A stretch of DNA of 63,915 nucleotides, filler included, from Thermoplasmatota archaeon (GTDB taxonomy: Archaea > Thermoplasmatota > E2 > JACPAO01 > JAHFTW01), in NCBI GenBank assembly GCA_041623215.1. It is 15 parts of 15 records of this genome, joined end to end, with 100 filler letters (N's around TTAATTAATTAA, not from the genome) between each part and the next. Parts side by side here need not be neighbours in the genome. Positions count along the whole stretch, not along the records: positions 44,673 to 48,756 come from JBFJXH010000157.1; 14 more parts are not named here. One strand, 5' to 3'. A program made the position numbers and the translations under genes. Of this stretch, positions 1 to 63,915 are shown piece by piece. The number at the start of each line of letters is the position of its first letter. Positions within the stretch are counted from its first letter, which is position 1. Under the pieces are notes generated by a model. The model saw only the letters and a list, made by a program, of their open reading frames with translations, was not told where the DNA came from and searched no databases.

Positions 1-1050
1 GCGCGCCAGCTTGGCCTGGTTGGTTAGTCCCGCATCACTGCGGGCAACCGCCTGCAGGGCGGCACTCAGCCCAGGAACATCGTCGGGCTCCACCACGGTG
101 CCGAGGCGACCTCCTTCGACCATTTCGACCACGCCGGGCAGGTGGGTGACGACCACAGGCGTGCCGGATGCCATGGCCTCGACAAGCACCAGCGGACCAT
201 TCTCGGGGCCACGCCGACTCGGCAAAACGAAGGCTTGGGCCGCCCGGTAATAGGTGGGTAGCGCCTCGTCCGAGACACCTTGGTGAAAGGTCACCCGCCC
301 CGCTACGTCCAGTTGGTCTGCCAGGCGGGTTAGCTCAGGAATCAGGTCACCTCGACCCACCACGTGTAGGTGAATCGAAGGCACTTGTGCAGCGGCCCGA
401 ATAAGCAGGTCGACGCCCTTGTAGCGGTTGGCAGCGACCAGGGATCCCACGTACAGGACTGGCACTTCTCCCTCCAAGGACGCCTTGGAGCCTGTGGGGC
501 TAAATCTGTCTGCGTCCACGCCGGTCCCGATGACCGCGGTGGCCACCAAGTTGGCCGGCAATCGCAGGCTGTCGCGATAGCCATGGCTCAGAAAAACGAC
601 GTCGTTGGCTTTTGCAAGTTGCCGCTTCTCGAGACGGCTGTACAATTTCCGCGGCCAAGCATACCAAGGTCGCCCGAAGGAAACGCCTTCACCGTGATAG
701 GTCACGACAACTGGGATGCCGCTGCCACGGCCGGCGGCGATGGCTGCCTCGAGCCCCAGCGGAAAGGGCGCATGGACATGGAGCACCTGCGCTGCTTCGG
801 CGGCTTGCCATAGCGCGCGCCTCCAGGCCTGCGCATGCAGGAGTTTGAAGTAGCGGACCCTGGGGGGGACTCGTTCCACCACTACGCCGTCCGCTTGAGT
901 TTCGACGCGAATCCCGGTACCTTCTGTATCGTAGGTCACAACTCGCACGTCATGGCCCTCGGCCACTTGCGCCGCCGCCAGCCGTGCAACATGATTCTCG
1001 ACGCCGCCCACATGGGGCGCGTAGAAGGCAGTCGCGTGGACGATGCGCAC
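1..1050 (-). CDS. Glycosyltransferase family 4 (GT-B), 3' end cut by the window edge; absent from the ORF track
   Basis: Manual translation from GTG at 1050 gives MRIVHATAFYAPHVGGVENHV...LYVGSL...YKGVDLLI...FVLPSRRGPENGPLVLVEAMASGTPVV. The frame is open to position 1 and carries GT4 N-terminal and EX7E-type motifs. Confidence 0.9.
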   Translation of the reverse strand, partial: MRIVHATAFYAPHVGGVENHVARLAAAQVAEGHDVRVVTYDTEGTGIRVETQADGVVVERVPPRVRYFKLLHAQAWRRALWQAAEAAQVLHVHAPFPLGLEAAIAAGRGSGIPVVVTYHGEGVSFGRPWYAWPRKLYSRLEKRQLAKANDVVFLSHGYRDSLRLPANLVATAVIGTGVDADRFSPTGSKASLEGEVPVLYVGSLVAANRYKGVDLLIRAAAQVPSIHLHVVGRGDLIPELTRLADQLDVAGRVTFHQGVSDEALPTYYRAAQAFVLPSRRGPENGPLVLVEAMASGTPVVVTHLPGVVEMVEGGRLGTVVEPDDVPGLSAALQAVARSDAGLTNQAKLAR

Positions 1051-1159
1051 ACCCGAGGACCGGGGACCCTGCATCTAACGTTGGCGACCGGCAACGTAAG
1101 CGCGCCGACGCCGCTATCCAACCGTTGCCACAGCTCAACCGGTCCTGCCGGCATCGCAA

Positions 1160-2296
1160 GTGGCGATGGGAGGCGTTGAAAAAGCGGGCGGGCGCTGGCC
1201 AGGCATGGAGGATGCCGTGGCACCCACAGGCCTACACGTCATCCCCATGTGGACAACCACGCCGCAGCTCATTAAGGCCGGGGCGCGCGCCGTCGACATT
1301 CCGTGCGCCGTGGAACCCGCATTGTTCGGCCCAACATCCACGCCGCTTCGCACCGCATGGCGTGCGAGACAAGCTAGGCCCGAGGACAGTCTTGGCCCGC
1401 GCGTCCTGCTGCTCTGCGAAGATACTGTGTTCAGCCTGCAGGCAGCGCTGGCGCTCCGGCGCCGGTACCAAGTACGCGGCGTTGATGCTCGGCTTTTGGT
1501 GCATCTTCGGTGGTCTGGCCTGGACGAACATACGACACGGTACGGCCGACTTGTGGGTGGCCTGCTGGACGCAGGAGCCAAACGCATGGCGACCAAGGCC
1601 GACGGATTGGCATTTGTCAGCGAGTGGTTGCAGCGACGCTATCACATAGCTTGGCGCGGGCCAAAGGGCCAACGTCGCCCTAGAGGCCCCGACTGGTTCA
1701 TTCTCCGCCAGCCCATCGACGAGCGGTTTGCAGCGCCCCGCCAACCAACGCCTCCACCGACTGGCAACTTCATTACGATAACCGCATTCAATCTGCAAGA
1801 CAAAGTGCGCGGCCTCGACCTCATTGCCGCCGCACTACCCCTAGCCCGCAACCTGCCACCCGATTGGCATTGGACCATTTTAGGCGACGGCCCCCTCCGG
1901 CGGGCTGCGGAAGCACGCATCCGCGAGGCTCTTGGCGACCGAGTAACCTTCAGGGGCCATGTGGCCCCAGACGCCTTGCCGGGCATGCTGGACGCGGCCG
2001 AGCTTATGCTGTATGCCTCCTTCTTGGACGCCCATCCCCGCGCCGTGCTGGAGGCGTTAAGCCGCGGGTTGCCAGTCCTGGTGGCAGAAGGCAGCGGGGC
2101 TACCGAGCTCGTTGCCACCACCGGCTGTGGACAAGTGACTGCTGCGACGCCCGAAGGTTTTGCCACCGGCCTGGATGCCGCGCCCACAGAGCTAGACACG
2201 TGGCGAGGGGCGGCCCCAAATCCTAGTCAATTTCAATCGCCGGCCTTCGTCGAAAACCTACTGGCCCTCTGGCCACTCCTGGGGGACCGGCCATGA
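1160..2296 (+). CDS. Glycosyltransferase family 4
   Basis: C-terminal GT-B motifs ILGDGP, VTFRGHV and YASFLDAHPRAVLEALSRGLPVL. Start uncertain (1160, 1166 or 1205). Confidence 0.8.
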   Translation: MAMGGVEKAGGRWPGMEDAVAPTGLHVIPMWTTTPQLIKAGARAVDIPCAVEPALFGPTSTPLRTAWRARQARPEDSLGPRVLLLCEDTVFSLQAALALRRRYQVRGVDARLLVHLRWSGLDEHTTRYGRLVGGLLDAGAKRMATKADGLAFVSEWLQRRYHIAWRGPKGQRRPRGPDWFILRQPIDERFAAPRQPTPPPTGNFITITAFNLQDKVRGLDLIAAALPLARNLPPDWHWTILGDGPLRRAAEARIREALGDRVTFRGHVAPDALPGMLDAAELMLYASFLDAHPRAVLEALSRGLPVLVAEGSGATELVATTGCGQVTAATPEGFATGLDAAPTELDTWRGAAPNPSQFQSPAFVENLLALWPLLGDRP

Positions 2297-3465
2297 CGCG
2301 GATGCCACGCGTAGCATTCTATCTGCCGGGGTCCACACGGCTGCTGCGAGGCCTGGACGACTCGCTCGTGGGGGGCGTCGAGATGCAAGCGGTGCACCTG
2401 GTCAGGGCCGTAAGTCAGCGGCTTCCCGTCTCGCTCATCTTGTACCCGCCTGGGCCAGGCGACCCCCGCGGACCCATGCCGGAGTCCCTCGGGCCGGTTG
2501 ATGTTCATTACCTCGCACACGCGCCACGGCCCGGCCAGGGGCTCAGAGGCTTGAGACGCCACGCCAAGGACCTAACTGCGGCCCTAAGCCAATGCAAGGC
2601 AGACATTGTGGTGGAGCGCATGGCGACCTGGGACACGCTAACGACGGCCGTGGCAGCCCGCAAGGCCGGGTGCCGTTTCGTTTTCCACTGGAGCGGCGAC
2701 CACAATGGGCGCCTGCGAGACCTCAAGTTGCCCCCGCCCGTCCTCGGCCCCCTAGGCTTCGCGCTTGGCCGCCGAATGGCCCACGCGGAGATGGTGCAAA
2801 CGCAAAGTCAGGCGGCGCTCGCCGGGCGCCACGACATTAGCGAGCCCCAAGCCACCGACCGAGAGCGTATTCACCTCTTCCCCGACCTGCTCGATACCAG
2901 CCTCAACTGGGAGGACGCGGCGGGCCCCCATAATGAAATCCTGTGGCTTGGAGCGGTCAAGCCCGAATACAAGCGTCCCGAGATGTTCTTAGAATTGGCC
3001 GAGCATCTTCCCAACCGGCGATTCGTCATGGCCGGCCGCATGCAAGGCCCAGCCGCTTGGCAAGAACAGCTACGCAGCCGCATGCAAACACAGCCAAACC
3101 TGACGTATCTGGGACCCGTCCGGCGGCCCGACCTCCCCCGCCTCTTCGCTCGCGCCCGCGTCGTGGTCAACACGAGTTCGACGGAGGGCTTCAGCAGCAC
3201 CTTCCTGGAGGCCGCTGCCGCCGGCGTTCCGGTGGTATCGGCGTATCATGATCCCAACGGCATCCTCAACCAGCAAGGCGCCGGGACATGCGTCAATGGA
3301 GACGCAGGACTTGCTGATGCCATCGAGCATTTCTTTGCCAACGACGCAGATTGGCTGGCAGCACGCGAAGCCTGCCGCCAAGTAGCCGCCGCTCATGCCC
3401 CGGAGGCGGCAGGGCAACGCTTCGCCCGCATCATGCAAGCCGTCCTGGCCGCCAAACGCGGCTGA
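2293..3465 (+). CDS. Glycosyltransferase family 4
   Basis: GGVEMQ, KRPEMFL and VNTSSTEGFSSTFLEAAAAGVPVVS motifs; ATGA overlap with the upstream gene. Confidence 0.9.
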   Translation: MTRMPRVAFYLPGSTRLLRGLDDSLVGGVEMQAVHLVRAVSQRLPVSLILYPPGPGDPRGPMPESLGPVDVHYLAHAPRPGQGLRGLRRHAKDLTAALSQCKADIVVERMATWDTLTTAVAARKAGCRFVFHWSGDHNGRLRDLKLPPPVLGPLGFALGRRMAHAEMVQTQSQAALAGRHDISEPQATDRERIHLFPDLLDTSLNWEDAAGPHNEILWLGAVKPEYKRPEMFLELAEHLPNRRFVMAGRMQGPAAWQEQLRSRMQTQPNLTYLGPVRRPDLPRLFARARVVVNTSSTEGFSSTFLEAAAAGVPVVSAYHDPNGILNQQGAGTCVNGDAGLADAIEHFFANDADWLAAREACRQVAAAHAPEAAGQRFARIMQAVLAAKRG

Positions 3466-3535
3466 CCTCCAAGCCCCCGTCCGCTGCCGTGTCAGGCAAG
3501 GCGCGGGAGCAATTAGTTGCCTTCGCCGCGACGCG

Positions 3536-4555
3536 CTAGAAGAAGGTGGAGTGCCACAGCTTGAAGTCGCCGGCGTCCATGATACGACGCTCCTCCTCCA
3601 GGGAGGCAACGTGTACGTCCCGGGGATAACTGACAAACCGATCCTTGACGTCACTTGGCGCGTTAGCAGGAATATTGGTGCGTACGCCATACTTGACGGC
3701 TGATTCTTCGAGGAACCAGTAATGCAATTGATCGGGCGGTTGAGGTTCGATGGGCGGCCATAACCACCCGATGGGTCTCACCGCTCTCGTTGGCAGACCG
3801 ATCAGCTCGCTGGTAAACATGCGAGCGTCCGGGATACTTTGGTGATACGGCAACGGATTGTCAGGCAAGACGTAGTGCAGTTCTCCTTGGATCGCATCGT
3901 CCACCTCGTGCAAGTATCTCGTGCGCACGTCACCTTCCGTCCAAGGGTACAGGTAGTTGACGGCAAAGACACTGGTAAATTGCAGCATGGCCAGAATGAA
4001 TAGGCCAGGGAGAGCCAAGGCAATGCCTTTGTGAATGACCTTGAGGCGTACTGCCAAGGCCGCCATGGGGGCCCCCAGAATCACGGCCAAACCACGCAAG
4101 CGGTCGGGGAAGAATGTAGGATAAACCAGGCCAATGGTATGCAAGATTCCGAAGCCCAAGGTGCCGGCATTGATGAGCGTCCAGTGGCGACGGCTTCGCC
4201 ACAGGTGCCACCCTGCCATCACCGTGGCCATGGCTACAATCCACAGCGTAGCACTGCTTGACAAGATGAAGAATCGCCCAACCGGTTTTTCACTCGGTTG
4301 CGGCGTTGACAAATCCAGCGGCTGAGTGCCGGGGTCAACGGTCACTTCAAAGTTGAACGGATTGCGAATCGTGATGAAGCGCTCCAAATCGTAGGAGCCA
4401 ACGGTCCAGTAGGCCACCGGAATCAGGATGATGAGGATGGCGAGCCCCATACGCGCTGTGCCGGTACCCGCTAGGCGCCGGGCCCATTCTCGATCAGGAT
4501 CTGGCGCCCTGATGCCACGGCCCCGCAAGTCCTCCACCATCATGGGTAAGGTCAC
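3536..4555 (-). CDS. Multi-pass membrane protein, 5'-truncated; possibly glycan or surface related
   Basis: 339-codon open frame with about 6 hydrophobic segments, running into the linker; adjacent to the GT4 cluster. No family motif recognised. Confidence 0.6.
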   Translation of the reverse strand: MTLPMMVEDLRGRGIRAPDPDREWARRLAGTGTARMGLAILIILIPVAYWTVGSYDLERFITIRNPFNFEVTVDPGTQPLDLSTPQPSEKPVGRFFILSSSATLWIVAMATVMAGWHLWRSRRHWTLINAGTLGFGILHTIGLVYPTFFPDRLRGLAVILGAPMAALAVRLKVIHKGIALALPGLFILAMLQFTSVFAVNYLYPWTEGDVRTRYLHEVDDAIQGELHYVLPDNPLPYHQSIPDARMFTSELIGLPTRAVRPIGWLWPPIEPQPPDQLHYWFLEESAVKYGVRTNIPANAPSDVKDRFVSYPRDVHVASLEEERRIMDAGDFKLWHSTFF

Positions 4556-4655
4556 NNNNNNNNNNNNNNNNNNNNNNNNNNNNNNNNNNNNNNNNNNNNT
4601 TAATTAATTAANNNNNNNNNNNNNNNNNNNNNNNNNNNNNNNNNNNNNNNNNNNN
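4556..4655. other. Artificial contig linker (N44-TTAATTAATTAA-N44), first of 14
   Basis: Identical linkers at 4556-4655, 9141-9240, 13717-13816, 18236-18335, 22733-22832, 27175-27274, 31551-31650, 35910-36009, 40268-40367, 44573-44672, 48757-48856, 52937-53036, 57097-57196 and 61247-61346. They put stops in all six frames, and contig lengths fall steadily along the window. Confidence 0.98.
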
Positions 4656-5312
4656 CTGCCCCTTCCTCAGCCAGCCATACAAGACAGCGGCCGCCGCCGC
4701 GCCACCAAGCGTTCCGGCCATGTACAAAGGCCAGGCAGTCCACTCATTTGCGAAGATGGCGGGGCCAAGCGTGCGAGCCGGGTTCATGCTTGTTCCTGTC
4801 CACGCGCCGCCCACCACGCCCGCAAGGAGAATCCATGCGCCAATGGCCAGGGGGGCCATGCCGGCGGGGGCGCGCCGGTCCGTGGCTGCGCCAAGGATTA
4901 CCAACATTAGCCCGAGGGTCATGACGAATTCCCACGTCAAGATTTGCCATGGCCGAAGGCCCGCGGCGGGCACTGTCGCCCCGACGCTCCCCACGTTCCC
5001 CATGAGGGCTACCAGCAAGCCTGCCGCCGCGACGGCGCCCACCATTTGGGCCACGACGAAGGGGGCAACGCGACGCCACGGGAAATGGCCGCCAATTGCC
5101 AAGGCGATGGTCACGGCCGGGTTGAAGTTGCCCCCGCTAATGTGGCCGACGGCGTAAATCATGGCAGCAACAGTGAGGCCGAACACGGCATTTACGGCCA
5201 GTGGTCCAAGTGGCAGGGTGGCGGCGTCCACCATAATGGCGCCGCACCCAAAGAACACAAGGGCGAAGGTGCCGGCGGCCTCCGCCATCTCTGCCTGGTA
5301 GCGCACAAACAC
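4656..5312 (-). CDS. Aquaporin / MIP family channel (3' end cut by linker)
   Basis: Two NPA boxes (GHISGGNFNPAVT, GTSMNPARTLGP), AEAAGTF in TM1, six TM helices. Confidence 0.95.
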
Positions 5313-5374
5313 GCGACGAAGCGGCGCTCAAAAGGAGTTCTCAAGCGGCAGGTGGAGGCGCGGCAGACGCTGGC

Positions 5375-6457
5375 ATGGCTTTTGTGCGGTCCGAGGTTGG
5401 CCGCCCCATGGGATTTGCTTGGTCCGCCAAGACCGCCGTCGCTGTGGCCACGGTGTTAAGCATCGTAGCTGCGGGCTGCACGAACAAGGAAGTGGTGCCG
5501 GAGGAGGTGGACCCCGTGCGAGCCGACTCGGCAGCGGAGGGCGATGTGGTACGATTTGTGGCACTCGGAGACACGGGAACGGGCCAGCCGGCTCAATTTC
5601 GCGTTGCAAACGCCATAGCCGACGTGTGCGCAAAACGAGGCTGCGAGTTTGCCGTCAGCATGGGCGATAACATCTACGAATCCGGAGTCGCCAGCGCCTA
5701 CGACCCGCAGTTTGAAAGCAAGTTCGAGACCCCCTATGCCGGCCTCGACTTCCCCTTCTACATGTCGCTTGGCAACCACGACAACGGGGGTACTGGCGAC
5801 GTCCATGCCATTGGCGACTTCCAGGTTGACTACCACTACCGGACGGATCGGCCGAGTGAGAAATGGAACATGCCTAGCCGCTGGTACGACCATGTCCAGG
5901 GCCCGGTACATTTCCTAGCCATGGACACCAACATCATCTTTGATGGCTTCTTGGCGCCGCCAACGAGTGACCCAAACGGTGTTGAGCAAGCGGGCTGGTT
6001 TTCCGCCACCGTGGACGCCATAGCGCCCGGTCTTGACGGCTCAGCAACCGCCTCATTGGCGCGTCCTTGGGTCGTCGCCTACGGCCACCACCCAATCTAT
6101 TCGAACGGCCAGCACGGGGACGCCGTGATTGAGGATGGGGACCGCGCTGCTTGGTTGCACGAACAGCTTTGTTCGGGGGGCGTTGACTTGGTGTTGGGGG
6201 GTCACGACCACGACCTACAGTGGCTTGCACCGCACGAGGAATGTCCCGGCGTGGAAATCATTGTGTCCGGAGCGGCTGCTAAGCAGCGACCCTTGGAGGA
6301 AGGACCAAACGAGGCGTACTTCGCCCAGGGCGATGTGAATGGCTTCTGGTGGATGGAGGTTAGCGAATCGACATGGCGCGCCGTGGCGTTCGACGACGCG
6401 GGGACGGTCTTGTTTGAGCGTGCGGTCGAGAAGAGTGCTCTGCGCGCGCTTCGCTAA
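5375..6457 (+). CDS. Lipoprotein metallophosphoesterase (purple/tartrate-resistant acid phosphatase-like)
   Basis: GDTG, GDNIY, GNHD, GHHP and GHDH calcineurin-like motifs; lipobox AAGC. Start may be 5408. Confidence 0.9.
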   Translation: MAFVRSEVGRPMGFAWSAKTAVAVATVLSIVAAGCTNKEVVPEEVDPVRADSAAEGDVVRFVALGDTGTGQPAQFRVANAIADVCAKRGCEFAVSMGDNIYESGVASAYDPQFESKFETPYAGLDFPFYMSLGNHDNGGTGDVHAIGDFQVDYHYRTDRPSEKWNMPSRWYDHVQGPVHFLAMDTNIIFDGFLAPPTSDPNGVEQAGWFSATVDAIAPGLDGSATASLARPWVVAYGHHPIYSNGQHGDAVIEDGDRAAWLHEQLCSGGVDLVLGGHDHDLQWLAPHEECPGVEIIVSGAAAKQRPLEEGPNEAYFAQGDVNGFWWMEVSESTWRAVAFDDAGTVLFERAVEKSALRALR

Positions 6458-6465
6458 TCGGCGGG

Positions 6466-6888
6466 CTACACCCGATTGTGGAAGACGGTCGGTGCCGTGC
6501 GCACGAGGTGACGTGCGTGCAAGACCGCAGCGGTTCGAATGGCGAGAAGGTCTGCGGCGCCAAAAACGGCAAGCCACGGGTTATGGAAAAAGGCGCCAAG
6601 ACCGATGACGGCCAACGCCCCCAAATTGAGGAAATGGAACACCATGAACCAGCCCACGCGGTCCATGTAGAGTTGCCCGGCGCCGAAGAAAAAAGCCGAC
6701 AGCACCAACGCAAGTCCCGGGTCACGTGCAACGAATCGGCTGCCCGGCTTATGGGGCTGCGCCATCAGAGCTCGCCGGTCGGCGCGCCGGCGCGTAGCGG
6801 GGTTGAGAAGTGGCGGCGCTCGACGCTCGGGCATCGGGGCTGGCCGCGGAACGACAATCGCTTTCACCGAAACTCGAGATGAAGCCAT
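6466..6888 (-). CDS. Small membrane protein (TM2-like)
   Basis: DPGLALVLSAFFFGAGQLYM followed by hydrophobic helices; start uncertain. Confidence 0.55.
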   Translation of the reverse strand: MASSRVSVKAIVVPRPAPMPERRAPPLLNPATRRRADRRALMAQPHKPGSRFVARDPGLALVLSAFFFGAGQLYMDRVGWFMVFHFLNLGALAVIGLGAFFHNPWLAVFGAADLLAIRTAAVLHARHLVRTAPTVFHNRV

Positions 6889-6961
6889 GGTTCAAGGACC
6901 TTGCTTTCTGATGCAGGCTGGTGGCCGGTACTCGGGCGCCACTCATTCCCTGGTGGAGCAG

Positions 6962-8143
6962 CTAGCTAACCCAGCTACCGTGATAGGAATCGTCTTCCGC
7001 ATCAAGAGCCGCTTGGGACAACCAGAGTGGCTTGAAAGTGTCGACCATGACGGCCAACTCGTCAGTGCGTTCGGTGCGCATTGAGGCCTCGTATTTGCCA
7101 GGTTGGGGCGCGTGTGGGATGCCGGCCGGGTGCAGACTCATACTGCCTGGGCCCACGCCTCGCCTGCTAGTAAAGTCGCCTTCCACATACCAGAGCACTT
7201 CGTCGCAATCGTAGCTGCTATGGGGATACGGACAGGGAATGGCGTCTGGGTGGTAATCGACCTTGCGCGGCACAAAGCTGCACACCACGAAGCTTCCGCG
7301 TCCGCCAAGAAATGTGGTATGAATCGGGGGCGGCAGATGCGTTGTGCTCGTCTTGGGCTGGTAATCCTTGATATTGAACGCCACGGGATAGAGGTGGCCG
7401 TCCCAGCCCACCACATCAAAGGGGTGGTGGGGCAGTGTCCGTCGCGTCCAGCGGTCCGCACGCTTGTGCCGAATGACGGCTTGGCCCGGCTGCGGCACCG
7501 AAAGTGCGTCAGGCCGCGTAAAGTCTCGGGCCGTGTAGGGGGCATCCATCTTGAGCTGCCCCACCGGGTTCATGAAATCCGACGGAACTTGCAGGCCCGA
7601 AACGCATTCGTTCACCATGACGTGAACGTCCCCGGCGTCAAACACCACGCGGTGGATGAGGCCCTTGGGAATCCAAACATAGTCTTGCGCGGCGAACGAG
7701 AGGCTGCCGAGCTCAGATTCAAGCCGACCGCTGCCGGCATGGATGAAGAGCAGCAAGTCGCCGTCGCTGTTCTGCACGAGGCCGGTATCGCCGACACTCG
7801 GCCGCGCTGAGCCAATGCGAATGTCGTCGTTGCCAACCAGCCACTGGCAGGCCTCCCACAAATCTCCCTCCATGGTGGCGCTTGCAGGTGGCAAGTGGTG
7901 TCGGTGTAGGTGATTGCCTGCCTGCACGGCGGGTTCGAAGCACGGCAGGTCAATGGTTTCATGCGACGCTTCCGCGCCCGGGTTGTGGGTTCGATAGGCG
8001 ATCGAGAAGGGGCCGTCGAAGCCACCTCGCGTCAGGCAATGTTCGTAGAAGACGGGGCACCCGTCCTCGTCCGGTCCATCAGGTCGCCGGAGCGCAATAT
8101 GGTGCTTGGCGGGCACCTCACCTAGTCGCTGATAGCCAATCAT
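6962..8143 (-). CDS. hmgA: Homogentisate 1,2-dioxygenase
   Basis: NSDGDLL, HPFDVVGWDG, HLPPPIHTTF, CSFVPR, PYPHSSYDCDE, LHPAGIPH and ELAVMVDTF motifs. The real start is ATG 8143 (ATGA overlap). Confidence 0.93.
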   Translation of the reverse strand: MIGYQRLGEVPAKHHIALRRPDGPDEDGCPVFYEHCLTRGGFDGPFSIAYRTHNPGAEASHETIDLPCFEPAVQAGNHLHRHHLPPASATMEGDLWEACQWLVGNDDIRIGSARPSVGDTGLVQNSDGDLLLFIHAGSGRLESELGSLSFAAQDYVWIPKGLIHRVVFDAGDVHVMVNECVSGLQVPSDFMNPVGQLKMDAPYTARDFTRPDALSVPQPGQAVIRHKRADRWTRRTLPHHPFDVVGWDGHLYPVAFNIKDYQPKTSTTHLPPPIHTTFLGGRGSFVVCSFVPRKVDYHPDAIPCPYPHSSYDCDEVLWYVEGDFTSRRGVGPGSMSLHPAGIPHAPQPGKYEASMRTERTDELAVMVDTFKPLWLSQAALDAEDDSYHGSWVS

Positions 8144-8955
8144 GCGTGGGCCTCCGGATTCAGGGCAGGTACTTCGGTTGTGGCGGCGGGGGACGCATCG
8201 ATGGTTGCTTCCAAGCGGGCCATCACCGCGCCGCTCACGACCAGCGCCGATCGAACGCCTACCGTGGGCTCGCTGGATGGGTCGAGTTCGGCAATTTGCC
8301 ACGGGTCAGCCGGCGGCGCTGCCAGGCAAAGTACGTCGCCGCCACGCAGCGTCCGGATTTCGTCGGCGGCGGCCAATTCGGCGCCCCAATCCAGGAGTGC
8401 CTTCGTGGGCCGGATGAAGGGCAAGTCGTCCACGAAGGAAGAAAACGCTAGGTTGACTGGGTCCCGTACTTCGTCAAGCCCAACAATCCACGGCCCAAGC
8501 GAAATGCCCTGGGGCGTCGCGTGAAAGGCGGTGAAGCCCAGCACGTGGTCTTGCCAGTTAGCTGGCGTGAGGCTCCGGGAGCGGTGACGAAGCACGCAGG
8601 CGACGCCGGTGGTCCAAGGCGCGGCTAGGTCATGGCTACCCGTGGCGGCTAATCCTTGTCCGGGCGCGGCCACATGGCTGGGCTCGTAGTCGCTGGAGGC
8701 GCCGCCACGAAGGATGACTCGGCCTGGTTGAACGGGCGGCAGGAATACGGTATTGTCGACGCGTCGAAGGCTGCCAACGGGTGGCTCACCGCGGACAATC
8801 TTCTCCAGCTCCCGGCTGGCGGCCGGGTCATTGGCAAGGGCATGCAGATCCCGTGGCAAATCGGGGTCAATGCGTCGCAAGTCCAAGACGTACTCGTTGC
8901 CACGCAAGATGGCCGTTACAGCTTGACCTCGGTCATCGAAGCGGCAGTAGCGCAC
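8140..8955 (-). CDS. Fumarylacetoacetate-hydrolase-fold protein, degenerate
   Basis: FAH-like scaffold (LPPVQPGRV, HVLGFT, LGPWIV, TLRGGDVL) between hppD and hmgA; the metal-ligand motifs are not present. Confidence 0.7.
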   Translation of the reverse strand: MRYCRFDDRGQAVTAILRGNEYVLDLRRIDPDLPRDLHALANDPAASRELEKIVRGEPPVGSLRRVDNTVFLPPVQPGRVILRGGASSDYEPSHVAAPGQGLAATGSHDLAAPWTTGVACVLRHRSRSLTPANWQDHVLGFTAFHATPQGISLGPWIVGLDEVRDPVNLAFSSFVDDLPFIRPTKALLDWGAELAAADEIRTLRGGDVLCLAAPPADPWQIAELDPSSEPTVGVRSALVVSGAVMARLEATIDASPAATTEVPALNPEAHA

Positions 8956-9005
8956 GAGCCGGCCACAGGTCGGCGATTTTTAGCTTGGGTTGCCCGGTGC
9001 GATGC

Positions 9006-9140
<135 letters not shown>

Positions 9141-9240
9141 NNNNNNNNNNNNNNNNNNNNNNNNNNNNNNNNNNNNNNNNNNNNTTAATTAATTAANNNN
9201 NNNNNNNNNNNNNNNNNNNNNNNNNNNNNNNNNNNNNNNN

Positions 9241-9583
9241 CCACGTCGTCCAAGGTGTCAATCGCGGACCAGAGCACCGGCACGCCAGCTTCCTCCAGCG
9301 CCTCCACGAGCGCCTTCGGATTCTCGTCTTTGTCGGCGAGAACGATGTCGGGCTCGAGGCGCAAGATCTTCTCCAGCGATGCGTCCTTGGTGCCTCCCAC
9401 ATGGGGGATGGACTGTACCTGCGGCGCCGGATGAATGCAAAAGCGGGTTCGGCCAACGATGCGTTTGCCAAGGCCGAAGTCACACACGGTTTCCGTGTGT
9501 GAAGGCACCAGGCTGACGATGCGTTGGGGGTGGTTTGCTAACTGCCTACCGGCGCTGCCCCCTCCCCCAAGTCCCTGGGTCAC
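9241..9583 (-). CDS. Helical-backbone (BtuF/cobalamin or Fe-siderophore type) substrate-binding protein, 3'-truncated
   Basis: PQRIVSLVPSHTE, IVGRTRFCIHP, VGGTKD and LEPDIVLA motifs; start approximate. Confidence 0.85.
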
Positions 9584-9677
9584 AAGGTCCCGAACCACAG
9601 GAGCCTTTAGGGGATACGGCCGACGTTGCCGGTAACGCACCACAGGCTTCAAGAGAACAGACCTGTCAGAGAGGCAC

Positions 9678-11015
9678 GTGAGCGGCCCCTCCAAGGACGA
9701 ACTTGATGCTGGCGTCCAAGCTGGCAGCAGCGACGGCTCCGCAGCCACGCCCGCAGAGGCGCCCGCTGCCCAGTTCGCCGCCGACGGCCAAGACGACAAG
9801 CCCCGCAAACGCGTCCGCCCGCACCCCTATGCATCGGAGGACAGCCCCGCCGAAGAGCAAGCCCTGGATGCCCGGCGCGTCACCGCCCTGTGGTTGGGGC
9901 TGGCGCTTGGCATGATTGTGGCTGGCTTGTGGTTGGGCAACCGCTTCAGTCCCTACGTGCCCGGCGGCACCATGACAGAGGACATGTGGAAGGCGTGGAC
10001 GAACGTGCCACTCTTCTCCGGCCTCATCTTGCTTGGCTTCGGCTTCATTCGCCAGACCTGGAGCAAGAACATCACGCAAGCTGGTTGGATTCTTTTTGCC
10101 TTCTATTGGAGCCTCACCGCCCAAGACCTCCTCTGGAAAGAGGGCCAAGATTACTTCAACTTCGGCGCTGCGCTTGTGGGGACGCTGTTCTTCACCTACC
10201 TTGCTTACCACCAATGGCTAAGCCACCTGCGCGGTGTCCGCAATGACACCGTCCATTTTCTCAACGTCGCCACGTTTGTTGCGGCAGGCTCCTACTTCCT
10301 CATTGACAAGGTGATGCTGCTTCGCGTGGCACTCATCAAAGTGGTTTCAGCCAACACCAAATGGGGCCTCGACCTGTTTGGCCAGGGCAGCTCCAAGGGC
10401 CTCATTTTCCTCACAGACCCTGCGGACAACAAAGCTCCGACGACCTTCTTCTATCCGGAAAAATACTGCAACCCCGGTCGTGGCGACGACGTCGGTCAAT
10501 GGTGCCGTGAGAACGGCTACGACCTAGTCCACACGTTCCCCGACCCGCCCACGAACTGGTTCCAATCCTTGCTTCAGTGGACGCCGGCCAGCGAAGACCT
10601 CCTGATTGTGCCCGTAAGCATCATCCTGGCATGCACCGCCGTGCAATCCATCATGCTGTTCGTCGGCCTTTTTGCCGGGACCAATGCAAGCCTCAAGCGG
10701 AAGGTGTATGCCAGCTTGATTGTCGGGGCCATCGTGTACGTTCTGAACCTTGTGCGAAACGTCGGCATCATCTGGTTCTATGGCCAAGGCCATGCCAGCT
10801 TCTGGGTCATGCACAATGCCATTGGTAAGGGAGGCAGCCTGCTAGCGATGATTGGTATCGCTTTCGCTGTATTCCGCTGGTTCCCCGAATTCTTCCATGC
10901 GCTTGTCGGGGTCCTCGATCTTCCTGACCGGGACGGCCCCATCGAGCGCACCTTGAAGATTGGCCGCCGCCGGCCGGAGAGCGCCCCACCCGCCGTTCCC
11001 ACGCAAGCCCGTTAA
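9678..11015 (+). CDS. artA: Archaeosortase A family protein
   Basis: VSIILACTAVQS (catalytic Cys), YVLNLVRNV (Arg) and HNAIGKGGS; multi-TM protein next to pssD/pssA. Confidence 0.88.
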   Translation: MSGPSKDELDAGVQAGSSDGSAATPAEAPAAQFAADGQDDKPRKRVRPHPYASEDSPAEEQALDARRVTALWLGLALGMIVAGLWLGNRFSPYVPGGTMTEDMWKAWTNVPLFSGLILLGFGFIRQTWSKNITQAGWILFAFYWSLTAQDLLWKEGQDYFNFGAALVGTLFFTYLAYHQWLSHLRGVRNDTVHFLNVATFVAAGSYFLIDKVMLLRVALIKVVSANTKWGLDLFGQGSSKGLIFLTDPADNKAPTTFFYPEKYCNPGRGDDVGQWCRENGYDLVHTFPDPPTNWFQSLLQWTPASEDLLIVPVSIILACTAVQSIMLFVGLFAGTNASLKRKVYASLIVGAIVYVLNLVRNVGIIWFYGQGHASFWVMHNAIGKGGSLLAMIGIAFAVFRWFPEFFHALVGVLDLPDRDGPIERTLKIGRRRPESAPPAVPTQAR

Positions 11016-11039
11016 GACCCCCTTGAACGTCAAAGGCTC

Positions 11040-11717
11040 GTGTTCCGCATCGCACGGGGTGGCGCCAACTGGGTCATCACGCCCATTGTCGTTGCAATCC
11101 TCATGGCTGGCCTAGCGGGCCCCTTGGGTCGCCCGTGGCTTATTCCGGCTTCTACCATCCCCTTCTTTCTGGCGACCAGCCTCCTATGGTTCTTCCGCGA
11201 CCCGGAGCGTCCGTTGGCACCCGATGTCGTGAGTCCGGCGGACGGCAAGGTGCGCGCAGTGGACATTGTGGACGACCCAGATTTGGGCCGCTGTGACCGT
11301 CTATCCATCTTCATGTCGCCGCTTGACGTCCACGTGAACCGCATGCCGGTTTCCGGCAACATTCGCAAGGTGACTCACCGCCCAGGAGGTCACGTGCCCG
11401 CCTTCAGCAAGGAATCGGACCGCAACGAACGGGTCGAGACACTGATGGTGGCGGCCGACAACGAGGTCTTGCCGGCGGGCACCGACGTCAAGGTTGTGCA
11501 AATTGCCGGTACTGTGGCACGCCGCATTGTTCCTTACATTGAAGCAGGCCAGAGCTTGGCTAGGGGGCAGCGCTTCGGACTCATTCGCTTGAGCAGCCGC
11601 TGTGACTTGCTAGTCCCGGTCGGGAACGTGGCCTGGACCGTGGCCGTGGGTGACCGCGTCCGGGCGGCCAGCAGTCGCGTCGCAGCCTCGCCGGGCAACC
11701 AGGCGGAGAACAAATGA
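11040..11717 (+). CDS. psd: Phosphatidylserine/archaetidylserine decarboxylase proenzyme
   Basis: FFRDPER, SPADG, IFMSPLDVHVNR, NER, QIAG and RFGLIRLSSRCD motifs. Confidence 0.93.
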   Translation: MFRIARGGANWVITPIVVAILMAGLAGPLGRPWLIPASTIPFFLATSLLWFFRDPERPLAPDVVSPADGKVRAVDIVDDPDLGRCDRLSIFMSPLDVHVNRMPVSGNIRKVTHRPGGHVPAFSKESDRNERVETLMVAADNEVLPAGTDVKVVQIAGTVARRIVPYIEAGQSLARGQRFGLIRLSSRCDLLVPVGNVAWTVAVGDRVRAASSRVAASPGNQAENK

Positions 11718-12481
11718 GTCGAATCCAGCGGGTCCTACGTGCCGCCCTTCGCGACGAATGGGATGGCCTAGACCGCATTACGAGAGATATTCGGCCAGCC
11801 GACTGGATTACGCTGACCAATGCGTTGGCTGGCTTTCTCGCGATCATCTTGATTGCCCGTGGCGAGCCGGCCTTCGCCAGCATCTTCATTCTAGCTGGGA
11901 TCTTACTGGACGGTGCCGACGGCGCGGCGGCCAGAATTTGGGGAGGCGGGCCCCTTGGCGGGTTCCTTGACAGCCTAGCCGATGTCATCACCTTCGCCAT
12001 TGCCCCGGCCGCTCTGCTCGCTACGCACCCCGGATTGGACGCTCGCTGGGCGCTACCTTTGGCCGCCTTGTTCGTGCTTTGCGGCATCATGCGCCTGGCG
12101 CGCTTTGAAGCGCTCCGGGAAACCGCCCCCCGTTTGTACTTCAGCGGCATGAGCACCCCGGGCGCGGCGCTTTCCGTGACGGCGGTTCTGCTCATCGGCG
12201 TGCCATCGTGGCTCATCGCGGCAACGGCCGTGGTCGCATCCGTCACGATGGTGAGCCGGATTCGCTACCCCAAGCTGCGAGGCGGCCTTGGCGCCAGCTC
12301 CGTTGCCGTGTTGCTGCTTGTGCTTGGAACTTGGACGACCCCGTGGCACCATTGGGCCGTATGGGGCATGATTGCCTTCATGACGACCTACTTGCTGTTC
12401 GGGCCCTTCTATGTCCTTGTGAAGTACGGCGCTACGCGACACCCAGATGTTGCTCTCCCGGGAGCGCCCGACGGTCCATAA
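11714..12481 (+). CDS. pssA: CDP-alcohol phosphatidyltransferase, phosphatidylserine/archaetidylserine synthase
   Basis: DGADGAAAR...GGFLDSLADVITFAIAP, RLARF and FSGMSTP; ATGA overlap with psd. Confidence 0.88.
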   Translation: MSRIQRVLRAALRDEWDGLDRITRDIRPADWITLTNALAGFLAIILIARGEPAFASIFILAGILLDGADGAAARIWGGGPLGGFLDSLADVITFAIAPAALLATHPGLDARWALPLAALFVLCGIMRLARFEALRETAPRLYFSGMSTPGAALSVTAVLLIGVPSWLIAATAVVASVTMVSRIRYPKLRGGLGASSVAVLLLVLGTWTTPWHHWAVWGMIAFMTTYLLFGPFYVLVKYGATRHPDVALPGAPDGP

Positions 12482-12510
12482 TACCAAAGGCGGGGCGCCG
12501 GTGGGCGGTT

Positions 12511-13716
12511 GTGGCCAAGGCACCGCAGCGCCGGCGCAAGTCAAGTCTCCGAACGGCACCAGCAGCGCTGCAAGACCAATTCAAGGCGCGCATCGCCGCG
12601 CTCGTCGAGGACCCCCTGCTAGCTCTGCCTGACACGATTGGCGAACCTGTGCGCCCGCTCGCCAAACTACAAGCGCGTTTGGAGAAGATGAAGGCGCGCG
12701 GCAAGCCAGGTTTCGGCGACAAGCGAGACAAGGGCGTCGCGGGGGGCGTGGCGTATTGCTTTGAAATTGCCCGCCAGGCGACCGTGCCCCGGCTGCTGGA
12801 CCACAAAGTGGCAGGAGCCAGACGTTTCTACCTCCAGCGCGGGCATGTCACGCGCGGCGTTAGCCTGGGTGTCCAGAATCACGACGACCCCCGCGCCCTG
12901 CTAATGGCGTATGTGGACATGGCCAAAGAGCACGGATTGCACTTCTTTGCTGGCGACCGCCTTTGGTGCACCGGCACCACGCCAGAACCCCCGGCGTCGT
13001 GGCTTGACGCCCTGGCCACCCGGGCCGAAGTAGCGCTGGAGAGAGATGCATCGGGCATCCATTGTCCGCATGCCGACGAGCGGCCCACGGTCATACTTGG
13101 CTTCCGCGGAGGTCCGGACCTCGCAGTTTGCGGACCGTGTGGCAAACGTGCCCGGCCAAGCCTGCATGCGCTGATGGCCGCCCGCTACGCTGGGCCAAGG
13201 CGCCGCCAGCCGTTTCGTGTCGCTTGTCGGGTGCCGGATGGAACCCAGGCTGAGCCGGAACGTGAATTGCTAGCCAAATATCGGGCCGGGCTCGTTACGG
13301 AGCCGGCCTTGCTGGATGCCACCATGGGAGCCTGGCGCGCGCAAGCCCAGGCCACGAGTGGCAATGCCGGGCGGCGTTTCATTTTGGGCGAACAAGACTT
13401 TGGCGACGACCTAGACGCATTTCTGGATGCCCTGGGCGCGGAGCCGTGGGAGCGCACCGCTTTGGCGGCGATGGTGGACGGCGGCCACGTGGGGCGGCGC
13501 TCAACGGTTGCTGCGGTACTTGATCGCCACGAAGCGCGCCTGGCCGACGGCGTTGCAGCAATTCTAGGTGGGCCTGACGATGCATGGTGGCAAGCGCACC
13601 GAGGTGCCACCCCACGGGACATGCTACGACTGGCAGCCGAAGAGGCGAGGCGCCGGGAGGTGCTTGCCACACTCCCCTCGCCGCAGGGGCTTGGCGTAGT
13701 CGGAGCGTTTGTGGAC
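12511..13716 (+). CDS. Hypothetical protein, 3'-truncated
   Basis: Long open frame, likely GTG start at 12511 after the pssA stop; contains CPH...CGPC. Confidence 0.65.
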
Positions 13717-13816
13717 NNNNNNNNNNNNNNNNNNNNNNNNNNNNNNNNNNNNNNNNNNNNTTAATTAATTAANNNNNNNNNNNNNNNNNNNNNNNNNNNN
13801 NNNNNNNNNNNNNNNN

Positions 13817-14204
13817 GGAGCCCGACCCACAGCGGAGATGCGCCAAGCGCGATTCGGCTCGCTTCGCCATGCACCACGGTTGGGGCAGGAGCGACTCGCC
13901 CTCCGGTCCAATGGGCCATGCCCTGCATGCCCAGACAAACGCCCAGCATCGGTACCCCGCGAACCGGAGTCTCGATGAGGTCCCGGCAAACGCCGAAATC
14001 ACGCGGGTTGGCTGGGCTGCCGGGTCCGGGCGACAAAACGATGGCCTCCGGGTCTTGGCTCTCCAAGGCATCCCGGGTGATCGCATCGTTGCGGTGTACA
14101 ACCACTCGGGCGCCACCTTCGTGGAAGGCGTGCACGACGTTGTAGGTGAAGGAGTCATAGTTGTCAATCACAATGACCAGCGGCCGAATCTCTTCCTGGG
14201 TCAA
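13817..14204 (-). CDS. trpG: Anthranilate synthase component II (glutamine amidotransferase), 3'-truncated
   Basis: IDNYDSFTYN, SPGPG and GVCLGMQ; overlaps the trpE stop. Confidence 0.9.
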
Positions 14205-15667
14205 CGTCCAGCTCCTGATTCGCCGATTGCCCGGTCCAATGCATCTGGTTCGCCGGATGGCGTCGCGCGGTCCGAGGAGCTAGGGGCACCGTCTGGTTCG
14301 GGAGGCAATGTCGCCCCGAAGACGCGGCTGCCCTCAAGCATGGCCCCCGCCTTGTGGCGCGTCTCGTGAAACTCAGCTGCGGGGTCACTGTGTTGCACAA
14401 TGCCTGCGCCTGCTTGTACCGTGATGCGCCCATCGGCAGCACTGAGGCTGCGGATACAAATTGCAGAATCAAAGTCGCCGTTGAAGCTGGCATAGCATAC
14501 AGCGCCGGCGTAGGCGCCACGAGGGCGTGCCTCCAATTTGGCAATGTGCTCAAGCGCGCGGACTTTGGGCGCGCCACTCACCGTGCCGGCCGGGAAAACC
14601 GCCTCCAGTGCATCGAGTGCATCATGGCCGGGGGCTAGCTCGGCTCGTACGTCGCTCACGATGTGCTGGACATTGCGAAAGCGCTTGAGCTTCATGAGTT
14701 CCACCACCTGCACCGAACCCGGTGCCGCCACGCGACCCAAGTCATTGCGCGCTAAGTCGACCAGCATGGCGTGTTCAGCGGTTTCTTTGCGGTCCAGCAG
14801 CAGGTCTCGACCGCGCGCCGCGTCTACGGCGTCGTCGCCCGCCAGGGGTCGTGTGCCGGCAATGGGAAACGTTTCCAGGACGCCCTTTCGCACACGAACC
14901 AACATCTCGGGCGAGGCACCAATTACGTCGCGCCCCGCGAAGCGGAGGTGATACAGGTACGGGACCGCGTGCGCTTCACGAAGCCAATCGTAGAAGGTTA
15001 CTAAGGGCCCATGAAAGGGCGCAATGTACAGCCGCGACAGTACGATTTGAAAGCATTCCCCTGCCCGAATCAATTCTTGGGCGGCCCGCACCCGTGCCTC
15101 AAATTCCGGCTGAGCCACAGGCGCCTCGAAGGCGCCGATTTCAAGCGGCTGTCCAGCAGGTGGGGTCTGGAACGCCTGGCGCACCAGAGCACTCCGGTCA
15201 GCGCCCCTAGAGACGTACGTGCAGGTGTGTTTTCGGTGGTCCCAGACGAGCCCATCGAGGTAGAGGCCGAAGATGAAGCGCGGCCACGACTCGGCCGAGC
15301 CATCGTCCAAGGTTGGCTCAACGATGCGAACAAAGTCATGCCCTACACTACCAACGAGTCCGCCAACGAACGGCGAGTCATGGTCTTTCGTGGCATAGAA
15401 CGCCAATACGCGGCGGAGAAACTCAAGGGGCTCCTGGTCTTGACTTGGTGCCGGGAGCGCCCCCGTCACCACAATGCCGTCTCGCGTGCAGGCAATGGTT
15501 CCTGCGGGGTCAAACCCGACGAAGCTGTAGCGCGCCATCCGGTCCGGCCCCTCCCGGGACTCGAGAATGAAGGTGGTTTCATGCCGGGCTGCCAGGAGCC
15601 GATGGGCCACGTGGGGCGGAGGCGCATCCGGCAGCGGCACGTGGTGCACAGGCCACCCACCCACCAT
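14201..15667 (-). CDS. trpE: Anthranilate synthase component I
   Basis: ILES, RYSF, GECFQIVLS, GASPE, PIAGTR, EHAMLVDLARND and FPAGTVSGAPK. Start is 15667 or GTG 15649 (TATA-like CTTAAT at about 15673-15678). Confidence 0.9.
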   Translation of the reverse strand: MVGGWPVHHVPLPDAPPPHVAHRLLAARHETTFILESREGPDRMARYSFVGFDPAGTIACTRDGIVVTGALPAPSQDQEPLEFLRRVLAFYATKDHDSPFVGGLVGSVGHDFVRIVEPTLDDGSAESWPRFIFGLYLDGLVWDHRKHTCTYVSRGADRSALVRQAFQTPPAGQPLEIGAFEAPVAQPEFEARVRAAQELIRAGECFQIVLSRLYIAPFHGPLVTFYDWLREAHAVPYLYHLRFAGRDVIGASPEMLVRVRKGVLETFPIAGTRPLAGDDAVDAARGRDLLLDRKETAEHAMLVDLARNDLGRVAAPGSVQVVELMKLKRFRNVQHIVSDVRAELAPGHDALDALEAVFPAGTVSGAPKVRALEHIAKLEARPRGAYAGAVCYASFNGDFDSAICIRSLSAADGRITVQAGAGIVQHSDPAAEFHETRHKAGAMLEGSRVFGATLPPEPDGAPSSSDRATPSGEPDALDRAIGESGAGR

Positions 15668-15803
15668 GACAGGATTAAGCATTGTTCCGCAGAACTGGAC
15701 AATGGGTGGGCAGGCGCCACCTGCGCGTTGCGAGGCCACCTCGTCCACGCAGGGACATTCACGAGGCGCGTCGTTTATCGGCCGGCGGGGCCTGGAGGAA
15801 GCC

Positions 15804-16478
15804 GTGCCCGAACGACCACCCGTCATCCTCGTCCACGGCATTCTCGGCAACCGACATGTCTACTGGAATCTCTTCCACCGCCGGCTTACGGCCGACGGCT
15901 TCCGAGTCCACGATGTCATTCTGCCCTATGCCATGCTCGGCGACATCCGCATCGCCGCTAGCATTCTACGCGACAAGATTGACGCCACGCGTCGAGGCGA
16001 CGGCTCCGACAAGGTGGACCTCATTTGCCATTCGGCGGGCGGGCTGGTGGCGCGCTACTATCTTACCTACCTCGGTGGCGCCAAGTATGTGCGGCGCCTC
16101 ATTTGCATGGGAACCCCGCACCAGGGCACGTACTTTGCCTACATCATGGGCCTCCCCGTACTGCGCATTGCCAAACAGGCTCGGCCAGGCAGTCACTTGT
16201 TGGACGAAGTGAACGGCCACGACGCGCTGCCACCCGACGTGGAAATGATCAATTTCTGGAGCCCCGTCGACGGCATTGTGGTGCCCCCGGAAAGCGCACG
16301 TCTAGCGGGTACGCACAATGTCCGGATTCCATGGATTACCCACTGGGGATTTTTGTGGCGCAGGGACTTCTATCATATGCTTCGCGACGCGTTGAAACAT
16401 GGGGCGGCCGGACCCCCGGCCGACAACCTCGTGGTCGCCGACGGACCCGTTGACCCGGCGATTCGACCCGAACCCTAG
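15804..16478 (+). CDS. Alpha/beta hydrolase (lipase/esterase, small lipase-like)
   Basis: PVILVHG oxyanion motif, CHSAGG nucleophile elbow, GTPHQGT, DGIVVP and terminal His. Confidence 0.88.
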   Translation: MPERPPVILVHGILGNRHVYWNLFHRRLTADGFRVHDVILPYAMLGDIRIAASILRDKIDATRRGDGSDKVDLICHSAGGLVARYYLTYLGGAKYVRRLICMGTPHQGTYFAYIMGLPVLRIAKQARPGSHLLDEVNGHDALPPDVEMINFWSPVDGIVVPPESARLAGTHNVRIPWITHWGFLWRRDFYHMLRDALKHGAAGPPADNLVVADGPVDPAIRPEP

Positions 16479-16547
16479 CGGGATATGGGGCCATCCACCA
16501 CCGCACAAACGGCGATGGCCGCGCCCCACCGCCCGCCCGCGGACCCG

Positions 16548-17342
16548 TTATAGGTACGGGTTCCCGCGCTCGACCTGCATCTTGCGAAGTTCTCGCTGCA
16601 TGCGTGCCCGAGTGTGCTCCGCAATGCTGTGGACGAGGTCCCGATCTGCGGCATCGTCGGCATCATACTCGCTCAAATCAAGTGGCGGTAGGAAACGAAT
16701 CCTCCACTTGACCGGCTTCGGGATGAGATTTCTCGGAATAGGCAACCCGCCCCGCATGTCCACTAGCTCCTCATACGACTCCAACCGTACCCCAACCGGA
16801 TTGGCCTCTTCGCCACCCAGAATGCACACGGGAATCACGGGGGCGCCACTTTCAAAGGCCACCCGAACAAAGCCCCGGGCGTATTCCTCGAGCGTGTAAT
16901 CTTTGCCGGGCTTGAAGGCGCCTTTTTCTCCTTCAGGAAACATCATGACTAGGTCGCCGGCGCTGAGGCGCTCCAGCATGGCATCCTTACTGATTCGAAT
17001 GATGCCGGCCTTCTTGGCGAAGGACGCGGTAGCGGGGTTGCCAAACCATGCGGCGTGCGCCATGCCGCGAACGACGCGGTCGTAGGCATCATACACAGAC
17101 AGTGCGGTGAACACGTAATCTAGGCCAAGCCAGCCCGTATGGTTGCCAACGAGAATGGCCGCCCCATTCTCAGGAACATGGTCCAAACCATCGACCTTGA
17201 GGCGCGAATAGGTGCGAATCCGCTTGAAGACGGGCACCAGGCGCTCCAAGAACTTCATGTCCAAGCCGTCGCCCGCCGTGGCCTGCGGCTCTTTCGGTGA
17301 GACACCCGGCTCGGCCGACTTGGCTTCGGTGGCTTCTGGCAC
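16548..17342 (-). CDS. Lysophospholipid / 1-acyl-glycerol-phosphate acyltransferase (PlsC/LPLAT superfamily)
   Basis: GNHTGWLGLD (extended HxxxxD-type block), MFPEG, GFVRVA and PVIPV; start is 17342 (GTG) or 17258 (ATG). Confidence 0.85.
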   Translation of the reverse strand: MPEATEAKSAEPGVSPKEPQATAGDGLDMKFLERLVPVFKRIRTYSRLKVDGLDHVPENGAAILVGNHTGWLGLDYVFTALSVYDAYDRVVRGMAHAAWFGNPATASFAKKAGIIRISKDAMLERLSAGDLVMMFPEGEKGAFKPGKDYTLEEYARGFVRVAFESGAPVIPVCILGGEEANPVGVRLESYEELVDMRGGLPIPRNLIPKPVKWRIRFLPPLDLSEYDADDAADRDLVHSIAEHTRARMQRELRKMQVERGNPYL

Positions 17343-17417
17343 GTGCAGCCTACAGGCGGCTTGGGACTTGGCGTTGTCGGGCCCAGGGTTCAAGGCCCTA
17401 CGACGGTTGCCCGCCTT

Positions 17418-18235
17418 GTGCCTGCGACCATCAGCGACTGGCAGGGCCTGGCGTCTGAACAACTCGCGCAACTGGATACTCCCTTTGCGAAACACTGGGA
17501 GCAGTGGCAAGCGCTTGCCGCCCAGCGGCTCGCCAGCGACCCCCCCATGGCCGCGTGGTATCCATCCAAGGCAACCGTGCAGGAGGCCAACCTAACCAGC
17601 TTCATGCGGGCCGTAAATCAACCGAACTACACATCGCTGCACGCCTGGTCCGTCTCCGACCGCGAGGCCTTCTGGTCCGCCGCACTTGAAGATCTGGGCG
17701 TGACATTCCACACCTCACCCTCGCGTATCTTGGCCACAGCGGACCACCCCGATGAAGTCGTTTGGCTGCCCGGTGCCAGACTCAACGCGGCAGCCCAATG
17801 CTTCCACGCGCCGCCGGAACGCACCGCCATCATCCAACGTTCGGAGTCAGGGGAAGAGCATGCCCTCACATACGGGGAACTGGAGGCGCGAGTGCGCCGC
17901 CTTGCCGCGGGCTTTTGCGCCCATGGGTTGCGCCCAGGCGACGGCGTGGCATTGTACATGCCCATGACAATTGATTGCGTCGTCGCCTACTTGGCGACCG
18001 TCTGGGCCGGCCTGCACGTCGTATCAATCCCCGACAGCTTTGCGCCAGACGAAGTCGCAACGCGTTTGCGACTGGGCAACGCCAGGCTCCTTCTCACCGT
18101 CAAGGCATTTTCACGAGGCGGCAAGGAGGTGCCCATGGCACCCAAGGCGCTCCAGGCAGCCCAAGCGGTCGGGAGCGTGGAGGTTGTGTCGGTCGGTGCG
18201 GCCGAAGGGTGCTTGGACCTACAGGTCATCGAAGA
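17418..18235 (+). CDS. AMP-forming acyl-CoA synthetase (acetate/acetoacetate-CoA ligase-like), 3'-truncated
   Basis: LHAWSV..REAFW, WLPGARLNAA, LTYGEL, GDGVALYMPM and SIPDSF. Confidence 0.85.
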
Positions 18236-18335
18236 NNNNNNNNNNNNNNNNNNNNNNNNNNNNNNNNNNNNNNNNNNNNTTAATTAATTAANNNNNNNNN
18301 NNNNNNNNNNNNNNNNNNNNNNNNNNNNNNNNNNN

Positions 18336-20541
18336 CCAATTCTCCTGTCGCGGTGTCGCGCAGTCCGTCCAGGACCGCCAGGGATGGTTTCCAGTTGTCG
18401 AGTTCGGCGTATTGGTGCCAGAAGAGGAATGTGTTCCATAGGGTTGAGAAAAATTTCCCGTACGTGTCGCGGACGGCGGCGTCGAAGAAGCGCTTGTCTT
18501 GCCAGGGCGCGGTCGCGGAGAGCAAGTACCACCGCGTCGCGTCGGCGCCATGATGGGCGAACACTTCGTCAGGGCTCGTGTAATTCTTCTTGCTCTTCGA
18601 CATTTTTTGGCCATCTTCGGCCAGAATGAGCCCATTGACGACGCAGTTGCGGTACGGTGGGCCCTGGAATGCTTGGTCGTTTTGGCTGCCAAGCGCGGTT
18701 GCAATGGCAAGAAGCGAGTAGAACCAGCCACGGGTTTGGTCGAGGCCTTCGGCGATGAAGTCAATGGGCCATTGCTCTTCCAGTTCCTTTTCGGCGGGTC
18801 GATGCCATTGCGCAAATTGGGCGGCGCCCGAGTCGAACCATACGTCGATGACGTACGGTTCGCGCACGGATTTGCCACCGCATTTGGGGCACGTGATGGC
18901 AGTGTCCACGTGGGGCCGGTGCAATTCCGGCACATCGATGCCGTGTTGCTTCAGGTCATCGTGGCCACCCATGCATACTTGGTGGCCGCACGCGTCGTCT
19001 TGGCAGACCCACACGGGTAACGGGGTTCCCCAGTAACGCGAGCGCGAGAAGGCCCAGTCCTTTACGTTTCGAAGCCAGTCTCCCATCCGACCTTCCCGGA
19101 TAGTTTCTGGGACCCAGTTAATCTCGTCATTGTTTGCCAGCAGTTGGTCCCGCAGCGTACTCATGCGAATGTACCATGAGTCCATGGCGTAGTAGAGAAG
19201 CGGCGTGTCTGTGCGCCAGCAATGAGGATAGCTGTGCTCGTATTCTTCGGTGCGATACAGACAGTCGCGGTCACGAAGCCAAGCAAAAATTGCCGCCTCC
19301 GTCGCGTCATCTTTGACGTACAAGCCGGCTACGCCGGGCACGTTGGCCACGAATTTGCCATCGAGACCCACGGTGTGTTGGGCGGGCAGCCCGATGGCCA
19401 TGCCAAGCTGGTAGTCGTCTTCACCGTACATGACCGCCGTGTGGACGACGCCAGTGCCGTCCTCGGTCGTCACGAAGTCTGCGGCGACCACTTCCCATGC
19501 CACCTTGCTTGCTTCGCCGTGCGCCCCGTTGGCGGGGTCGACGGCACCGGGAAACAGCGGTTGGTAGGCTCGTCCCACCATGTCTTGGCCCTTGAATTCG
19601 GCCACCACATCGGCATGGTCCCGGAGCGTATTCTTGAAGAGCGCCTTGGCAAGAACCAGTTCCTCACCAACGCTGGCCCCCGTATTACCCGAAGCATCGG
19701 TGACGCGGACCTTGACGTAGTCGATGTCAGCACCCACGGCGAGCGCCACGTTGCCAGGCAGTGTCCAGGGCGTAGTGGTCCAACTCAGAATCTTGGCTCC
19801 GTTCAAGCCGTGCGGGTCCTCGGCTTGGTCCTTGAAGTGGAACTTGACAAAGACGGACGTGTCAATGACATCGCGGTACCCTTGCGCCACCTCGTGGCTG
19901 GAATAGGTGGTGCCAGTGACGGGACTGTAAGGGACAACCTTGTGCGCCTTGACCAGCAGGCCGGCGTCGAAGAGTTGCTTGAGACTCCACCACACTTGTT
20001 CGATGTAGCCATCGTCCATGGTGACGTACGCGTGTTCGAAGTCCACCCACATGCCGACCCGCTCGGTCATCTCCTCCCAGACGCCCTTGTAGCGAAACAC
20101 CGACTCCTTGCACTTGGCCAGGAAGGGCTCGACGCCGTATTCTTCGATTTCCGACACATGCTCGATGCCCAGCTCCTTTTGGACTTCAATTTCGACGGGC
20201 AGGCCGTGGCAATCCCAGCCCGCCTTGCGAGGCACCCAGCGGCCGTGCATGGCATGGAACCGATTCACCGAGTCCTTGAGCGTCCGCGTCAGGACATGGC
20301 CTGGATGCGGCAAGCCGTTGGCAGTCGGTGGGCCCTCGAGGAAGATGAAGCGGTGAGCCGGGTCGCGGCCCGATTCGTCGAATACGCGTCGGCCAGCATC
20401 CAATTGTTGCTTGAACACCTGCTGCGTGCGCCAGCGCTCCAGCACCGCCTTCTCCATGTCATCGGGGTGGTACTGTTTGGGCGGCGCTGAAGCCGTCGTT
20501 TCAGATGCAGTGGCGGCGGTGGCCCGGGGGCTGTCGCTCAT
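18336..20541 (-). CDS. ileS: Isoleucine--tRNA ligase, 3'-truncated
   Basis: EGPPTANGLPHPGH, GWDCHGLPVE, WTTTPWTLP, DWAFSRSRYWG and KMSKS. Confidence 0.97.
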
Positions 20542-20616
20542 TGGGGCGCCGACAGGAGGGCCATTGAAAAGGGGGCCGCCAGCCACCGAACGGACGGCGA
20601 ACCGGCCCGTGCGCGT

Positions 20617-20988
20617 CTAGGCGACGGTGACTGTTCCCGTCATGCCCAGACTCTTGTGCGGCTGGCAAAAGTAGCCAAAGCTGCCGGCCGCCTCAAAAGT
20701 CCACACGAACAATTCGCCGGTCTCCGATGTGGCCGCGCCGCTGTTGAAGCTTTGATCGTCAGCGACCACATTGTGGACCCCGCCGTCGTTCATCCATACA
20801 ACGGTGGCACCCACAGGCACCTTGGCCTTGGCGGGGCTAAACGTGGTTTGCGCCGTAGCTCGGATGACGTAGCGACCCTGGTCATCCATCGGCGGCGTGA
20901 CAGCTTCATCGGTGGGAGGCTCAACGGTTGGGCCATTGCAGCCGGCGATGAGCAAGGCGACTGCCATGAGCGCGAATGCGACTTTCAT
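20617..20988 (-). CDS. Halocyanin/plastocyanin-like blue copper lipoprotein
   Basis: Lipobox IAGC; type-1 copper ligands HNV...YFCQPHKSLGM. Confidence 0.92.
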   Translation of the reverse strand: MKVAFALMAVALLIAGCNGPTVEPPTDEAVTPPMDDQGRYVIRATAQTTFSPAKAKVPVGATVVWMNDGGVHNVVADDQSFNSGAATSETGELFVWTFEAAGSFGYFCQPHKSLGMTGTVTVA

Positions 20989-21080
20989 GGCAGGTGCCCA
21001 GTCGGGCCGACTCATGGCGGTTTCGGTGCCATGAAGTGGCAGGCAGCCATCGCCGGACCCAGCGCGTCCTTGGAGCCTCC

Positions 21081-21932
21081 ATGAACCAGACCCCCACGAC
21101 CCTACCCATTCACGACAACCATTTCCATTGCCGACCTGACGGCTGGAAGGGCATGGACGCCGTCAGGGAATTCATGGCCGCAGGCGGCACCAGCATCCTG
21201 CACGTTCGTCTGCCTTCCTACCCGGACACCGTGGAAGCCTTCGAGCAAACCTGCCGCGATCACATCGCCTTCGGGCGCCAAATCGCGGCCGAGACCGGCT
21301 GCCGTGTATGGAGCGCCATTGGCCCCTATCCCCTCGAGCCGATGAAGATTGCCGAAGCAGGCGGGCGCGAGGCCGGCGTGGATTTTGGCAAGGCTTGCAT
21401 GGATGTGGCGGCTCGGCTCGTGGCGGAGGGCGAAGCACATTGCCTGGGCGAAATTGGCCGCGCCCATTTCGATGTCCCAGCGGAGGTGCAAGCGGATAAC
21501 AACGAGCTTCTTGCCTACGGCATGCAACAAGCTGCCCGCGTTGGTTGCCCTGTGGTCCTGCACACCGAGCACACAACTCCCGATACCATGGCCGAATTCG
21601 CCGCCATGGCCGACGCGGCGGGCCTGGCAAGGGACGCAGTCATCAAGCACTACTGCGGCCCGCTGGTGACCGCCGACGAGCACCACGGACTTGTGCCGTC
21701 CGTGATTGCCGGCCGGAGTAACATCCGCAAAGCCCTTGGCAAGGACCCAACGGGCCAGTTCCTGTTGGAGACCGACTACATTGACGAGCCCAGCCGACCC
21801 AATGTGGTGATGCCATGCGACACGGTGCCAAAGCGCCTCATGGGCCTCTTACAGAATGGTGAATTGACCGAAGCCGCCATCCACACGATGTGCGACACCT
21901 TGCCGCGCCGCTTGTACGGCACACCATACTAG
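21081..21932 (+). CDS. TatD-family metal-dependent hydrolase (archaeal type)
   Basis: DNHFH, GEIGRAHF, LHTE, KHY and LETDYIDEPSRP. Confidence 0.88.
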   Translation: MNQTPTTLPIHDNHFHCRPDGWKGMDAVREFMAAGGTSILHVRLPSYPDTVEAFEQTCRDHIAFGRQIAAETGCRVWSAIGPYPLEPMKIAEAGGREAGVDFGKACMDVAARLVAEGEAHCLGEIGRAHFDVPAEVQADNNELLAYGMQQAARVGCPVVLHTEHTTPDTMAEFAAMADAAGLARDAVIKHYCGPLVTADEHHGLVPSVIAGRSNIRKALGKDPTGQFLLETDYIDEPSRPNVVMPCDTVPKRLMGLLQNGELTEAAIHTMCDTLPRRLYGTPY

Positions 21933-21941
21933 GGTGCGCCG

Positions 21942-22508
21942 TCATTTGGGGTGCATGCGACGGCCATGGTGGGCATGCGCCTGCTTGTGGGCACGGTTCG
22001 TGTCGCGGTGGTCGCGCGGCGCCATGTCTTCATCGGGAACCCCTAGCGCCGCATGGCTAACCGGTCGCGCCTGAATCCAGCCGCTGGTGCCCTCGAACGA
22101 CGGCCGCGCCTGAGCAATCACCCGAAACACCTGGTCCTTCGGCCGCAGAATCTTCAGTGCATGACTCAAATCCACATTCATCACGTGGATCCGGAGGCTA
22201 TCAAAGGGAGCTAAGCCCCGCGGCAATTGTGGCAACATACCAAGCACATCGAGCGACTCCCGGCGGCCGCTGGGGCTCTCCAGCCAAACGTCAATGACGT
22301 TGGCGCCAGCAGTGCCAATATTACGGACATTAACAATCAGACAGTTTCGGCATGCGCCATCCCGGTGCTCGCGGGTCGCGTAACGGGCGTGCGCTTCAAG
22401 GCGTGGCCGGGGCCTGGGAAAAATGTAGTACAGCAGCACCACGACTCCGACGAGGACGCCGACAGCCACGAGAAACGCGGCGTCGAAGCTGGCGTCGAAG
22501 TCTGCCAT
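21942..22508 (-). CDS. Hypothetical single-pass membrane protein
   Basis: N-terminal TM helix and soluble domain; TATA-like CTTTAA about 27 nt upstream of the ATG. Confidence 0.65.
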   Translation of the reverse strand: MADFDASFDAAFLVAVGVLVGVVVLLYYIFPRPRPRLEAHARYATREHRDGACRNCLIVNVRNIGTAGANVIDVWLESPSGRRESLDVLGMLPQLPRGLAPFDSLRIHVMNVDLSHALKILRPKDQVFRVIAQARPSFEGTSGWIQARPVSHAALGVPDEDMAPRDHRDTNRAHKQAHAHHGRRMHPK

Positions 22509-22549
22509 GCTGCGGCAGCGCCTCCGCGAGTTAAAGCGAAGCTGGCTGG

Positions 22550-22690
22550 GAACGCAAACCGTTCAATCGCTTAAGGCGGGCACGCAAGCGTACCCACCAT
22601 GACAACGGACACTGCCCCGCGAACGGAAACCGTTCGATCGCTTAAGGCGGGCACGCAAGCGTACCCACCATGACAACGGACCTGCCCCGA
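22550..22690. repeat. 71-bp tandem duplication (2 copies) overlapping the tRNA-Arg 3' end
   Basis: 22550-22620 and 22621-22690 are near-identical (gaacgSaaaccgttcRatcgcttaaggcgggcacgcaagcgtacccaccatgacaacggac(a)ctgccccg). Confidence 0.95.
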
Positions 22691-22732
22691 TTCGAACAGG
22701 GGTCCTCGGCTCCGAAGGCCGAAAGGATATCC
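22677..22732 (-). tRNA. tRNA-Arg(TCG), 5' part cut by contig end
   Basis: Minus strand: anticodon arm TCGGC-CTTCGGA-GCCGA, T-arm CCCTG-TTCGAAT-CGGGG, acceptor 3' strand CAGGTCC-G; no encoded CCA. Confidence 0.88.
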
Positions 22733-22832
22733 NNNNNNNNNNNNNNNNNNNNNNNNNNNNNNNNNNNNNNNNNNNNTTAATTAATTAANNNNNNNNNNNN
22801 NNNNNNNNNNNNNNNNNNNNNNNNNNNNNNNN

Positions 22833-23239
22833 ATGGGCACGGGAATGTTGACGCGTTCGCCGGAAGCAGCGGCCTCTTTGACGGCGGCTGCAACCGCTGC
22901 GCCTTGGTCACTGACAAAGTGCACGTCGCCGTCGGGTCGGCGCAGGAAGTCGCCCTGCACGTCCTTGAAGACAAAGCCAATTCGCGCGCCCGAGGTTGCC
23001 TTCTCGGCCTCCGTGGCATGCATACAATGGAGCCCGGCGGCCAGGTCAGCCCCGATGGCAAGGGCCCCGAAGTACATGGAGCCCCAGTGGTTCTTGGTGC
23101 GGCGCCGCAGCGGCACGACAATTTCGGCTCGCTCGTCATCAACCGCAACTAGGCGGGGGCGCACATGGTGGATGAGGGGGACATTCTTCAAGGCCCAAAG
23201 GCGGACCTTCCAGGTCTCCTTGCGCATCGTGGTGGCCAC
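22833..23239 (-). CDS. Hotdog-fold thioesterase (PaaI/YiiD/DUF4442-like), 3'-truncated
   Basis: PLRRRTKNHWGSMYFGALAIGADLAAG and FVFKDVQGDFLRR. Confidence 0.8.
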
Positions 23240-23322
23240 AAGGCACCGAGGCCCCTCTGGCTCTTGGTCGCTTCGACGCATGCTTCGCAACAGCCAAGAC
23301 CCCCGCCGCGCCTGGAAGTGCC

Positions 23323-23934
23323 GTGCCTGGCCTTTCGTGGTTTTCCACGTTGTGGAGCGTAATCGACGACTTTCTTCGCAGCGTCAACGACGGACTTCGA
23401 CGCGCGGTGCGATGGCTTCGCATCCTGCGGGCCTTTCTCATCGTGGGCGTCCTCCTGGTCATCGGGGCCGTGGTGGGTGCCTTCGTGCAGCCGGCGTGGA
23501 TGCCCTTGTGGTTCGCCATCGCCGTGACCTTCCTGGTCATCCCCTTCCTCATCATGACCGCCCTCGTCGCGGCCCCCTTGCGAGCCAAATCGGTGGTTCG
23601 CCTCATTGACAAGGGCTACCCCGCCAATGCCCGCGAAATGGGAATTCGCATCGTGGCCCAGAAGCTGCACGACGAATCCATTCGCACAGAGGAACTACTG
23701 GTCGATACTGCCGTCAACGAGGCACGTAAGGCGGTGCAAAAATACCGCGAAGTGGCGGACAAGCTGCTGGATGAGGACGACGAGGGGTCCGACGTAAGTG
23801 CCCCGTCCACCTCGATGCCGGAGCCGAAGAGGGACCCGGCGGCCCGCTGCGCCGGCACAACCAAGGAAGGGCGGCCATGTCGACGCCGCGCCGCCACCGG
23901 CAGCGCCTTTTGCCCCGCCCACGGAGCCAACTAG
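23323..23934 (+). CDS. Two-TM membrane protein with C-terminal CCCH-type finger
   Basis: Two TM helices, an acidic linker and terminal CAGTTKEGRPCRRRAATGSAFCPAHG. Confidence 0.7.
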   Translation: MPGLSWFSTLWSVIDDFLRSVNDGLRRAVRWLRILRAFLIVGVLLVIGAVVGAFVQPAWMPLWFAIAVTFLVIPFLIMTALVAAPLRAKSVVRLIDKGYPANAREMGIRIVAQKLHDESIRTEELLVDTAVNEARKAVQKYREVADKLLDEDDEGSDVSAPSTSMPEPKRDPAARCAGTTKEGRPCRRRAATGSAFCPAHGAN

Positions 23935-24045
23935 CGCGGCTTTCGGCGGAGCTATCCCTCGCGGCCTTGGCTGACCCGCCCGACGGGCGCAGTTGCCCCG
24001 AGCGCCTTGGAAACGGCCAAGAACCCTGGGCCAAGTCTCCGCTTG

Positions 24046-26661
24046 ATGGCGCATGGGCCGAGGCTTGGCCAGATTCTGGGAGACTTGTCCCTCTACTGTG
24101 CAGGCAGGCCAGCTCGGGTCGTTACCATCATTGCCGTTGGCACGCTCCTGGCAGGTGCCGGCATGGTCCAACTGGAAACCGACGCAGACCTGCTGAAGAT
24201 CCTGCCCAAAAATCATCCCGCCACGCTAGCCGCGCAAAACGCGTCGACCGAATTTCGGGGCTTCTACGACCTTGTGACATTTTTCTATGCTATTGATGCA
24301 GAGAAATGTGCACGCGTCACCGCGAGTCAGTTACCCTACCACGGCGGACAGGGAGACCCGCAAGCGCCAGATTGTGGCAACGTAACACATGAAGCGTATG
24401 TCCGGGGGATGGACGAAGTGTGGCACTTCATCCGAGGAGAAATTCCCCAGGCCGAATACGCCATTGATTTTGCCAATCTCATCAAGGTCGTCAATTGGAC
24501 GAATGACGGCTACGTTGGAGACAGTCCGGAGGAAAGCCTGTTGGCACCGCTTGTGCGAGGTGAAACCGACCGGGTGGGGCGGCCACCGGACGATGAAGCC
24601 TTCCGGATGCCGGGAACGGACCCGATGGGCGCTCTGCAGTACTATGCCGCCTACCGAGGCGCATTGGCGGCAGATGAGGCGGCCACGGATACCGTGGCAC
24701 GGACATTTGAAGCAGGCCGAACAATTATTTTCTTCAACACCACGGATGGCATTAGCCGGGTGGAGCTCGGCCGCGCCGTGTACGCCACCGTGGATGCCTA
24801 TGCCGCGGCGGTTGCTGCCTGCGACGATGGTGATTCGACCACGCCCTGCACCTTAACGTGGAATGTCTTCGACACCGGCGGCTTGGCGGTTCGAGGCGTC
24901 GCGGCAACCGACGCCCACGCCAGCGACACCACGAAGCGCGACATTTCGGTCCTGGCCCCCCTCATCATTTGGGCCATTGTCGCCATTCTGTACTTGGCGT
25001 TCCGCGACCCGCGCGTGATTCTGGTTTCCGCGCTCAACTTGTTTACGGCATTCGTGTGGACCGCCGGCATGATGGGGTGGCTTGAAATTCCGTTCTCGGC
25101 CCTGAACATGACCATCGTCCCACTCATCTTGGGAGTGGGCATCGACTATGGCATTCACATGGTCAGCGAGTTCTTGGAGCATAAGGCCGACCGGCGTAGC
25201 AATGCCGAGGCATTCCAAGAAGCGGGACACCGGGCAGGGTTTGCCATGTTTATCGCTACCGTCACGACGGTCGCGGGCCTGCTCATCATGGTTGCCAGTC
25301 CGAGCATTCTGATGGCACAGCTTGGCATCGTCAGCAGCATTGCCTTGGTCGTGACTTTCGTCTTCACCTTGACGCTCATCCCGGCAGTCCTTAGCCTAAC
25401 CGCCAAGGAGGCCAGCCGCCGAGAGCACCGGGGTAGTCCGTGGGTGGCCACCGTAGCGGGTGCAGTGGGCCGCCGACGGCCCATCGCCATCGTGGCGGCC
25501 ATCGTGCTCACGGGCATGGCATTCGCTTCGATGCAAAACCTGGAAGCTGAAGGCTTTGGCAACCCGGAACTCAACTATCCGCCCGGCGACCGGGTGCGCG
25601 ACGACGCGGAATGGTTGAGCCGCGAGTTCTTCGGCGCAGACGCCAAAACACAGTCCAATTACCTCATCGTGGAGGGGGACTTGACCCAGCCCGAGACGCA
25701 CGTTTTCCTTGACGCCCTGACGGCCAACTTGGAAGCCGACCCAGATATCCAAGGCTTCAACACGGCTAGCCTGACCCGGGTGGTGCGCGGGTGGATGGCG
25801 GTCAATCAGGGCACGCCAGACGCCATCGCCAGCCAGTTCGTCCTGAGTAACGTGCCCGCGAAGGAAGTCCACGATGCAGAGTATCCGAAGTCGCCGGAGG
25901 AAATGCGGCGGATGTTCGATGACATTTTCGCGAGCCCGCTTGCCAACTTCATGACAATCCTGTTGGCGCCGGACACCTATGACATTGGCATGGTTTCCTT
26001 CGATACCGACCAAGACACCAACTTTGCAGAGTCCGAACGCATCTGGGAGGCAACGCTTCGCGTCATTGAGAAGACGCGCCAGGAGACCGGCATTACGGAG
26101 GACCAATTGCAGGTCAACCTGTTTGGCAACAATGCCTTCAGCTACCTGTTCATCACGGAGGAAATGCCGTGGGTTAACACGGTCGGCATCGTCAGCTTCA
26201 CGCTCGTTGTCATCATGGTTGGCCTAGCAACGCGAAACCTGCGCGCCACATCCGCCATCGCAAGCGTGATGCTGGTGACGAGCATTTGGTGGTTGGGCGT
26301 GCTACCCCTGATGGACATTGGCTTGTCCGTCGGGCTCATGCTACCCATGGTCTTCATCATGGCTATTGGCAGCGATGATGCAATCCACCTGATCTGGAAC
26401 ATGGAGCAGACGCGTGACCGGCGGAAGGTGTATCGGTTCGTGGGCCAAGCGGTGCTTTTGACCAGCCTCACGACCTTTATTGCCTTCAGCATTTTTAGTC
26501 GGCAAACGGACCTCTTGGTCACGCGGACCCTGCTTGCCACGGCGGTCGCCGTATTGCAAATGTGGCTGGCAACCATGCTTGTAGTCCCCGTGTTTTATCC
26601 ACCGGGTGCCGCACTTGACGCCGGAGCAGCCACGCCAGAGGGCACGGCGACGACGTCATGA
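24046..26661 (+). CDS. MMPL/RND family transporter
   Basis: Two repeats of 1 TM + large loop + 5 TM; GVGIDYGIH and AIGSDDAIH motifs. Confidence 0.9.
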   Translation: MAHGPRLGQILGDLSLYCAGRPARVVTIIAVGTLLAGAGMVQLETDADLLKILPKNHPATLAAQNASTEFRGFYDLVTFFYAIDAEKCARVTASQLPYHGGQGDPQAPDCGNVTHEAYVRGMDEVWHFIRGEIPQAEYAIDFANLIKVVNWTNDGYVGDSPEESLLAPLVRGETDRVGRPPDDEAFRMPGTDPMGALQYYAAYRGALAADEAATDTVARTFEAGRTIIFFNTTDGISRVELGRAVYATVDAYAAAVAACDDGDSTTPCTLTWNVFDTGGLAVRGVAATDAHASDTTKRDISVLAPLIIWAIVAILYLAFRDPRVILVSALNLFTAFVWTAGMMGWLEIPFSALNMTIVPLILGVGIDYGIHMVSEFLEHKADRRSNAEAFQEAGHRAGFAMFIATVTTVAGLLIMVASPSILMAQLGIVSSIALVVTFVFTLTLIPAVLSLTAKEASRREHRGSPWVATVAGAVGRRRPIAIVAAIVLTGMAFASMQNLEAEGFGNPELNYPPGDRVRDDAEWLSREFFGADAKTQSNYLIVEGDLTQPETHVFLDALTANLEADPDIQGFNTASLTRVVRGWMAVNQGTPDAIASQFVLSNVPAKEVHDAEYPKSPEEMRRMFDDIFASPLANFMTILLAPDTYDIGMVSFDTDQDTNFAESERIWEATLRVIEKTRQETGITEDQLQVNLFGNNAFSYLFITEEMPWVNTVGIVSFTLVVIMVGLATRNLRATSAIASVMLVTSIWWLGVLPLMDIGLSVGLMLPMVFIMAIGSDDAIHLIWNMEQTRDRRKVYRFVGQAVLLTSLTTFIAFSIFSRQTDLLVTRTLLATAVAVLQMWLATMLVVPVFYPPGAALDAGAATPEGTATTS

Positions 26662-27174
26662 ACTTCGATCCGGCCACGTTGCTCCTGTTCATGGCCGCGG
26701 GCCTAGGTGCCGGATTTGTCAGCGGCCTCATGGGCGTCGGCGGAGGCATCATTCTCACCCCCATGCTGCATTATGTGTGGGGCACAAGTTGGGCCGACGC
26801 GGTTGCCCTCAGTCTGTTGGTTATTGCCCTACAGGCGCCGGTTGGCATTTGGCGCCACCACCGCAAGGGCGCCGTTGATCTTCGTCTCGCATGGCCCCTC
26901 GTTGCCGGAGGGGCAGTAGGGGTTGCAGCCGCCACCCTTGCTTTCCCATTTATCCGGCCGTCACTGCTGAAACTCCTGTTTGCCATCGTACTCGGCCTCG
27001 CAGCCTGGAACCTGGTTCGGCCGGTGCCCGCGTCAGCACGACAAACCGACTCGGAGGACCAAACCAATCTCAAGGGCCAGCCCGCGACACCACCAGGCCG
27101 CCTTCCGCGCCGAACCCTGACCGGCCTCACCGCAGGGCTCGCCGCCGGCATGGTGAGTCGCTTCGCCGGCGTCG
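26658..27174 (+). CDS. TauE/SafE (TSUP) family permease, 3'-truncated
   Basis: AGFVSGLMGVGGGIILTP motif; ATGA overlap with the MMPL gene. Confidence 0.88.
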
Positions 27175-27274
27175 NNNNNNNNNNNNNNNNNNNNNNNNNN
27201 NNNNNNNNNNNNNNNNNNTTAATTAATTAANNNNNNNNNNNNNNNNNNNNNNNNNNNNNNNNNNNNNNNNNNNN

Positions 27275-27323
27275 CAGCGGGCTTTTAACCCGCCTACCAC
27301 GGGTTCGAATCCCGTAGGGCCCA
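27275..27323 (+). tRNA. tRNA-Lys(TTT), 5' part cut by contig start
   Basis: Anticodon arm GCGGG-CTTTTAA-CCCGC, T-arm ACGGG-TTCGAAT-CCCGT, 3' acceptor strand AGGGCCC-A. Confidence 0.88.
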
Positions 27324-27363
27324 CTTTCCATTCCACGGTTTCGGGGTCGTTTCACGGCCGCGA

Positions 27364-27378
27364 CAAACCGTTAAAGAC
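27364..27378 (+). promoter_or_regulatory. Candidate BRE/TATA promoter of the rpo operon
   Basis: CAAACCGTTAAAGAC upstream of rpoH; a second candidate CTTATA lies at about 27419. Confidence 0.45.
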
Positions 27379-27504
27379 TCCGACCGCTTTGAGCAGGTCA
27401 CCGTTCCAGGGTCATACTCTTATACCGGACCTGTCTCGCGCGGACTTGCACCGGTTGAGACGCGGCTAGGCCGCGCCTTCCAGTGTCAACTACATGGTGA
27501 TGCC

Positions 27505-27759
27505 GTGACCGACGAGGACCTTCGCTTCAATGTCATGAACCACCGGCTTGTGCCCCTGCACGAGCTGGTCCCCGAGGATGAAGTTCCAAGCATCCTCGAA
27601 CGGTACCGCATCGGCATCGATCAGTTGCCGAAAATTCGCTCCGACGACGCCGCATGCCGCGTCATCGGCGCCAAGTCGGGCAGCGTTGTCCGCATCACCC
27701 GCGACAGCCCCACCGCCGGCCACTCTGTCGCCTACCGCCTCGTGGTAGAGGCCATCTAG
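27505..27759 (+). CDS. rpoH: DNA-directed RNA polymerase subunit H (Rpo5)
   Basis: HRLVPLHE, QLPKI, RDSPTAG and YRLVV. Confidence 0.96.
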   Translation: MTDEDLRFNVMNHRLVPLHELVPEDEVPSILERYRIGIDQLPKIRSDDAACRVIGAKSGSVVRITRDSPTAGHSVAYRLVVEAI

Positions 27760-27769
27760 GAGTCCCACC

Positions 27770-30700
27770 ATGCGCGAACTAGTCGACGCGTTCTACGATG
27801 AACGCTCTATCGTCAACCACCACCTGGCCAGCTACAATGACTTCTTGCAACACCGGTTGCAACACGTCATTGACAACATCCGCATCGGCGACGACGAAAC
27901 CGCCGAACGCGGCACGGTTCAGACCGACATCGAAGGCTACCAAATCAAGCTCGGCAAGATCAGCGTCGGGCGCCCGGTCGTCAAGGAGGCCGACGGCAGC
28001 CTGCGGCCCTTGACCCCAATGGAAGCCCGGCTTCGTAACCTCACCTACCAAGCCCCGCTCCACCTGGAGTTCATCCCCGTCATCGACGGCATTGAACACG
28101 AGGCGGAGACCGTCAACATCGGCCGCCTCCCCGTCATGGTGGGCAGCCTCCACTGCAACCTGAACCGCAAGGTGCTCTCCGAAGTCGAAGGCCACGAATT
28201 GGGCGACGACGAGCACCGCGACAAACTGGTTGAACTGCAGGAAGACGCCCTCGACCCGGGTGGATATTTCATCAGTAACGGCACCGAGCGCGTCCTCATC
28301 ACGCTCGAAGACCTGGCACCGAACCGCGTGCTGGTCGAGAAGGCCAGCCGCTACGGCAGCGATGTCGAAATCAGCAAGGTGTTCAGCCAACACGAAGGCT
28401 ACCGTGCCCTCGTCGTTGTCGAGCGCAAGAAGGACGGCAACCTCATGGTTACCGTGCCCTCCGCATCCGGCCAAATCCCACTCATCATCCTGCTTCGCGC
28501 CCTTGGCATGGAGTCGGACGAAGAAATCGTCCACGCCATTCAGACGCACGACTCCATGGAGCCGCTCATTTTCGGCAACATCGAGTCCACGGCTGATGAA
28601 TACGGTGTCATGAGCCGCGAAGACGCCATCACCTACCTAGGCAAGCGCCTAGCCGGTGGCCAAGCCCGTGAATACCGAGTCAAGCGCGTCGAGGCCCTGA
28701 TGGACCGCAACCTCCTGCCTCACCTTGGTCAGGAACCGGAAGACCGCATTACCAAAGCCATCTTCCTTGCGCGCATGGGTCAAGCAGTGTTCGAACTCTT
28801 CTTGGGCCTGCGGGAAACCGACGACAAGGACCACTACGCCAACAAGCGCCTGAAGCTGGCTGGCGACTTGATGGAGGACCTCTTCCGCGTCGCCTTCATG
28901 GCCCTGTGCAAGGACCTGAAGTACCAACTGGAGCGCGCCCACGCGCGCAACCGTGACGTCAAGATTCAGACGGCGGTTCGCGCCGACGTTCTGAGCCAAC
29001 GCATCCTGCACAGCCTCGCAACCGGCAACTGGGTTTCCGGCCGTGCTGGTGTGAGCCAACTTCTGGACCGGACCTCCAACCTGGCGGCCCTGTCCCACAT
29101 GCGCCGCGTTACCAGCCCCCTCACCCGCAGCCAGCCTCACTTCGAGGCGCGCGACTTGCACTCGACGCAGTGGGGCCGCTTGTGCCCCAACGAAACTCCT
29201 GAAGGGCCCAACTGTGGCCTGGTGAAGAACCTCAGTCTCTGCGTTGAAATTTCCGAGGGCTTCCCGGAGCGCGAAGTAGAACGCGTCCTTCGAGACTTCG
29301 GAATCCGCCCGGTCGAACGCGACGCCCCCGGCGCCCTGGTATACATCAACGGTGACTTGGTTGGCCTGCACGACGACGCGGCCGACCTGACGCGGCGCAT
29401 CAAGGAGCGCCGCCGCGCCGGCCTTCTGAGCAACGAAGTCAACGTCCACTATGAGGAGGAGACCAAGAGTGTCTACCTCAACTGTGACGCTGGCCGCGTT
29501 CGCCGCCCGCTCATCGTTTCGGAAAAAGGCAAGCTCCGCTACACGGCGGACCACGAGAAGGACATCGCCGCCGGCCGCATGGTCTGGGGCGACCTCATCA
29601 ACGAAGGCATCATCGAATACATCGACGCCGAGGAGGAAGAGAACCTCTTCGTGGCTGTGAGCCCCGAGTCGGTGACCAAGGAGCACACGCACTGCGAAAT
29701 TGACCCCATGGTCATTCTCGGCATTGGCTCCAGCTTGGTGCCGTACCCCGAACACAACTCCAGTCCCCGCATTACGATGGGCGCGGGCATGGGTAAGCAG
29801 TCACTCGGCTTCGGTGACTCCAACTACCGCATCCGCCCCGACACCCGTGGGCACTTGCTGCACTACCCCCAGATGCCGATGGTGCAAAACCACGCCTCGA
29901 AGTACATCAACTTCAACGAGCGCCCGGCCGGCCAGAACTTCGTCGTCGCCGTGATGAGTTTCCACGGCTACAACATGGAGGACGCCATCGTCATGAGCAA
30001 GGCCAGCATTGACCGCGGCCTTGGACGCAGCAGCTTCTTCCGCACCTACGCGGCCGAAGAACGCCGCTACCCCGGTGGCCAGGAAGATCGCTTCGAGCGC
30101 CCTGACCCTGAATGCCGTGGTGTTCGCCCCGAAGAAATGTACCGCGACATCGGCGACGACGGGCTCATCATGCCCGAGCGCGACGTTGTTGGCGGCGACG
30201 TGCTCATCGGCAAAACGAGTCCTCCTCGTTTCCTGGAGGAACCGACCGACTTCCTGACGCCCCAGAAGCGCCGCGAGACCAGCATCACGGTCCGCCATGG
30301 CGAGAAGGGCTTCGTGGACACCGTCATGCTGACGGAGTCGGTGAATGGTTCCCGCATGGTCAAGATCAAGGTGCGCGACCAGCGCATTCCCGAACTTGGA
30401 GACAAATTCGCATCCAAGCACGGTCAGAAGGGTGTGCTCGGCCTCATCGTTCCCCAAGAAGGTATGCCCTTCGATGAAGAGGGGTTGACCCCGGACATTG
30501 TCGTCAACCCGCACGCCATTCCCAGCCGCATGACCGTGGCTCACGTGTTGGAGATGATTGGTGGCCTAGTTGGCCCCATGGAAGGCCGCTTCATTGATGG
30601 CACGGCCTTCAGCAGTGAAGACTCGGAAGAGCTTCTGCGCTCCGCCATGCTGGCCAACGGCTTCAAGCACAACGGCAAGCGCCGCCTGCACGATGGCCAA

Positions 30701-31135
30701 ACCGGCCGTATGTTCGAGGCCGACATCTTCGTCGGCTGCATCTACTACCAAAAGCTCCACCACATGGTGAGCGGCAAGATTCACGCCCGGTCCCGTGGGC
30801 CGGTGCAGATTCTGACCCGCCAACCGACGGAAGGTCGTGCCCGCGATGGTGGTCTTCGGTTTGGTGAGATGGAACGTGACGCGTTGATTGGTCACGGCGG
30901 CGCCATGGTCATCAAGGACCGCTTGCTGGACGAGTCGGACCGCACGGTCCAATATGTGGACGCCAAGAGTGGCTTCATCGGCATGCTGGACCGCCGCGGC
31001 TTCTTCCGCAGTCTCAGCAGCGGTGAGGACGCCGACATCCACCCCGTGGAGATGAGTTACGCATACAAACTTCTCATGGAGGAGCTGCAGGCCTTGATGG
31101 TCGCGCCCCGCATGCGCCTGGAGGCGGTCGCTTGA
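27770..31135 (+). CDS. rpoB: DNA-directed RNA polymerase subunit B (Rpo2), single unsplit chain
   Basis: 1121 aa; GGYFISNGTE, ETPEGPNCGL, GDKFASKHGQKG and GGLRFGEMERD. Confidence 0.98.
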   Translation: MRELVDAFYDERSIVNHHLASYNDFLQHRLQHVIDNIRIGDDETAERGTVQTDIEGYQIKLGKISVGRPVVKEADGSLRPLTPMEARLRNLTYQAPLHLEFIPVIDGIEHEAETVNIGRLPVMVGSLHCNLNRKVLSEVEGHELGDDEHRDKLVELQEDALDPGGYFISNGTERVLITLEDLAPNRVLVEKASRYGSDVEISKVFSQHEGYRALVVVERKKDGNLMVTVPSASGQIPLIILLRALGMESDEEIVHAIQTHDSMEPLIFGNIESTADEYGVMSREDAITYLGKRLAGGQAREYRVKRVEALMDRNLLPHLGQEPEDRITKAIFLARMGQAVFELFLGLRETDDKDHYANKRLKLAGDLMEDLFRVAFMALCKDLKYQLERAHARNRDVKIQTAVRADVLSQRILHSLATGNWVSGRAGVSQLLDRTSNLAALSHMRRVTSPLTRSQPHFEARDLHSTQWGRLCPNETPEGPNCGLVKNLSLCVEISEGFPEREVERVLRDFGIRPVERDAPGALVYINGDLVGLHDDAADLTRRIKERRRAGLLSNEVNVHYEEETKSVYLNCDAGRVRRPLIVSEKGKLRYTADHEKDIAAGRMVWGDLINEGIIEYIDAEEEENLFVAVSPESVTKEHTHCEIDPMVILGIGSSLVPYPEHNSSPRITMGAGMGKQSLGFGDSNYRIRPDTRGHLLHYPQMPMVQNHASKYINFNERPAGQNFVVAVMSFHGYNMEDAIVMSKASIDRGLGRSSFFRTYAAEERRYPGGQEDRFERPDPECRGVRPEEMYRDIGDDGLIMPERDVVGGDVLIGKTSPPRFLEEPTDFLTPQKRRETSITVRHGEKGFVDTVMLTESVNGSRMVKIKVRDQRIPELGDKFASKHGQKGVLGLIVPQEGMPFDEEGLTPDIVVNPHAIPSRMTVAHVLEMIGGLVGPMEGRFIDGTAFSSEDSEELLRSAMLANGFKHNGKRRLHDGQTGRMFEADIFVGCIYYQKLHHMVSGKIHARSRGPVQILTRQPTEGRARDGGLRFGEMERDALIGHGGAMVIKDRLLDESDRTVQYVDAKSGFIGMLDRRGFFRSLSSGEDADIHPVEMSYAYKLLMEELQALMVAPRMRLEAVA

Positions 31136-31550
31136 TTACCAACCAACCTAAGAAAATCGGCTACATGGAGTTCGGTCTCCTGAGCCCCAAGGAGGTCCGC
31201 GGCCTCAGCGCCACGAAGATCATCACCGCCGACACGTACGACGATGACGGGTTCCCTATCGAAATGGGTCTCATGGATCCCCGCCTTGGTGTCATTGAAC
31301 CGGGCCTGCGCTGCAAGACCTGCGGCCAAAAAGTGGGCGACTGCCCTGGCCACTTTGGTCACATTGACCTCGCCATGCCGGTCGTTCACGTAGGCTTCGT
31401 CAAGACCATTCGCGACATCCTGCGTGCAACCGACCGCTTCACGGGACGCGTACTCTTGACCGAGCGCGGTCGCGAAGAATACGAAAAGGAATTCCAGCAG
31501 CGCGTCGTGGAAGGCCGGGAAACCCAGAGCCTCACTAAGCGGCTCGTCAA
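31132..31550 (+). CDS. rpoA1: DNA-directed RNA polymerase subunit A' (Rpo1N), 3'-truncated
   Basis: GLMDPRLG, CKTCG...CPGHFGHIDL; TTG start overlapping the rpoB stop. Confidence 0.96.
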
Positions 31551-31650
31551 NNNNNNNNNNNNNNNNNNNNNNNNNNNNNNNNNNNNNNNNNNNNTTAATT
31601 AATTAANNNNNNNNNNNNNNNNNNNNNNNNNNNNNNNNNNNNNNNNNNNN

Positions 31651-32475
31651 CAGGGTGACGTCGGCGGGCACCACGGTACCTTGTTGCCGAATGCGAACGC
31701 GCAGCGCAAAGAAGGTTGCCGCCGCAAAGAGCGCCACGACGCCTGGATGCAGGAAGCGAATGACGAGGCGCCACTCGACGATGGCCAGAAGTGTGTAGAG
31801 ACCCACGAAGGCCGCCATCACCCACCACAGTCGTGCCACGGCAGCATCCAGATCTCGCTCCCGTGCGACGCCCGCCAGATGTACCCCCAGCATGATGCTG
31901 ACGACACCACCCGCGGCAAACAGGAGGTAAATGGGTGGCGTGATGAAGAAGTATTCCAGCGGCTTGGCAAACAGGTGCGTGTCTTGCATTACGTGGAAGA
32001 TGGCACCGGCCACCACCCAGGTTGTGGCGGCGACGATTAGCGTATTATCCATGGCTACGCGTTGTCGCCGCAGCATTTGCGCCAAGCCAAACAAACACAC
32101 AGCGAGTAGGACGACCCAACTGAGGGTGTTGACGATATTGTACCCGGGCTCGGCAATCACACCGTTATGTTCCAAGGCCCGACGAGCGGCATCGGCCTTG
32201 ATGGGGCCCCAGTAGTATTGCCAGACGAATCGGTCGTAGAAGAGGGACGGCCGAATTTGCGTGAGCACGGCCAGAAGCGCGGGGACCCCAAGCAGAATCG
32301 CCGGGGTTGTCCACCACGGCGCCGTATCGAGAATGTTGGGCTCTTCGGTGGATTCGGCGGGTGATTCACCTCCAGGCGCGTCATCGGGCGACCCGTCAGC
32401 CAGGGGGGCCTCAGGCGCATCATGAGCGTCGACCTCGGTGGCCGTGGCGTTGGTGGGTTCGTCGGCGGGGGACAT
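31651..32475 (-). CDS. DUF63-family archaeal membrane protein, 3'-truncated
   Basis: YYWGPI...PGYNIVNTLSW and FITPPIY; multi-TM. Confidence 0.75.
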
Positions 32476-32487
32476 GATATCGGGGGG

Positions 32488-33792
32488 CTACAATGTGCGG
32501 CTGGCGAACCACAGGAGGTAGATGCCTGCTGCGACCATGAGGCCGGCACTTATCTTCGTTATGACCGGCGTGCGGGACAATAACTTGCGAAGGAGCGTCT
32601 CGCGACTGCTGGCAACAAGCACAGCTGCCAATACGACGAGGCCCGCTACGGCCGCCGTGTAGAGCGCGAAAGCGGTGGCGCCGATGGCCGGGCCTTGCAG
32701 GAAGGCCTGGAACAAAATGGGGATGAAGACAGGGCCGGTGCAGCCGAAGGCGGCCGTGCCGTAGCCGACGCCGAAGGCGAAGAAGCCTTTCCGGCCATCT
32801 GCGGCAATGCCGATGCGCCGCGTCAGCCATTCCCAGTCGAAGCCCGCAAACATGGCAATGCCGAGGCCCAGTAGCGCCACGGCTACGATGGGGTTCAGGA
32901 AACGAACGTATGGGCGCAGGGATTCGCCCGCCACAAGCAGCAAAACCGCGATGAATGCATACACCGCGACAATCCCCGCAGCAGTGGTGAGCCCCCCGAG
33001 CACCGCCCGCCCCACGGGGCTTGCCCGCGTGTGGGGGCTATGGGCACCCGTGGCGGCGCGCGGCTCCGCCCCGGAATCTAATCCCGCCGCTAGTGTAGAT
33101 GCGGAGTTTGCGGCGGGTTGTGCACTCCCCGCCTGTAACAGGAAACCAAAGTAAGCCGGCAGCAGCCCGACGCTGCACGGCGTGAAAATGCTCGACAGTC
33201 CGGCAAGCAAGGCCAAGCCCAGGATTCCAACCGTTAGGAACGACACGGCGGACGCCTCATCCACAACGGCCGCTTGGACGACCGCATCAACAGATTCGTG
33301 GCTAGGCACACCAATCCAATTGCCTACGATGACGCCATCCCGGTCGATGACCACGACGCGCGGCAACTCGCGCGCTGCGTATTTGGTCAGCACATCGTCG
33401 CTATCCAGCGCGTGCCTCCAAGTGACATTTTCTTCCTTCTGCAAGCCAATCAAGTCTTCGACGGTTTCGCCTCCGCGGCCGACCCATACGTCAACCGACA
33501 AGACGACAACGTCGCTTCGATTGTAAGAGGCATCAATGGGCCGAAGGACATGGTCCGTGACGATGCGACAGCTTACGCACGTGACGCCCATGAGGTCTAG
33601 CACGACCACCTGACCGTGGTAGTCATCGAGCGTGAAGTTAACGGGCGACCCTTGCACTCCGTCCTCAAAGCCGGTGCTCGTGAGGGCGAATGGTGGCGCG
33701 TCACCCGTCGTTTGTTGGCCTTGCAGCCACCATGCCCCCGACGCGGCAAGGAAAAGGATGGCCAGGGCTACGGCAATCGTGGTTCGCTTCAT
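32488..33792 (-). CDS. Fusion of a TlpA-like thioredoxin domain and a CcdA/DsbD-beta membrane domain
   Basis: N-terminal anchor, APPFAL...VVVLDLMGVTCVSC...VIDRDG, then FTPCSVGLLPAY and FGCTGP in a 6-TM domain. Confidence 0.88.
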   Translation of the reverse strand: MKRTTIAVALAILFLAASGAWWLQGQQTTGDAPPFALTSTGFEDGVQGSPVNFTLDDYHGQVVVLDLMGVTCVSCRIVTDHVLRPIDASYNRSDVVVLSVDVWVGRGGETVEDLIGLQKEENVTWRHALDSDDVLTKYAARELPRVVVIDRDGVIVGNWIGVPSHESVDAVVQAAVVDEASAVSFLTVGILGLALLAGLSSIFTPCSVGLLPAYFGFLLQAGSAQPAANSASTLAAGLDSGAEPRAATGAHSPHTRASPVGRAVLGGLTTAAGIVAVYAFIAVLLLVAGESLRPYVRFLNPIVAVALLGLGIAMFAGFDWEWLTRRIGIAADGRKGFFAFGVGYGTAAFGCTGPVFIPILFQAFLQGPAIGATAFALYTAAVAGLVVLAAVLVASSRETLLRKLLSRTPVITKISAGLMVAAGIYLLWFASRTL

Positions 33793-34532
33793 CCACCGCC
33801 GCCCCCAGACTCACTGCGCCTCAAGCGGACACCCACCGCAGTGACCGCCAGCGCAACCGCGATGGCTGCAACGCCAGCAGTTGGTAGGCCTTTGCCGCCT
33901 TCGCCCACGTTGCCCGAGGCCGGCGCGATGACGAAGGCCAAGTAGTGGCTCTCAGCGCACGCCTGCCAATCCGCGTCGCACGCTGCGCTTGACAAATTCA
34001 TGCCGTGGGGAAAGAACACTTCGTCGCCATCAATGGTTAAGATCCACTGGACGCCGACGCGCCAGCCAGCTTCGTAGAAGATTGGCTCGTCGTACACGAC
34101 GTCCCGATAATCCGTCGTGTTGAATGTCCATGACTGGCCATCAGCGGAGCTTTGATTGGCCGGCGTCGGCGGGGCAAAACAGGCGCTACCCACGCGGCAG
34201 ATTTGGTACTGAGCAGACGTCACATTGGCGGCAGCATCGAAGCGGATGAAGCCCGACCACTGGGTGCCGGCAGGCACCACGTTTGGAGTATGGCCGGCGG
34301 CCAGCAGCAGGTCGTTGCCTTGCTCCTCGTGCCAGACCGCGGCGGCGTCCGATTCCGGTATTGCCTGCACGGATCCCACCGCCAGCAAAGCCACGGTTAC
34401 GCTCAGGGAAATGAACCAGATTGCCGGCGCGGGCCGCGACCGGATGGGTCGCTGCCCACGGCTGGGCCCTGCCCGCGTGGGGAGGCCGACCTGGACGCTG
34501 CGCCCGTTGACCTGCCTGGCTGCCCTCTTCAC
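33789..34532 (-). CDS. Secreted protein with C-terminal sorting-signal-like tail
   Basis: Signal peptide ending VQA, two Cys pairs, and tail GKGLPTAG + hydrophobic helix + RLRR; overlaps the next start codon. Confidence 0.7.
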   Translation of the reverse strand: MKRAARQVNGRSVQVGLPTRAGPSRGQRPIRSRPAPAIWFISLSVTVALLAVGSVQAIPESDAAAVWHEEQGNDLLLAAGHTPNVVPAGTQWSGFIRFDAAANVTSAQYQICRVGSACFAPPTPANQSSADGQSWTFNTTDYRDVVYDEPIFYEAGWRVGVQWILTIDGDEVFFPHGMNLSSAACDADWQACAESHYLAFVIAPASGNVGEGGKGLPTAGVAAIAVALAVTAVGVRLRRSESGGGGG

Positions 34533-34607
34533 AATCCATCTTCATCGCGCCCAAGCCATAACGCTTGGTGTTTGCGACCTCATATATGGCCGCGGCCTCC
34601 TTGGAGC

Positions 34608-35546
34608 GTGCAGGCGACCCGAGTCGCGCATCTGACCATGGGCGTACTGGTCCTCATTTGGGGCACCGCCTTTGCCGCTCTACGCGAACTCTCGGCCGTC
34701 TTGGACCCTTACCAGTTGACGTGGTTCCGGTACTTGCCGATGCTGCTCGCCTATCCGGTGTGGATTGCCCTGCGACGGCGTCCCCAATTGACGATGCTCG
34801 GGGCCCGGGGTTGGGCGGCCATGGGGGGTTTGGGTATTTTGGGCGTGGCTGGCTATCATCTGCCCTTCAATTGGGCGATTCAGCCACGCGGCGACGAACC
34901 AGGGGCTTCCGCAGCTATTGCAGCGATTCTCGTTGCCACGGCGCCCTTGTGGGCCTTGCTGTGGTCGGTCCTGCTGCGCAAGGAACAATTCAGCGCCAAG
35001 CGTGGCCTCGGGTTTGCCATCGCATTCCTAGGCGTCGTCGTCGTGGTCATGTGGGGACGGGGCGCCGTGGATGTTTCCCTCGCCAAACGGGCCCTCGTGC
35101 TGCTCATTGCACCGGCATCGTGGACGCTTTACTCGGTGCTTGCCAAACCCTTCATTGAACGGATTGGAGGCCTCACGGTGACCGGGCTAACCATGGCCAT
35201 GGGAGCGCTCATGTTTGCTCCGTGGCAAGCGCCCGCCGGGGTGAGCCCGCTAGCCGCCTTCACGCCGCGCTTGTGGCTTTGGCTCGCCTTCGTTGCCGTG
35301 CTCGCCACGGCCGCCGGATACGCGATGTGGAATAGTGCCCTTCGCCACCTGCCAGCGACCAGTGTCGCGTCCTACATCTACCTGATTCCGGTGGTTGCGA
35401 CCACGACCGGGTATCTGCTTCTGGGCGAAACTGTAACGCCGTGGTTCCTGGCCGGGGCCGCCCTCATCATTGGCGGCGTCTGGTGGGTCAACCGGACCCC
35501 TGCCTCGCCGGCGCAAGCAGTGGATGCATCGGCGGGCACCTCATAA
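34608..35546 (+). CDS. DMT/EamA family transporter
   Basis: LIWG, RY and LLGE motifs, 10 TM; TATA-like CATATATG at about 34581. Confidence 0.92.
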   Translation: MQATRVAHLTMGVLVLIWGTAFAALRELSAVLDPYQLTWFRYLPMLLAYPVWIALRRRPQLTMLGARGWAAMGGLGILGVAGYHLPFNWAIQPRGDEPGASAAIAAILVATAPLWALLWSVLLRKEQFSAKRGLGFAIAFLGVVVVVMWGRGAVDVSLAKRALVLLIAPASWTLYSVLAKPFIERIGGLTVTGLTMAMGALMFAPWQAPAGVSPLAAFTPRLWLWLAFVAVLATAAGYAMWNSALRHLPATSVASYIYLIPVVATTTGYLLLGETVTPWFLAGAALIIGGVWWVNRTPASPAQAVDASAGTS

Positions 35547-35568
35547 GGCCGCAGCAGGTCGCAAGGCC

Positions 35569-35909
35569 GTGACTGTGCCCACGCTCGCGGATATCCAGGC
35601 GGCCCACGCGGCCATTCAGGACCGAATCCGCGACACACCCATGAAGCGCAGCGCACACTTGAGCCGCTTGACAGGCGGCGACATTCATCTCAAGTTGGAA
35701 TGTTTCCAGCGTACCGGCTCCTTCAAGGTCCGGGGCGCTCTGTGGAAAGTCGCCAATCTGAGTGCCCAAGAACGAGCGGCCGGCGTCGTAGCTGCCTCGG
35801 CAGGAAACCACGCCCAAGGCGTGGCCTTCGCCGCCACAGCAGCAGGCGTAGCCAGCGATGTGTTCATGCCCGAGGGGGCGACCCTGGCCAAAGCCAAGGC
35901 AACGGCCGC
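35569..35909 (+). CDS. ilvA: Threonine/serine dehydratase (PLP fold II), 3'-truncated
   Basis: LKLECFQRTGSFKVRGA and ASAGNHAQGVA. Confidence 0.88.
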
Positions 35910-36052
35910 NNNNNNNNNNNNNNNNNNNNNNNNNNNNNNNNNNNNNNNNNNNNTTAATTAATTAANNNNNNNNNNNNNNNNNNNNNNNNNNNNNNNNNNN
36001 NNNNNNNNNGTCAAGGCGCGCAGCCTAAGAGCGGTCGATTGGTCGCCGCCGC

Positions 36053-37438
36053 ATGGCCGGTGGCCCAGAACCGATTCTTTGGCAGATTCTCGTCATCATC
36101 CTCGGCGCCAAGCTTGGCGGCGAAGCCGCGGAGCGTCTCAAACAACCAGCTGTGCTCGGTGAATTGCTGGTCGGTGTCGTGTTAGGCGCCGGTCTGCTAG
36201 GCGGCTACATTGGCATGCCTGACTTTGCCATCCAACAGGAGGGGGCGCATTTACTGGACGAGGCCCATGATGGTCACCTGGACGGTCTGGCCGACTTCTT
36301 TGCTCACGATGGCGAGACGTTCATCAACCTAGAGATCCTTGCACTTCTGGCAACCATCGGCGTCATTCTCTTACTCTTCGAGGTCGGCCTTGAATCAGAT
36401 GTCAAGGAACTAACGAAGGTCGGGGCGAGCAGCCTGCTGGTTGCCATTATCGGCATCGTAGGCAGCATGGCCGTTGGCTATGCCTTCAGCTGGGGCCTTG
36501 GGCAACTGTGGCCCACGTGGGCACCGATGATGGGCATTCCACCGTACCTGTTGCACTTGTTTGTGGGTGCCACGTTGGCCGCGACCAGCGTGGGGATTAC
36601 AGCCCGCGTCCTCGGGGACATGGGCAAATTAGCTAGCAACGAAACCAAAATTATCCTTGGCGCAGCGGTCTTGGACGACATTGGTGGGCTCATCATCCTA
36701 GCCATCGTCGCAGCCCTCGTGGATGCCGCTGTCAGCGGGCAAGCGGTGGACGCCCTTGCCCTCGGCCTGATTGCAGCTAAGGCAGTGGGCTTCCTCGTAG
36801 TCAGTCTCTTTCTTGGCCTGAAGTTCGTGCCACGCGCCTACGACTGGCTCGTGGACTCCTTCAAGGTGAAGGGCTTCCCCGTGGCATTGGCCATCGTCTT
36901 TGCCCTTCTCATGGCCTACCTGGCAAGCGTGGCGGGCCTGGCAGACATCGTTGGCGCGTTTGCCGGCGGCCTCATCCTTGCTCAAACCAAGGCAGCCCAT
37001 CGCATCTTCGAGGAGTTGCGACCCATTGCGGCCATCTTCGTGAGCTTCTTCTTTGTCACGCTCGGCATGAAGGTGGACCTGCGTGCCATGGAAGGAAACA
37101 CGTTGGCGGTGCTGCTCATTGGCGTGGTCCTAACGGCTCTGGCCATGGCGGCTAAACTGGCCTGCGGCTGGGGCGTGCTCAAGGACGCCAAAGCCAGCAA
37201 GCTAGTGGTTGGCGTGGGCATGGCACCGCGTGGCGAAGTTGGCCTCATCTTCGCTGTGCTCGGTTTGTCAACTGGACTGATTAGCAACTGGCAATACACC
37301 GCCGTCATCATCGTAGTCATGCTGACAACGTTCGTCACGCCCATTTGGCTAGGGCGCCTCAAGGACTCGTTCGTTGGGGCCGAAGACGGTCGGGAAGGCG
37401 TCAAGGCAGAAGATGCGAGCCGCATCCTCGAGGCCTAA
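36053..37438 (+). CDS. Cation:proton antiporter (CPA2, NapA-like)
   Basis: QPAVLGEL, LFEVGLE, ATSVGIT, GAAVLDD and PRGEVGL. Confidence 0.93.
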   Translation: MAGGPEPILWQILVIILGAKLGGEAAERLKQPAVLGELLVGVVLGAGLLGGYIGMPDFAIQQEGAHLLDEAHDGHLDGLADFFAHDGETFINLEILALLATIGVILLLFEVGLESDVKELTKVGASSLLVAIIGIVGSMAVGYAFSWGLGQLWPTWAPMMGIPPYLLHLFVGATLAATSVGITARVLGDMGKLASNETKIILGAAVLDDIGGLIILAIVAALVDAAVSGQAVDALALGLIAAKAVGFLVVSLFLGLKFVPRAYDWLVDSFKVKGFPVALAIVFALLMAYLASVAGLADIVGAFAGGLILAQTKAAHRIFEELRPIAAIFVSFFFVTLGMKVDLRAMEGNTLAVLLIGVVLTALAMAAKLACGWGVLKDAKASKLVVGVGMAPRGEVGLIFAVLGLSTGLISNWQYTAVIIVVMLTTFVTPIWLGRLKDSFVGAEDGREGVKAEDASRILEA

Positions 37439-37439
37439 C

Positions 37440-38312
37440 ATGCTCGCTGGCCCCGGCCGGCACCTCATCAGCCTAGACGACCTATCGGACGAGGACGTGC
37501 GAACGATTCTGGATGCCGTGGACGCGCCAGTCGATTTGACGGGCCGTCTGGTGTGCACGGCGTTTTTCGAGCCAAGCACACGGACGCGCCTGAGCTTTGA
37601 GGCCGCCGCAAAACGAGCCGGGGGCGACGCCATTGGGTTTGCCGACGCTGGGGCAACCAGTACGTCGAAGGGCGAAAGCCTGGAGGACACGGTTCGGGTG
37701 CTTTGTGGCTACGCCGACGTCTTGGTGCTGCGCCACCCCGAAAAGGGGGCGGCTAGACGGGCCGCGGCGGTGAGCTCAGTGCCCGTCATCAATGCGGGCG
37801 ATGGGGCGGGCGAACACCCATCCCAGGCGCTGCTGGACGCATCGTTTCTGAGAAAGGAACTCGGGTCGCTTCGCGGCAGCCGTGTGGCAGTCATTGGCGA
37901 TCTTCAGTATGGCCGAACCGTGCACAGTCTCGTGCCACTACTGGTGCGGCTTGGCAGTGACGTTGTCCAGGTGCCCGCCAAGGGACTGCCTTTGCCCCCC
38001 GAGATGGGTGAGATTCCAACTGTGTCACTAGACGAAGCAATGGTTTCCTGCGACGCGGTGTACCTGACGCGCGTGCAGGAAGAGCGCTTCCTTGATCGGG
38101 CGGCCTACGAAGAAGCCGCCAAGTCCATCCGCGTCACCGCCGGCCATCTCCGAGCCGACGGAGGCCCGTTGATTCTGCACCCACTACCCCGACGCGACGA
38201 GCTGTCAACCGACCTCGATGGCCATCCAGCAGCCAAGTGTTTTGAGCAAGCTCACCATGGAGTGGCTGTGCGCCAGGCGCTTCTTGCTTGGACCCTCGGA
38301 GCGCTTCCATGA
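37440..38312 (+). CDS. pyrB: Aspartate carbamoyltransferase catalytic subunit
   Basis: FFEPSTRTRLSF, KGESL, HPSQALLD, TRVQEER and HPLPR. Confidence 0.96.
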   Translation: MLAGPGRHLISLDDLSDEDVRTILDAVDAPVDLTGRLVCTAFFEPSTRTRLSFEAAAKRAGGDAIGFADAGATSTSKGESLEDTVRVLCGYADVLVLRHPEKGAARRAAAVSSVPVINAGDGAGEHPSQALLDASFLRKELGSLRGSRVAVIGDLQYGRTVHSLVPLLVRLGSDVVQVPAKGLPLPPEMGEIPTVSLDEAMVSCDAVYLTRVQEERFLDRAAYEEAAKSIRVTAGHLRADGGPLILHPLPRRDELSTDLDGHPAAKCFEQAHHGVAVRQALLAWTLGALP

Positions 38313-38605
38313 AGGAGTTCAAGATTGTCCCCATCCGAAACGGCACTGTCCTCGACCACATCAAGGCCGGAACTGCGCTTGCCATCCTCGAGCGCCTAGG
38401 CCAGCCCGTGCCGGGTTCGTCCAAGGTAATCTCGGTGGCGGTCAATTTGCCTACCGGCGATGGAGGCCTCAAAGATGTTCTGAAATTCGAGGACGTAGAC
38501 CTCGATGAAGCAGACATCAAGGCCATTCAGTCAATTAGTCCGACTGGGACCATCAATATCATCCGAAACTACTCGGTGGCAGACAAGACCGTGTGGGGTC
38601 GCTGA
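38309..38605 (+). CDS. pyrI: Aspartate carbamoyltransferase regulatory subunit, allosteric domain only (98 aa)
   Basis: IRNGTVLDHI, KDVLK and TINIIRNY; stops before the Zn domain. Confidence 0.85.
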   Translation: MKEFKIVPIRNGTVLDHIKAGTALAILERLGQPVPGSSKVISVAVNLPTGDGGLKDVLKFEDVDLDEADIKAIQSISPTGTINIIRNYSVADKTVWGR

Positions 38606-38629
38606 CCGCCAATCCAGCCCCAGCTAGGG

Positions 38630-38716
38630 GAGTAACAGGAAATGGGAAGGGGGGACTGGCCTCCAAATGGAGGGGATGGGATGCACTCAAAGGGTTCCAG
38701 CCCGACCGCTTCCGCA
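38630..38716 (-). ncRNA. Candidate small structured RNA
   Basis: Lies behind CAACCG-CTTTATAT. Stems GGGCTGG/CCAGTCC and CCTCCA-TT-TGGAGG are followed by a pyrimidine-rich tail. No family recognised. Confidence 0.4.
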
Positions 38717-38736
38717 TCCCTCATCACTTCGGCAGC

Positions 38737-38750
38737 ATATAAAGCGGTTG
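38737..38750 (-). promoter_or_regulatory. BRE + TATA box
   Basis: CAACCGCTTTATAT directly after the helicase stop; the best TATA consensus I found in the window. Confidence 0.6.
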
Positions 38751-40267
38751 TTATCCGCGTTTGGCAGAAGCGAGTGCAAATCCGAGCGCTTCGGCATCTT
38801 TTTCGAGACGGTTCCAGGCCGGGCGATGGGCATCCAACATGGACACGTCAGACACCATGACGAGCCCCGGCAATTCGCGACGGAAGCGAACCGCCCTCTC
38901 GTCTAGGATAACTGCTGTCCCCCGGTCAGTGGGGCCGCGAATCAGGCGGCCAATGGTTTGCCGCAGTGTGCGCGCGACAGGTGCATGAACGGTCACTTCC
39001 CACGCGGATTGGCCGGTGCGCTCAACTTGGCGCATCAAGGCCTCATGTCGGGCCGAGGGTCGCGGATAGGGTATGCCCATGATGATCACGTTCGATAGCG
39101 CATCACCGGGCAAATCAATTCCCTCGGTAAGCCGACCGCCCATGACGCCCGCCAGAATGGCGTCGCCTGTGCCCTCATCCAGAAAATCGGTGAGCAAGCG
39201 GGTTAGCGTTGAATGGTCCATGGACTGGGATTCCTTGTACAAGGTGCGTGGCACGCCGTGCAGGAGACCCTCCTCTAGGTAATCTTCCATGGTTTGGTGG
39301 CTGGGAAAGAAAATGGCCGTTCGGCCCGGCAGCCGCTCGATGGCACCACGGCATGCCGCTTGCAGGCGCTCGGCGTGGGTGGGGTCATCCTGATGAGCCT
39401 GCCAGCGGCGATGGACCCCTTCGACGCCAACGATACGTAGGTTGGCTGGAGGAAACGGACTGCCATGCGTAGCCACTCGTGTCGTAGGGGGTAAGCCACA
39501 TGCCTGCACGTAGTGTGCCAGAGGAGCCAGCGTGCCACTCATGTGGGTGGTACTGGCGCATTCGTGGAGCCACGACAACACCGGCGCCGCGTCAAGCAAG
39601 CAAGCCTGCAGTTGAGGTCTGGCCCCGGCCCTAATCAAATGCGCATACGGCAGCTCGGAGGATTGAAACCAGAAGGCGAGGAAATCGCCGACTGCACCTA
39701 GATACGATCTGGGTAGGCGACCTTGGTCTTCTCGGCGCTGGCGGATGATGGCGCCCGCGTCCTGGAGCGCGGCTGCGATGCGGCCAATCGCCGGAGATGA
39801 AACGCCGAGTCGGTGCATGAGCTCTTGCGCTACCAGTCCCGGTGGCAGGAGCGCTTCTTCCTGTCCGTAGTCTCGTGGCGGGGGTGCGGACGGGGCTATG
39901 TCGGCCTCCGATGCCCCATCCCTATTGGATGGCTGCCTGCCCGGAGATGGCGCTGCCCTTACGCTCACTCCGCTAGCGTCTTGGCCAACGCATTGGTCGG
40001 CTAAATGGTGAATCATGGCCGTAATGGCATCTAAGATTGCCGAGGCGCTCAGGTTGGGTGCCACAGCAGGGTCGCCAAGCTCTCTGGCCTCTTTGGTGGC
40101 CCGTAGCAGCGTCGCGGTCCCCAAGGCCGGACTGTGATGGCTGCGTGCGGCATCGGGCAAATGGTGTGCTTCGTCGACGATGACGTGGCACTCGTCCAAG
40201 GCACTTCCCATCCACTGAGCAAGCGCCCCGCGTAGGCCATCATCGAGGAGAAAAATGAGCGGGAGCA
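38751..40267 (-). CDS. XPD/Rad3/DinG-family ATP-dependent helicase, 5'-truncated
   Basis: VIVDEAHHL, MSGTL, FFPS, GGRLTEGID, GIPYP, QTIGRLIR and ILDER. Confidence 0.92.
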
Positions 40268-40368
40268 NNNNNNNNNNNNNNNNNNNNNNNNNNNNNNNNN
40301 NNNNNNNNNNNTTAATTAATTAANNNNNNNNNNNNNNNNNNNNNNNNNNNNNNNNNNNNNNNNNNNNC

Positions 40369-40515
40369 AACGGGGACCGCGCACGCTTGGCGCCCTTGGG
40401 GACCTTGTTTGAGACCAGTGCTTGGTTGTTCTTCGACGCCCTAGTTGCACTCCTCATGGAACGCTTAGATGTGGATGAAAAGGCCATGGCGCAGCGCCAT
40501 GCCACCTTGGAGTAG
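40369..40515 (+). CDS. hxlB: 6-phospho-3-hexuloisomerase, C-terminal fragment; absent from the ORF track
   Basis: Manual translation LAPLGTLFETSAWLFFDALVALLMERL...MAQRHATLE* matches the PHI C-terminus. Confidence 0.85.
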   Translation, partial: NGDRARLAPLGTLFETSAWLFFDALVALLMERLDVDEKAMAQRHATLE

Positions 40516-40580
40516 CCGCCACCCCACCGCACCGACAAGCCCGCCGCTGCACAAACCCCGCACCCCGCGGTACCTGCCAG

Positions 40581-41098
40581 TCACGTGCGGCGAAGCTGGT
40601 AGGTCGCGAGCACTTCGTAGCGCGCGCCCGCCGCGTCCAGGTGGCTTCTGAGCACCACCACCTCGTCTAAGGTGAACGCCTGCGGCGGCACCGGGCGCGC
40701 CAGCGCCACTCGGGCGTCGCGAGCATGCCGCATCCGGGCAAGTGTTACATGGGGACGAAATTGGCGCCGTTCAGGGGCCCCAAGGGTCGCTTGTTGGATG
40801 TCGTGGGCAAGATGGGATAGGCCGGGTGCCTCAACTCCCAACCAAGCAACCCGTGCTTGCCGCGCACTTGGAAATGCGCCCAGCTCGCCGGTCGCCGCCT
40901 CCATGGCACCATGGGGTGCCACGGCTGCAGCAACGCTGTCGGCAAGGGAGCGAATGCTCGCGTCGTCCCGCTCGCCCAAGAAGGCCAACGTCACATGATG
41001 CGAGCCGGCCGCGACCGCCCGGCCACCAATGGCGCTTGCCACGTCCCGCGCGAGGCCGTCGAGAGCCAGCGGAACCGGGCAAGCGACAAAGACGCGCA

Positions 41099-41099
<1 letters not shown>
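40581..41099 (-). CDS. thpR: RNA 2',3'-cyclic phosphodiesterase (2H family)
   Basis: MRVFVA, HVTLAFLG and FRPHVTLAR (two HxT motifs). Confidence 0.92.
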
Positions 41100-43813
<2,714 letters not shown>

Positions 43814-43860
43814 CGCATGGGGAACCTAGGCGGCCAGAAAAGGGCTCGCCACTGCCGGCC

Positions 43861-44572
43861 TCAGTCGGCGGCGAAGTAGGTCGGCCAAGACGCGCGAAGG
43901 TGGTCCAACGTGAGACCCGTCAAAGCCGGAAGTCTGGCGACTTCGTCGCGGTAAACGTCGCGCAGCAAGCTCGCCGTGCCTACGTCCACGGCGGCCGCCC
44001 CAACGGGCTTCAGCGCTGCGCGCCGCAGCAGGCGCCGCACGGGCCTCGGCATCGCACGGGCAATGACGCCCGCACCAGGCAGCCCCAACACTGCCCGTGC
44101 CAGGTCACTGCGCGGCTCATCTGCGGCGTTGTGCCGGACGGTGAGGTTACGCGCGAGAATCGGGGCCGCATCCACGTTCAGGAATCGTGCCATGCCGGCC
44201 AGCGCCTGCCGAGGGTTGGCGCGCAAATCTTCCAGAAGGGCCACGTGGATGCGGTCGGCCCCAAACACCTCTTGCCAGCGCGCAAGGTGCGTAGCGTAGC
44301 GACCTGCTCCCACGAATCGCTCACGTGCATGGACGCCAGCCTCTTCGCGCTCCAGATCCACCTGGATTGCATCCAGCAACCCCTCCGAGACTGCTCCTTC
44401 CCGAAGTGCCACCCCGTGGTGACTGGCAGCGCGTTCAATGGGGTCTCGCAGCATCACGAGAATCGAGGCCTCAGGGCACGCTTGCAAAATTCGGGCCGGA
44501 GCGTCATCATGCCAGCAATACGTAGCCGACCCATCCAGGCGGTACCGGGCCGTCCTGGCCTCTTGCCCGTCG
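43861..44572 (-). CDS. Sulfotransferase family protein, 5'-truncated
   Basis: DGSATY, MLRDPIERAAS (3'-PB motif), GRY..HL.RW and LLEDL. Confidence 0.85.
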
Positions 44573-44672
44573 NNNNNNNNNNNNNNNNNNNNNNNNNNNN
44601 NNNNNNNNNNNNNNNNTTAATTAATTAANNNNNNNNNNNNNNNNNNNNNNNNNNNNNNNNNNNNNNNNNNNN

Positions 44673-46616
44673 CTCGACGAAGCCCGGCGGCGGGGCATTC
44701 CCGTTATTCGCCGCGGCGACCAGCACTATCAACTTGGCTGGGGCGCGAAACAGAAGGCGCTGTGGGGCACGCTCACAAGCAAGGCGTCAGGCCTGGGCTT
44801 TGACATCGCTAATGATCACGAACGCATCCTGGAGTTCCTCGAGGACACCGGCATTCCCCTACCTGCAGGCGAGGCCCGCCGAACCTTGGCCGGATGCCTG
44901 GAATTGGCCGAGGAGCTACGTTATCCGATCGCCGTCAAGCCGCTTCGGGGCCGTGGCGGCGTCACGCCCCGCGTGGACTCCGACGAGGAACTGGAAGCGG
45001 CCTACGACCGGGCTAAGCAACTCCACGCGTGGGTGGTCCTGCAAGACACGGTGCATGGCGCTCCACACAGGATTCTTGTCGTCGCAGGCAAGGTCGTCGG
45101 AGCCGCACGCAAGTCCACCGGGCATGCGCCAGAGGGAAGCGAGTCCGACGATTGGACGGATGTCACTGACACCTTGAACCCCGCACTTCGCTCGATGGCT
45201 GAACGCGCAGCTTGTCTCGTGGGTCTCGACGTTGTGGGCATCGACATCATGGCCGACGACCTCGAGCAAGACCCGCGTGAGTCGCGTGCCAAGGTTGTCA
45301 GCCTGCACCCCCGTCCCGACCTCACCCCGTTCGCCAAACGTGGCGCGGCCGCGCGAGTCATGGATACGCTGTTTGCCCCCGGTGAGACGGGTCGCATTCC
45401 GCTCCTGGCAGTTACCGGCACGAACGGGAAAACGACGACCATCCGACTCATCAGTCATATTCTCAAGATGGCCGGAGAACAAGTTGGCATGGCCTGCACG
45501 GGCAGTGTGGAAGTAGAAAACGAAGTCATCCTGCGCGGGGATTACTCTGGGCCCGCCGCAGCCCGCGTGGTGGTGCAAGAGCCCTTTGTGACCACCGCCG
45601 TCTGCGAAGTTGCGCGGGGAGGCATTCTGCGGCGCGGCCTCGGCTTCGATGCTGCCGACGCGGCTGCATTCCTCAATGTTGGCAGCGACCATTTGGGTCA
45701 GGGGGGCATTGACACGGTGGAAGACCTCGCGCGCCTCAAAGCGGTGGTCGTGCGCGCCGTGCGACCGGGCGGCACGGTCGTTCTCAACGCCGATGACGAA
45801 CTTGTGTGGGCGCAGCGAAAACACCTCGAAGGTCGGCGCATCTTGCCCTTCACAATGGATGCCGACAACGCCGACGTAGAAGCGCACGTGGCAGCGGCCC
45901 CGGACAACGCGGCAGTCGTATTGCACGACAACGCTCTGTGGCTACACCGCGGCGAGGCGAGGTTCCGCGTCGTTGACATCCGGGACATGCCAATCACCCT
46001 GGACGGTGCCGCGCTGTTCAATGTCGCCAATGCCGCCGCCGCCATCGGTCTAGCCTACGGTTTGGGCGTCAGCGAGGATGATTGCAGGATGGGCCTGCGA
46101 ACCTTCAACCCCAATACCAGTCAATTGCCAGGGCGCATGAATCTCATCACGCTCGGTGGCGTCAAGGTGCTCATTGACTACGGGCACAATGTGCCCGCGC
46201 TCCGGGCGCTGGCGCAAACCTTGCCCCGCCTTGCTGCGGGCCGTAAAATCAATGTGGCGGATGCTTCCGGCAACCGCCGCGACGAAGACCTGCGCGCATT
46301 CGGCGCCCAAATTGCGCAAATGTACGACCGCATCATTGTTTGCGACCCCGACCCCCGGCAGCGGCAACGTGGCGAGACGGCGGATGTCATCCTTGATGGC
46401 ATTCGCTCCACCGGTTTCCCCGAAGACCAACTGACCCGGCAGCTGGACGAAACCAAGGCCCTGCGCATGGCCCTGGCGGAAAGCCGACCGGGCGACCTCG
46501 TTGTCCTGCAAGCCGATGACGTGCAAGCAACCATCGACCTCTGCAACCGACTGCGCGAGCGTTTGGAGGCAGGCGAATCGCCAGCCGACCTCAATCAAGA
46601 ACTGCTTGCTGCGTAG
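44673..46616 (+). CDS. cphA: Cyanophycin synthetase-like protein (degenerate ATP-grasp + intact Mur-ligase domain), 5'-truncated
   Basis: The frame is open from the contig start: EARRRGIP...QLGWG, VKP, HRILVV, GLDVVGIDI, then RIPLLAVTGTNGKTTT, GDYSGP, EVARGGILRRGLGF, NVGSDHLG, PGRMN and DYGHN. Confidence 0.88.
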   Translation, partial: LDEARRRGIPVIRRGDQHYQLGWGAKQKALWGTLTSKASGLGFDIANDHERILEFLEDTGIPLPAGEARRTLAGCLELAEELRYPIAVKPLRGRGGVTPRVDSDEELEAAYDRAKQLHAWVVLQDTVHGAPHRILVVAGKVVGAARKSTGHAPEGSESDDWTDVTDTLNPALRSMAERAACLVGLDVVGIDIMADDLEQDPRESRAKVVSLHPRPDLTPFAKRGAAARVMDTLFAPGETGRIPLLAVTGTNGKTTTIRLISHILKMAGEQVGMACTGSVEVENEVILRGDYSGPAAARVVVQEPFVTTAVCEVARGGILRRGLGFDAADAAAFLNVGSDHLGQGGIDTVEDLARLKAVVVRAVRPGGTVVLNADDELVWAQRKHLEGRRILPFTMDADNADVEAHVAAAPDNAAVVLHDNALWLHRGEARFRVVDIRDMPITLDGAALFNVANAAAAIGLAYGLGVSEDDCRMGLRTFNPNTSQLPGRMNLITLGGVKVLIDYGHNVPALRALAQTLPRLAAGRKINVADASGNRRDEDLRAFGAQIAQMYDRIIVCDPDPRQRQRGETADVILDGIRSTGFPEDQLTRQLDETKALRMALAESRPGDLVVLQADDVQATIDLCNRLRERLEAGESPADLNQELLAA

Positions 46617-46650
46617 CCGCCTTTTTCCACGGCACCTGACTCGCGGCCTT

Positions 46651-47550
46651 GTGCCTTTCACAGTCCTGGCCCACGGCGGCGCCGGCTCTTTCGACCACAA
46701 GGAACACGACGGGCCCCAGGCGGCCGCCGACGCGGGCCTTGCGGCCTTCCAGCGAGGCGCCACACCCCTAGACGCGGCGATTGTGGCCACCCAAGTCTTG
46801 GAGGATGACCCACGCTTCAATGCAGGCACCGGGTCCAATCTCCGCTTCGATGGCCACTCCATCGAGATGGACGCCGCCGTGATGGATGGGATGAGTGGCC
46901 GATTCGGCGCCGTGGCATGCATTGAACGTGTTCGCAACCCGGTGCTGGTGGCACGGGACGTACTGGACACGCCGCACAATCTGCTAGCCGGACGGGGCGC
47001 TACGGCGTTTGCTCGCGCCAGGGGACATGCCGACTGGAATCCAGAAGCGCCCATCAGTCGCGCCAAGTACGAACGGTTGCAGACCATGTTGGCCAGCGGC
47101 GACATCGAACCCGGCTGGTGTGAATGGGACTTGGCGGATTTGCGCCGTGACTGGAATTTCAGCGTGCCATTCGCCCAAGCCGTAGGGCCCAGCGACACCG
47201 TCGGAGCTGTGGCCAGTGACGGCCAACACTTTGCCGCCGCCCTCTCGACGGGTGGCACCATTAGCACCCTGCTTGGCCGCGTGGGCGATGTTCCCTTGCC
47301 GGGTTGTGGCTTGTGGGCCGGCAAACAGGGGGCGGTCTGCGTGACGGGCGACGGCGATCACCTCGCCCGCGCCCGACTGGCGGGCCGAGTCGAATCGTGG
47401 CTCAAGCAAGGGGAGTCCGCTGACACCTGCATCGACAAGGCCATCGCCTTGTTCCCCGAGCACGTGGCTGTTGGGCTCCTGGTTCTCGCGCCGCACGGGC
47501 ACGCTGGTGGTAGCAACCTCCAAATGGCGTGGGCGGTCGCCGAGGCATAG
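46651..47550 (+). CDS. iaaA: Isoaspartyl peptidase / L-asparaginase (Ntn hydrolase, IaaA type)
   Basis: HGGAG, LEDDPRFNAG, EMDAAVMDG, DTVGAVA (Thr nucleophile), STGG, GRVGD and TGDG. Confidence 0.9.
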   Translation: MPFTVLAHGGAGSFDHKEHDGPQAAADAGLAAFQRGATPLDAAIVATQVLEDDPRFNAGTGSNLRFDGHSIEMDAAVMDGMSGRFGAVACIERVRNPVLVARDVLDTPHNLLAGRGATAFARARGHADWNPEAPISRAKYERLQTMLASGDIEPGWCEWDLADLRRDWNFSVPFAQAVGPSDTVGAVASDGQHFAAALSTGGTISTLLGRVGDVPLPGCGLWAGKQGAVCVTGDGDHLARARLAGRVESWLKQGESADTCIDKAIALFPEHVAVGLLVLAPHGHAGGSNLQMAWAVAEA

Positions 47551-47552
47551 CC

Positions 47553-48419
47553 ATGATCAAACCCGAAGTCCTAGCCCCCAAGGGTATGCTGGTTGCCATC
47601 GGCGGCAACGAGGATAAGACGACGGATCTAGAGGTCCTGCGCGCCATTTGCAACCTGCCCGAGGGCGGCACACGCACCGTCGAGGTTCTGCCCATCGCAA
47701 GCCGCATCCCGGAGGAGGCCGGCGGCCAATATGTCGAACCCTTCCAAACCATTGGCGCCAAGACCGTGAACATCATGGACATTCGAACCCGCGCCGAAGC
47801 AGACTCGGATGAATTGGTGCAACGAATCATTGACGCGGATGTGGTCTTCTTCACGGGTGGCGACCAGCTGCGCATCACCAACTTGCTAGGGGGCAGCCGT
47901 GTCCTGGAAACGCTGAAGGGTCACTTCCAGCGCGGCGGGGTCATTGCCGGCACCAGCGCCGGAGCTGCCGCCATGAGCCAAGCCATGATTTACCAGGGTC
48001 GGGCCGGCAACGCCCTTCGCAAAGGCAACGTGCAGATGACGCCTGGCTTGGGTTTGATTCGCAATACGGTCGTGGATTCACACTTCACGCAGCGTGGCCG
48101 CTTCAGCCGACTTCTCGAAGTGGTCATTGGTAACCCGGGCGTGATTGGTCTGGGATTGGATGAAGACTCGGGAGTTGTCGTGCGCGAGGGGCGCGTGGCC
48201 GAAGCGATTGGCAGTGGCGTTGTCGTGGTCATTGATGGCCGCGACATGGATTACTCGAATGTGACGGACGTGGCCATGGGGACGGCCATCGCCGAAGAGG
48301 GCGTTCGCGTCCACACGCTGACCACGGGGCACGCGTTCGACTTGGAAGACCGCCGCTACCTTCGCCCGGTGGTTTCGCTCCGCGAAGAAGACCATGAGGA
48401 CGAAACCTTAGCCGAATAG
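47553..48419 (+). CDS. cphB: Cyanophycinase
   Basis: IGGNEDK, FTGGDQLR, GTSAGA (Ser), DSHF (His), RGRFSRL and GLDED (Glu). Confidence 0.93.
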   Translation: MIKPEVLAPKGMLVAIGGNEDKTTDLEVLRAICNLPEGGTRTVEVLPIASRIPEEAGGQYVEPFQTIGAKTVNIMDIRTRAEADSDELVQRIIDADVVFFTGGDQLRITNLLGGSRVLETLKGHFQRGGVIAGTSAGAAAMSQAMIYQGRAGNALRKGNVQMTPGLGLIRNTVVDSHFTQRGRFSRLLEVVIGNPGVIGLGLDEDSGVVVREGRVAEAIGSGVVVVIDGRDMDYSNVTDVAMGTAIAEEGVRVHTLTTGHAFDLEDRRYLRPVVSLREEDHEDETLAE

Positions 48420-48621
48420 GAGCGCCCAGTGGCGGAAGGGACGGGGGCGTCGAGTCGGGGCGCCGTGCGCCAGAGACGTGGGGTCGGTAAGGCCGACGCG
48501 GGTGGGTCGGTATGGTTGAATGCACCACCGTTCCTGCGAGCCTGTGGCGGCGCCGGCTGACGACAGGCAATCGCGGCATCGGGAAACCGAAGCAACCGCG
48601 CATGGCCCGCCAGACGGTGGC

Positions 48622-48756
48622 ATGGACCTTGCCGCGGTGCGGCGGCTCGCGCCATGGGCCATTGGGTTCAGCCTTATCGTGCTGCTGGCCATCCTTATCT
48701 GGACGCAGGTCCGCGGAGGCCAAGACTTGCGCAGTTCCTTCGCGGCTCTCGATGCC
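48622..48756 (+). CDS. Membrane protein N-terminus (possibly flippase-like / lysylphosphatidylglycerol synthase TM family), truncated
   Basis: MDLAAVRRLAPWAIGFSLIVLLAILIW...; only 45 codons are visible. Confidence 0.35.
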
Positions 48757-48856
48757 NNNNNNNNNNNNNNNNNNNNNNNNNNNNNNNNNNNNNNNNNNNN
48801 TTAATTAATTAANNNNNNNNNNNNNNNNNNNNNNNNNNNNNNNNNNNNNNNNNNNN

Positions 48857-49142
48857 CAGCATGCTGCTCTTCGGCTTCGTAGCCGTCGCGGGCTTTGGCT
48901 TTCGACGGGCCGCAGTTCATGCGCGCATGCTGAACTGGGCCAGCAATCTCTGGGGATTGGCCGCGTGGGGGATGTTGGGCCTGGTTGCTTGGCAAGCGGG
49001 CGTGCCCATGCTGGCGGGGACGGTGCTAGGCGGCTGGCTGGGGAGCCACCTGACGGTGCGGGCAGGGGACCGATGGGTCCGGCCGCTGTTTCTTGCAGTT
49101 ACGGTCTTGCTCCTGGTGCGGCTGGTCTGGGATATGCTTTGA
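48857..49142 (+). CDS. TSUP/TauE (YfcA-like) permease, C-terminal fragment
   Basis: ARMLNWASN, GGWLGSHL and WVRPLF. Confidence 0.75.
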
Positions 49143-49165
49143 ACTGCAGCCCCCATCATCTGACC

Positions 49166-49507
49166 ATGGGCTACGAGAGTCGACGTTGCAAGCCCTGTGA
49201 AGGTGACGTGCCGCCGCTGTCGGGTGAGCAAGCAGACCGGCTCGTCGCCCAGGAATGCCCACTTTGGCGGCGCGAAGGCGACTGGATTCACCGTGATTGG
49301 ACGCTTCGCGACTTCGCTGCGGCCATGTCGTTTGCCCGCGATGTGGCAGACCTTGCCGAGGATGAAGGACACCATCCGGACCTTCACATTACCGGCTATC
49401 GCAACGTCCGACTGTCTCTGCAAACACACGCCGTTGGCGGCCTGTCAGAGAATGACATCATCTTGGCAGCCAAGATTGACCGGCTTCCCACCGGTCGCGC
49501 GGATTGA
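49166..49507 (+). CDS. Pterin-4-alpha-carbinolamine dehydratase
   Basis: CKPCEG, AEDEGHHPDL and THAVGGLSENDIILAAKID. Confidence 0.93.
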   Translation: MGYESRRCKPCEGDVPPLSGEQADRLVAQECPLWRREGDWIHRDWTLRDFAAAMSFARDVADLAEDEGHHPDLHITGYRNVRLSLQTHAVGGLSENDIILAAKIDRLPTGRAD

Positions 49508-49547
49508 AGGTCGCAACTTCCATGTAGGTCCCTGGCGCAGCCCCCAC

Positions 49548-51158
49548 GTGCCCGAATCAACAAGGAGACGGCAAAGTGGGCCTCTTGTGTTACCCTTGTA
49601 CCCGGCTTTGCTGTTGGTTGGCTTGTTGGCACCCGTTGGTTTGTACAACGCCAACGAAGTGCCCCCCGGCCACATGGTGCTGGTCTTCACTGTCGTCGTG
49701 GCGGCGGCCCTTGGACTAACGTGGCTCCTGGTGCGACTCTTGCCCGATGGCCACCGGGCGGGCTTACTTGCCACCGCCATACTTGTGGCAGGCTTCTCGC
49801 ACGGCATCCGGCACGCTACTGTGCCGGTGCCCGTGTCCGCCGCACTGCACCGCTTGGCGTGGCAGCTGACGGGCGGTCGTGTGCCAGACACGTTTGATGC
49901 AGGTGCGTGGCTGGTAATTGTGCCGGCGGCCGGCGTTCTGGCTGCCGTGGCCCTGCGAAGTCGCCGGGTACGTCCGGGTCTGACGCCAGCTCTCAACGTC
50001 GTGGCAGCCGCTTGGGTCGTGCTCGTTCTGGGGGGCTTGATTGCATCGGTTCCGACGATGGATCGCGCCGAGGTGACTGGGGCACCTGAATCGGATGTGC
50101 CCATGCTTGCCGCACCTGCTGGGGCGCCGGACATTTACTACATCATCCCTGACAGCTACCCGTCCCCGGAGTCAGCCGAGCGGATTCTCGGTTTCGTCGA
50201 CGAAGCGTTCCTGTCTGGGTTGGCCGAGCGTGGCTTTACAGTGGCTACAAACCACACGAGCAACTACGCACGCACGCAGGAATCGGTGCCGTCCACGCTC
50301 GCCATGGATTATTTGCCGGGGCCTGAAGCGGCTGCCTCATTCGTTGCGGCAGACCGCCTTCGCGATGCTGGCTATCGGGTCACCTACATCGATTCAGGGT
50401 ATGGCGAATTTCACAAACAATGGTCCAAGGATGAAGTAATGAGCTGTGGCCGGGCCGAGACCTTGGGCAGCCTCGTTCTGGACCTGACGCTACTGGACTT
50501 TCTGAACGGCCCCTGGCGTGCGTCCCGGCTGGAGGGCCTCGCTGCCTGTCAAGGCAACGCGGTGGCCACGGCCGGACTGCGCCCGGGACCCGACTTCGTC
50601 ATTGCGCACTTGGCGCTGCCGCATCCTCCCCTAGTCTTTGACGAGGAAGGCCACATTCCGGATGTGCAACGGTTGGTGCCGTGGAATTTCCTCTACGACG
50701 ACCCGGCCGCCTACGCTCGCCAGGTTCGCTATGTTAACGCCATGCTGTTGGAATCCATTGACGCGATTCAGGCGGGCGGCGGGCCGGAGCCAATCATCAT
50801 CATCCAAGCCGACCACGGTTCAAGCCATCTTCTTGACATGGAAGTGCCCCCGAAGGGCGTTGGTGGCTTGCCACTGCTACCGGCGTCCGACGCCATCTTG
50901 ACCAACCGTGAGAGGGCCGTCTGGGAGAGGGCCATCTGGGAGAGATTCAGCGTCTTTGCCGCAGCCTACACTCCCGGAACGGATGTGGCTTGGCAACTGC
51001 ACAACGATACCAACGTCAACTTGTTTCGTCACCTGTTCAATGGCTACTTTGGCACCGACTTGGATGTGCTGCCAGCCCAGCATTGGTATGGGTCGTACCA
51101 AGATTTGGCCAGGGTGGAGCGCGTCGAGACGTGGGTGGAAGCCGGTCGGCCGACGTAG
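49548..51158 (+). CDS. Membrane-anchored sulfatase/alkaline-phosphatase-superfamily protein
   Basis: About 5 N-terminal TMs, then DIYYIIPDSY, SNYARTQES, PHPP and IIIQADHG. Confidence 0.8.
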   Translation: MPESTRRRQSGPLVLPLYPALLLVGLLAPVGLYNANEVPPGHMVLVFTVVVAAALGLTWLLVRLLPDGHRAGLLATAILVAGFSHGIRHATVPVPVSAALHRLAWQLTGGRVPDTFDAGAWLVIVPAAGVLAAVALRSRRVRPGLTPALNVVAAAWVVLVLGGLIASVPTMDRAEVTGAPESDVPMLAAPAGAPDIYYIIPDSYPSPESAERILGFVDEAFLSGLAERGFTVATNHTSNYARTQESVPSTLAMDYLPGPEAAASFVAADRLRDAGYRVTYIDSGYGEFHKQWSKDEVMSCGRAETLGSLVLDLTLLDFLNGPWRASRLEGLAACQGNAVATAGLRPGPDFVIAHLALPHPPLVFDEEGHIPDVQRLVPWNFLYDDPAAYARQVRYVNAMLLESIDAIQAGGGPEPIIIIQADHGSSHLLDMEVPPKGVGGLPLLPASDAILTNRERAVWERAIWERFSVFAAAYTPGTDVAWQLHNDTNVNLFRHLFNGYFGTDLDVLPAQHWYGSYQDLARVERVETWVEAGRPT

Positions 51159-51170
51159 GGAGTCAATGGC

Positions 51171-52481
51171 TCAGTTTGCCCCCGCGTTGCGCGGCTCAAG
51201 GTCCCTTGAGTGTCGAACGCTGGCTAGCAGAATAAGGCCTGCGACGAGCAAGAAAGTGGTCGCTAGGTAGGCCGCGGCGGCACCGGCCAAGCCAAAGAGG
51301 GCGGCGGCCAGCAACGACCCGGTGAGACTGGCAAGCCCCAGCGCGGCATGGAAGTTCCCCACACCTTGGCCGCGTCCTGCCCTGTGGCACTTGGCCATCA
51401 GGCATGAGCCATTAACCTGCAGCAGGGCGAAGCTCACGCCCACTCCTGCGTGGAGTAGGAGGAGTGGCGCGTAGGACCAAGGCGTCCAAAACAAGATGAG
51501 CAAGGCCATGGCGGGAATCAAGGCAATGCGCATGGATGCCCCCAGGAGCGAGGCGCGCATCTCGCCTCGTTTGCTCCCGAAGGCGCCTGCCCACGGGTAA
51601 ACGGCGGGCGTGGCGAAGTTGCTTGGCGCCTGGGCCAGTAGCACGAGGCCCACGGAGAGGCCCAAGGAATCGACCAAGACGCCCGGATAGGAGCTGAAAA
51701 AGATGGTTGAGCCTGTAAATAATAGGAACAAGGCCGTCAGGAACACCAAGGGCCCGCCGTTTGCCAAGGTGACTCCTTGCAGCGTTGGACGATGCCGGAG
51801 GCGACCTGGAAACCACACCGGGCGCTCGAATCGGCGTTGCGCATTGCGTACAGCCTCAAGGCCGAAGCCGGCAGGGTGCCGGGGAATACTGCGCCCCGCG
51901 TGCGGTTCAACCGTTGCGCGCGCAACCGCAGCGGCTGCGAAGGTGCTGGCCGCCGCCAGCAAGAACACCCACCAGGGGGCAAGCACCGAGGTCAGCCCGG
52001 CTACCACGGCGACCAACACACCGGCCAAGTAGGCTCCCCCGGTCCGCCGCGCCATCTTGCCGGTTACGGTTCCCCATTGTTTCCCTGGAACGGACTCCAG
52101 CAGCAAAACGGATGCCGCAGGGGCTGTTGCCACGCCAAAAGCCGTGTACGCCGCGGCGGCCACCAGAAACAGAGCAAACGGTATGGGTGCGGCCATGGCA
52201 GCCATGGCCAAGCCGCTCGTGGCAAAGCCAAACATGGCCAAGCGCCGGCGCCCTTCGCCCTTTCTTCGCTCCATGAGCCCGCCCCAGAGGAAACTGGCCG
52301 GAACTGTGACCAGGTTCATGGCGGCTGCCGTGGCCGGAACGGTCCACAACGGCAAGTCGTAGATGAGGATGGGAATCAAGGGCACCAAGGCATGGCTAAC
52401 CCCGTCACCAAAGCGAAACAACACGTAGGCCCAACTCCACGATGGCAAGCGCACGAGCGTCGGCACGCGGCCCCGCCTCAT
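51171..52481 (-). CDS. MFS transporter
   Basis: 12 hydrophobic segments in 6+6 layout; WGGLMER...GRR loop. Confidence 0.85.
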   Translation of the reverse strand: MRRGRVPTLVRLPSWSWAYVLFRFGDGVSHALVPLIPILIYDLPLWTVPATAAAMNLVTVPASFLWGGLMERRKGEGRRRLAMFGFATSGLAMAAMAAPIPFALFLVAAAAYTAFGVATAPAASVLLLESVPGKQWGTVTGKMARRTGGAYLAGVLVAVVAGLTSVLAPWWVFLLAAASTFAAAAVARATVEPHAGRSIPRHPAGFGLEAVRNAQRRFERPVWFPGRLRHRPTLQGVTLANGGPLVFLTALFLLFTGSTIFFSSYPGVLVDSLGLSVGLVLLAQAPSNFATPAVYPWAGAFGSKRGEMRASLLGASMRIALIPAMALLILFWTPWSYAPLLLLHAGVGVSFALLQVNGSCLMAKCHRAGRGQGVGNFHAALGLASLTGSLLAAALFGLAGAAAAYLATTFLLVAGLILLASVRHSRDLEPRNAGAN

Positions 52482-52562
52482 CAGGCCAACGGCAGGCAAC
52501 CCCCGCAAGGCGGCTCGACGGGGCGTGCATACGCCTAAGAGCCCACACGACCAAGCACCGGC

Positions 52563-52936
52563 GTGGACCTGTCCGATTACGAGACGCCCATTACCGTGCG
52601 CGAGGCAACGCCCGATGACCACGCCGCCATTATCGCGTTGCAACGGCGTTGCTTCCCGGGCATGAAGACGTGGACCTTGGAGCAGTTGGCCGAGCACCAC
52701 CGCCTGTTTCCCCGAGGGCAGTTCGTAGTTGAGGTCGAGGGGGAGATTGCTGGCTCGTGCAGCAGCTTGCTGTTGGATTTCGACGACCACCCGGACTACC
52801 ACACCTTCGACCAGATTACTGGCGACGGTAGCCTGTCCACGCACGACCCCGATGGCCCTGACCTGTACGGCATCGAGGTCATGGTGGACCCCGACCAACG
52901 CGGCATGCGGCTAGGAGAACGGCTCTACCAGGCACG
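52563..52936 (+). CDS. GNAT acetyltransferase domain (type often fused to a carbon-nitrogen hydrolase), 3'-truncated
   Basis: FPRGQFVVE, THDPDGPDLYGIEVMVDPDQRGMRLG. Confidence 0.82.
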
Positions 52937-53036
52937 NNNNNNNNNNNNNNNNNNNNNNNNNNNNNNNNNNNNNNNNNNNNTTAATTAATTAANNNNNNNN
53001 NNNNNNNNNNNNNNNNNNNNNNNNNNNNNNNNNNNN

Positions 53037-55735
53037 AGGCGGCATCGGACCCACATGGGTTCAGGGTCGTCCGGGTCTTGGTGGTGGCTGCCAGCCGCTA
53101 GTTCATCGGTCGTGAAGCGGGCGGCTGCATCCCCGGGGCGGAGGAACAGGAACGCTTCCCATTCGTCCACGTCATAGGGTCCGCCGGGCAAGTCGCGTGC
53201 CGGCACCCGCGCCTCCAGGCCATTGGCCAGGCGCACCCACAACCCAGCGGGCGTGATGCCGGTTACCCGAGCCGCCGATGGATGGTCCACCGCCTCGGAC
53301 AGGTTGGCCTCGCTCGACGAAGGCGTGACAGATTCAGGTTGGACTCCGGCCGCCGGGGCATCCAAATCGTACAAGCTCGCCAAGACAAGGCACCCGCCAC
53401 GCACCGTGCGCTCAAGGTCTGCTGCCGCCCGCTCCTGGTCGCTGCAATGGTCGCAAAGTGCCTCAAGTCGTTCGAAGGTGTGGGGTGGCTCGGGTGTTGG
53501 ACGGCCTTCAATGAGCCACTTCAAGTTGCGGTGGACCACAAGGTCCGGATAGCGGCGGATGGGACTGGTGAAGTGGCAATAATACGTCAAGCCGAGGCCA
53601 AAGTGGCCCGCGTTGCCGGGTGCATAGTATGCTCTTGGCATGGCTTGCAGGACCTTCAGTGTGGCCACTTCGGCACGGTTTCGATCTTGATGCTTGGCAA
53701 TGGCGTCAATGGCGTTACGAAAAGGCGCCAACCAGGCATCTTGCCCGGTGGCATCGAGGGCGGCAAACCCTGTCGGCTGACGCGGGTCGATAGCAGCCTT
53801 GGGGCTCGGCACCTCGGGCTCGGATTCGGCGGCGGGAGCGGATGCCTTGAAGCCAAGGCCGCCGCCAAACAGTTGCATCTTTCCGCCACCGGACCTCAGT
53901 TGCTCAAGCAGGTCGTCAGCGCTGCCGGCTCCGGGGTCAGTGGCGCCGGCACCCATGCCGTCGGGCAGCGGGGCTTTGCTGAGGTCGAGGTTCACATCGA
54001 GGCCCAAGACCGGTAACTGGTGGGCCAAACGCTGGGCCCGGTCCGTAGCGGGCAAATCGTGGCATCGAAACAGCACCGGCACCTCTTGACCATCTAGGTG
54101 AGCGGCGACCGCCTCGTTGGCTGCGACCATCAGCGTCTCGATGAGCTGGGTAGCCTCGGTGGCTCGTTTTTCCACGACGTTGAATCCGTCGGTTTGCAAG
54201 GAAATGCGGGTCTCGCCGGTATCTAGGTTCAAGCCCCGGCGCTGCTGGCGAATGGCGTTGGCTACGGCCAGCAATCCTGCAAAAGGTTGGTCGCCTGCCT
54301 TGGCGCGCGCTAGGGCAACATCGTAAGTGAGGTTCTCGGCCACCCGAATCAAGCTTTTTTGGAAGGCCCCTGCCGTAATCGTGCCATCGGGGTCCACGTC
54401 AAGGGCCACGCTCAACGCGTAGCGGTCGCCGTCATCTCGAAGGCTGCACAAGTGGTCGCTGATGCGGGCCGGGAGCATGGGCAATACGCGGCCAGGAAGA
54501 TACACGCTGGTTGCCCGCTTTTTCGCATGACGGTCCAGGAGCGTGTCCTGTTGCACATAGTGGCTAACATCGGCAATGTGGACCCACACGCGGTGTCCGG
54601 GGCGTCCATCCGGCCGAGCCTCCAGACCGACTGCATCGTCGAAATCCCGGGCATCCGGCGGGTCGATGGTGAAGCATGCATGGGTGCGCATATCGACCCG
54701 GTCTGGCTCCCCTTCGACCGATGGCTCCGGCAATGCCTCCGCCGCCGCTTCAGCGTCCCCGTCGGCCACGTGTTCAAAGAATGCCTCCTGGTTTACGTGA
54801 CGTTTGGTGAGGCTCGCGACGGCATCCTCGGCACTCCACGCACCAATTTCCAACAAGAATTGGACGTAGTCGCTACTGCGATTGGTTGGTGCGCCACGAA
54901 TCCAGTCGGCGGCCAGAAATCCAAGCTGGCGGTGCAGGTCCATCCCAAAGGCTGCTACCGCGCCGAGGCCACCAATGCCGGCAACGGGTTGCCCGTCGGG
55001 GACACCGTCCCACTCCACCCACTGTTGCATGGCGTCACGGACCCATGCTAGCGTTTCACGGTGCGCCGCCATGGAAGCGTCATCTGGGCTGAGGCGACGA
55101 AAAACGCGCTGACCGTCAGCGTCTTCCTCGGCCACAATGAGGTCCCGCCGGAGGGATCCCAGGCGGTTCCAGGCATCCCGCATGAGGTCCACCTGATGCG
55201 CCGTCCAAGGGACCCATCGGTCGCCCTTTGTCCCTTGCTCGAAGCGACCCACACCGGGGCGCCGGCACCGGGCCAGGGCATCGTGGATGTCGCGCATCTG
55301 TTGCCGGCTTGGCTCGCTGCCATAGTGTTCGTGGGCCAGATCCTCCTCCCGCCACTCCTGGCCGGGGGCAGCTTGCTCAGACGGGTCGGCGCGGGGAGGT
55401 CGGGCGTCCGTTGCCGTGTCCCAAAGGGCCGCTTCAAGCGCCCCCAGGTCATCTTCGGCTTCCTCCGCTAGGGAGCCGCTCTGGTGTTGCGCCAGCAGGT
55501 GCCGGAGGCGTGCCATCGCGTCTTGCTCGTCGTTGAGGTCGCCGTGGTAACGGTCGCGAAAGGCACGCTTTGTCAGGTGATCGGCCTTCAGGTCCCGGTT
55601 GCCCTTGACCGTGACGACAGACACCCACGGCGTCCCCTTGACGCGGTAGCGTTTGACCAGAATTGCCAGGTTGGATGGGGCATCAATGCCATGCAGCCCC
55701 GACTTGAACTCAACGACATCACCTGGCTTGGCCAC
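53037..55735 (-). CDS. RNB-domain exoribonuclease (RNase R/II family), 3'-truncated
   Basis: TIDPPDARDFDDA, VHIADVS, SVYLP, MVAANEAVA and HFTSPIRRYPDLVVHR, followed by an S1-like region. Confidence 0.92.
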
Positions 55736-55784
55736 GAGGCCTGGCAGGCAGCGGGGCTTTGAAGCCCGTTGGCTTGGCACCTGC

Positions 55785-56567
55785 GTGAGTGGCCCCGAAA
55801 GTGGTGCGGCAACCGCGATTATCTCGAAGGCTGAACCCGCCACGGAACTGGATGGCGTCGTCGGGCCGGTTACCCGCATCCCGGCTGCCGCGCTGCGACC
55901 GACACTAGTGATTGTGGCGGGTGAGGACCCGCGTGAACTGGAAGAGGCGCTGGAGGCAGCGCAATTGTCGTTGCACGCGTGGCAACCCTACCGCTGCTAC
56001 CAGGCCTGGAGTGACGATGACGTTACGGTGGTGTGGACAGGTCCTGGAAGCGCCTGCCTCGAACCGCTTTTGTGGGAGTGCATTGGCCATGCCCGTGACG
56101 ATTTGGAGTCGCCCGTGGAGCGGGCGCTTCTGATTGGCACCGCCGGGACTTTGCCGGGCCTGCCCGTGCCCCTGGAAGGCCCAAAGGCGTACTGGATCCA
56201 CATCGCGCGGCCCGTTTGGCAACTGTTGGACGATGCCAAAGACACCCTGTTGCCGCGCTGGCCAGCCAAGGCGCCCCTGCCGACCGCCATGGCACTGTCC
56301 ACCGACCGTTTCTACGGGTTCAGCCCGGCGGGCCAGGATGTGGATGGGGCCATCGGACCAAGCTTGGCTGCGGCGTGGCGCCTGCACAAGGAACACCCTG
56401 CCCTGGTGGACATGGAAACGGCGGCCTTTTTCCACTTCTGCAGTCGCTTCCAGATTCCGTGGTTTGGAGCCATTCGTGCCCCTGCCAATACCCTCACCGA
56501 TTTGGATGGGATGCCTGAGCGCAGTGGCGAGGCGCTCCGGGTGGCGATTGGGGCCGCGCTTGGATAG
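55785..56567 (+). CDS. Nucleoside phosphorylase-like (PNP/UDP fold) protein, divergent
   Basis: TGPGSA, LIGTAG, STDRFY and VDMETAA. Confidence 0.6.
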   Translation: MSGPESGAATAIISKAEPATELDGVVGPVTRIPAAALRPTLVIVAGEDPRELEEALEAAQLSLHAWQPYRCYQAWSDDDVTVVWTGPGSACLEPLLWECIGHARDDLESPVERALLIGTAGTLPGLPVPLEGPKAYWIHIARPVWQLLDDAKDTLLPRWPAKAPLPTAMALSTDRFYGFSPAGQDVDGAIGPSLAAAWRLHKEHPALVDMETAAFFHFCSRFQIPWFGAIRAPANTLTDLDGMPERSGEALRVAIGAALG

Positions 56568-56617
56568 GTCGCGATGGGCGTCTGCGGCCCGCGGCAGTCG
56601 GTTGGGGGTGCCATCTG

Positions 56618-57096
56618 CTAGGGCAAGCCACGAGCTAGGTCCAGGAGAGCCGCGTGCGGGTCCGCGGCCTTGACGACGCCGCTTGCGAGCAGTACACCGT
56701 GGGCGCCCAATTCGATGGCCGTTGACACGTCGATGCCGGTTTTGACGCCGGCTCCGCACAACGTCAGGGTTGCCGGGCTTAGTTGCTGGACGGCCGCAAC
56801 AGCATCGCTCACGATGGCCGGATCTGCCTTGGTGACGGAAACGTCGCCGCCAATCAGGGCGGGTGGCTCGACTGCCAAGTAGGTGGGCACCAGCGGCGCC
56901 AACGCGCGCGTTTCCGGCATGCCGTCGGCGCAAACGAGACTCTGCAAACCGGCCTTGTGCACGCGCGCCAAGGTCTCGGCCGCCAAGTCATGGTCAATCT
57001 TGTGCTCGGCATGATTCAGGATGGTGCCCTGGGCGCCGGCCGCAGCGATGGCCTCGACTGTAACGTGGCCGGTGCCAGCTCCCGGTTCCAGGCGAT
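56618..57096 (-). CDS. tpiA: Triosephosphate isomerase (archaeal type), 5'-truncated
   Basis: GTILNHAEH, AVEPPALIG, LCGAGV and GVLLASGVVKA. Confidence 0.93.
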
Positions 57097-57219
57097 NNNN
57101 NNNNNNNNNNNNNNNNNNNNNNNNNNNNNNNNNNNNNNNNTTAATTAATTAANNNNNNNNNNNNNNNNNNNNNNNNNNNNNNNNNNNNNNNNNNNNCGGA
57201 CCGCTTACAGGTGTCCACA

Positions 57220-60200
57220 ATGAAGTCCATCATGCCTCCGTCGCGCACTCCCAAATTGGGGAATCGTCTCGCCCGTACTGGCGTCGTCGCCATGCTCCTG
57301 CTGGCCCAATTTGCCGTCCTCATGGCAGGGGCCCCTGCCGCCTCTGCGGCACATGGCGTGAATGACCTCGTTTCCTCTGGGCCGGACCCTGGAAACGTGG
57401 CAAGCGGCGTGCCGAATCGCATGGTCAATGTTACCATCACGAATCCCCCAGAGCCCAACGTTATTGCAGGCGTCAACGACCAAAACAAGATTTCAAAAAT
57501 TGAGATCACCGAATCAAGCGGCCTGCTCGACTTTTCGGCCAGCGGCCATGACTCTGGAGGCCAGGGATCAGTCACCAAATCGGGCAACAAGGTTACCTGG
57601 ACCGGCACCTCGTTGGACGCGGGCGACTCAGTTTCCATTACCTTCCGCGTGGATGTCGCTGATGACGCCCAAGGTTCCGTTTCCTTCGCCGTAACGGCCA
57701 CCGAGATTGACACTTCGCCGGCAGGCAACCCGGGGACTAGCACAGATTCGTTCAGCCTAACGGTCGCGGACATCCAAGAACCGGTCCTGACAGCCGCCCA
57801 GACGGCGGACACGGATGATAACGGGAAGCTCGACCGCATCACGCTCACCTGGGATGAAGACATGGGCGGCTCCATCACGGCCGGCCAATGGTCCGTAACA
57901 GACGGCGCCACCAGCTACACCGTCACGGGCGGCAGCATCGACAGCGCCGATGGCACCCTGGTTCATCTGGATCTGACGGAAATCGGCACGCTAGACGGCG
58001 ATGCCGAACCTACGGTTACCTACGCTACGGGGGGAACGTTGACGGACGCCAATGGCGTTGCAGCGCCCTCGGTGAACACGGCAGCAGTGGACGCCATTGC
58101 CCCCGTCATCTTATCGGCCACGACAGTCGGCGACGGCTTCGGCGGCATCGACCAAGTCAACATGACCTGGAGCGAGCCGATCAACACGGCAAGCTTTGCG
58201 TCGGGCGACTTCAACGTCGGCGGCTCACCCGCCACGGGCGGCTCTTGCTCCACGAGCACGACTTGTGACCTGACGTTCACCAGCATCGGCGGCACCGGCA
58301 ACACACCCGTCATTGTCTATCTCGGCAACACCTTGGAGGACGCCAACGGAGTTCCCTTCAACGACGTAATCGAGCCCACCACCGACGGCGCGGCCCCGGT
58401 CCTCGCGGCCATCGCCACAGACGACGTTTCCGGTGATGGTCAAATTGACCGCTTGTACCTGACCTTCAGTGAGGCCATGGCGGCAACCAGCACCGCCGGC
58501 GACTGGAACCTCACCGGCGGCTACGTCGCCAGCGGCCAAGCCGTCGTAGCCAGCACGATTCAACTGACGCTCGTTGAGAGCGGAACCCCCGACACCGGGG
58601 CTTTGCCCGGCATGGCCTTTGAAGGCGCATTCGGAACGGTCACGGACGCCAGCCCCGCCACTAACGCCTGGAGCGGCACCCACAGCGTTGCCACCGACGA
58701 CGGCGCCGCCCCCGTGCTCGTCTCTGTCGAAGGCGGCATCGGAGGCGATGAAGCCAGCCTGACCTTCAGTGAGGGCGTGCGCGGTTCTGGAACCGGCGGC
58801 GTTCTCATTGCCAGCGACTTCACCTACGGCAACGTCGCCAGCGGCGGTGCCACTGGCATCAGCAGCATCACGCACACGGCCGATGCGGCCCACGCTGACG
58901 CTACGCTTTCCGGCGCCGACATTCAAGCCTCCGACATCGGTAATGACACCGTTGCTCCGAAGACCACCGTCACGGACAGCTCTGGCAACACGGCAGTTAC
59001 CACGGCAGCAACACTAGGCCATGGCCCCATCACAATTCGCTCCGTGGCCGGCAACGTGGGCGACGACCAACTCACGGTTTCCTTTAGCCGCGCCGTCGAG
59101 GCGGGTGACGGCACGTCGTTGACCAAGACCAACTTCACCGTCACGGGCGGCAGCTGCGGCTGCACCATTGATTCGGTGCACCACACGGGATCCACGGTGA
59201 AACTGAACCTCAGCAAGGCGATGACGTTCGCCGACATTGGGGCCGTCAGCGTCACCGTGCTACCTGACGAGGTGTACGACGCCGGCAACGGCGCCGCTGT
59301 GCCTTCGCAAAGCCGCATCGTCGAGGACTTGACAGGGCCCACGATTCTGAGCGTCACAACCTGGGATGGCACGTCCAATGGACGGGTGGACCAACTCAAC
59401 ATCACCTTCAACGAAGCGATTGACGGTGCCAGCGTCGATGCAAGCGACTTCGCCAACACGACTGGCGACTACACGTTCTCCACGGCGACAACGTCGGACA
59501 AGACGGTGTACCTGGGCGTCAACGAAATTGCCTCCGGAGTGGACTCCAACAAGACCATCGACATTGTGGTGGTTGGCGCCATCTTGGACCTGTTTGGTAA
59601 CAACGTAACCGGTGTCGTTCCGGCGACGACCGATGGCGCGCCGGGCGCCCTAGCCACGGCCACGAGCCTGGACCGCGACGGCAACGGCCGCATTGACGCC
59701 TACCGCGTGGCCTTCAGCGAGGCCATTGACAAAACCACCATTGACGGCACGACATGGACCGTCGAAGGCGGCGCTCGCACCGTGGAGAAGTTGCAAGAAT
59801 CTGGCTGCTCGGCCTCCGCCGACAACGAGCTGATGGTGTGCTTCACCGAAGCCGCCGGATTCGACACGGACGCATTGCCAACCCTTGCCTACGACGGTGG
59901 CGCCAGCCCCATCACGGACGCAACGGGCATTCCCTTCGCGCCTGCCTCCCCCGGCAGTTACCTGCGCGGCACCACGCCCTTGCTCGTTCGCTTTGAAGGC
60001 GAACTGGGGGCCTCCACGGCCGTCCTGACGTTCAGTGAGCCAGTCACGCCCTCCGCAGGAACCTGGGTGGCCGGCACGAACTTCCAATTCACAAGCACGC
60101 AGCCCGGCAACGGCGCTACCGCCATTACCGGCATGCACGGCAGCAATCCGGTCCAGACGCAGACCGTGGGTGTCAGCCTAGCCGGCACCATCAACAGCGA

Positions 60201-61246
60201 CGATTACGGCACCGACCTGGTGCGCGTCCTGGGCACCTCTGTGAAGGCAGTGGCCGGTACCGACCGCGCCGTCCAGAGCACCTTCCGCGGCCTGTCGGAA
60301 ACGGCGGCCGATGCCCTTTCTGCGGCCACGACTCGCGATGCCGACGGCAATGGATCCGTGGACCAATTGCGCCTGCAATTCCACGCCAGCCTAGATGACA
60401 CGACCGTCAATTACACGTACTTCTCGACGGGCGCCGGCAGCATCGATGCCGAGGCAAGCGCGGCAGCCAACTCGGCGGCCGCCAACGACACCGTCCTTGT
60501 GCTCGTCCTCGACACTGAGTTGGCGGGCGAGACCACTCCCTGGGTCCGCATGCACACGGGTGGCCTTCGAAACCAAACCGGTGGCCTAGTGCCGCTCTTC
60601 AACAAGACCACCACGGACGGTGTGCTTCCCATTGTGACCGACCTTGTCACCATGGATGCAGACCTTGATGGCCGCATCGACAACGTGACCCTGACCATGA
60701 GCGAACCGGTTCAAGCCAGCACGCTGGATGCCAGCGAATGGTCGGTGGCTGGCTACGACGCGCCATTCGCGATTAGCAACGACACGGCGCGCACGACGCT
60801 GACTCTGTCTTTCAACGAAACCGGCTTCGACACGGGTGCCACGCCCATTGTTACCTACGACGGCACGGGCGTCCGCGACGACGCCGGCAACATCGTGACC
60901 GACTTGAACCGCAGTGCATCCGACGCAGCCGCGCCTGTTCTGGTTGCAGCCCTGACGGCGGACCTTGGTGGCACCTGGGGCCAAATCGACAACATCTCTC
61001 TCGTCTTCTCGGAACCGGTGAACACCACGTCCTTCATCCCAAGCGAATTCGACGTCACTGAAGGCTTGCACGATTACGGAGAAATTGGCTCCTCGGGCCG
61101 CGGCTGCGACGCGGCCGGGCTAAACTGCTCGACCGTTCACCTGAACCTGACCGAGGCCGGCAGTTTCGACACCGGGGCAAAGCCCGGCATTGACTACGGC
61201 AACGCCACTCTGACCGATGCAGTTGGCCTAACGCTCGTGCCTGGCA
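57220..61246 (+). CDS. Very large secreted surface protein with tandem ~100-aa Ig-like repeats, 3'-truncated
   Basis: Signal peptide (..PAASA); Thr/Asp/Gly-rich; at least 11 repeats of APV...(DxDxNG)xID...LTFSE. Confidence 0.85.
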
Positions 61247-61346
61247 NNNNNNNNNNNNNNNNNNNNNNNNNNNNNNNNNNNNNNNNNNNNTTAATTAATT
61301 AANNNNNNNNNNNNNNNNNNNNNNNNNNNNNNNNNNNNNNNNNNNN

Positions 61347-61748
61347 AACGCCACGTCAACCTGCAACGGTGACGACGCGGACAATTGCAACGCGGTCGCG
61401 TTTGGCAGCGGCAGGAACGCCACGGCAGAATGCAACGGCAACGACAGCGATGGCTGCGATGCCTACGGGTCGATTGGGGCCGACGCCCACGCTGAGTGCA
61501 ATGGCGACGACGCCGACGACTGCGACGCCAAGGTGGCTTGGGGTGGCGGCGATGCAACGGCGCACTGCAACGGCTCGGACTCGGACGATTGCGACGCCAG
61601 GACCTACTTCTTCAGTGGCGATGCCACGGCCCGCTGCAACGGCGAAACCTCCGACGATTGCACAGCCCGCGGCGTTTGGTCGTGGGGCAACCGCCATGCA
61701 GAGTGTAACGGCGGCCAAAGCACCGGGTGCTCCCCGACAGGCAACTAA
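61347..61748 (+). CDS. Cys/Asp-rich 23-aa tandem-repeat protein, C-terminal fragment (only partly in the ORF track)
   Basis: Manual translation gives six units of [DN]AxAxCNGxxxDxCxA-x6-7, ending at TAA 61748. Confidence 0.8.
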   Translation, partial: NATSTCNGDDADNCNAVAFGSGRNATAECNGNDSDGCDAYGSIGADAHAECNGDDADDCDAKVAWGGGDATAHCNGSDSDDCDARTYFFSGDATARCNGETSDDCTARGVWSWGNRHAECNGGQSTGCSPTGN

Positions 61749-61818
61749 GTGGACGAAGAACCCCACGCAACCACGCCCGGTTCCAGATTCTTATGCACCA
61801 GGAGGGAAGTGGGAACTC

Positions 61819-62199
61819 GTGCCTGACGTGATGCACCTGCAAGACGAGCAGCGCCTTCAGGAGCTGGACGAGATGGAAGCGCGCTACCGCCAGCGCCGCG
61901 ATAACGCGCGTTGGTACGCAGTCATGGGCACCTTGATGATGTTCGCAGGCGGCATCAACGCCGGCATCGCCGTGGGCGGCGGCCTGATGACGCTGTATGG
62001 CTTGATTGCCTGGGGTGTGTGGGCTCGCCGTCTGGGCAAAGTGGAAGCCGAACAGTGGGACGCCTTGGACATCGACGACCCCTTTGGCCCCCAGGCCTTT
62101 GACGAGCACGCGAGGGGCGCGGGCCAGCGCGCATCACGCGACGAATCCGCTGAGGTGCCAGGGGGCCCCAGCTACCCCTGGGAACGGGACAATTTCTGA
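61819..62199 (+). CDS. Small two-TM hypothetical protein
   Basis: MHLQDEQRLQELDEME... followed by two TM helices; TATA-like CTTAT about 28 nt before GTG 61819. Confidence 0.6.
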   Translation: MPDVMHLQDEQRLQELDEMEARYRQRRDNARWYAVMGTLMMFAGGINAGIAVGGGLMTLYGLIAWGVWARRLGKVEAEQWDALDIDDPFGPQAFDEHARGAGQRASRDESAEVPGGPSYPWERDNF

Positions 62200-62678
62200 G
62201 GTCGAGGCGGCCACGCACCCTCAAGCCGCAGCAAGTCCAACTTCAGCGCTTCGCCGCCATCATATCCTCCTAGCGCGCCGCCCGATTGAACCACGCGGTG
62301 ACAAGGAACGACCAAGGGCAGGTGGTTACGGTTGTTGGCATTGCCCACGGCCCGCGCTGCGCCTGGCTTGCCAATGGCCTCGGCTATGTCCCCGTAGCTT
62401 CGCGTCTCGCCATACGGAATCGCCTGCAGAGCTTTCCACACCGCCTCTTGAAACGGCGTGCCGTGCATGCGAACCGGAAAGGACAGATCCTGCCGGCGCC
62501 CCTTGACATACTCTTGGATTTGCTTGGCGGCCTCGCGGGCTACGGCATCGCCGCGCGGGGCGCGGCCGACAGCGGCGGGTGTTCGTGAGCTGCCAGGTAA
62601 TGCGACATCCACGATGGCTTTGCCGCTGCTTTGGATGTGGAAGTCGCCAAGCACCGTAGGCACACGCACCCAGGTCAT
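62172..62678 (-). CDS. ogt: Methylated-DNA--protein-cysteine S-methyltransferase
   Basis: GTPFQ, IPYGETRSYG, ARAVG and VPCHRV. Confidence 0.94.
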   Translation of the reverse strand: MTWVRVPTVLGDFHIQSSGKAIVDVALPGSSRTPAAVGRAPRGDAVAREAAKQIQEYVKGRRQDLSFPVRMHGTPFQEAVWKALQAIPYGETRSYGDIAEAIGKPGAARAVGNANNRNHLPLVVPCHRVVQSGGALGGYDGGEALKLDLLRLEGAWPPRPQKLSRSQG

Positions 62679-62774
62679 GCGGTTGCAGGCGAGTCGCGCC
62701 GGAAAATGTTTGGCGGGGGGGATGCGAACGCGGACGGGCGCCGGCCTTTTGTGGCGCGGCGGCGATGGCGCAAT

Positions 62775-63194
62775 GTGTCCACGCCGTTCCATTTGGCCGT
62801 CCCCGTCCACGACCTGCAGGCGGCCCGCGCGTTCTACGAAGAGCTGCTGGGGTGGCGTGCGGCCGTGGTCACCGACCAGTCCATCATATGGGACGCTGGA
62901 GGCAACCAAGTGGTGTCCCATTGGGTGCCCGGCTACGAGGCGGCGGCCGCCGGCGCCAACGTGGTCGACCAGCACCGCGTCCCGGTGCCGCATTTTGGCA
63001 TGGTGCTAACCCCCCAAGAGTGGTCCACACTGCGAGAGCGCTTGCAAGGCAAGGTGTCGTTTATCATCAAGCCGCACACGCGCTATCCGGGAACGGCCGG
63101 CGAACAGCAAACCATGTTCTTTCGTGACCCCTCGGGAAATACGCTGGAGTTCAAGTCGTTCGCCGACCCCGTGCGCATGTTTGATCGCTCCTAG
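62775..63194 (+). CDS. VOC / glyoxalase family protein
   Basis: PFHLA, VPVPHFG and FFRDPSGNTLEFK. Confidence 0.9.
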   Translation: MSTPFHLAVPVHDLQAARAFYEELLGWRAAVVTDQSIIWDAGGNQVVSHWVPGYEAAAAGANVVDQHRVPVPHFGMVLTPQEWSTLRERLQGKVSFIIKPHTRYPGTAGEQQTMFFRDPSGNTLEFKSFADPVRMFDRS

Positions 63195-63292
63195 CCTCGC
63201 CACAAGCGCCGACGGCCCAGGGGGCGTGCAGGTCCGCTTCGGCCCCGGGGCGGCGGCACCACCATTAAGGTCAAAGCGGCGCGTCCACAGCC

Positions 63293-63915
63293 GTGCAAAC
63301 CATCGACCTGCGAAGCGACACCATCACGCAACCCACGCAAGCGATGCGCGACGCGATGCGCGACGCGGAGGTCGGCGACGATGTGCTGGGCGACGACCCC
63401 ACCGTAAATCGGTTACAAGAGGAGGCGGCCCGAACCCTTGGCATGGAGGCAGCGCTGTTCGTTCCGTCGGGCACGATGGCCAACCAAATCGCAGCCTGGG
63501 TTCACACGGCGCGTCACGGCGCCATTGTGGCGGAGGAAAACAGCCACCTCGCGTTGTACGAGGGCGGTGGCGCCGCCCTACTGGCAGGCGCCCATTTGCG
63601 AACCGTGGCAGCCCAGCGCGGCGTCTTTGGCCCCGGCGCCCTGGACCGATTTTGGTTCCCGGACGACCCCCACTTCGCCACCACCAAGATGATTGCCATC
63701 GAGAACACGCACAACTGGCACGGCGGCACCATCTGGACGCCGGAGGAGGTTGTGGCCATTCAGGACACAGCCCATGGCCATGGCGCCGTGGTGCACATGG
63801 ATGGAGCCCGCCTGTGGCATGCCGCAATTGCTCGCGACCAGCCGGAGACAGCCTGGACCGACCACGTCGATTCCGTCATGTGCTGCCTGTCCAAGGGGTT
63901 GTCTGCTCCCGTAGG
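63293..63915 (+). CDS. ltaE: Low-specificity L-threonine aldolase, cut by the window end; absent from the ORF track
   Basis: Manual translation [10 protein letters not shown]...[12 protein letters not shown]...PSGTMANQ...IENTHN...HMDGARL...[10 protein letters not shown]. Confidence 0.93.

Follow-up and report, generated by a model that had tools for sequence, protein, structure and literature searches.

A four-gene unit in a Thermoplasmatota archaeon is likely to make and recycle cyanophycin and contains a putative arginine-ligating partner of the synthetase

The closest described counterparts of the genes reported here are mostly found in bacteria. The CphA1 enzymes of Synechocystis UTEX2470 (PDB 7LG5) and Trichodesmium erythraeum (PDB 7WAC) consist of three domains with all named residues of the N, G and M sites, and cphA1 is clustered with cphB and iaaA in 49 of 153 bacterial genomes having all three genes (PMC10206079). 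Cyanobacteria also possess CphA2, a CphA1 paralogue in which a single catalytic domain, G, is kept beside a non-catalytic N domain and the M domain is truncated and inactive (PMC10273328). Adjacent cphA paralogues with complementary losses have been reported from Betaproteobacteria and other bacteria (PMC5178258, PMC10687191) and were present at 13 of 79 bacterial loci. The first member of such a tandem pair has mostly lost its M site but not its N motif, and ANLSTGG, EVN and M are all retained in the second. These paralogues go by the names CphA/CphA' and CphA3. Two surveys of the pathway covered bacteria only (PMC10206079, PMC9974463), and a third found CphA to be specific to bacteria (PMC11915815). 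For archaea, cyanophycin metabolism has been discussed as degradation only, with a cyanophycinase of Culexarchaeia predicted from MAGs (PMC9723716).

The DNA analysed here (the window, 63,915 nucleotides) is composed of 15 unrelated contigs of a Thermoplasmatota archaeon (GCA_041623215.1), joined end to end. The cyanophycin genes lie on contig C157 (window positions 44673-48756). As described in an earlier note on this DNA, three co-oriented open reading frames are separated by gaps of 34 and 2 nt. They are located on the plus strand at 44673-46616 (open at the 5' end), 46651-47550 and 47553-48419. However, the first of them, then taken for a CphA-like synthetase, proved to be the 3' 647 codons of a degenerate second copy of about 788 codons (copy B), whose first 141 codons lie on the minus strand of contig C76. 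An intact synthetase gene encoding 886 aa (copy A) is located upstream at C76 561-3221 (minus strand), outside the window. Thus, the cluster comprises four genes and not the three originally listed. An FAD/4Fe-4S oxidoreductase gene (C76 3345-5519) and dnaJ (C76 5604-6737), both also on the minus strand of C76, are co-oriented with the two cphA copies. C157 and the reverse complement of C76 overlap exactly over 141 nt (44673-44813, plus strand), a length shared by 108 of the 124 end overlaps among contigs of the bin. The join is bridged by an independently assembled contig of 3164 nt from run X1, covering C76 1-2493 and C157 1-812. Four DNA sequencing runs were found, all belonging to a single study, and the best of them may represent the source sample; no RNA run was listed. 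The 5' end of a lysylphosphatidylglycerol-synthase-like membrane gene (48520-48756, plus strand) follows cphB and continues into contig C51 via a 38-nt overlap. This gene is a neighbour outside the pathway; C51 carries archaeal DUF2240 and cytochrome oxidase genes.

The cyanophycin unit is almost certainly archaeal (Thermoplasmatota). The tetranucleotide profile of C157 fell at the 16th percentile of 371 pieces of its own genome, and all 11 GC-matched bacterial loci lay above the 95th. Its distance from the rpoB contig, a comparison suggested in the earlier note, corresponded to the 34th percentile of 370. The overlap-linked DnaJ had Thermoplasmatota or Thermoplasmata as its first six organism-named matches. 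The same cluster, which was also to be sought on long archaeal contigs, was found beside archaeal genes on contigs of 60-666 kb from relatives; on contig C15 of genome G007 the A+B pair sits between archaeal ether-lipid genes and herA-nurA-rad50-mre11. Composition, the linked DnaJ and the position of the relatives' clusters beside archaeal-only genes therefore bear out the earlier archaeal assignment. A bacterial contig placed in the wrong bin is extremely improbable. Such an error might be suspected from the shortness of the contig, the 223 contigs of the bin and an identity of approximately 50-52% to the nearest named bacterial CphA proteins, but the matching composition, a bin contamination of 0.04%, the DnaJ linkage and the long contigs of relatives argue against it, and contig C15 of G007 already contradicts it. 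Recent transfer from a bacterium was rejected as well, with CAI and GC3 of the four genes between the 19th and 87th percentiles of 1194 genes.

Copy A scored 1056.8 bits on the CphA1 model TIGR02068 (cut-off 850) and contains N (PF18921), G (ATP-grasp) and M (Mur) domains, like the solved bacterial enzymes. Residues were numbered according to TeCphA1 by alignment, and their catalytic roles are those given in PMC9427784 and PMC9262961. The protein of this genome has the Cx19HxxEH motif in the N site, H267, R309, R323, N394, S396 and R458 in the G site, and K499, T500, T522, E558, D585/H586, R731 and H748 in the M site. All 25 A-type proteins contain C59/H79/E82/H83, H267, R309, R323, N394, S396, E450/N452, G456 and R458. 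In their M sites K499, T500, T522, E558 and R731 are likewise found in 25 of 25, D585 and H748 in 24 each and H586 in 23. As a CphA1, copy A would polymerise Asp and Arg with ATP. Its M domain is under purifying selection, and within genera the M-core dN of A was lower than that of B in three of five pairs, equal in one and higher in one. The lid of the M domain carries changes specific to A. The sequence G-N-R-R-D is altered to G-N-R-L-D in 22 of 25 A proteins; Arg is found in 23 of 26 B proteins and 49 of 51 other bacterial proteins, and Met occupies the position in 4 of 22 single-copy proteins. Further A-specific changes were observed at P0001 positions 592, 836 and 855, and the stem of A in the M-domain tree is long (0.33 versus 0.10 for B). 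The Tyr-to-Phe exchange in the DYxHN motif of A might have pointed to an inactive M site, but this reading was rejected, Phe being found in 13 of 51 other bacterial proteins.

Copy B shows the opposite pattern. The window protein has an ATP-grasp domain lacking His267, Asn394, Glu450/Asn452, Gly456 and Arg458 (H267 to Gly, E450 to Ser, N452 to His, G456 to Asp, R458 to Thr), the whole G-omega module is deleted, and an intact M domain (Mur ligase, arginine-adding) follows. His267 and Asn394 occur in none of the 26 B-type homologues. The primer-making Cx19HxxEH motif is absent from the N-terminal part encoded on C76 and from all 27 B-type proteins; according to PMC9262961, it occurs in 83% of CphA1 and is hence optional. 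Without two of its three active sites, copy B could not extend a backbone. The M-site residues N497, K499, T500, T522, E558, D585, H586, F692, R731 and H748 are present in 26 of 26 B-type proteins, and the window protein has all the named ones. Retention was scored at positions at least 90% conserved among 103 control proteins and amounted to 0.95 (M core), 0.98 (M lid) and 0.05 (G-omega) for B, compared to 0.85, 0.81 and 0.98 for A. A broken pseudogene was rejected, since no stop codon occurred in the ten genomes translated and dN/dS was well below 1; purifying selection extends even to the dead G remnant (dN/dS approximately 0.06-0.15 in five of five within-genus pairs). Compared to CphA1 of bacteria, the locus differs in its archaeal host, the A-specific lid changes and an apparently translationally coupled second copy with dead N and G sites. 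CphA2 is, like B, a paralogue with one catalytic domain, but its mirror image. The tandem bacterial pairs branch far from the archaeal pair, in separate clades, and have lost other motifs. The new part is the putative arginine-ligase-only partner copy, and the two-gene arrangements of bacteria are unrelated.

The remaining two genes resemble known recycling enzymes. CphB scored 236.8 bits on TIGR02069 (cut-off 126.6) and contains the GGDQ and DxHFxxRxR motifs, the latter as D-x-H-F-x-x-R-G-R. Its triad Ser135-His177-Glu204, previously called intact, is indeed unchanged in all 10 archaeal homologues that were aligned. The alignment to a solved cyanophycinase begins at residue 9, which leaves no room for a signal peptide. 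By family function CphB would cut the polymer to beta-Asp-Arg. The iaaA product, previously classed as an Ntn isoaspartyl peptidase, scored 206 bits on PF01112, and the Thr183 nucleophile and the substrate residues Arg210/Asp213, T232 and G233 are invariant in 8 of 8 proteins. Isoaspartyl peptidase/L-asparaginases were its best solved-structure matches; with 114.7 bits it stays below the cut-off of the curated beta-aspartyl-peptidase model NF007589 (567 bits), so that its subfamily is assigned from context and motifs. It is predicted from family function to split beta-Asp-Arg into Asp and Arg. The genome also encodes argininosuccinate synthase, an arginase-family protein and an ammonium transporter. 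Arginine deiminase was not found in the 88%-complete bin, nor was rhodopsin, for which the control query matched nowhere either.

The gene cphA was found in 39 of 401 genomes of the phylum. Therefore, the archaeal pathway is not unique to this genome, and archaeal cyanophycin genes are already labelled in NCBI MAG annotations. Though the genes are common in the phylum, our literature search found no characterised archaeal example, in agreement with the earlier note. A first scan of a contig collection gave no match, a second scan (1/64 parts of the collection) gave the 79 loci, none titled archaeal, and matches in the ESM Atlas were bacterial cyanophycin synthetase clusters only. Within the order, 16 of 38 genomes contain cphA and the very same 16 contain cphB, which is thus never found without cphA (16/16). 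The A+B pair is present in 12 of them, several times next to archaeal lipid, HerA-NurA or Spt5 genes. Copy B never occurs without A in these 12 genomes or in genome G116, and adjacency was seen in 11 of the 12. Four relatives in genus g5 lack B and carry a single intact cphA. The origin of B differs between trees: the M domain places it as sister to A (99/97), the N+G or G regions nearer to single-copy proteins (100/100 for the G006 copy; 80/85). Halophilic Proteobacteria are sister to the archaeal proteins in two trees (support 91; 86/97), nested beside A in another (82) and part of a polytomy in three more; archaeal monophyly was not rejected (p-AU 0.389).

Taken together, the unit cphA-A/cphA-B/iaaA/cphB is likely to make and recycle the nitrogen store cyanophycin, and we consider it very probable that a cyanophycin-type polymer is made. 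The earlier suggestion that the archaeon may make and recycle cyanophycin thus stands in that a full make-and-break gene set is present; it does not stand for the gene then named as the synthetase, which lacks the N and G sites. That B is the Arg-ligating subunit bound to A appears somewhat more probable than the contrary. A and B would be translated together and pair via the G-core dimer face, A cutting primers and extending the poly-Asp backbone and B adding arginine as its partner; CphB would then cut the polymer to beta-Asp-Arg and IaaA free Asp and Arg. In this genome the stop codon of A overlaps the start codon of B (TTGA), and at 9 of 9 A/B junctions examined the overlap is preceded by GGAGG. 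According to PMC9262961, SuCphA1 heterodimers engineered to have their sites on different chains show activity; they split N from G+M, not G from M. A complex prediction for the two G domains of G001 scored 0.39 against 0.01 for the best control and lends weak support; the runs shared at least 89% of their contacts, and the partner pLDDT was 86 or higher. Of 157 solved pairs 116 attained this mark, as did 2 of 215 mismatched pairs, but only 18 of the 157 and both mismatches did so at 0.60 or below. The result may reflect memorisation by the model, as a similar homodimer has already been solved. At the position of the trans-acting Glu215, all 26 B and all 22 single-copy proteins have an acidic residue, compared to 6 of 25 A and just 3 of 30 halophilic-proteobacterial proteins. 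Since kin are not independent, its loss in A may represent one or two events, and in SuCphA1 the E215A variant retains about half the activity. The case for the mixed enzyme is weakened by the single intact cphA without B in g5, by the disagreement of the B-origin trees and by this loss of force of the Glu215 argument. An obligate two-subunit synthetase, in which B would complete the aspartate site of A across the dimer and the Arg sites would have diverged, with a second side-chain amino acid as a variant, is unlikely.

The M domain of A keeps its catalytic residues in most members and is under purifying selection; A may therefore need no partner, and B could be dispensable. A would then be a complete CphA1, and B a separate homo-oligomeric side-chain ligase boosting the arginine loading of granules without any mixed complex. 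The catalytic residues kept in most A members and the relatives that manage with a single copy speak for this, as do proteins of approximately 560-650 aa with an N stub and an M domain that adjoin cphA1 at 10 of the 79 bacterial loci (Xanthomonadales, Myxococcota, Actinomycetota). These M-only CphA relatives, of which we found no description in the literature, indicate that M-only helpers may not need contact with a G core. However, they lack the whole G domain and form a separate clade, whereas B retains remnants of the G core and G lid and falls within the Thermoplasmatota/halophile clade. The stop-start overlap and the selected G-core remnant with its acid at the Glu215 position count against self-sufficiency, although a homodimer would keep the interface too; we regard it as unlikely, if less so than any other alternative. 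The lid changes and long stem of A would fit a divergence in which B keeps the ancestral Arg site and A adds Lys, ornithine or citrulline to a modified polymer; all three can be taken by CphA enzymes (PMC8050183). This is rather unlikely: the literature passages compared do not name the Arg-binding residues of the M lid, single-copy proteins also vary at the lid position, and CphB resembles an ordinary cyanophycinase.

B could also be a non-catalytic scaffold or regulator that senses ATP or polymer and sets synthetase activity or granule form. Its two dead sites and the selection on its N and G remnants agree with such a role, which is nevertheless improbable, as the invariance of every named M-site residue goes beyond the expected need of binding alone. 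Scavenging of outside cyanophycin by cphB and iaaA with vestigial synthesis, for which the degenerate window copy and the Culexarchaeia, reported to have a cyanophycinase but no synthesis (PMC9723716), could be quoted, is very improbable in view of the intact copy A, the strict occurrence of cphB with cphA and the N-terminus of CphB.

Archaea would gain a dedicated store of nitrogen from an intact unit for synthesis and recycling that is kept vertically in approximately a tenth of the Thermoplasmatota sampled. The putative arginine-ligase-only subunit would be a natural separation-of-function enzyme, which would allow direct study of the poorly resolved Arg-ligation step and of the cross-chain hand-over in CphA, and it might tune polymer composition. 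The copy in genome G006 has eroded motifs and still contains G-omega; it may be a preserved intermediate in a three-site enzyme dividing its labour.

The window consists of 15 contigs connected by linkers. Its cyanophycin genes are located on contig C157 of the archaeal genome (window 44673-48756), where the three co-oriented open reading frames with spacings of 34 and 2 nt described in the earlier note were indeed present. The three genes do not form the complete set, since an intact upstream cphA (copy A) on contig C76 makes four. The first 141 nt of C157 match the reverse-complemented end of C76 exactly; end overlaps of 141 nt account for 108 of 124 in this bin. A 3164-nt contig of the sequencing run X1 spans C76 1-2493 and C157 1-812, and a 4469-nt X1 contig connects dnaJ with the 5' end of the upstream gene on C76. 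Since X1 is possibly the source sample, this bridging tests the assembly and not the habitat. C76 carries dnaJ, a FAD/4Fe-4S oxidoreductase gene, the full 886-aa copy A and the first 141 codons of a degenerate second cphA (copy B). The window's first open reading frame, open at the edge of C157, contributes 647 codons of copy B, which amounts to ~788 aa when both parts are combined. The joined unit reads A-B-iaaA-cphB. A search of the whole bin revealed no other match to cphA, cphB or iaaA.

Downstream, a lysylphosphatidylglycerol-synthase-like gene (window 48520-48756 and L002:10781-11740) contains one in-frame TGA in contig C51, which separates two Pfam-matching halves and is either an assembly error or a pseudogene. 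Read by eye, C156 carries a pyruvate phosphate dikinase-like gene (window 41099-43813) and C158 the start of a GNAT-like open reading frame (window 52563-52936); neither has a link to the cluster here. A GNAT-nitrilase fusion was found near the cyanophycin cluster of the relative G003.

Completeness of the bin is 88.41% and contamination 0.04%. An archaeal rpoB on C153 passes its cut-off, and no bacterial rpoB does so. Compared with 371 pieces of 4 kb from the same genome, C157 ranks at the 16th percentile of tetranucleotide distance, while the GC-matched bacterial loci fell past the 95th in 11/11 cases. In the tetranucleotide comparison with the rpoB contig, proposed in the earlier note, C157 ranked at the 34th percentile (370 pieces), C76 at the 12th and C51 at the 93rd. 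Codon use of the cyanophycin genes is ordinary for this genome. Among the best 120 DnaJ matches 12 were organism-named, 11 of them archaeal and one "bacterium", and the first six of these named matches belong to Thermoplasmatota/Thermoplasmata. The closest named matches of copy A (70%) are "Thermoplasmatota archaeon", followed by Halomonadaceae at ~50-52%. Neighbouring genes were analyzed by a Pfam scan of 116 open reading frames from 12 of 22 gene-called loci. On a 59.7-kb contig of G007 an A-B pair is flanked by herA-nurA-rad50-mre11 and by geranylgeranyl reductase, UbiA, PcrB and Fe-ADH_2 genes, which we take to be an archaeal ether-lipid set. The copies of G001 lie near Spt5, SecE and prefoldin genes, the single copy of G022 near STT3, RIO1 and a KRR1-type KH protein, and C51 of the own genome carries DUF2240. 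Composition, DnaJ matches and the flanking genes of relatives agree that the contig belongs with the archaeal genome. The cyanophycin unit is real and archaeal.

The window CphB scored 236.8 bits on TIGR02069 (cut-off 126.6) and is alignable to solved cyanophycinases. Its triad, reported as intact, was confirmed, with Ser135, His177 and Glu204 kept in 10/10 aligned archaeal homologues. The family search identified the middle gene product as an Asparaginase_2 Ntn hydrolase. The Thr nucleophile and substrate residues are kept in 8/8 aligned proteins, although the score lies below the curated IaaA cut-off.

Copy A scored 1056.8 bits on TIGR02068 (cut-off 850) and the partial copy B in the window 584 bits. 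Copy B aligns with the Synechocystis enzyme SuCphA1 as two pieces with ~70 residues absent between them. Residue roles were taken from the available text of PMC9427784 and PMC9262961 and transferred through alignment to TeCphA1. Database proteins were grouped by rank, motif and name into 25 A, 26 B and 22 single-copy archaeal-clade proteins; as most of these rows lack an organism name, they are taken as archaeal on the basis of clustering. The first 30 halophile-type matches and 51 other bacterial proteins served for comparison, and P0144, the G006 copy, was scored separately from the 26 B proteins. All named residues of the primer-making N and aspartate-adding G domains are kept by A (25/25). 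In B-type proteins the N motif is missing (0/27), as are H267 and N394 (0/26) and G-omega; the ten residues named for the arginine-adding M site are present in 26/26. The synthetase of the window is a CphA relative with an M site which has lost the other sites.

B retained 0.95 (M core) and 0.98 (M lid) of the control-conserved positions, and A 0.85 and 0.81. The Arg of the lid motif GNRRD is replaced by Leu in 22/25 A proteins. M-core dN was lower for A than for B in 3/5 within-genus pairs and higher in 3/3 cross-genus pairs. The G remnant of B showed dN/dS of ~0.06-0.15, ratios which are rough because dS is close to saturation. The M catalytic residues of A are mostly intact (23-25 of 25), which together with the lower within-genus dN counts against a clean division of labour.

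In one A subclade, to which G035 belongs (P0021-P0024, P0032; L033:11845-14484), M-site motifs are eroded, with changes around D585/H586, H748 and the lid; by sequence, its members are the strongest candidates for an obligate division between A and B. G006:C8:19200-21750 (L031:11201-13750) encodes an intermediate copy B without N motif, with eroded G motifs (H267 changed to Gln and N394 to Ser), and with G-omega retained. P0148, P0150 and P0151, full-length members of the archaeal CphA clade in which the N-site motif alone is missing, are predicted to be primer-dependent.

In TeCphA1, Glu215 acts from the partner chain. An acidic residue occupies this position in 26/26 B, 22/22 single-copy, 6/25 A, 3/30 halophile-type and 38/51 other bacterial proteins, a pattern that is compatible with a mixed dimer and does not demand one. 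Co-folding of the two G domains of G001 gave 0.39 versus 0.01 for the best control, with contact agreement of at least 89% and partner pLDDT of at least 86; a dimer of this kind has already been solved. The co-folding mark was reached by 116/157 solved and 2/215 mismatched pairs, yet at ≤0.60 by only 18 of the 157 solved pairs and by both mismatched ones. The model lends weak support to a predicted A-B G-domain complex. Most likely, A and B would be co-produced and assemble via the G-core face, with A most likely responsible for priming and backbone extension. B would add Arg, perhaps jointly with the M site of A, and CphB and IaaA would release Asp and Arg. As judged from sequence, such a two-subunit mechanism is plausible. 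The own genome encodes argininosuccinate synthase, an arginase-family gene and an ammonium transporter. In L033:1-9489 (G035:C31) the cyanophycin genes are convergent with a LysW-type lysine/arginine biosynthesis cluster; other relatives carry arginase, aminotransferase, amino-acid permease or glycine-cleavage genes nearby.

The TIGR02068 cut-off was passed by 15/61 relatives searched, all within the order. M-domain matches occurred in 16 of its 38 genomes and cphB in the same 16; with bin completeness of 65-94% in the order, a missing match cannot be read as absence. Both copies were found in 12 of the 16, including the G006 intermediate and G015, whose B is interrupted by a contig end. Four genomes (genus g5) have one intact copy. 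The order A-B-iaaA-cphB occurs in G000 (the own genome) and G003, and iaaA-cphB-A-B in G007, G017 and G035. A immediately precedes B in 11/12, the G001 copies sitting on separate contigs, and in 9/9 junctions examined the A stop overlaps the B start and is preceded by GGAGG. Phylum-wide, 39/401 sampled genomes match cphA, and one A+B pair (G116) lies outside the class. In G006:C8 iaaA-cphB lies ~36 kb from copy B on the same contig. G022, G024 and G028 have a second cphB at another site of the genome, and G024 and G131 a second iaaA.

In every CphA tree (25-78 selected rows each) Thermoplasmatota and halophilic Proteobacteria formed one strongly supported clade, whose internal branching order differs between trees. 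One tree nested halophilic-proteobacterial CphA1 (Halomonadaceae, alphaproteobacterial, e.g., P0040, P0065, P0114) among the Thermoplasmatota enzymes; a transfer of cphA from archaea to halophilic Proteobacteria is possible. On G-remnant columns the B proteins are monophyletic, and the G006 copy diverges first among them (support 100/99). The M-domain tree unites A and B (99/97), whereas the N and G parts of B lean toward single-copy proteins, and this disagreement may reflect recombination or a more complex history.

CphA was specific to bacteria within the sample of PMC11915815, as far as its available text goes; PMC10206079 and PMC9974463 are, in the parts available, surveys of bacterial genomes only. 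The accessible part of PMC9723716 describes an archaeal cyanophycinase and nothing more of the pathway. CphA2 is defined in PMC10273328, alternative amino acids are the subject of PMC8050183, and tandem bacterial cphA copies are mentioned and not dissected in PMC5178258 and PMC10687191, each in the text available. A literature search covering main texts of non-subscription papers found neither archaeal cyanophycin synthesis, in line with the earlier note, nor an M-only CphA subunit. The pathway is known and its domain, Archaea, unexpected; the putative two-subunit A+B variant is the new part.

Two-gene cphA arrangements were found in 23/79 bacterial loci; 13 of these are of the betaproteobacterial type, and the other 10 include an N-stub + M protein. 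Both are unrelated to copy B in the trees. N-stub + M proteins (~560-650 aa) combine a CphA N-like stub with an M domain, the G domain being gone, and 12 of them form one clade. The literature search yielded no description of this family, which is worth a separate study. In the 10/79 loci where its genes lie beside a cphA-like gene, they are downstream on the same strand in L078, L090, L091, L092 and L110, and on the opposite strand in L088, L096, L114, L120 and L121.

Follow-up and report, generated by a model that had tools for sequence, protein, structure and literature searches.

The window, that is, the whole stretch of 63,915 nucleotides analysed (filler included), carries in the part taken from JBFJXH010000157.1 three neighbouring genes on one strand; the host, going by its relatives, is judged to be a marine Thermoplasmatota archaeon.

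44673..46616, + strand: cphA', a second cyanophycin synthetase paralogue; codons 142-788 plus stop, homologous to CphA1 structures (E 1e-113)
46651..47550, + strand: isoaspartyl peptidase/L-asparaginase family gene (IaaA-like); Pfam Asparaginase_2, 1.4e-60
47529..48419, + strand: cyanophycinase gene (cphB); TIGR02069, 236.6 bits against a cut-off of 126.6, and Peptidase_S51

The likely start of the IaaA-like gene, picked by homology, is the GTG at 46651, and its match to NF007589 (6.8e-33) lies under the cut-off; cphB has an alternative start, ATG, at 47553. The cphA' frame is open over 647 codons and ends in TAG. Its first base follows directly on the N/ttaattaattaa spacer, and the gene is therefore cut by a contig boundary, as the initial annotation had supposed. 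The missing 5' part was recovered from a second contig of the same genome, G000:C76, the end of which (locus L001, 564..1, minus strand) holds the first 188 codons and overlaps the window contig by 141 nt, identical throughout. Together, the two contigs yield a cphA' of 788 codons free of stops and frameshifts. Immediately 5' of it on the second contig lies an intact cphA1 (886 aa), whose TGA stop overlaps the TTG start of cphA'. This CphA1 scores 1056.8 bits against TIGR02068, and a residue check found its active sites complete, with all M-domain residues kept and the N-domain Cx19HxxEH motif intact. The G-active partner that had been predicted upstream, past the contig break, thus exists.

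The architecture of CphA' itself can be resolved as follows, with residues numbered as in TeCphA1/SuCphA1.

44673..45389, + strand: degenerate G-like (ATP-grasp) domain (fragment residues 1-239); catalytic residues lost, good predicted fold
44817..44819, + strand: His in place of K220 ('NDH' for 'DK'), by alignment
44934..44963, + strand: shortened P-loop(G), KPLRGRGGV for KPLDGNHGRG; K261 kept, H267 lost, two residues shorter
45114..45155, + strand: stub of about 14 residues in place of the 75-79-residue Gomega module, by alignment; lowest-confidence block of the structural model (pLDDT 57)
45300..45320, + strand: SLHPRPD for EVNAAPG (EVNAxPG), changing E450 (an Mg2+ ligand) to S, N452 to H and G456 to D
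45390..46613, + strand: intact M (MurE-like) domain, by Pfam, alignment and residue check

The catalytic G-domain set described for CphA1 comprises K220 (the ATP beta-phosphate lysine), K261, H267, R309, R323, N394/S396, the Mg ligands D431/E450, and R458 (PMC9427784). Taken as K220, K261, H267, R309, R323, N394/S396, D431, E450 and R458, these positions in CphA' read H, K, G, R, K, deleted, D, S and deleted, the last being lost just after SLHPRPD, and by this residue set CphA' lacks the catalytic ATP-grasp G domain of a cyanophycin synthetase 1. Gomega, the module with the Asp-binding large loop that includes N394 and S396, is deleted, leaving 15 residues between 'AAR(K)' and 'TDVTD' against 79 in CphA1. 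The HMMER match to 7lg5 is split, query residues 3-156 pairing with 173-333 and 162-625 with 402-867. Alignment bears out each degenerate motif read earlier from the DNA (SLHPRPD, NDH, GRGG and the segment of about 15 residues), and the G-domain catalytic residues of CphA1 are not retained. CphA' likewise lacks the Cx19HxxEH motif, which generates primers in the N domain of most but not all CphA1 (PMC9262961).

The M domain, on the other hand, is complete. Its P-loop, GTNGKTTT, lies at 45417-45440, and EVARGG, DHLG, FNVAN, PGR and DYGHN are there as well, every M-domain motif listed in the initial annotation among them; T522, E558, DHLG, F692/N, R731 (in PGR) and H748 (in GHN) are all in place. 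Only Mur ligase domains pass the Pfam thresholds (Mur_ligase_M 7.7e-21, 75.4 bits, cut-off 24; Mur_ligase_C 1.5e-16, 61.9 bits, cut-off 28.4), RimK reaching 20.5 bits against a cut-off of 21, and CphA' belongs to the Mur ligase superfamily.

With CphA1 (TeCphA1 7wac/7wae, SuCphA1 7lg5), CphA' shares the N-G-M order and the predicted fold: its G and M domains align with 7lg5 and 7wac, and its N-terminal piece matches model positions 74-211. Identity is 33-34%, and the ATP, Mg and lid residues of the M domain are identical, but Gomega, K220, H267, E450/N452, R458, N394/S396 and Cx19HxxEH are absent, and the protein is shorter (788 aa against about 880 aa). The TIGR02068 equivalog cut-off of 850 bits is not reached by the 647-aa fragment (584.1 bits) or the 188-aa N-terminal piece (66.8 bits). 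CphA2, according to the available text of PMC10273328, has an active G domain, a truncated and inactive M domain and a non-catalytic N domain. CphA2 (7ta5, 8fxh) and CphA' would thus be alike in being CphA1 paralogues with a single catalytic domain left and an N domain without catalysis, yet they keep opposite halves, active G with dead, truncated M in the former and dead, truncated G with intact M in the latter. As far as that description goes, the earlier characterisation of CphA' as a mirror image of CphA2 holds, and the protein is not itself a CphA2.

Could the pattern simply reflect decay? The split over two contigs and the sub-threshold TIGR02068 scores might suggest a decaying duplicate or an assembly artefact, a reading to which we assign next to no probability and which is refuted by the open frame of 788 codons, the exact 141-nt overlap and contiguous orthologues in at least five genomes (760-775 aa in G020, G023, G024, G035 and G036). 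Furthermore, 27 other protein clusters, at 52-80% identity, show the same pattern, which is therefore not a matter of chance; the 28 short clusters form one clade with 100% support. Among the 28 short proteins, K220, H267 and R458 are each kept in none, E450 and N452 jointly in none and Cx19HxxEH in none, and Gomega measures 3-15 aa against 79. The catalytic M set (K499/T500, T522, E558, DH, F692/N, R731, H748) is present in all 28, 11 checked M-domain columns are identical in all of them, and every ATP, Mg and lid residue named in PMC9427784 is kept in all 28. Of the positions that are at least 90% conserved among 93 CphA1-type proteins, 65/80 in Mcore and 30/33 in Mlid are shared by the short clade, compared with 3/37 in N, 18/55 in Gcore and Glid together, 0/26 in Gomega and 4/32 in Gcore_c. 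NG86 dN/dS (omega) is about 0.1 overall, namely 0.07-0.16 in the G-like domain, 0.15-0.22 in N and 0.04-0.12 in M, values that are rough because dS is partly saturated (0.7-1.8). The orthologues, for which pseudogene-like decay had been the outcome to look for, show instead a conserved loss under purifying selection in every domain.

A further reading accepts this conservation and takes CphA' for a pseudoenzyme without catalysis, which would serve CphA1 as scaffold or regulator and whose M domain perhaps binds ATP or polymer without ligation. Two of the three active sites are indeed already dead, and the partner CphA1 possesses the full set. Even so, we regard this as quite improbable, given that 95 of the 113 conserved M positions are kept, that the ATP, Mg and lid residues are invariant, and that the M domain is better conserved in CphA' than in its partner: over six genomes, the mean identities (%) in CphA' are 37 for N, 46-58 for Gcore, 55 for Glid, 68 for Mcore and 71 for Mlid, against 74 for N, 64 for Mcore and 60 for Mlid in CphA1. 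Nor does the M domain point to another product. We think it very unlikely that CphA' attaches a side chain other than Arg (such as Lys, ornithine or citrulline) or works on another poly-acidic acceptor, so as to give a modified polymer: some CphA1 also accept Lys (PMC10206079), and the specificity of a second M domain might in principle have shifted, but no M-domain column is fixed to another residue in the short clade relative to the 93 CphA1-type proteins, and for this reason a changed side-chain specificity was dropped as the lead idea. Beside cphA', the cluster consists of cyanophycin genes only (cphA1, iaaA and cphB), and the other poly-acidic acceptor raised at the outset finds no support in a gene that sits between cphA1 and the genes for cyanophycin degradation.

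The same gene arrangement is found across the order. A single-protein search for related loci in genome contigs gave one true relative, and a genome-wide search was used instead; a search of the protein atlas returned generic cyanophycin synthetase clusters only. Short-type CphA' occurs in 11 of 38 genomes of the order, each time with cphA1 immediately 5' of it on the same strand; nine of these tandems sit on a single contig, and the other two are put together from contigs whose ends overlap, by 141 nt and 19 nt. The cphA1 TGA overlaps an A/G/TTG start of cphA' in 10 of the 11, and GGAGGTG stands 5 nt upstream in 9 of 11 inspected junctions (a set that includes the long pair of genome G034 described below). 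One more tandem was found in G100, which belongs to a different family, and iaaA and cphB are clustered likewise at the loci of six relatives. More widely, 42 of 401 sampled Thermoplasmatota genomes have a cphA match. The long frames (1023-1285 aa) at the single cphA1 genes of genus g3 turned out to be overlapping frames in G+C-rich DNA and not fusions. Coupled translation at the cphA1-cphA' overlap would speak for co-expression, not for assembly.

The predicted structure of CphA' resembles that of CphA1. The AF2 model (pLDDT 89.3, pTM 0.81) has TeCphA1 7wae_A as its best PDB match (TMq 0.89) and fits CphA2 structures weakly (TMq 0.38-0.44), and the blocks of the G-like domain reach a pLDDT of about 85-96 save for two loops. 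One residue deserves separate mention. In TeCphA1, residue 215 reaches over the Gcore dimer to work in trans, and the E215A mutant is impaired in activity (PMC9427784); this position is D or E in 28/28 CphA' and A or Q in 7/8 partner CphA1. It is E in only 42 of the 93 CphA1-type proteins, however, and because it varies in this way and was lost in the partners by one or two events in the tree, the argument for trans-complementation is weak and was downgraded.

Taken together, CphA' is a conserved CphA1 paralogue with dead G and N sites and an intact M site, and, judging from the sequences, probably co-translated and assembled with CphA1 into a heteromer, although we hold the combined claim with reserve. 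We infer that it is most likely the arginine-ligating, scaffold-bearing subunit of a CphA1/CphA' complex. The stop/start overlap and GGAGGTG would couple translation, such that both proteins are made together, and the G-like core of CphA' would replace one CphA1 Gcore in the Gcore-Gcore dimer and in the tetramer, where its invariantly acidic residue 215 might serve in trans the sole live G site. In this scheme CphA1 would lengthen the poly-Asp chain and do the primer cutting. Arg would be attached, at the expense of ATP, to the beta-carboxyl of the newly added C-terminal Asp by the M domain of CphA', either alongside the M domain of CphA1 or in its place. Against such a heteromer it must be said that the partner CphA1 keeps all its M residues, and the need for an extra Arg ligase is thus not obvious.

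Alternatively, CphA' might be a free-standing Arg ligase, forming its own oligomers and arginylating chains released by CphA1 at C-terminal or unmodified Asp, with no stable complex between the two. The intact and strongly conserved M domain would suit this, and the M site is known to bind chains ending in unmodified Asp (PMC9427784). Moreover, G-less CphA-like proteins in two bacterial plasmid loci have no neighbouring cphA1, and an M-only enzyme may therefore also work alone. Nevertheless, we consider a free ligase unlikely in the archaea, where the strict tandem and its nearly constant stop/start overlap speak against it, as do the dead G-like and N domains, which remain under purifying selection and fold confidently and are hard to explain unless they are needed for an assembly of the CphA1 type.

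The heteromer reading can be taken further, and we do so tentatively: the pair might be an obligate heteromer, encoded by two genes, in which the tasks are shared out, primers and backbone falling to CphA1, the Arg ligase and half of each Gcore dimer to CphA'. With its many bacterial relatives of the G-degenerate, M-intact kind, CphA' would then constitute a third, as yet unnamed class of CphA, the counterpart of CphA2, and this class, if real, would account for the long-unexplained 'second cphA' genes. Interest in cyanophycin synthetase is twofold: it is a rare case of a polymerase that works without a template and has three active sites per chain, and it offers a way to make a useful biopolymer rich in nitrogen. 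The forms that we have so far found described are CphA1, with all sites live, and CphA2, with G only, and not one with M only; our literature search returned no G-dead or heteromeric CphA, though Fuser & Steinbuchel 2007, Adames et al. 2013 and Sharon et al. 2021, which lay outside its reach, may bear on the matter. If a conserved M-only form always goes together with a full CphA1, this would mean that the synthetase can be divided into subunits that cooperate; it would provide a natural system in which backbone extension can be studied apart from arginylation, and a testable answer to why many genomes possess a second cphA. In addition, a complete cyanophycin cluster, for synthesis and breakdown, is now placed in marine Thermoplasmatota archaea. 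The literature search turned up no publication on archaeal cyanophycin, and the sequencing runs found were four marine metagenome runs of one study, with no RNA set among them.

How does the archaeal pair compare with other paired or incomplete synthetases? Tandem cphA/cphA' genes are reported from Betaproteobacteria (Fuser & Steinbuchel 2007; Adames et al. 2013, as cited in the available text of PMC10687191, PMC8560796, PMC11362209 and PMC5178258), and from the R. eutropha pair, according to PMC8560796, no cyanophycin was detected. As these sources present them, such tandems share with the archaeal pair two cphA paralogues side by side on the same strand. The sole bacterial pair examined here comes from Ralstonia wenshanensis p56D2 (886 and 855 aa, separated by a 53-nt spacer). 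Unlike archaeal CphA', each of its two copies has Gomega and the Mg ligands; R323, N394, S396 and R458 are missing from the upstream one, and the downstream one carries H267Q and has lost part of the N motif. An ABC transporter adjoins this cluster, and neither cphB nor iaaA is annotated in the locus seen.

Bacterial proteins with a degenerate or missing G domain and an intact M domain do occur, namely in Tuwongella immobilis (WP_162657966.1), a Bryobacterales MAG (MCC7153173.1), Legionella adelaidensis plasmid 19 and Deinococcus deserti plasmid 3, under the annotations 'Mur ligase family protein', 'cyanophycin synthetase family protein' or hypothetical. Their identity to the archaeal clade is below 50%, and some have the N-domain CHEH motif; bacterial clusters with a degenerate G domain came to 23 in one search. 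Almost the whole G domain is missing from the Legionella adelaidensis and Deinococcus deserti proteins, and no cphA1 was seen beside their genes in the plasmid loci.

Closer to the short clade stands the long second copy on G034:C8 (849 aa, P0025), its sister with 100% support. Like CphA', this copy lies in tandem with an ATGA overlap and has lost the N motif; unlike CphA', it keeps Gomega, K220, E450, N452 and R458, its only changes being H267Q, N394S, S396A and G456D, and these residues suggest that it represents an earlier step in the same process of decay.

The open frame at 44673-46616 (+), a second cyanophycin synthetase paralogue of a short type that we call cphA', lies on the contig occupying 44673-48756 of the window (C157 of the genome, G000). 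Its 647 open codons run to a TAG and the frame is already open at the contig's first base, so the gene is truncated at its 5' end. Since the window joins 15 separate contigs, all from a single marine MAG (2.6-4.6 kb long, ordered by length, with N spacers carrying a ttaattaattaa linker at the joints), genes on either side of a spacer within 1-63915 are not physical neighbours. A TIGR02068 profile search of G000 detected a cphA1 of full length on contig C76 (1056.8 bits, over the cut-off); directly behind it begins a second cphA, of which only the part for the N terminus fits on the contig before its end. C76 (reverse strand) and the window contig share an exact overlap of 141 bases, the end of the former matching the beginning of the latter, and thus the complete cphA' comprises 788 codons. 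The G-active partner that the initial annotation had expected upstream, past the contig break, is therefore present as an intact cphA1. The TTG start of cphA' overlaps the cphA1 TGA stop (TTGA), with GGAGGTG 5 nt upstream. Two genes lie 3' of cphA' in the window:

about 46651-47550: iaaA-like Asparaginase_2/isoaspartyl peptidase gene
47529-48419: cyanophycinase gene (TIGR02069, 236.6 bits against a cut-off of 126.6)

Together, cphA1, cphA', isoaspartyl peptidase and cyanophycinase form a complete gene cluster for making and degrading cyanophycin. The gene immediately preceding cphA1, in the same orientation, encodes a 449-aa protein with FAD-oxidase C-terminal and 4Fe-4S dicluster domains (locus L001, 3345-4694, -, on C76).

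Among solved structures, the CphA' fragment matched CphA1 (7lg5, 7wac, 7lgm, 7lgn; E about 1e-113) in two pieces, query residues 3-156 corresponding to 173-333 and 162-625 to 402-867 of SuCphA1; about 68 CphA1 residues have no counterpart in this alignment. Only Mur_ligase_M and Mur_ligase_C exceeded the Pfam threshold, the ATP-grasp models falling just under it, and the fragment scored 584 bits with the NCBIfam cyanophycin synthetase model, under its cut-off of 850. The Asp-adding G domain of TeCphA1 is composed of Gcore (162-234, 306-324, 400-487), Glid (235-305) and Gomega (325-399); K220 and K261 contact the ATP phosphates, H267 lies in P-loop(G), R309 and R323 are active at the site, N394 and S396 of the Gomega large loop bind Asp, D431 and E450 hold Mg, and G456 and R458 are also involved (PMC9427784). 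Alignment to CphA1 places the following changes in CphA':

44817-44819 (+): K220 replaced by His
44934-44963 (+): P-loop(G), 2 residues shorter, H267 gone
45114-45155 (+): stub of ~14 residues replacing Gomega
45300-45320 (+): SLHPRPD, with E450/N452/G456 replaced by S/H/D

Furthermore, R458 is deleted and R323 is Lys, while K261, R309 and D431 are kept. The N domain, short by ~25 residues relative to its CphA1 counterpart, is missing Cx19HxxEH, the primer-generating motif of CphA1 (PMC9262961). The Arg-adding M domain contains the full set of key residues listed for TeCphA1 (K499, T500, T522, E558, N497/F692, R731, H748; PMC9427784). The motif changes first read from the window, including the retained M residues, all proved correct on alignment. 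The partner CphA1 has an exact Cx19HxxEH motif and keeps all listed G and M residues.

Is this loss conserved, or does it reflect pseudogene-like decay, as the initial annotation had asked of the orthologues? A search of 5.8 billion protein clusters gave 27 best full matches (745-783 aa, one a 655-aa fragment; 52-80% identity; Mur-ligase Pfam domains only), which with the window protein form a set of 28. In none of the 28 are K220 (His in 21), H267, E450 and N452 jointly, R458 or the N-domain Cx19HxxEH motif kept, and Gomega measures 3-15 residues against 79 in CphA1; K261 is retained in 25/28 and D431 in 18/28. All 11 M-domain columns checked are identical in 28/28.

Table. Columns at least 90% conserved across 93 CphA1-type proteins and kept by the short clade, and mean identities in the six genomes holding both genes
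N: 3/37 columns kept; mean identity 37% for CphA' vs 74% for partner CphA1
Gcore+Glid: 18/55 columns kept
Gomega: 0/26 columns kept
Gcore_c: 4/32 columns kept
G parts: mean identity 46-58% for CphA' vs 64-77% for partner CphA1
Mcore: 65/80 columns kept; mean identity 68% for CphA' vs 64% for partner CphA1
Mlid: 30/33 columns kept; mean identity 71% for CphA' vs 60% for partner CphA1

Nei-Gojobori dN/dS of CphA' in five close pairs was 0.07-0.16 for the G-like part, 0.15-0.22 for N and 0.04-0.12 for M, at a dS of 0.7-1.8 that is partly saturated. These ratios and the identities indicate that the dead domains of CphA' are still constrained, and its M domain more so than that of the partner. Thus, a decaying duplicate or an artefact can scarcely be credited, given a pattern shared by 28 proteins and dN/dS of 0.04-0.22.

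Within the order of the window's organism, 16/38 genomes have a cphA match and 11 the short type (ten whole, one cut at a contig end). In 11/11, cphA' is immediately preceded by a cphA1 in the same orientation; nine tandems are on one contig, and for those of G000 and a relative, G030, contig ends overlapping by 141 and 19 nt supply the link. In 10/11, the start of cphA' (ATG, GTG or TTG) shares bases with the TGA that ends cphA1. The exception (G021:C283, L026 about 1395-1420) has a TAG cphA1 stop and, 5 nt after GGAGGTG, an ATC at the start-homologous cphA' codon; the ATC may represent an atypical start, an error in sequencing or a variant. In relatives within the order, the cluster also includes iaaA and cphB, which either precede cphA1 or follow cphA'. 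Four sister-genus genomes have iaaA-cphB-cphA1 with one complete cphA1 only. In another genome (G034:C8, L036 3523-6201 and 6135-8750, +), the second cphA is a long copy of 849 aa (P0025) whose start overlaps the end of cphA1 (ATGA); it keeps Gomega and the Mg ligands, carries H267Q, N394S, S396A and G456D, and lacks the N motif. A maximum-likelihood tree of 81 rows groups the short proteins into a single clade (SH-aLRT 100) with the long copy as sister (100), and places the partner CphA1s in a clade of their own (100). This topology implies an old duplication with seemingly stepwise decay, of which the long copy looks like an intermediate stage. In an even sample of the phylum, 42/401 genomes have a cphA match and eight the short type, including one of another family, again in tandem. 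The named relatives are Thermoplasmatota archaeon MAGs, and the window's contig was found in marine metagenome runs of a single study.

We lean towards a model in which CphA' is an M-live subunit assembling with CphA1. The stop/start overlap behind a strong Shine-Dalgarno-like motif would couple translation of cphA1 and cphA'. In the CphA1 tetramer, which is founded on a large Gcore-Gcore dimer, each Mcore contacts three Gcores (PMC9427784). The G-like core of CphA', being under selection yet without catalytic residues, is most readily explained as a structural copy that takes a place in a CphA1-type assembly. Within the G-like part, the AlphaFold2 model of the window fragment (29-row alignment; pLDDT 89.3, pTM 0.81) is uncertain at two places only, the Gomega stub (block mean 57) and the P-loop(G) in its shortened form (73). 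Among known structures the model comes closest to 7wae_A, TeCphA1 with bound substrate (TMq 0.89, rmsd 3.4 A). Because all ATP, Mg and lid residues and 95/113 conserved M positions are kept, the M domain would be predicted to ligate Arg onto the beta-carboxyl of the C-terminal Asp. That it does so as a free-standing Arg ligase seems unlikely. A non-catalytic scaffold or regulator, for which the M domain is unexpectedly complete, is less probable still. As no M-domain column is fixed to another residue in the short clade relative to CphA1-type proteins, we give little credence to an altered specificity or another acceptor.

A weak hint at the heteromer comes from residue 215. In TeCphA1, Glu215 spans the dimer and holds the primer Arg at the G site of the other protomer, and its Ala mutant is impaired (PMC9427784). 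This residue is Asp or Glu in 28/28 CphA', despite decay of the remaining G site, is Ala or Gln in 7/8 partner CphA1s, and is Glu in the four single-copy relatives. The pattern would fit pairing of a CphA1 Gcore with a CphA' Gcore, with CphA' serving the sole live G site; the hint is weak because Glu occurs in only 42/93 CphA1-type proteins and the partner change amounts to one or two events on the tree.

As first proposed, CphA' (intact M, dead G) mirrors CphA2, whose G domain is described as active, with M truncated and inactive and N non-catalytic (PMC10273328). Adjacent cphA genes are reported in Betaproteobacteria and other bacteria (PMC10687191, PMC5178258), and for the Ralstonia eutropha H16 pair cyanophycin is reported as undetected in the native host or E. 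coli (PMC8560796, a review; PMC11362209). In the only bacterial pair examined, that of Ralstonia wenshanensis p56D2 (CP076412.1, L044 2287-4947 and 5001-7568; 886 and 855 aa, 53-nt spacer, an ABC transporter gene upstream), Gomega and the Mg ligands are present in both copies; the upstream one is without R323, N394, S396 and R458, and the downstream copy carries H267Q and a partly lost N motif (Cys and second His gone). This could be reciprocal partial degeneration; the division is milder than, and different in kind from, that of the archaeal pair. Our full-text literature searches turned up no description of a CphA with dead G and live M, a heteromeric cyanophycin synthetase or archaeal cyanophycin genes; subscription papers, such as a 2007 genome survey and a 2013 Ralstonia study, may bear on these points.

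With a profile built from the archaeal short clade, a search of 1.84 billion representatives returned the clade itself as one 50%-identity cluster at 1327 bits, followed by the next match at 793 bits. Among the best 150 matches, 31 are 680-830 aa long, and in 23 of these Gomega is missing (3-26 residues), the G residues are degenerate and the M domain is intact. These 23 clusters (50% identity, within P0126-P0271; 694-826 aa) keep the N-domain CHEH motif in six cases. Ten were looked up and two have named members, from Tuwongella immobilis ('cyanophycin synthetase family protein / Mur ligase family protein') and a Bryobacterales MAG ('hypothetical protein'). On Legionella adelaidensis plasmid 19 (NZ_LR134428.1, L046 3001-4869), a 622-aa 'Mur ligase family protein' has N (Cx19HxxEH) and M intact and G deleted; its gene is followed by cyanophycinase and isoaspartyl peptidase, with no full cphA within the 7.9-kb locus. 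Deinococcus deserti plasmid 3 (NC_012528.1, L045 3119-5293) encodes a 724-aa 'Mur ligase family protein' with N-like and M parts and almost no G; the gene does not adjoin a cphA, and the strain carries full cphA genes on two other plasmids. Judged by these sequences, G-dead or G-less, M-intact CphA relatives are widespread and bear no specific name. A match similar to the D. deserti protein also occurs in D. taeanensis.
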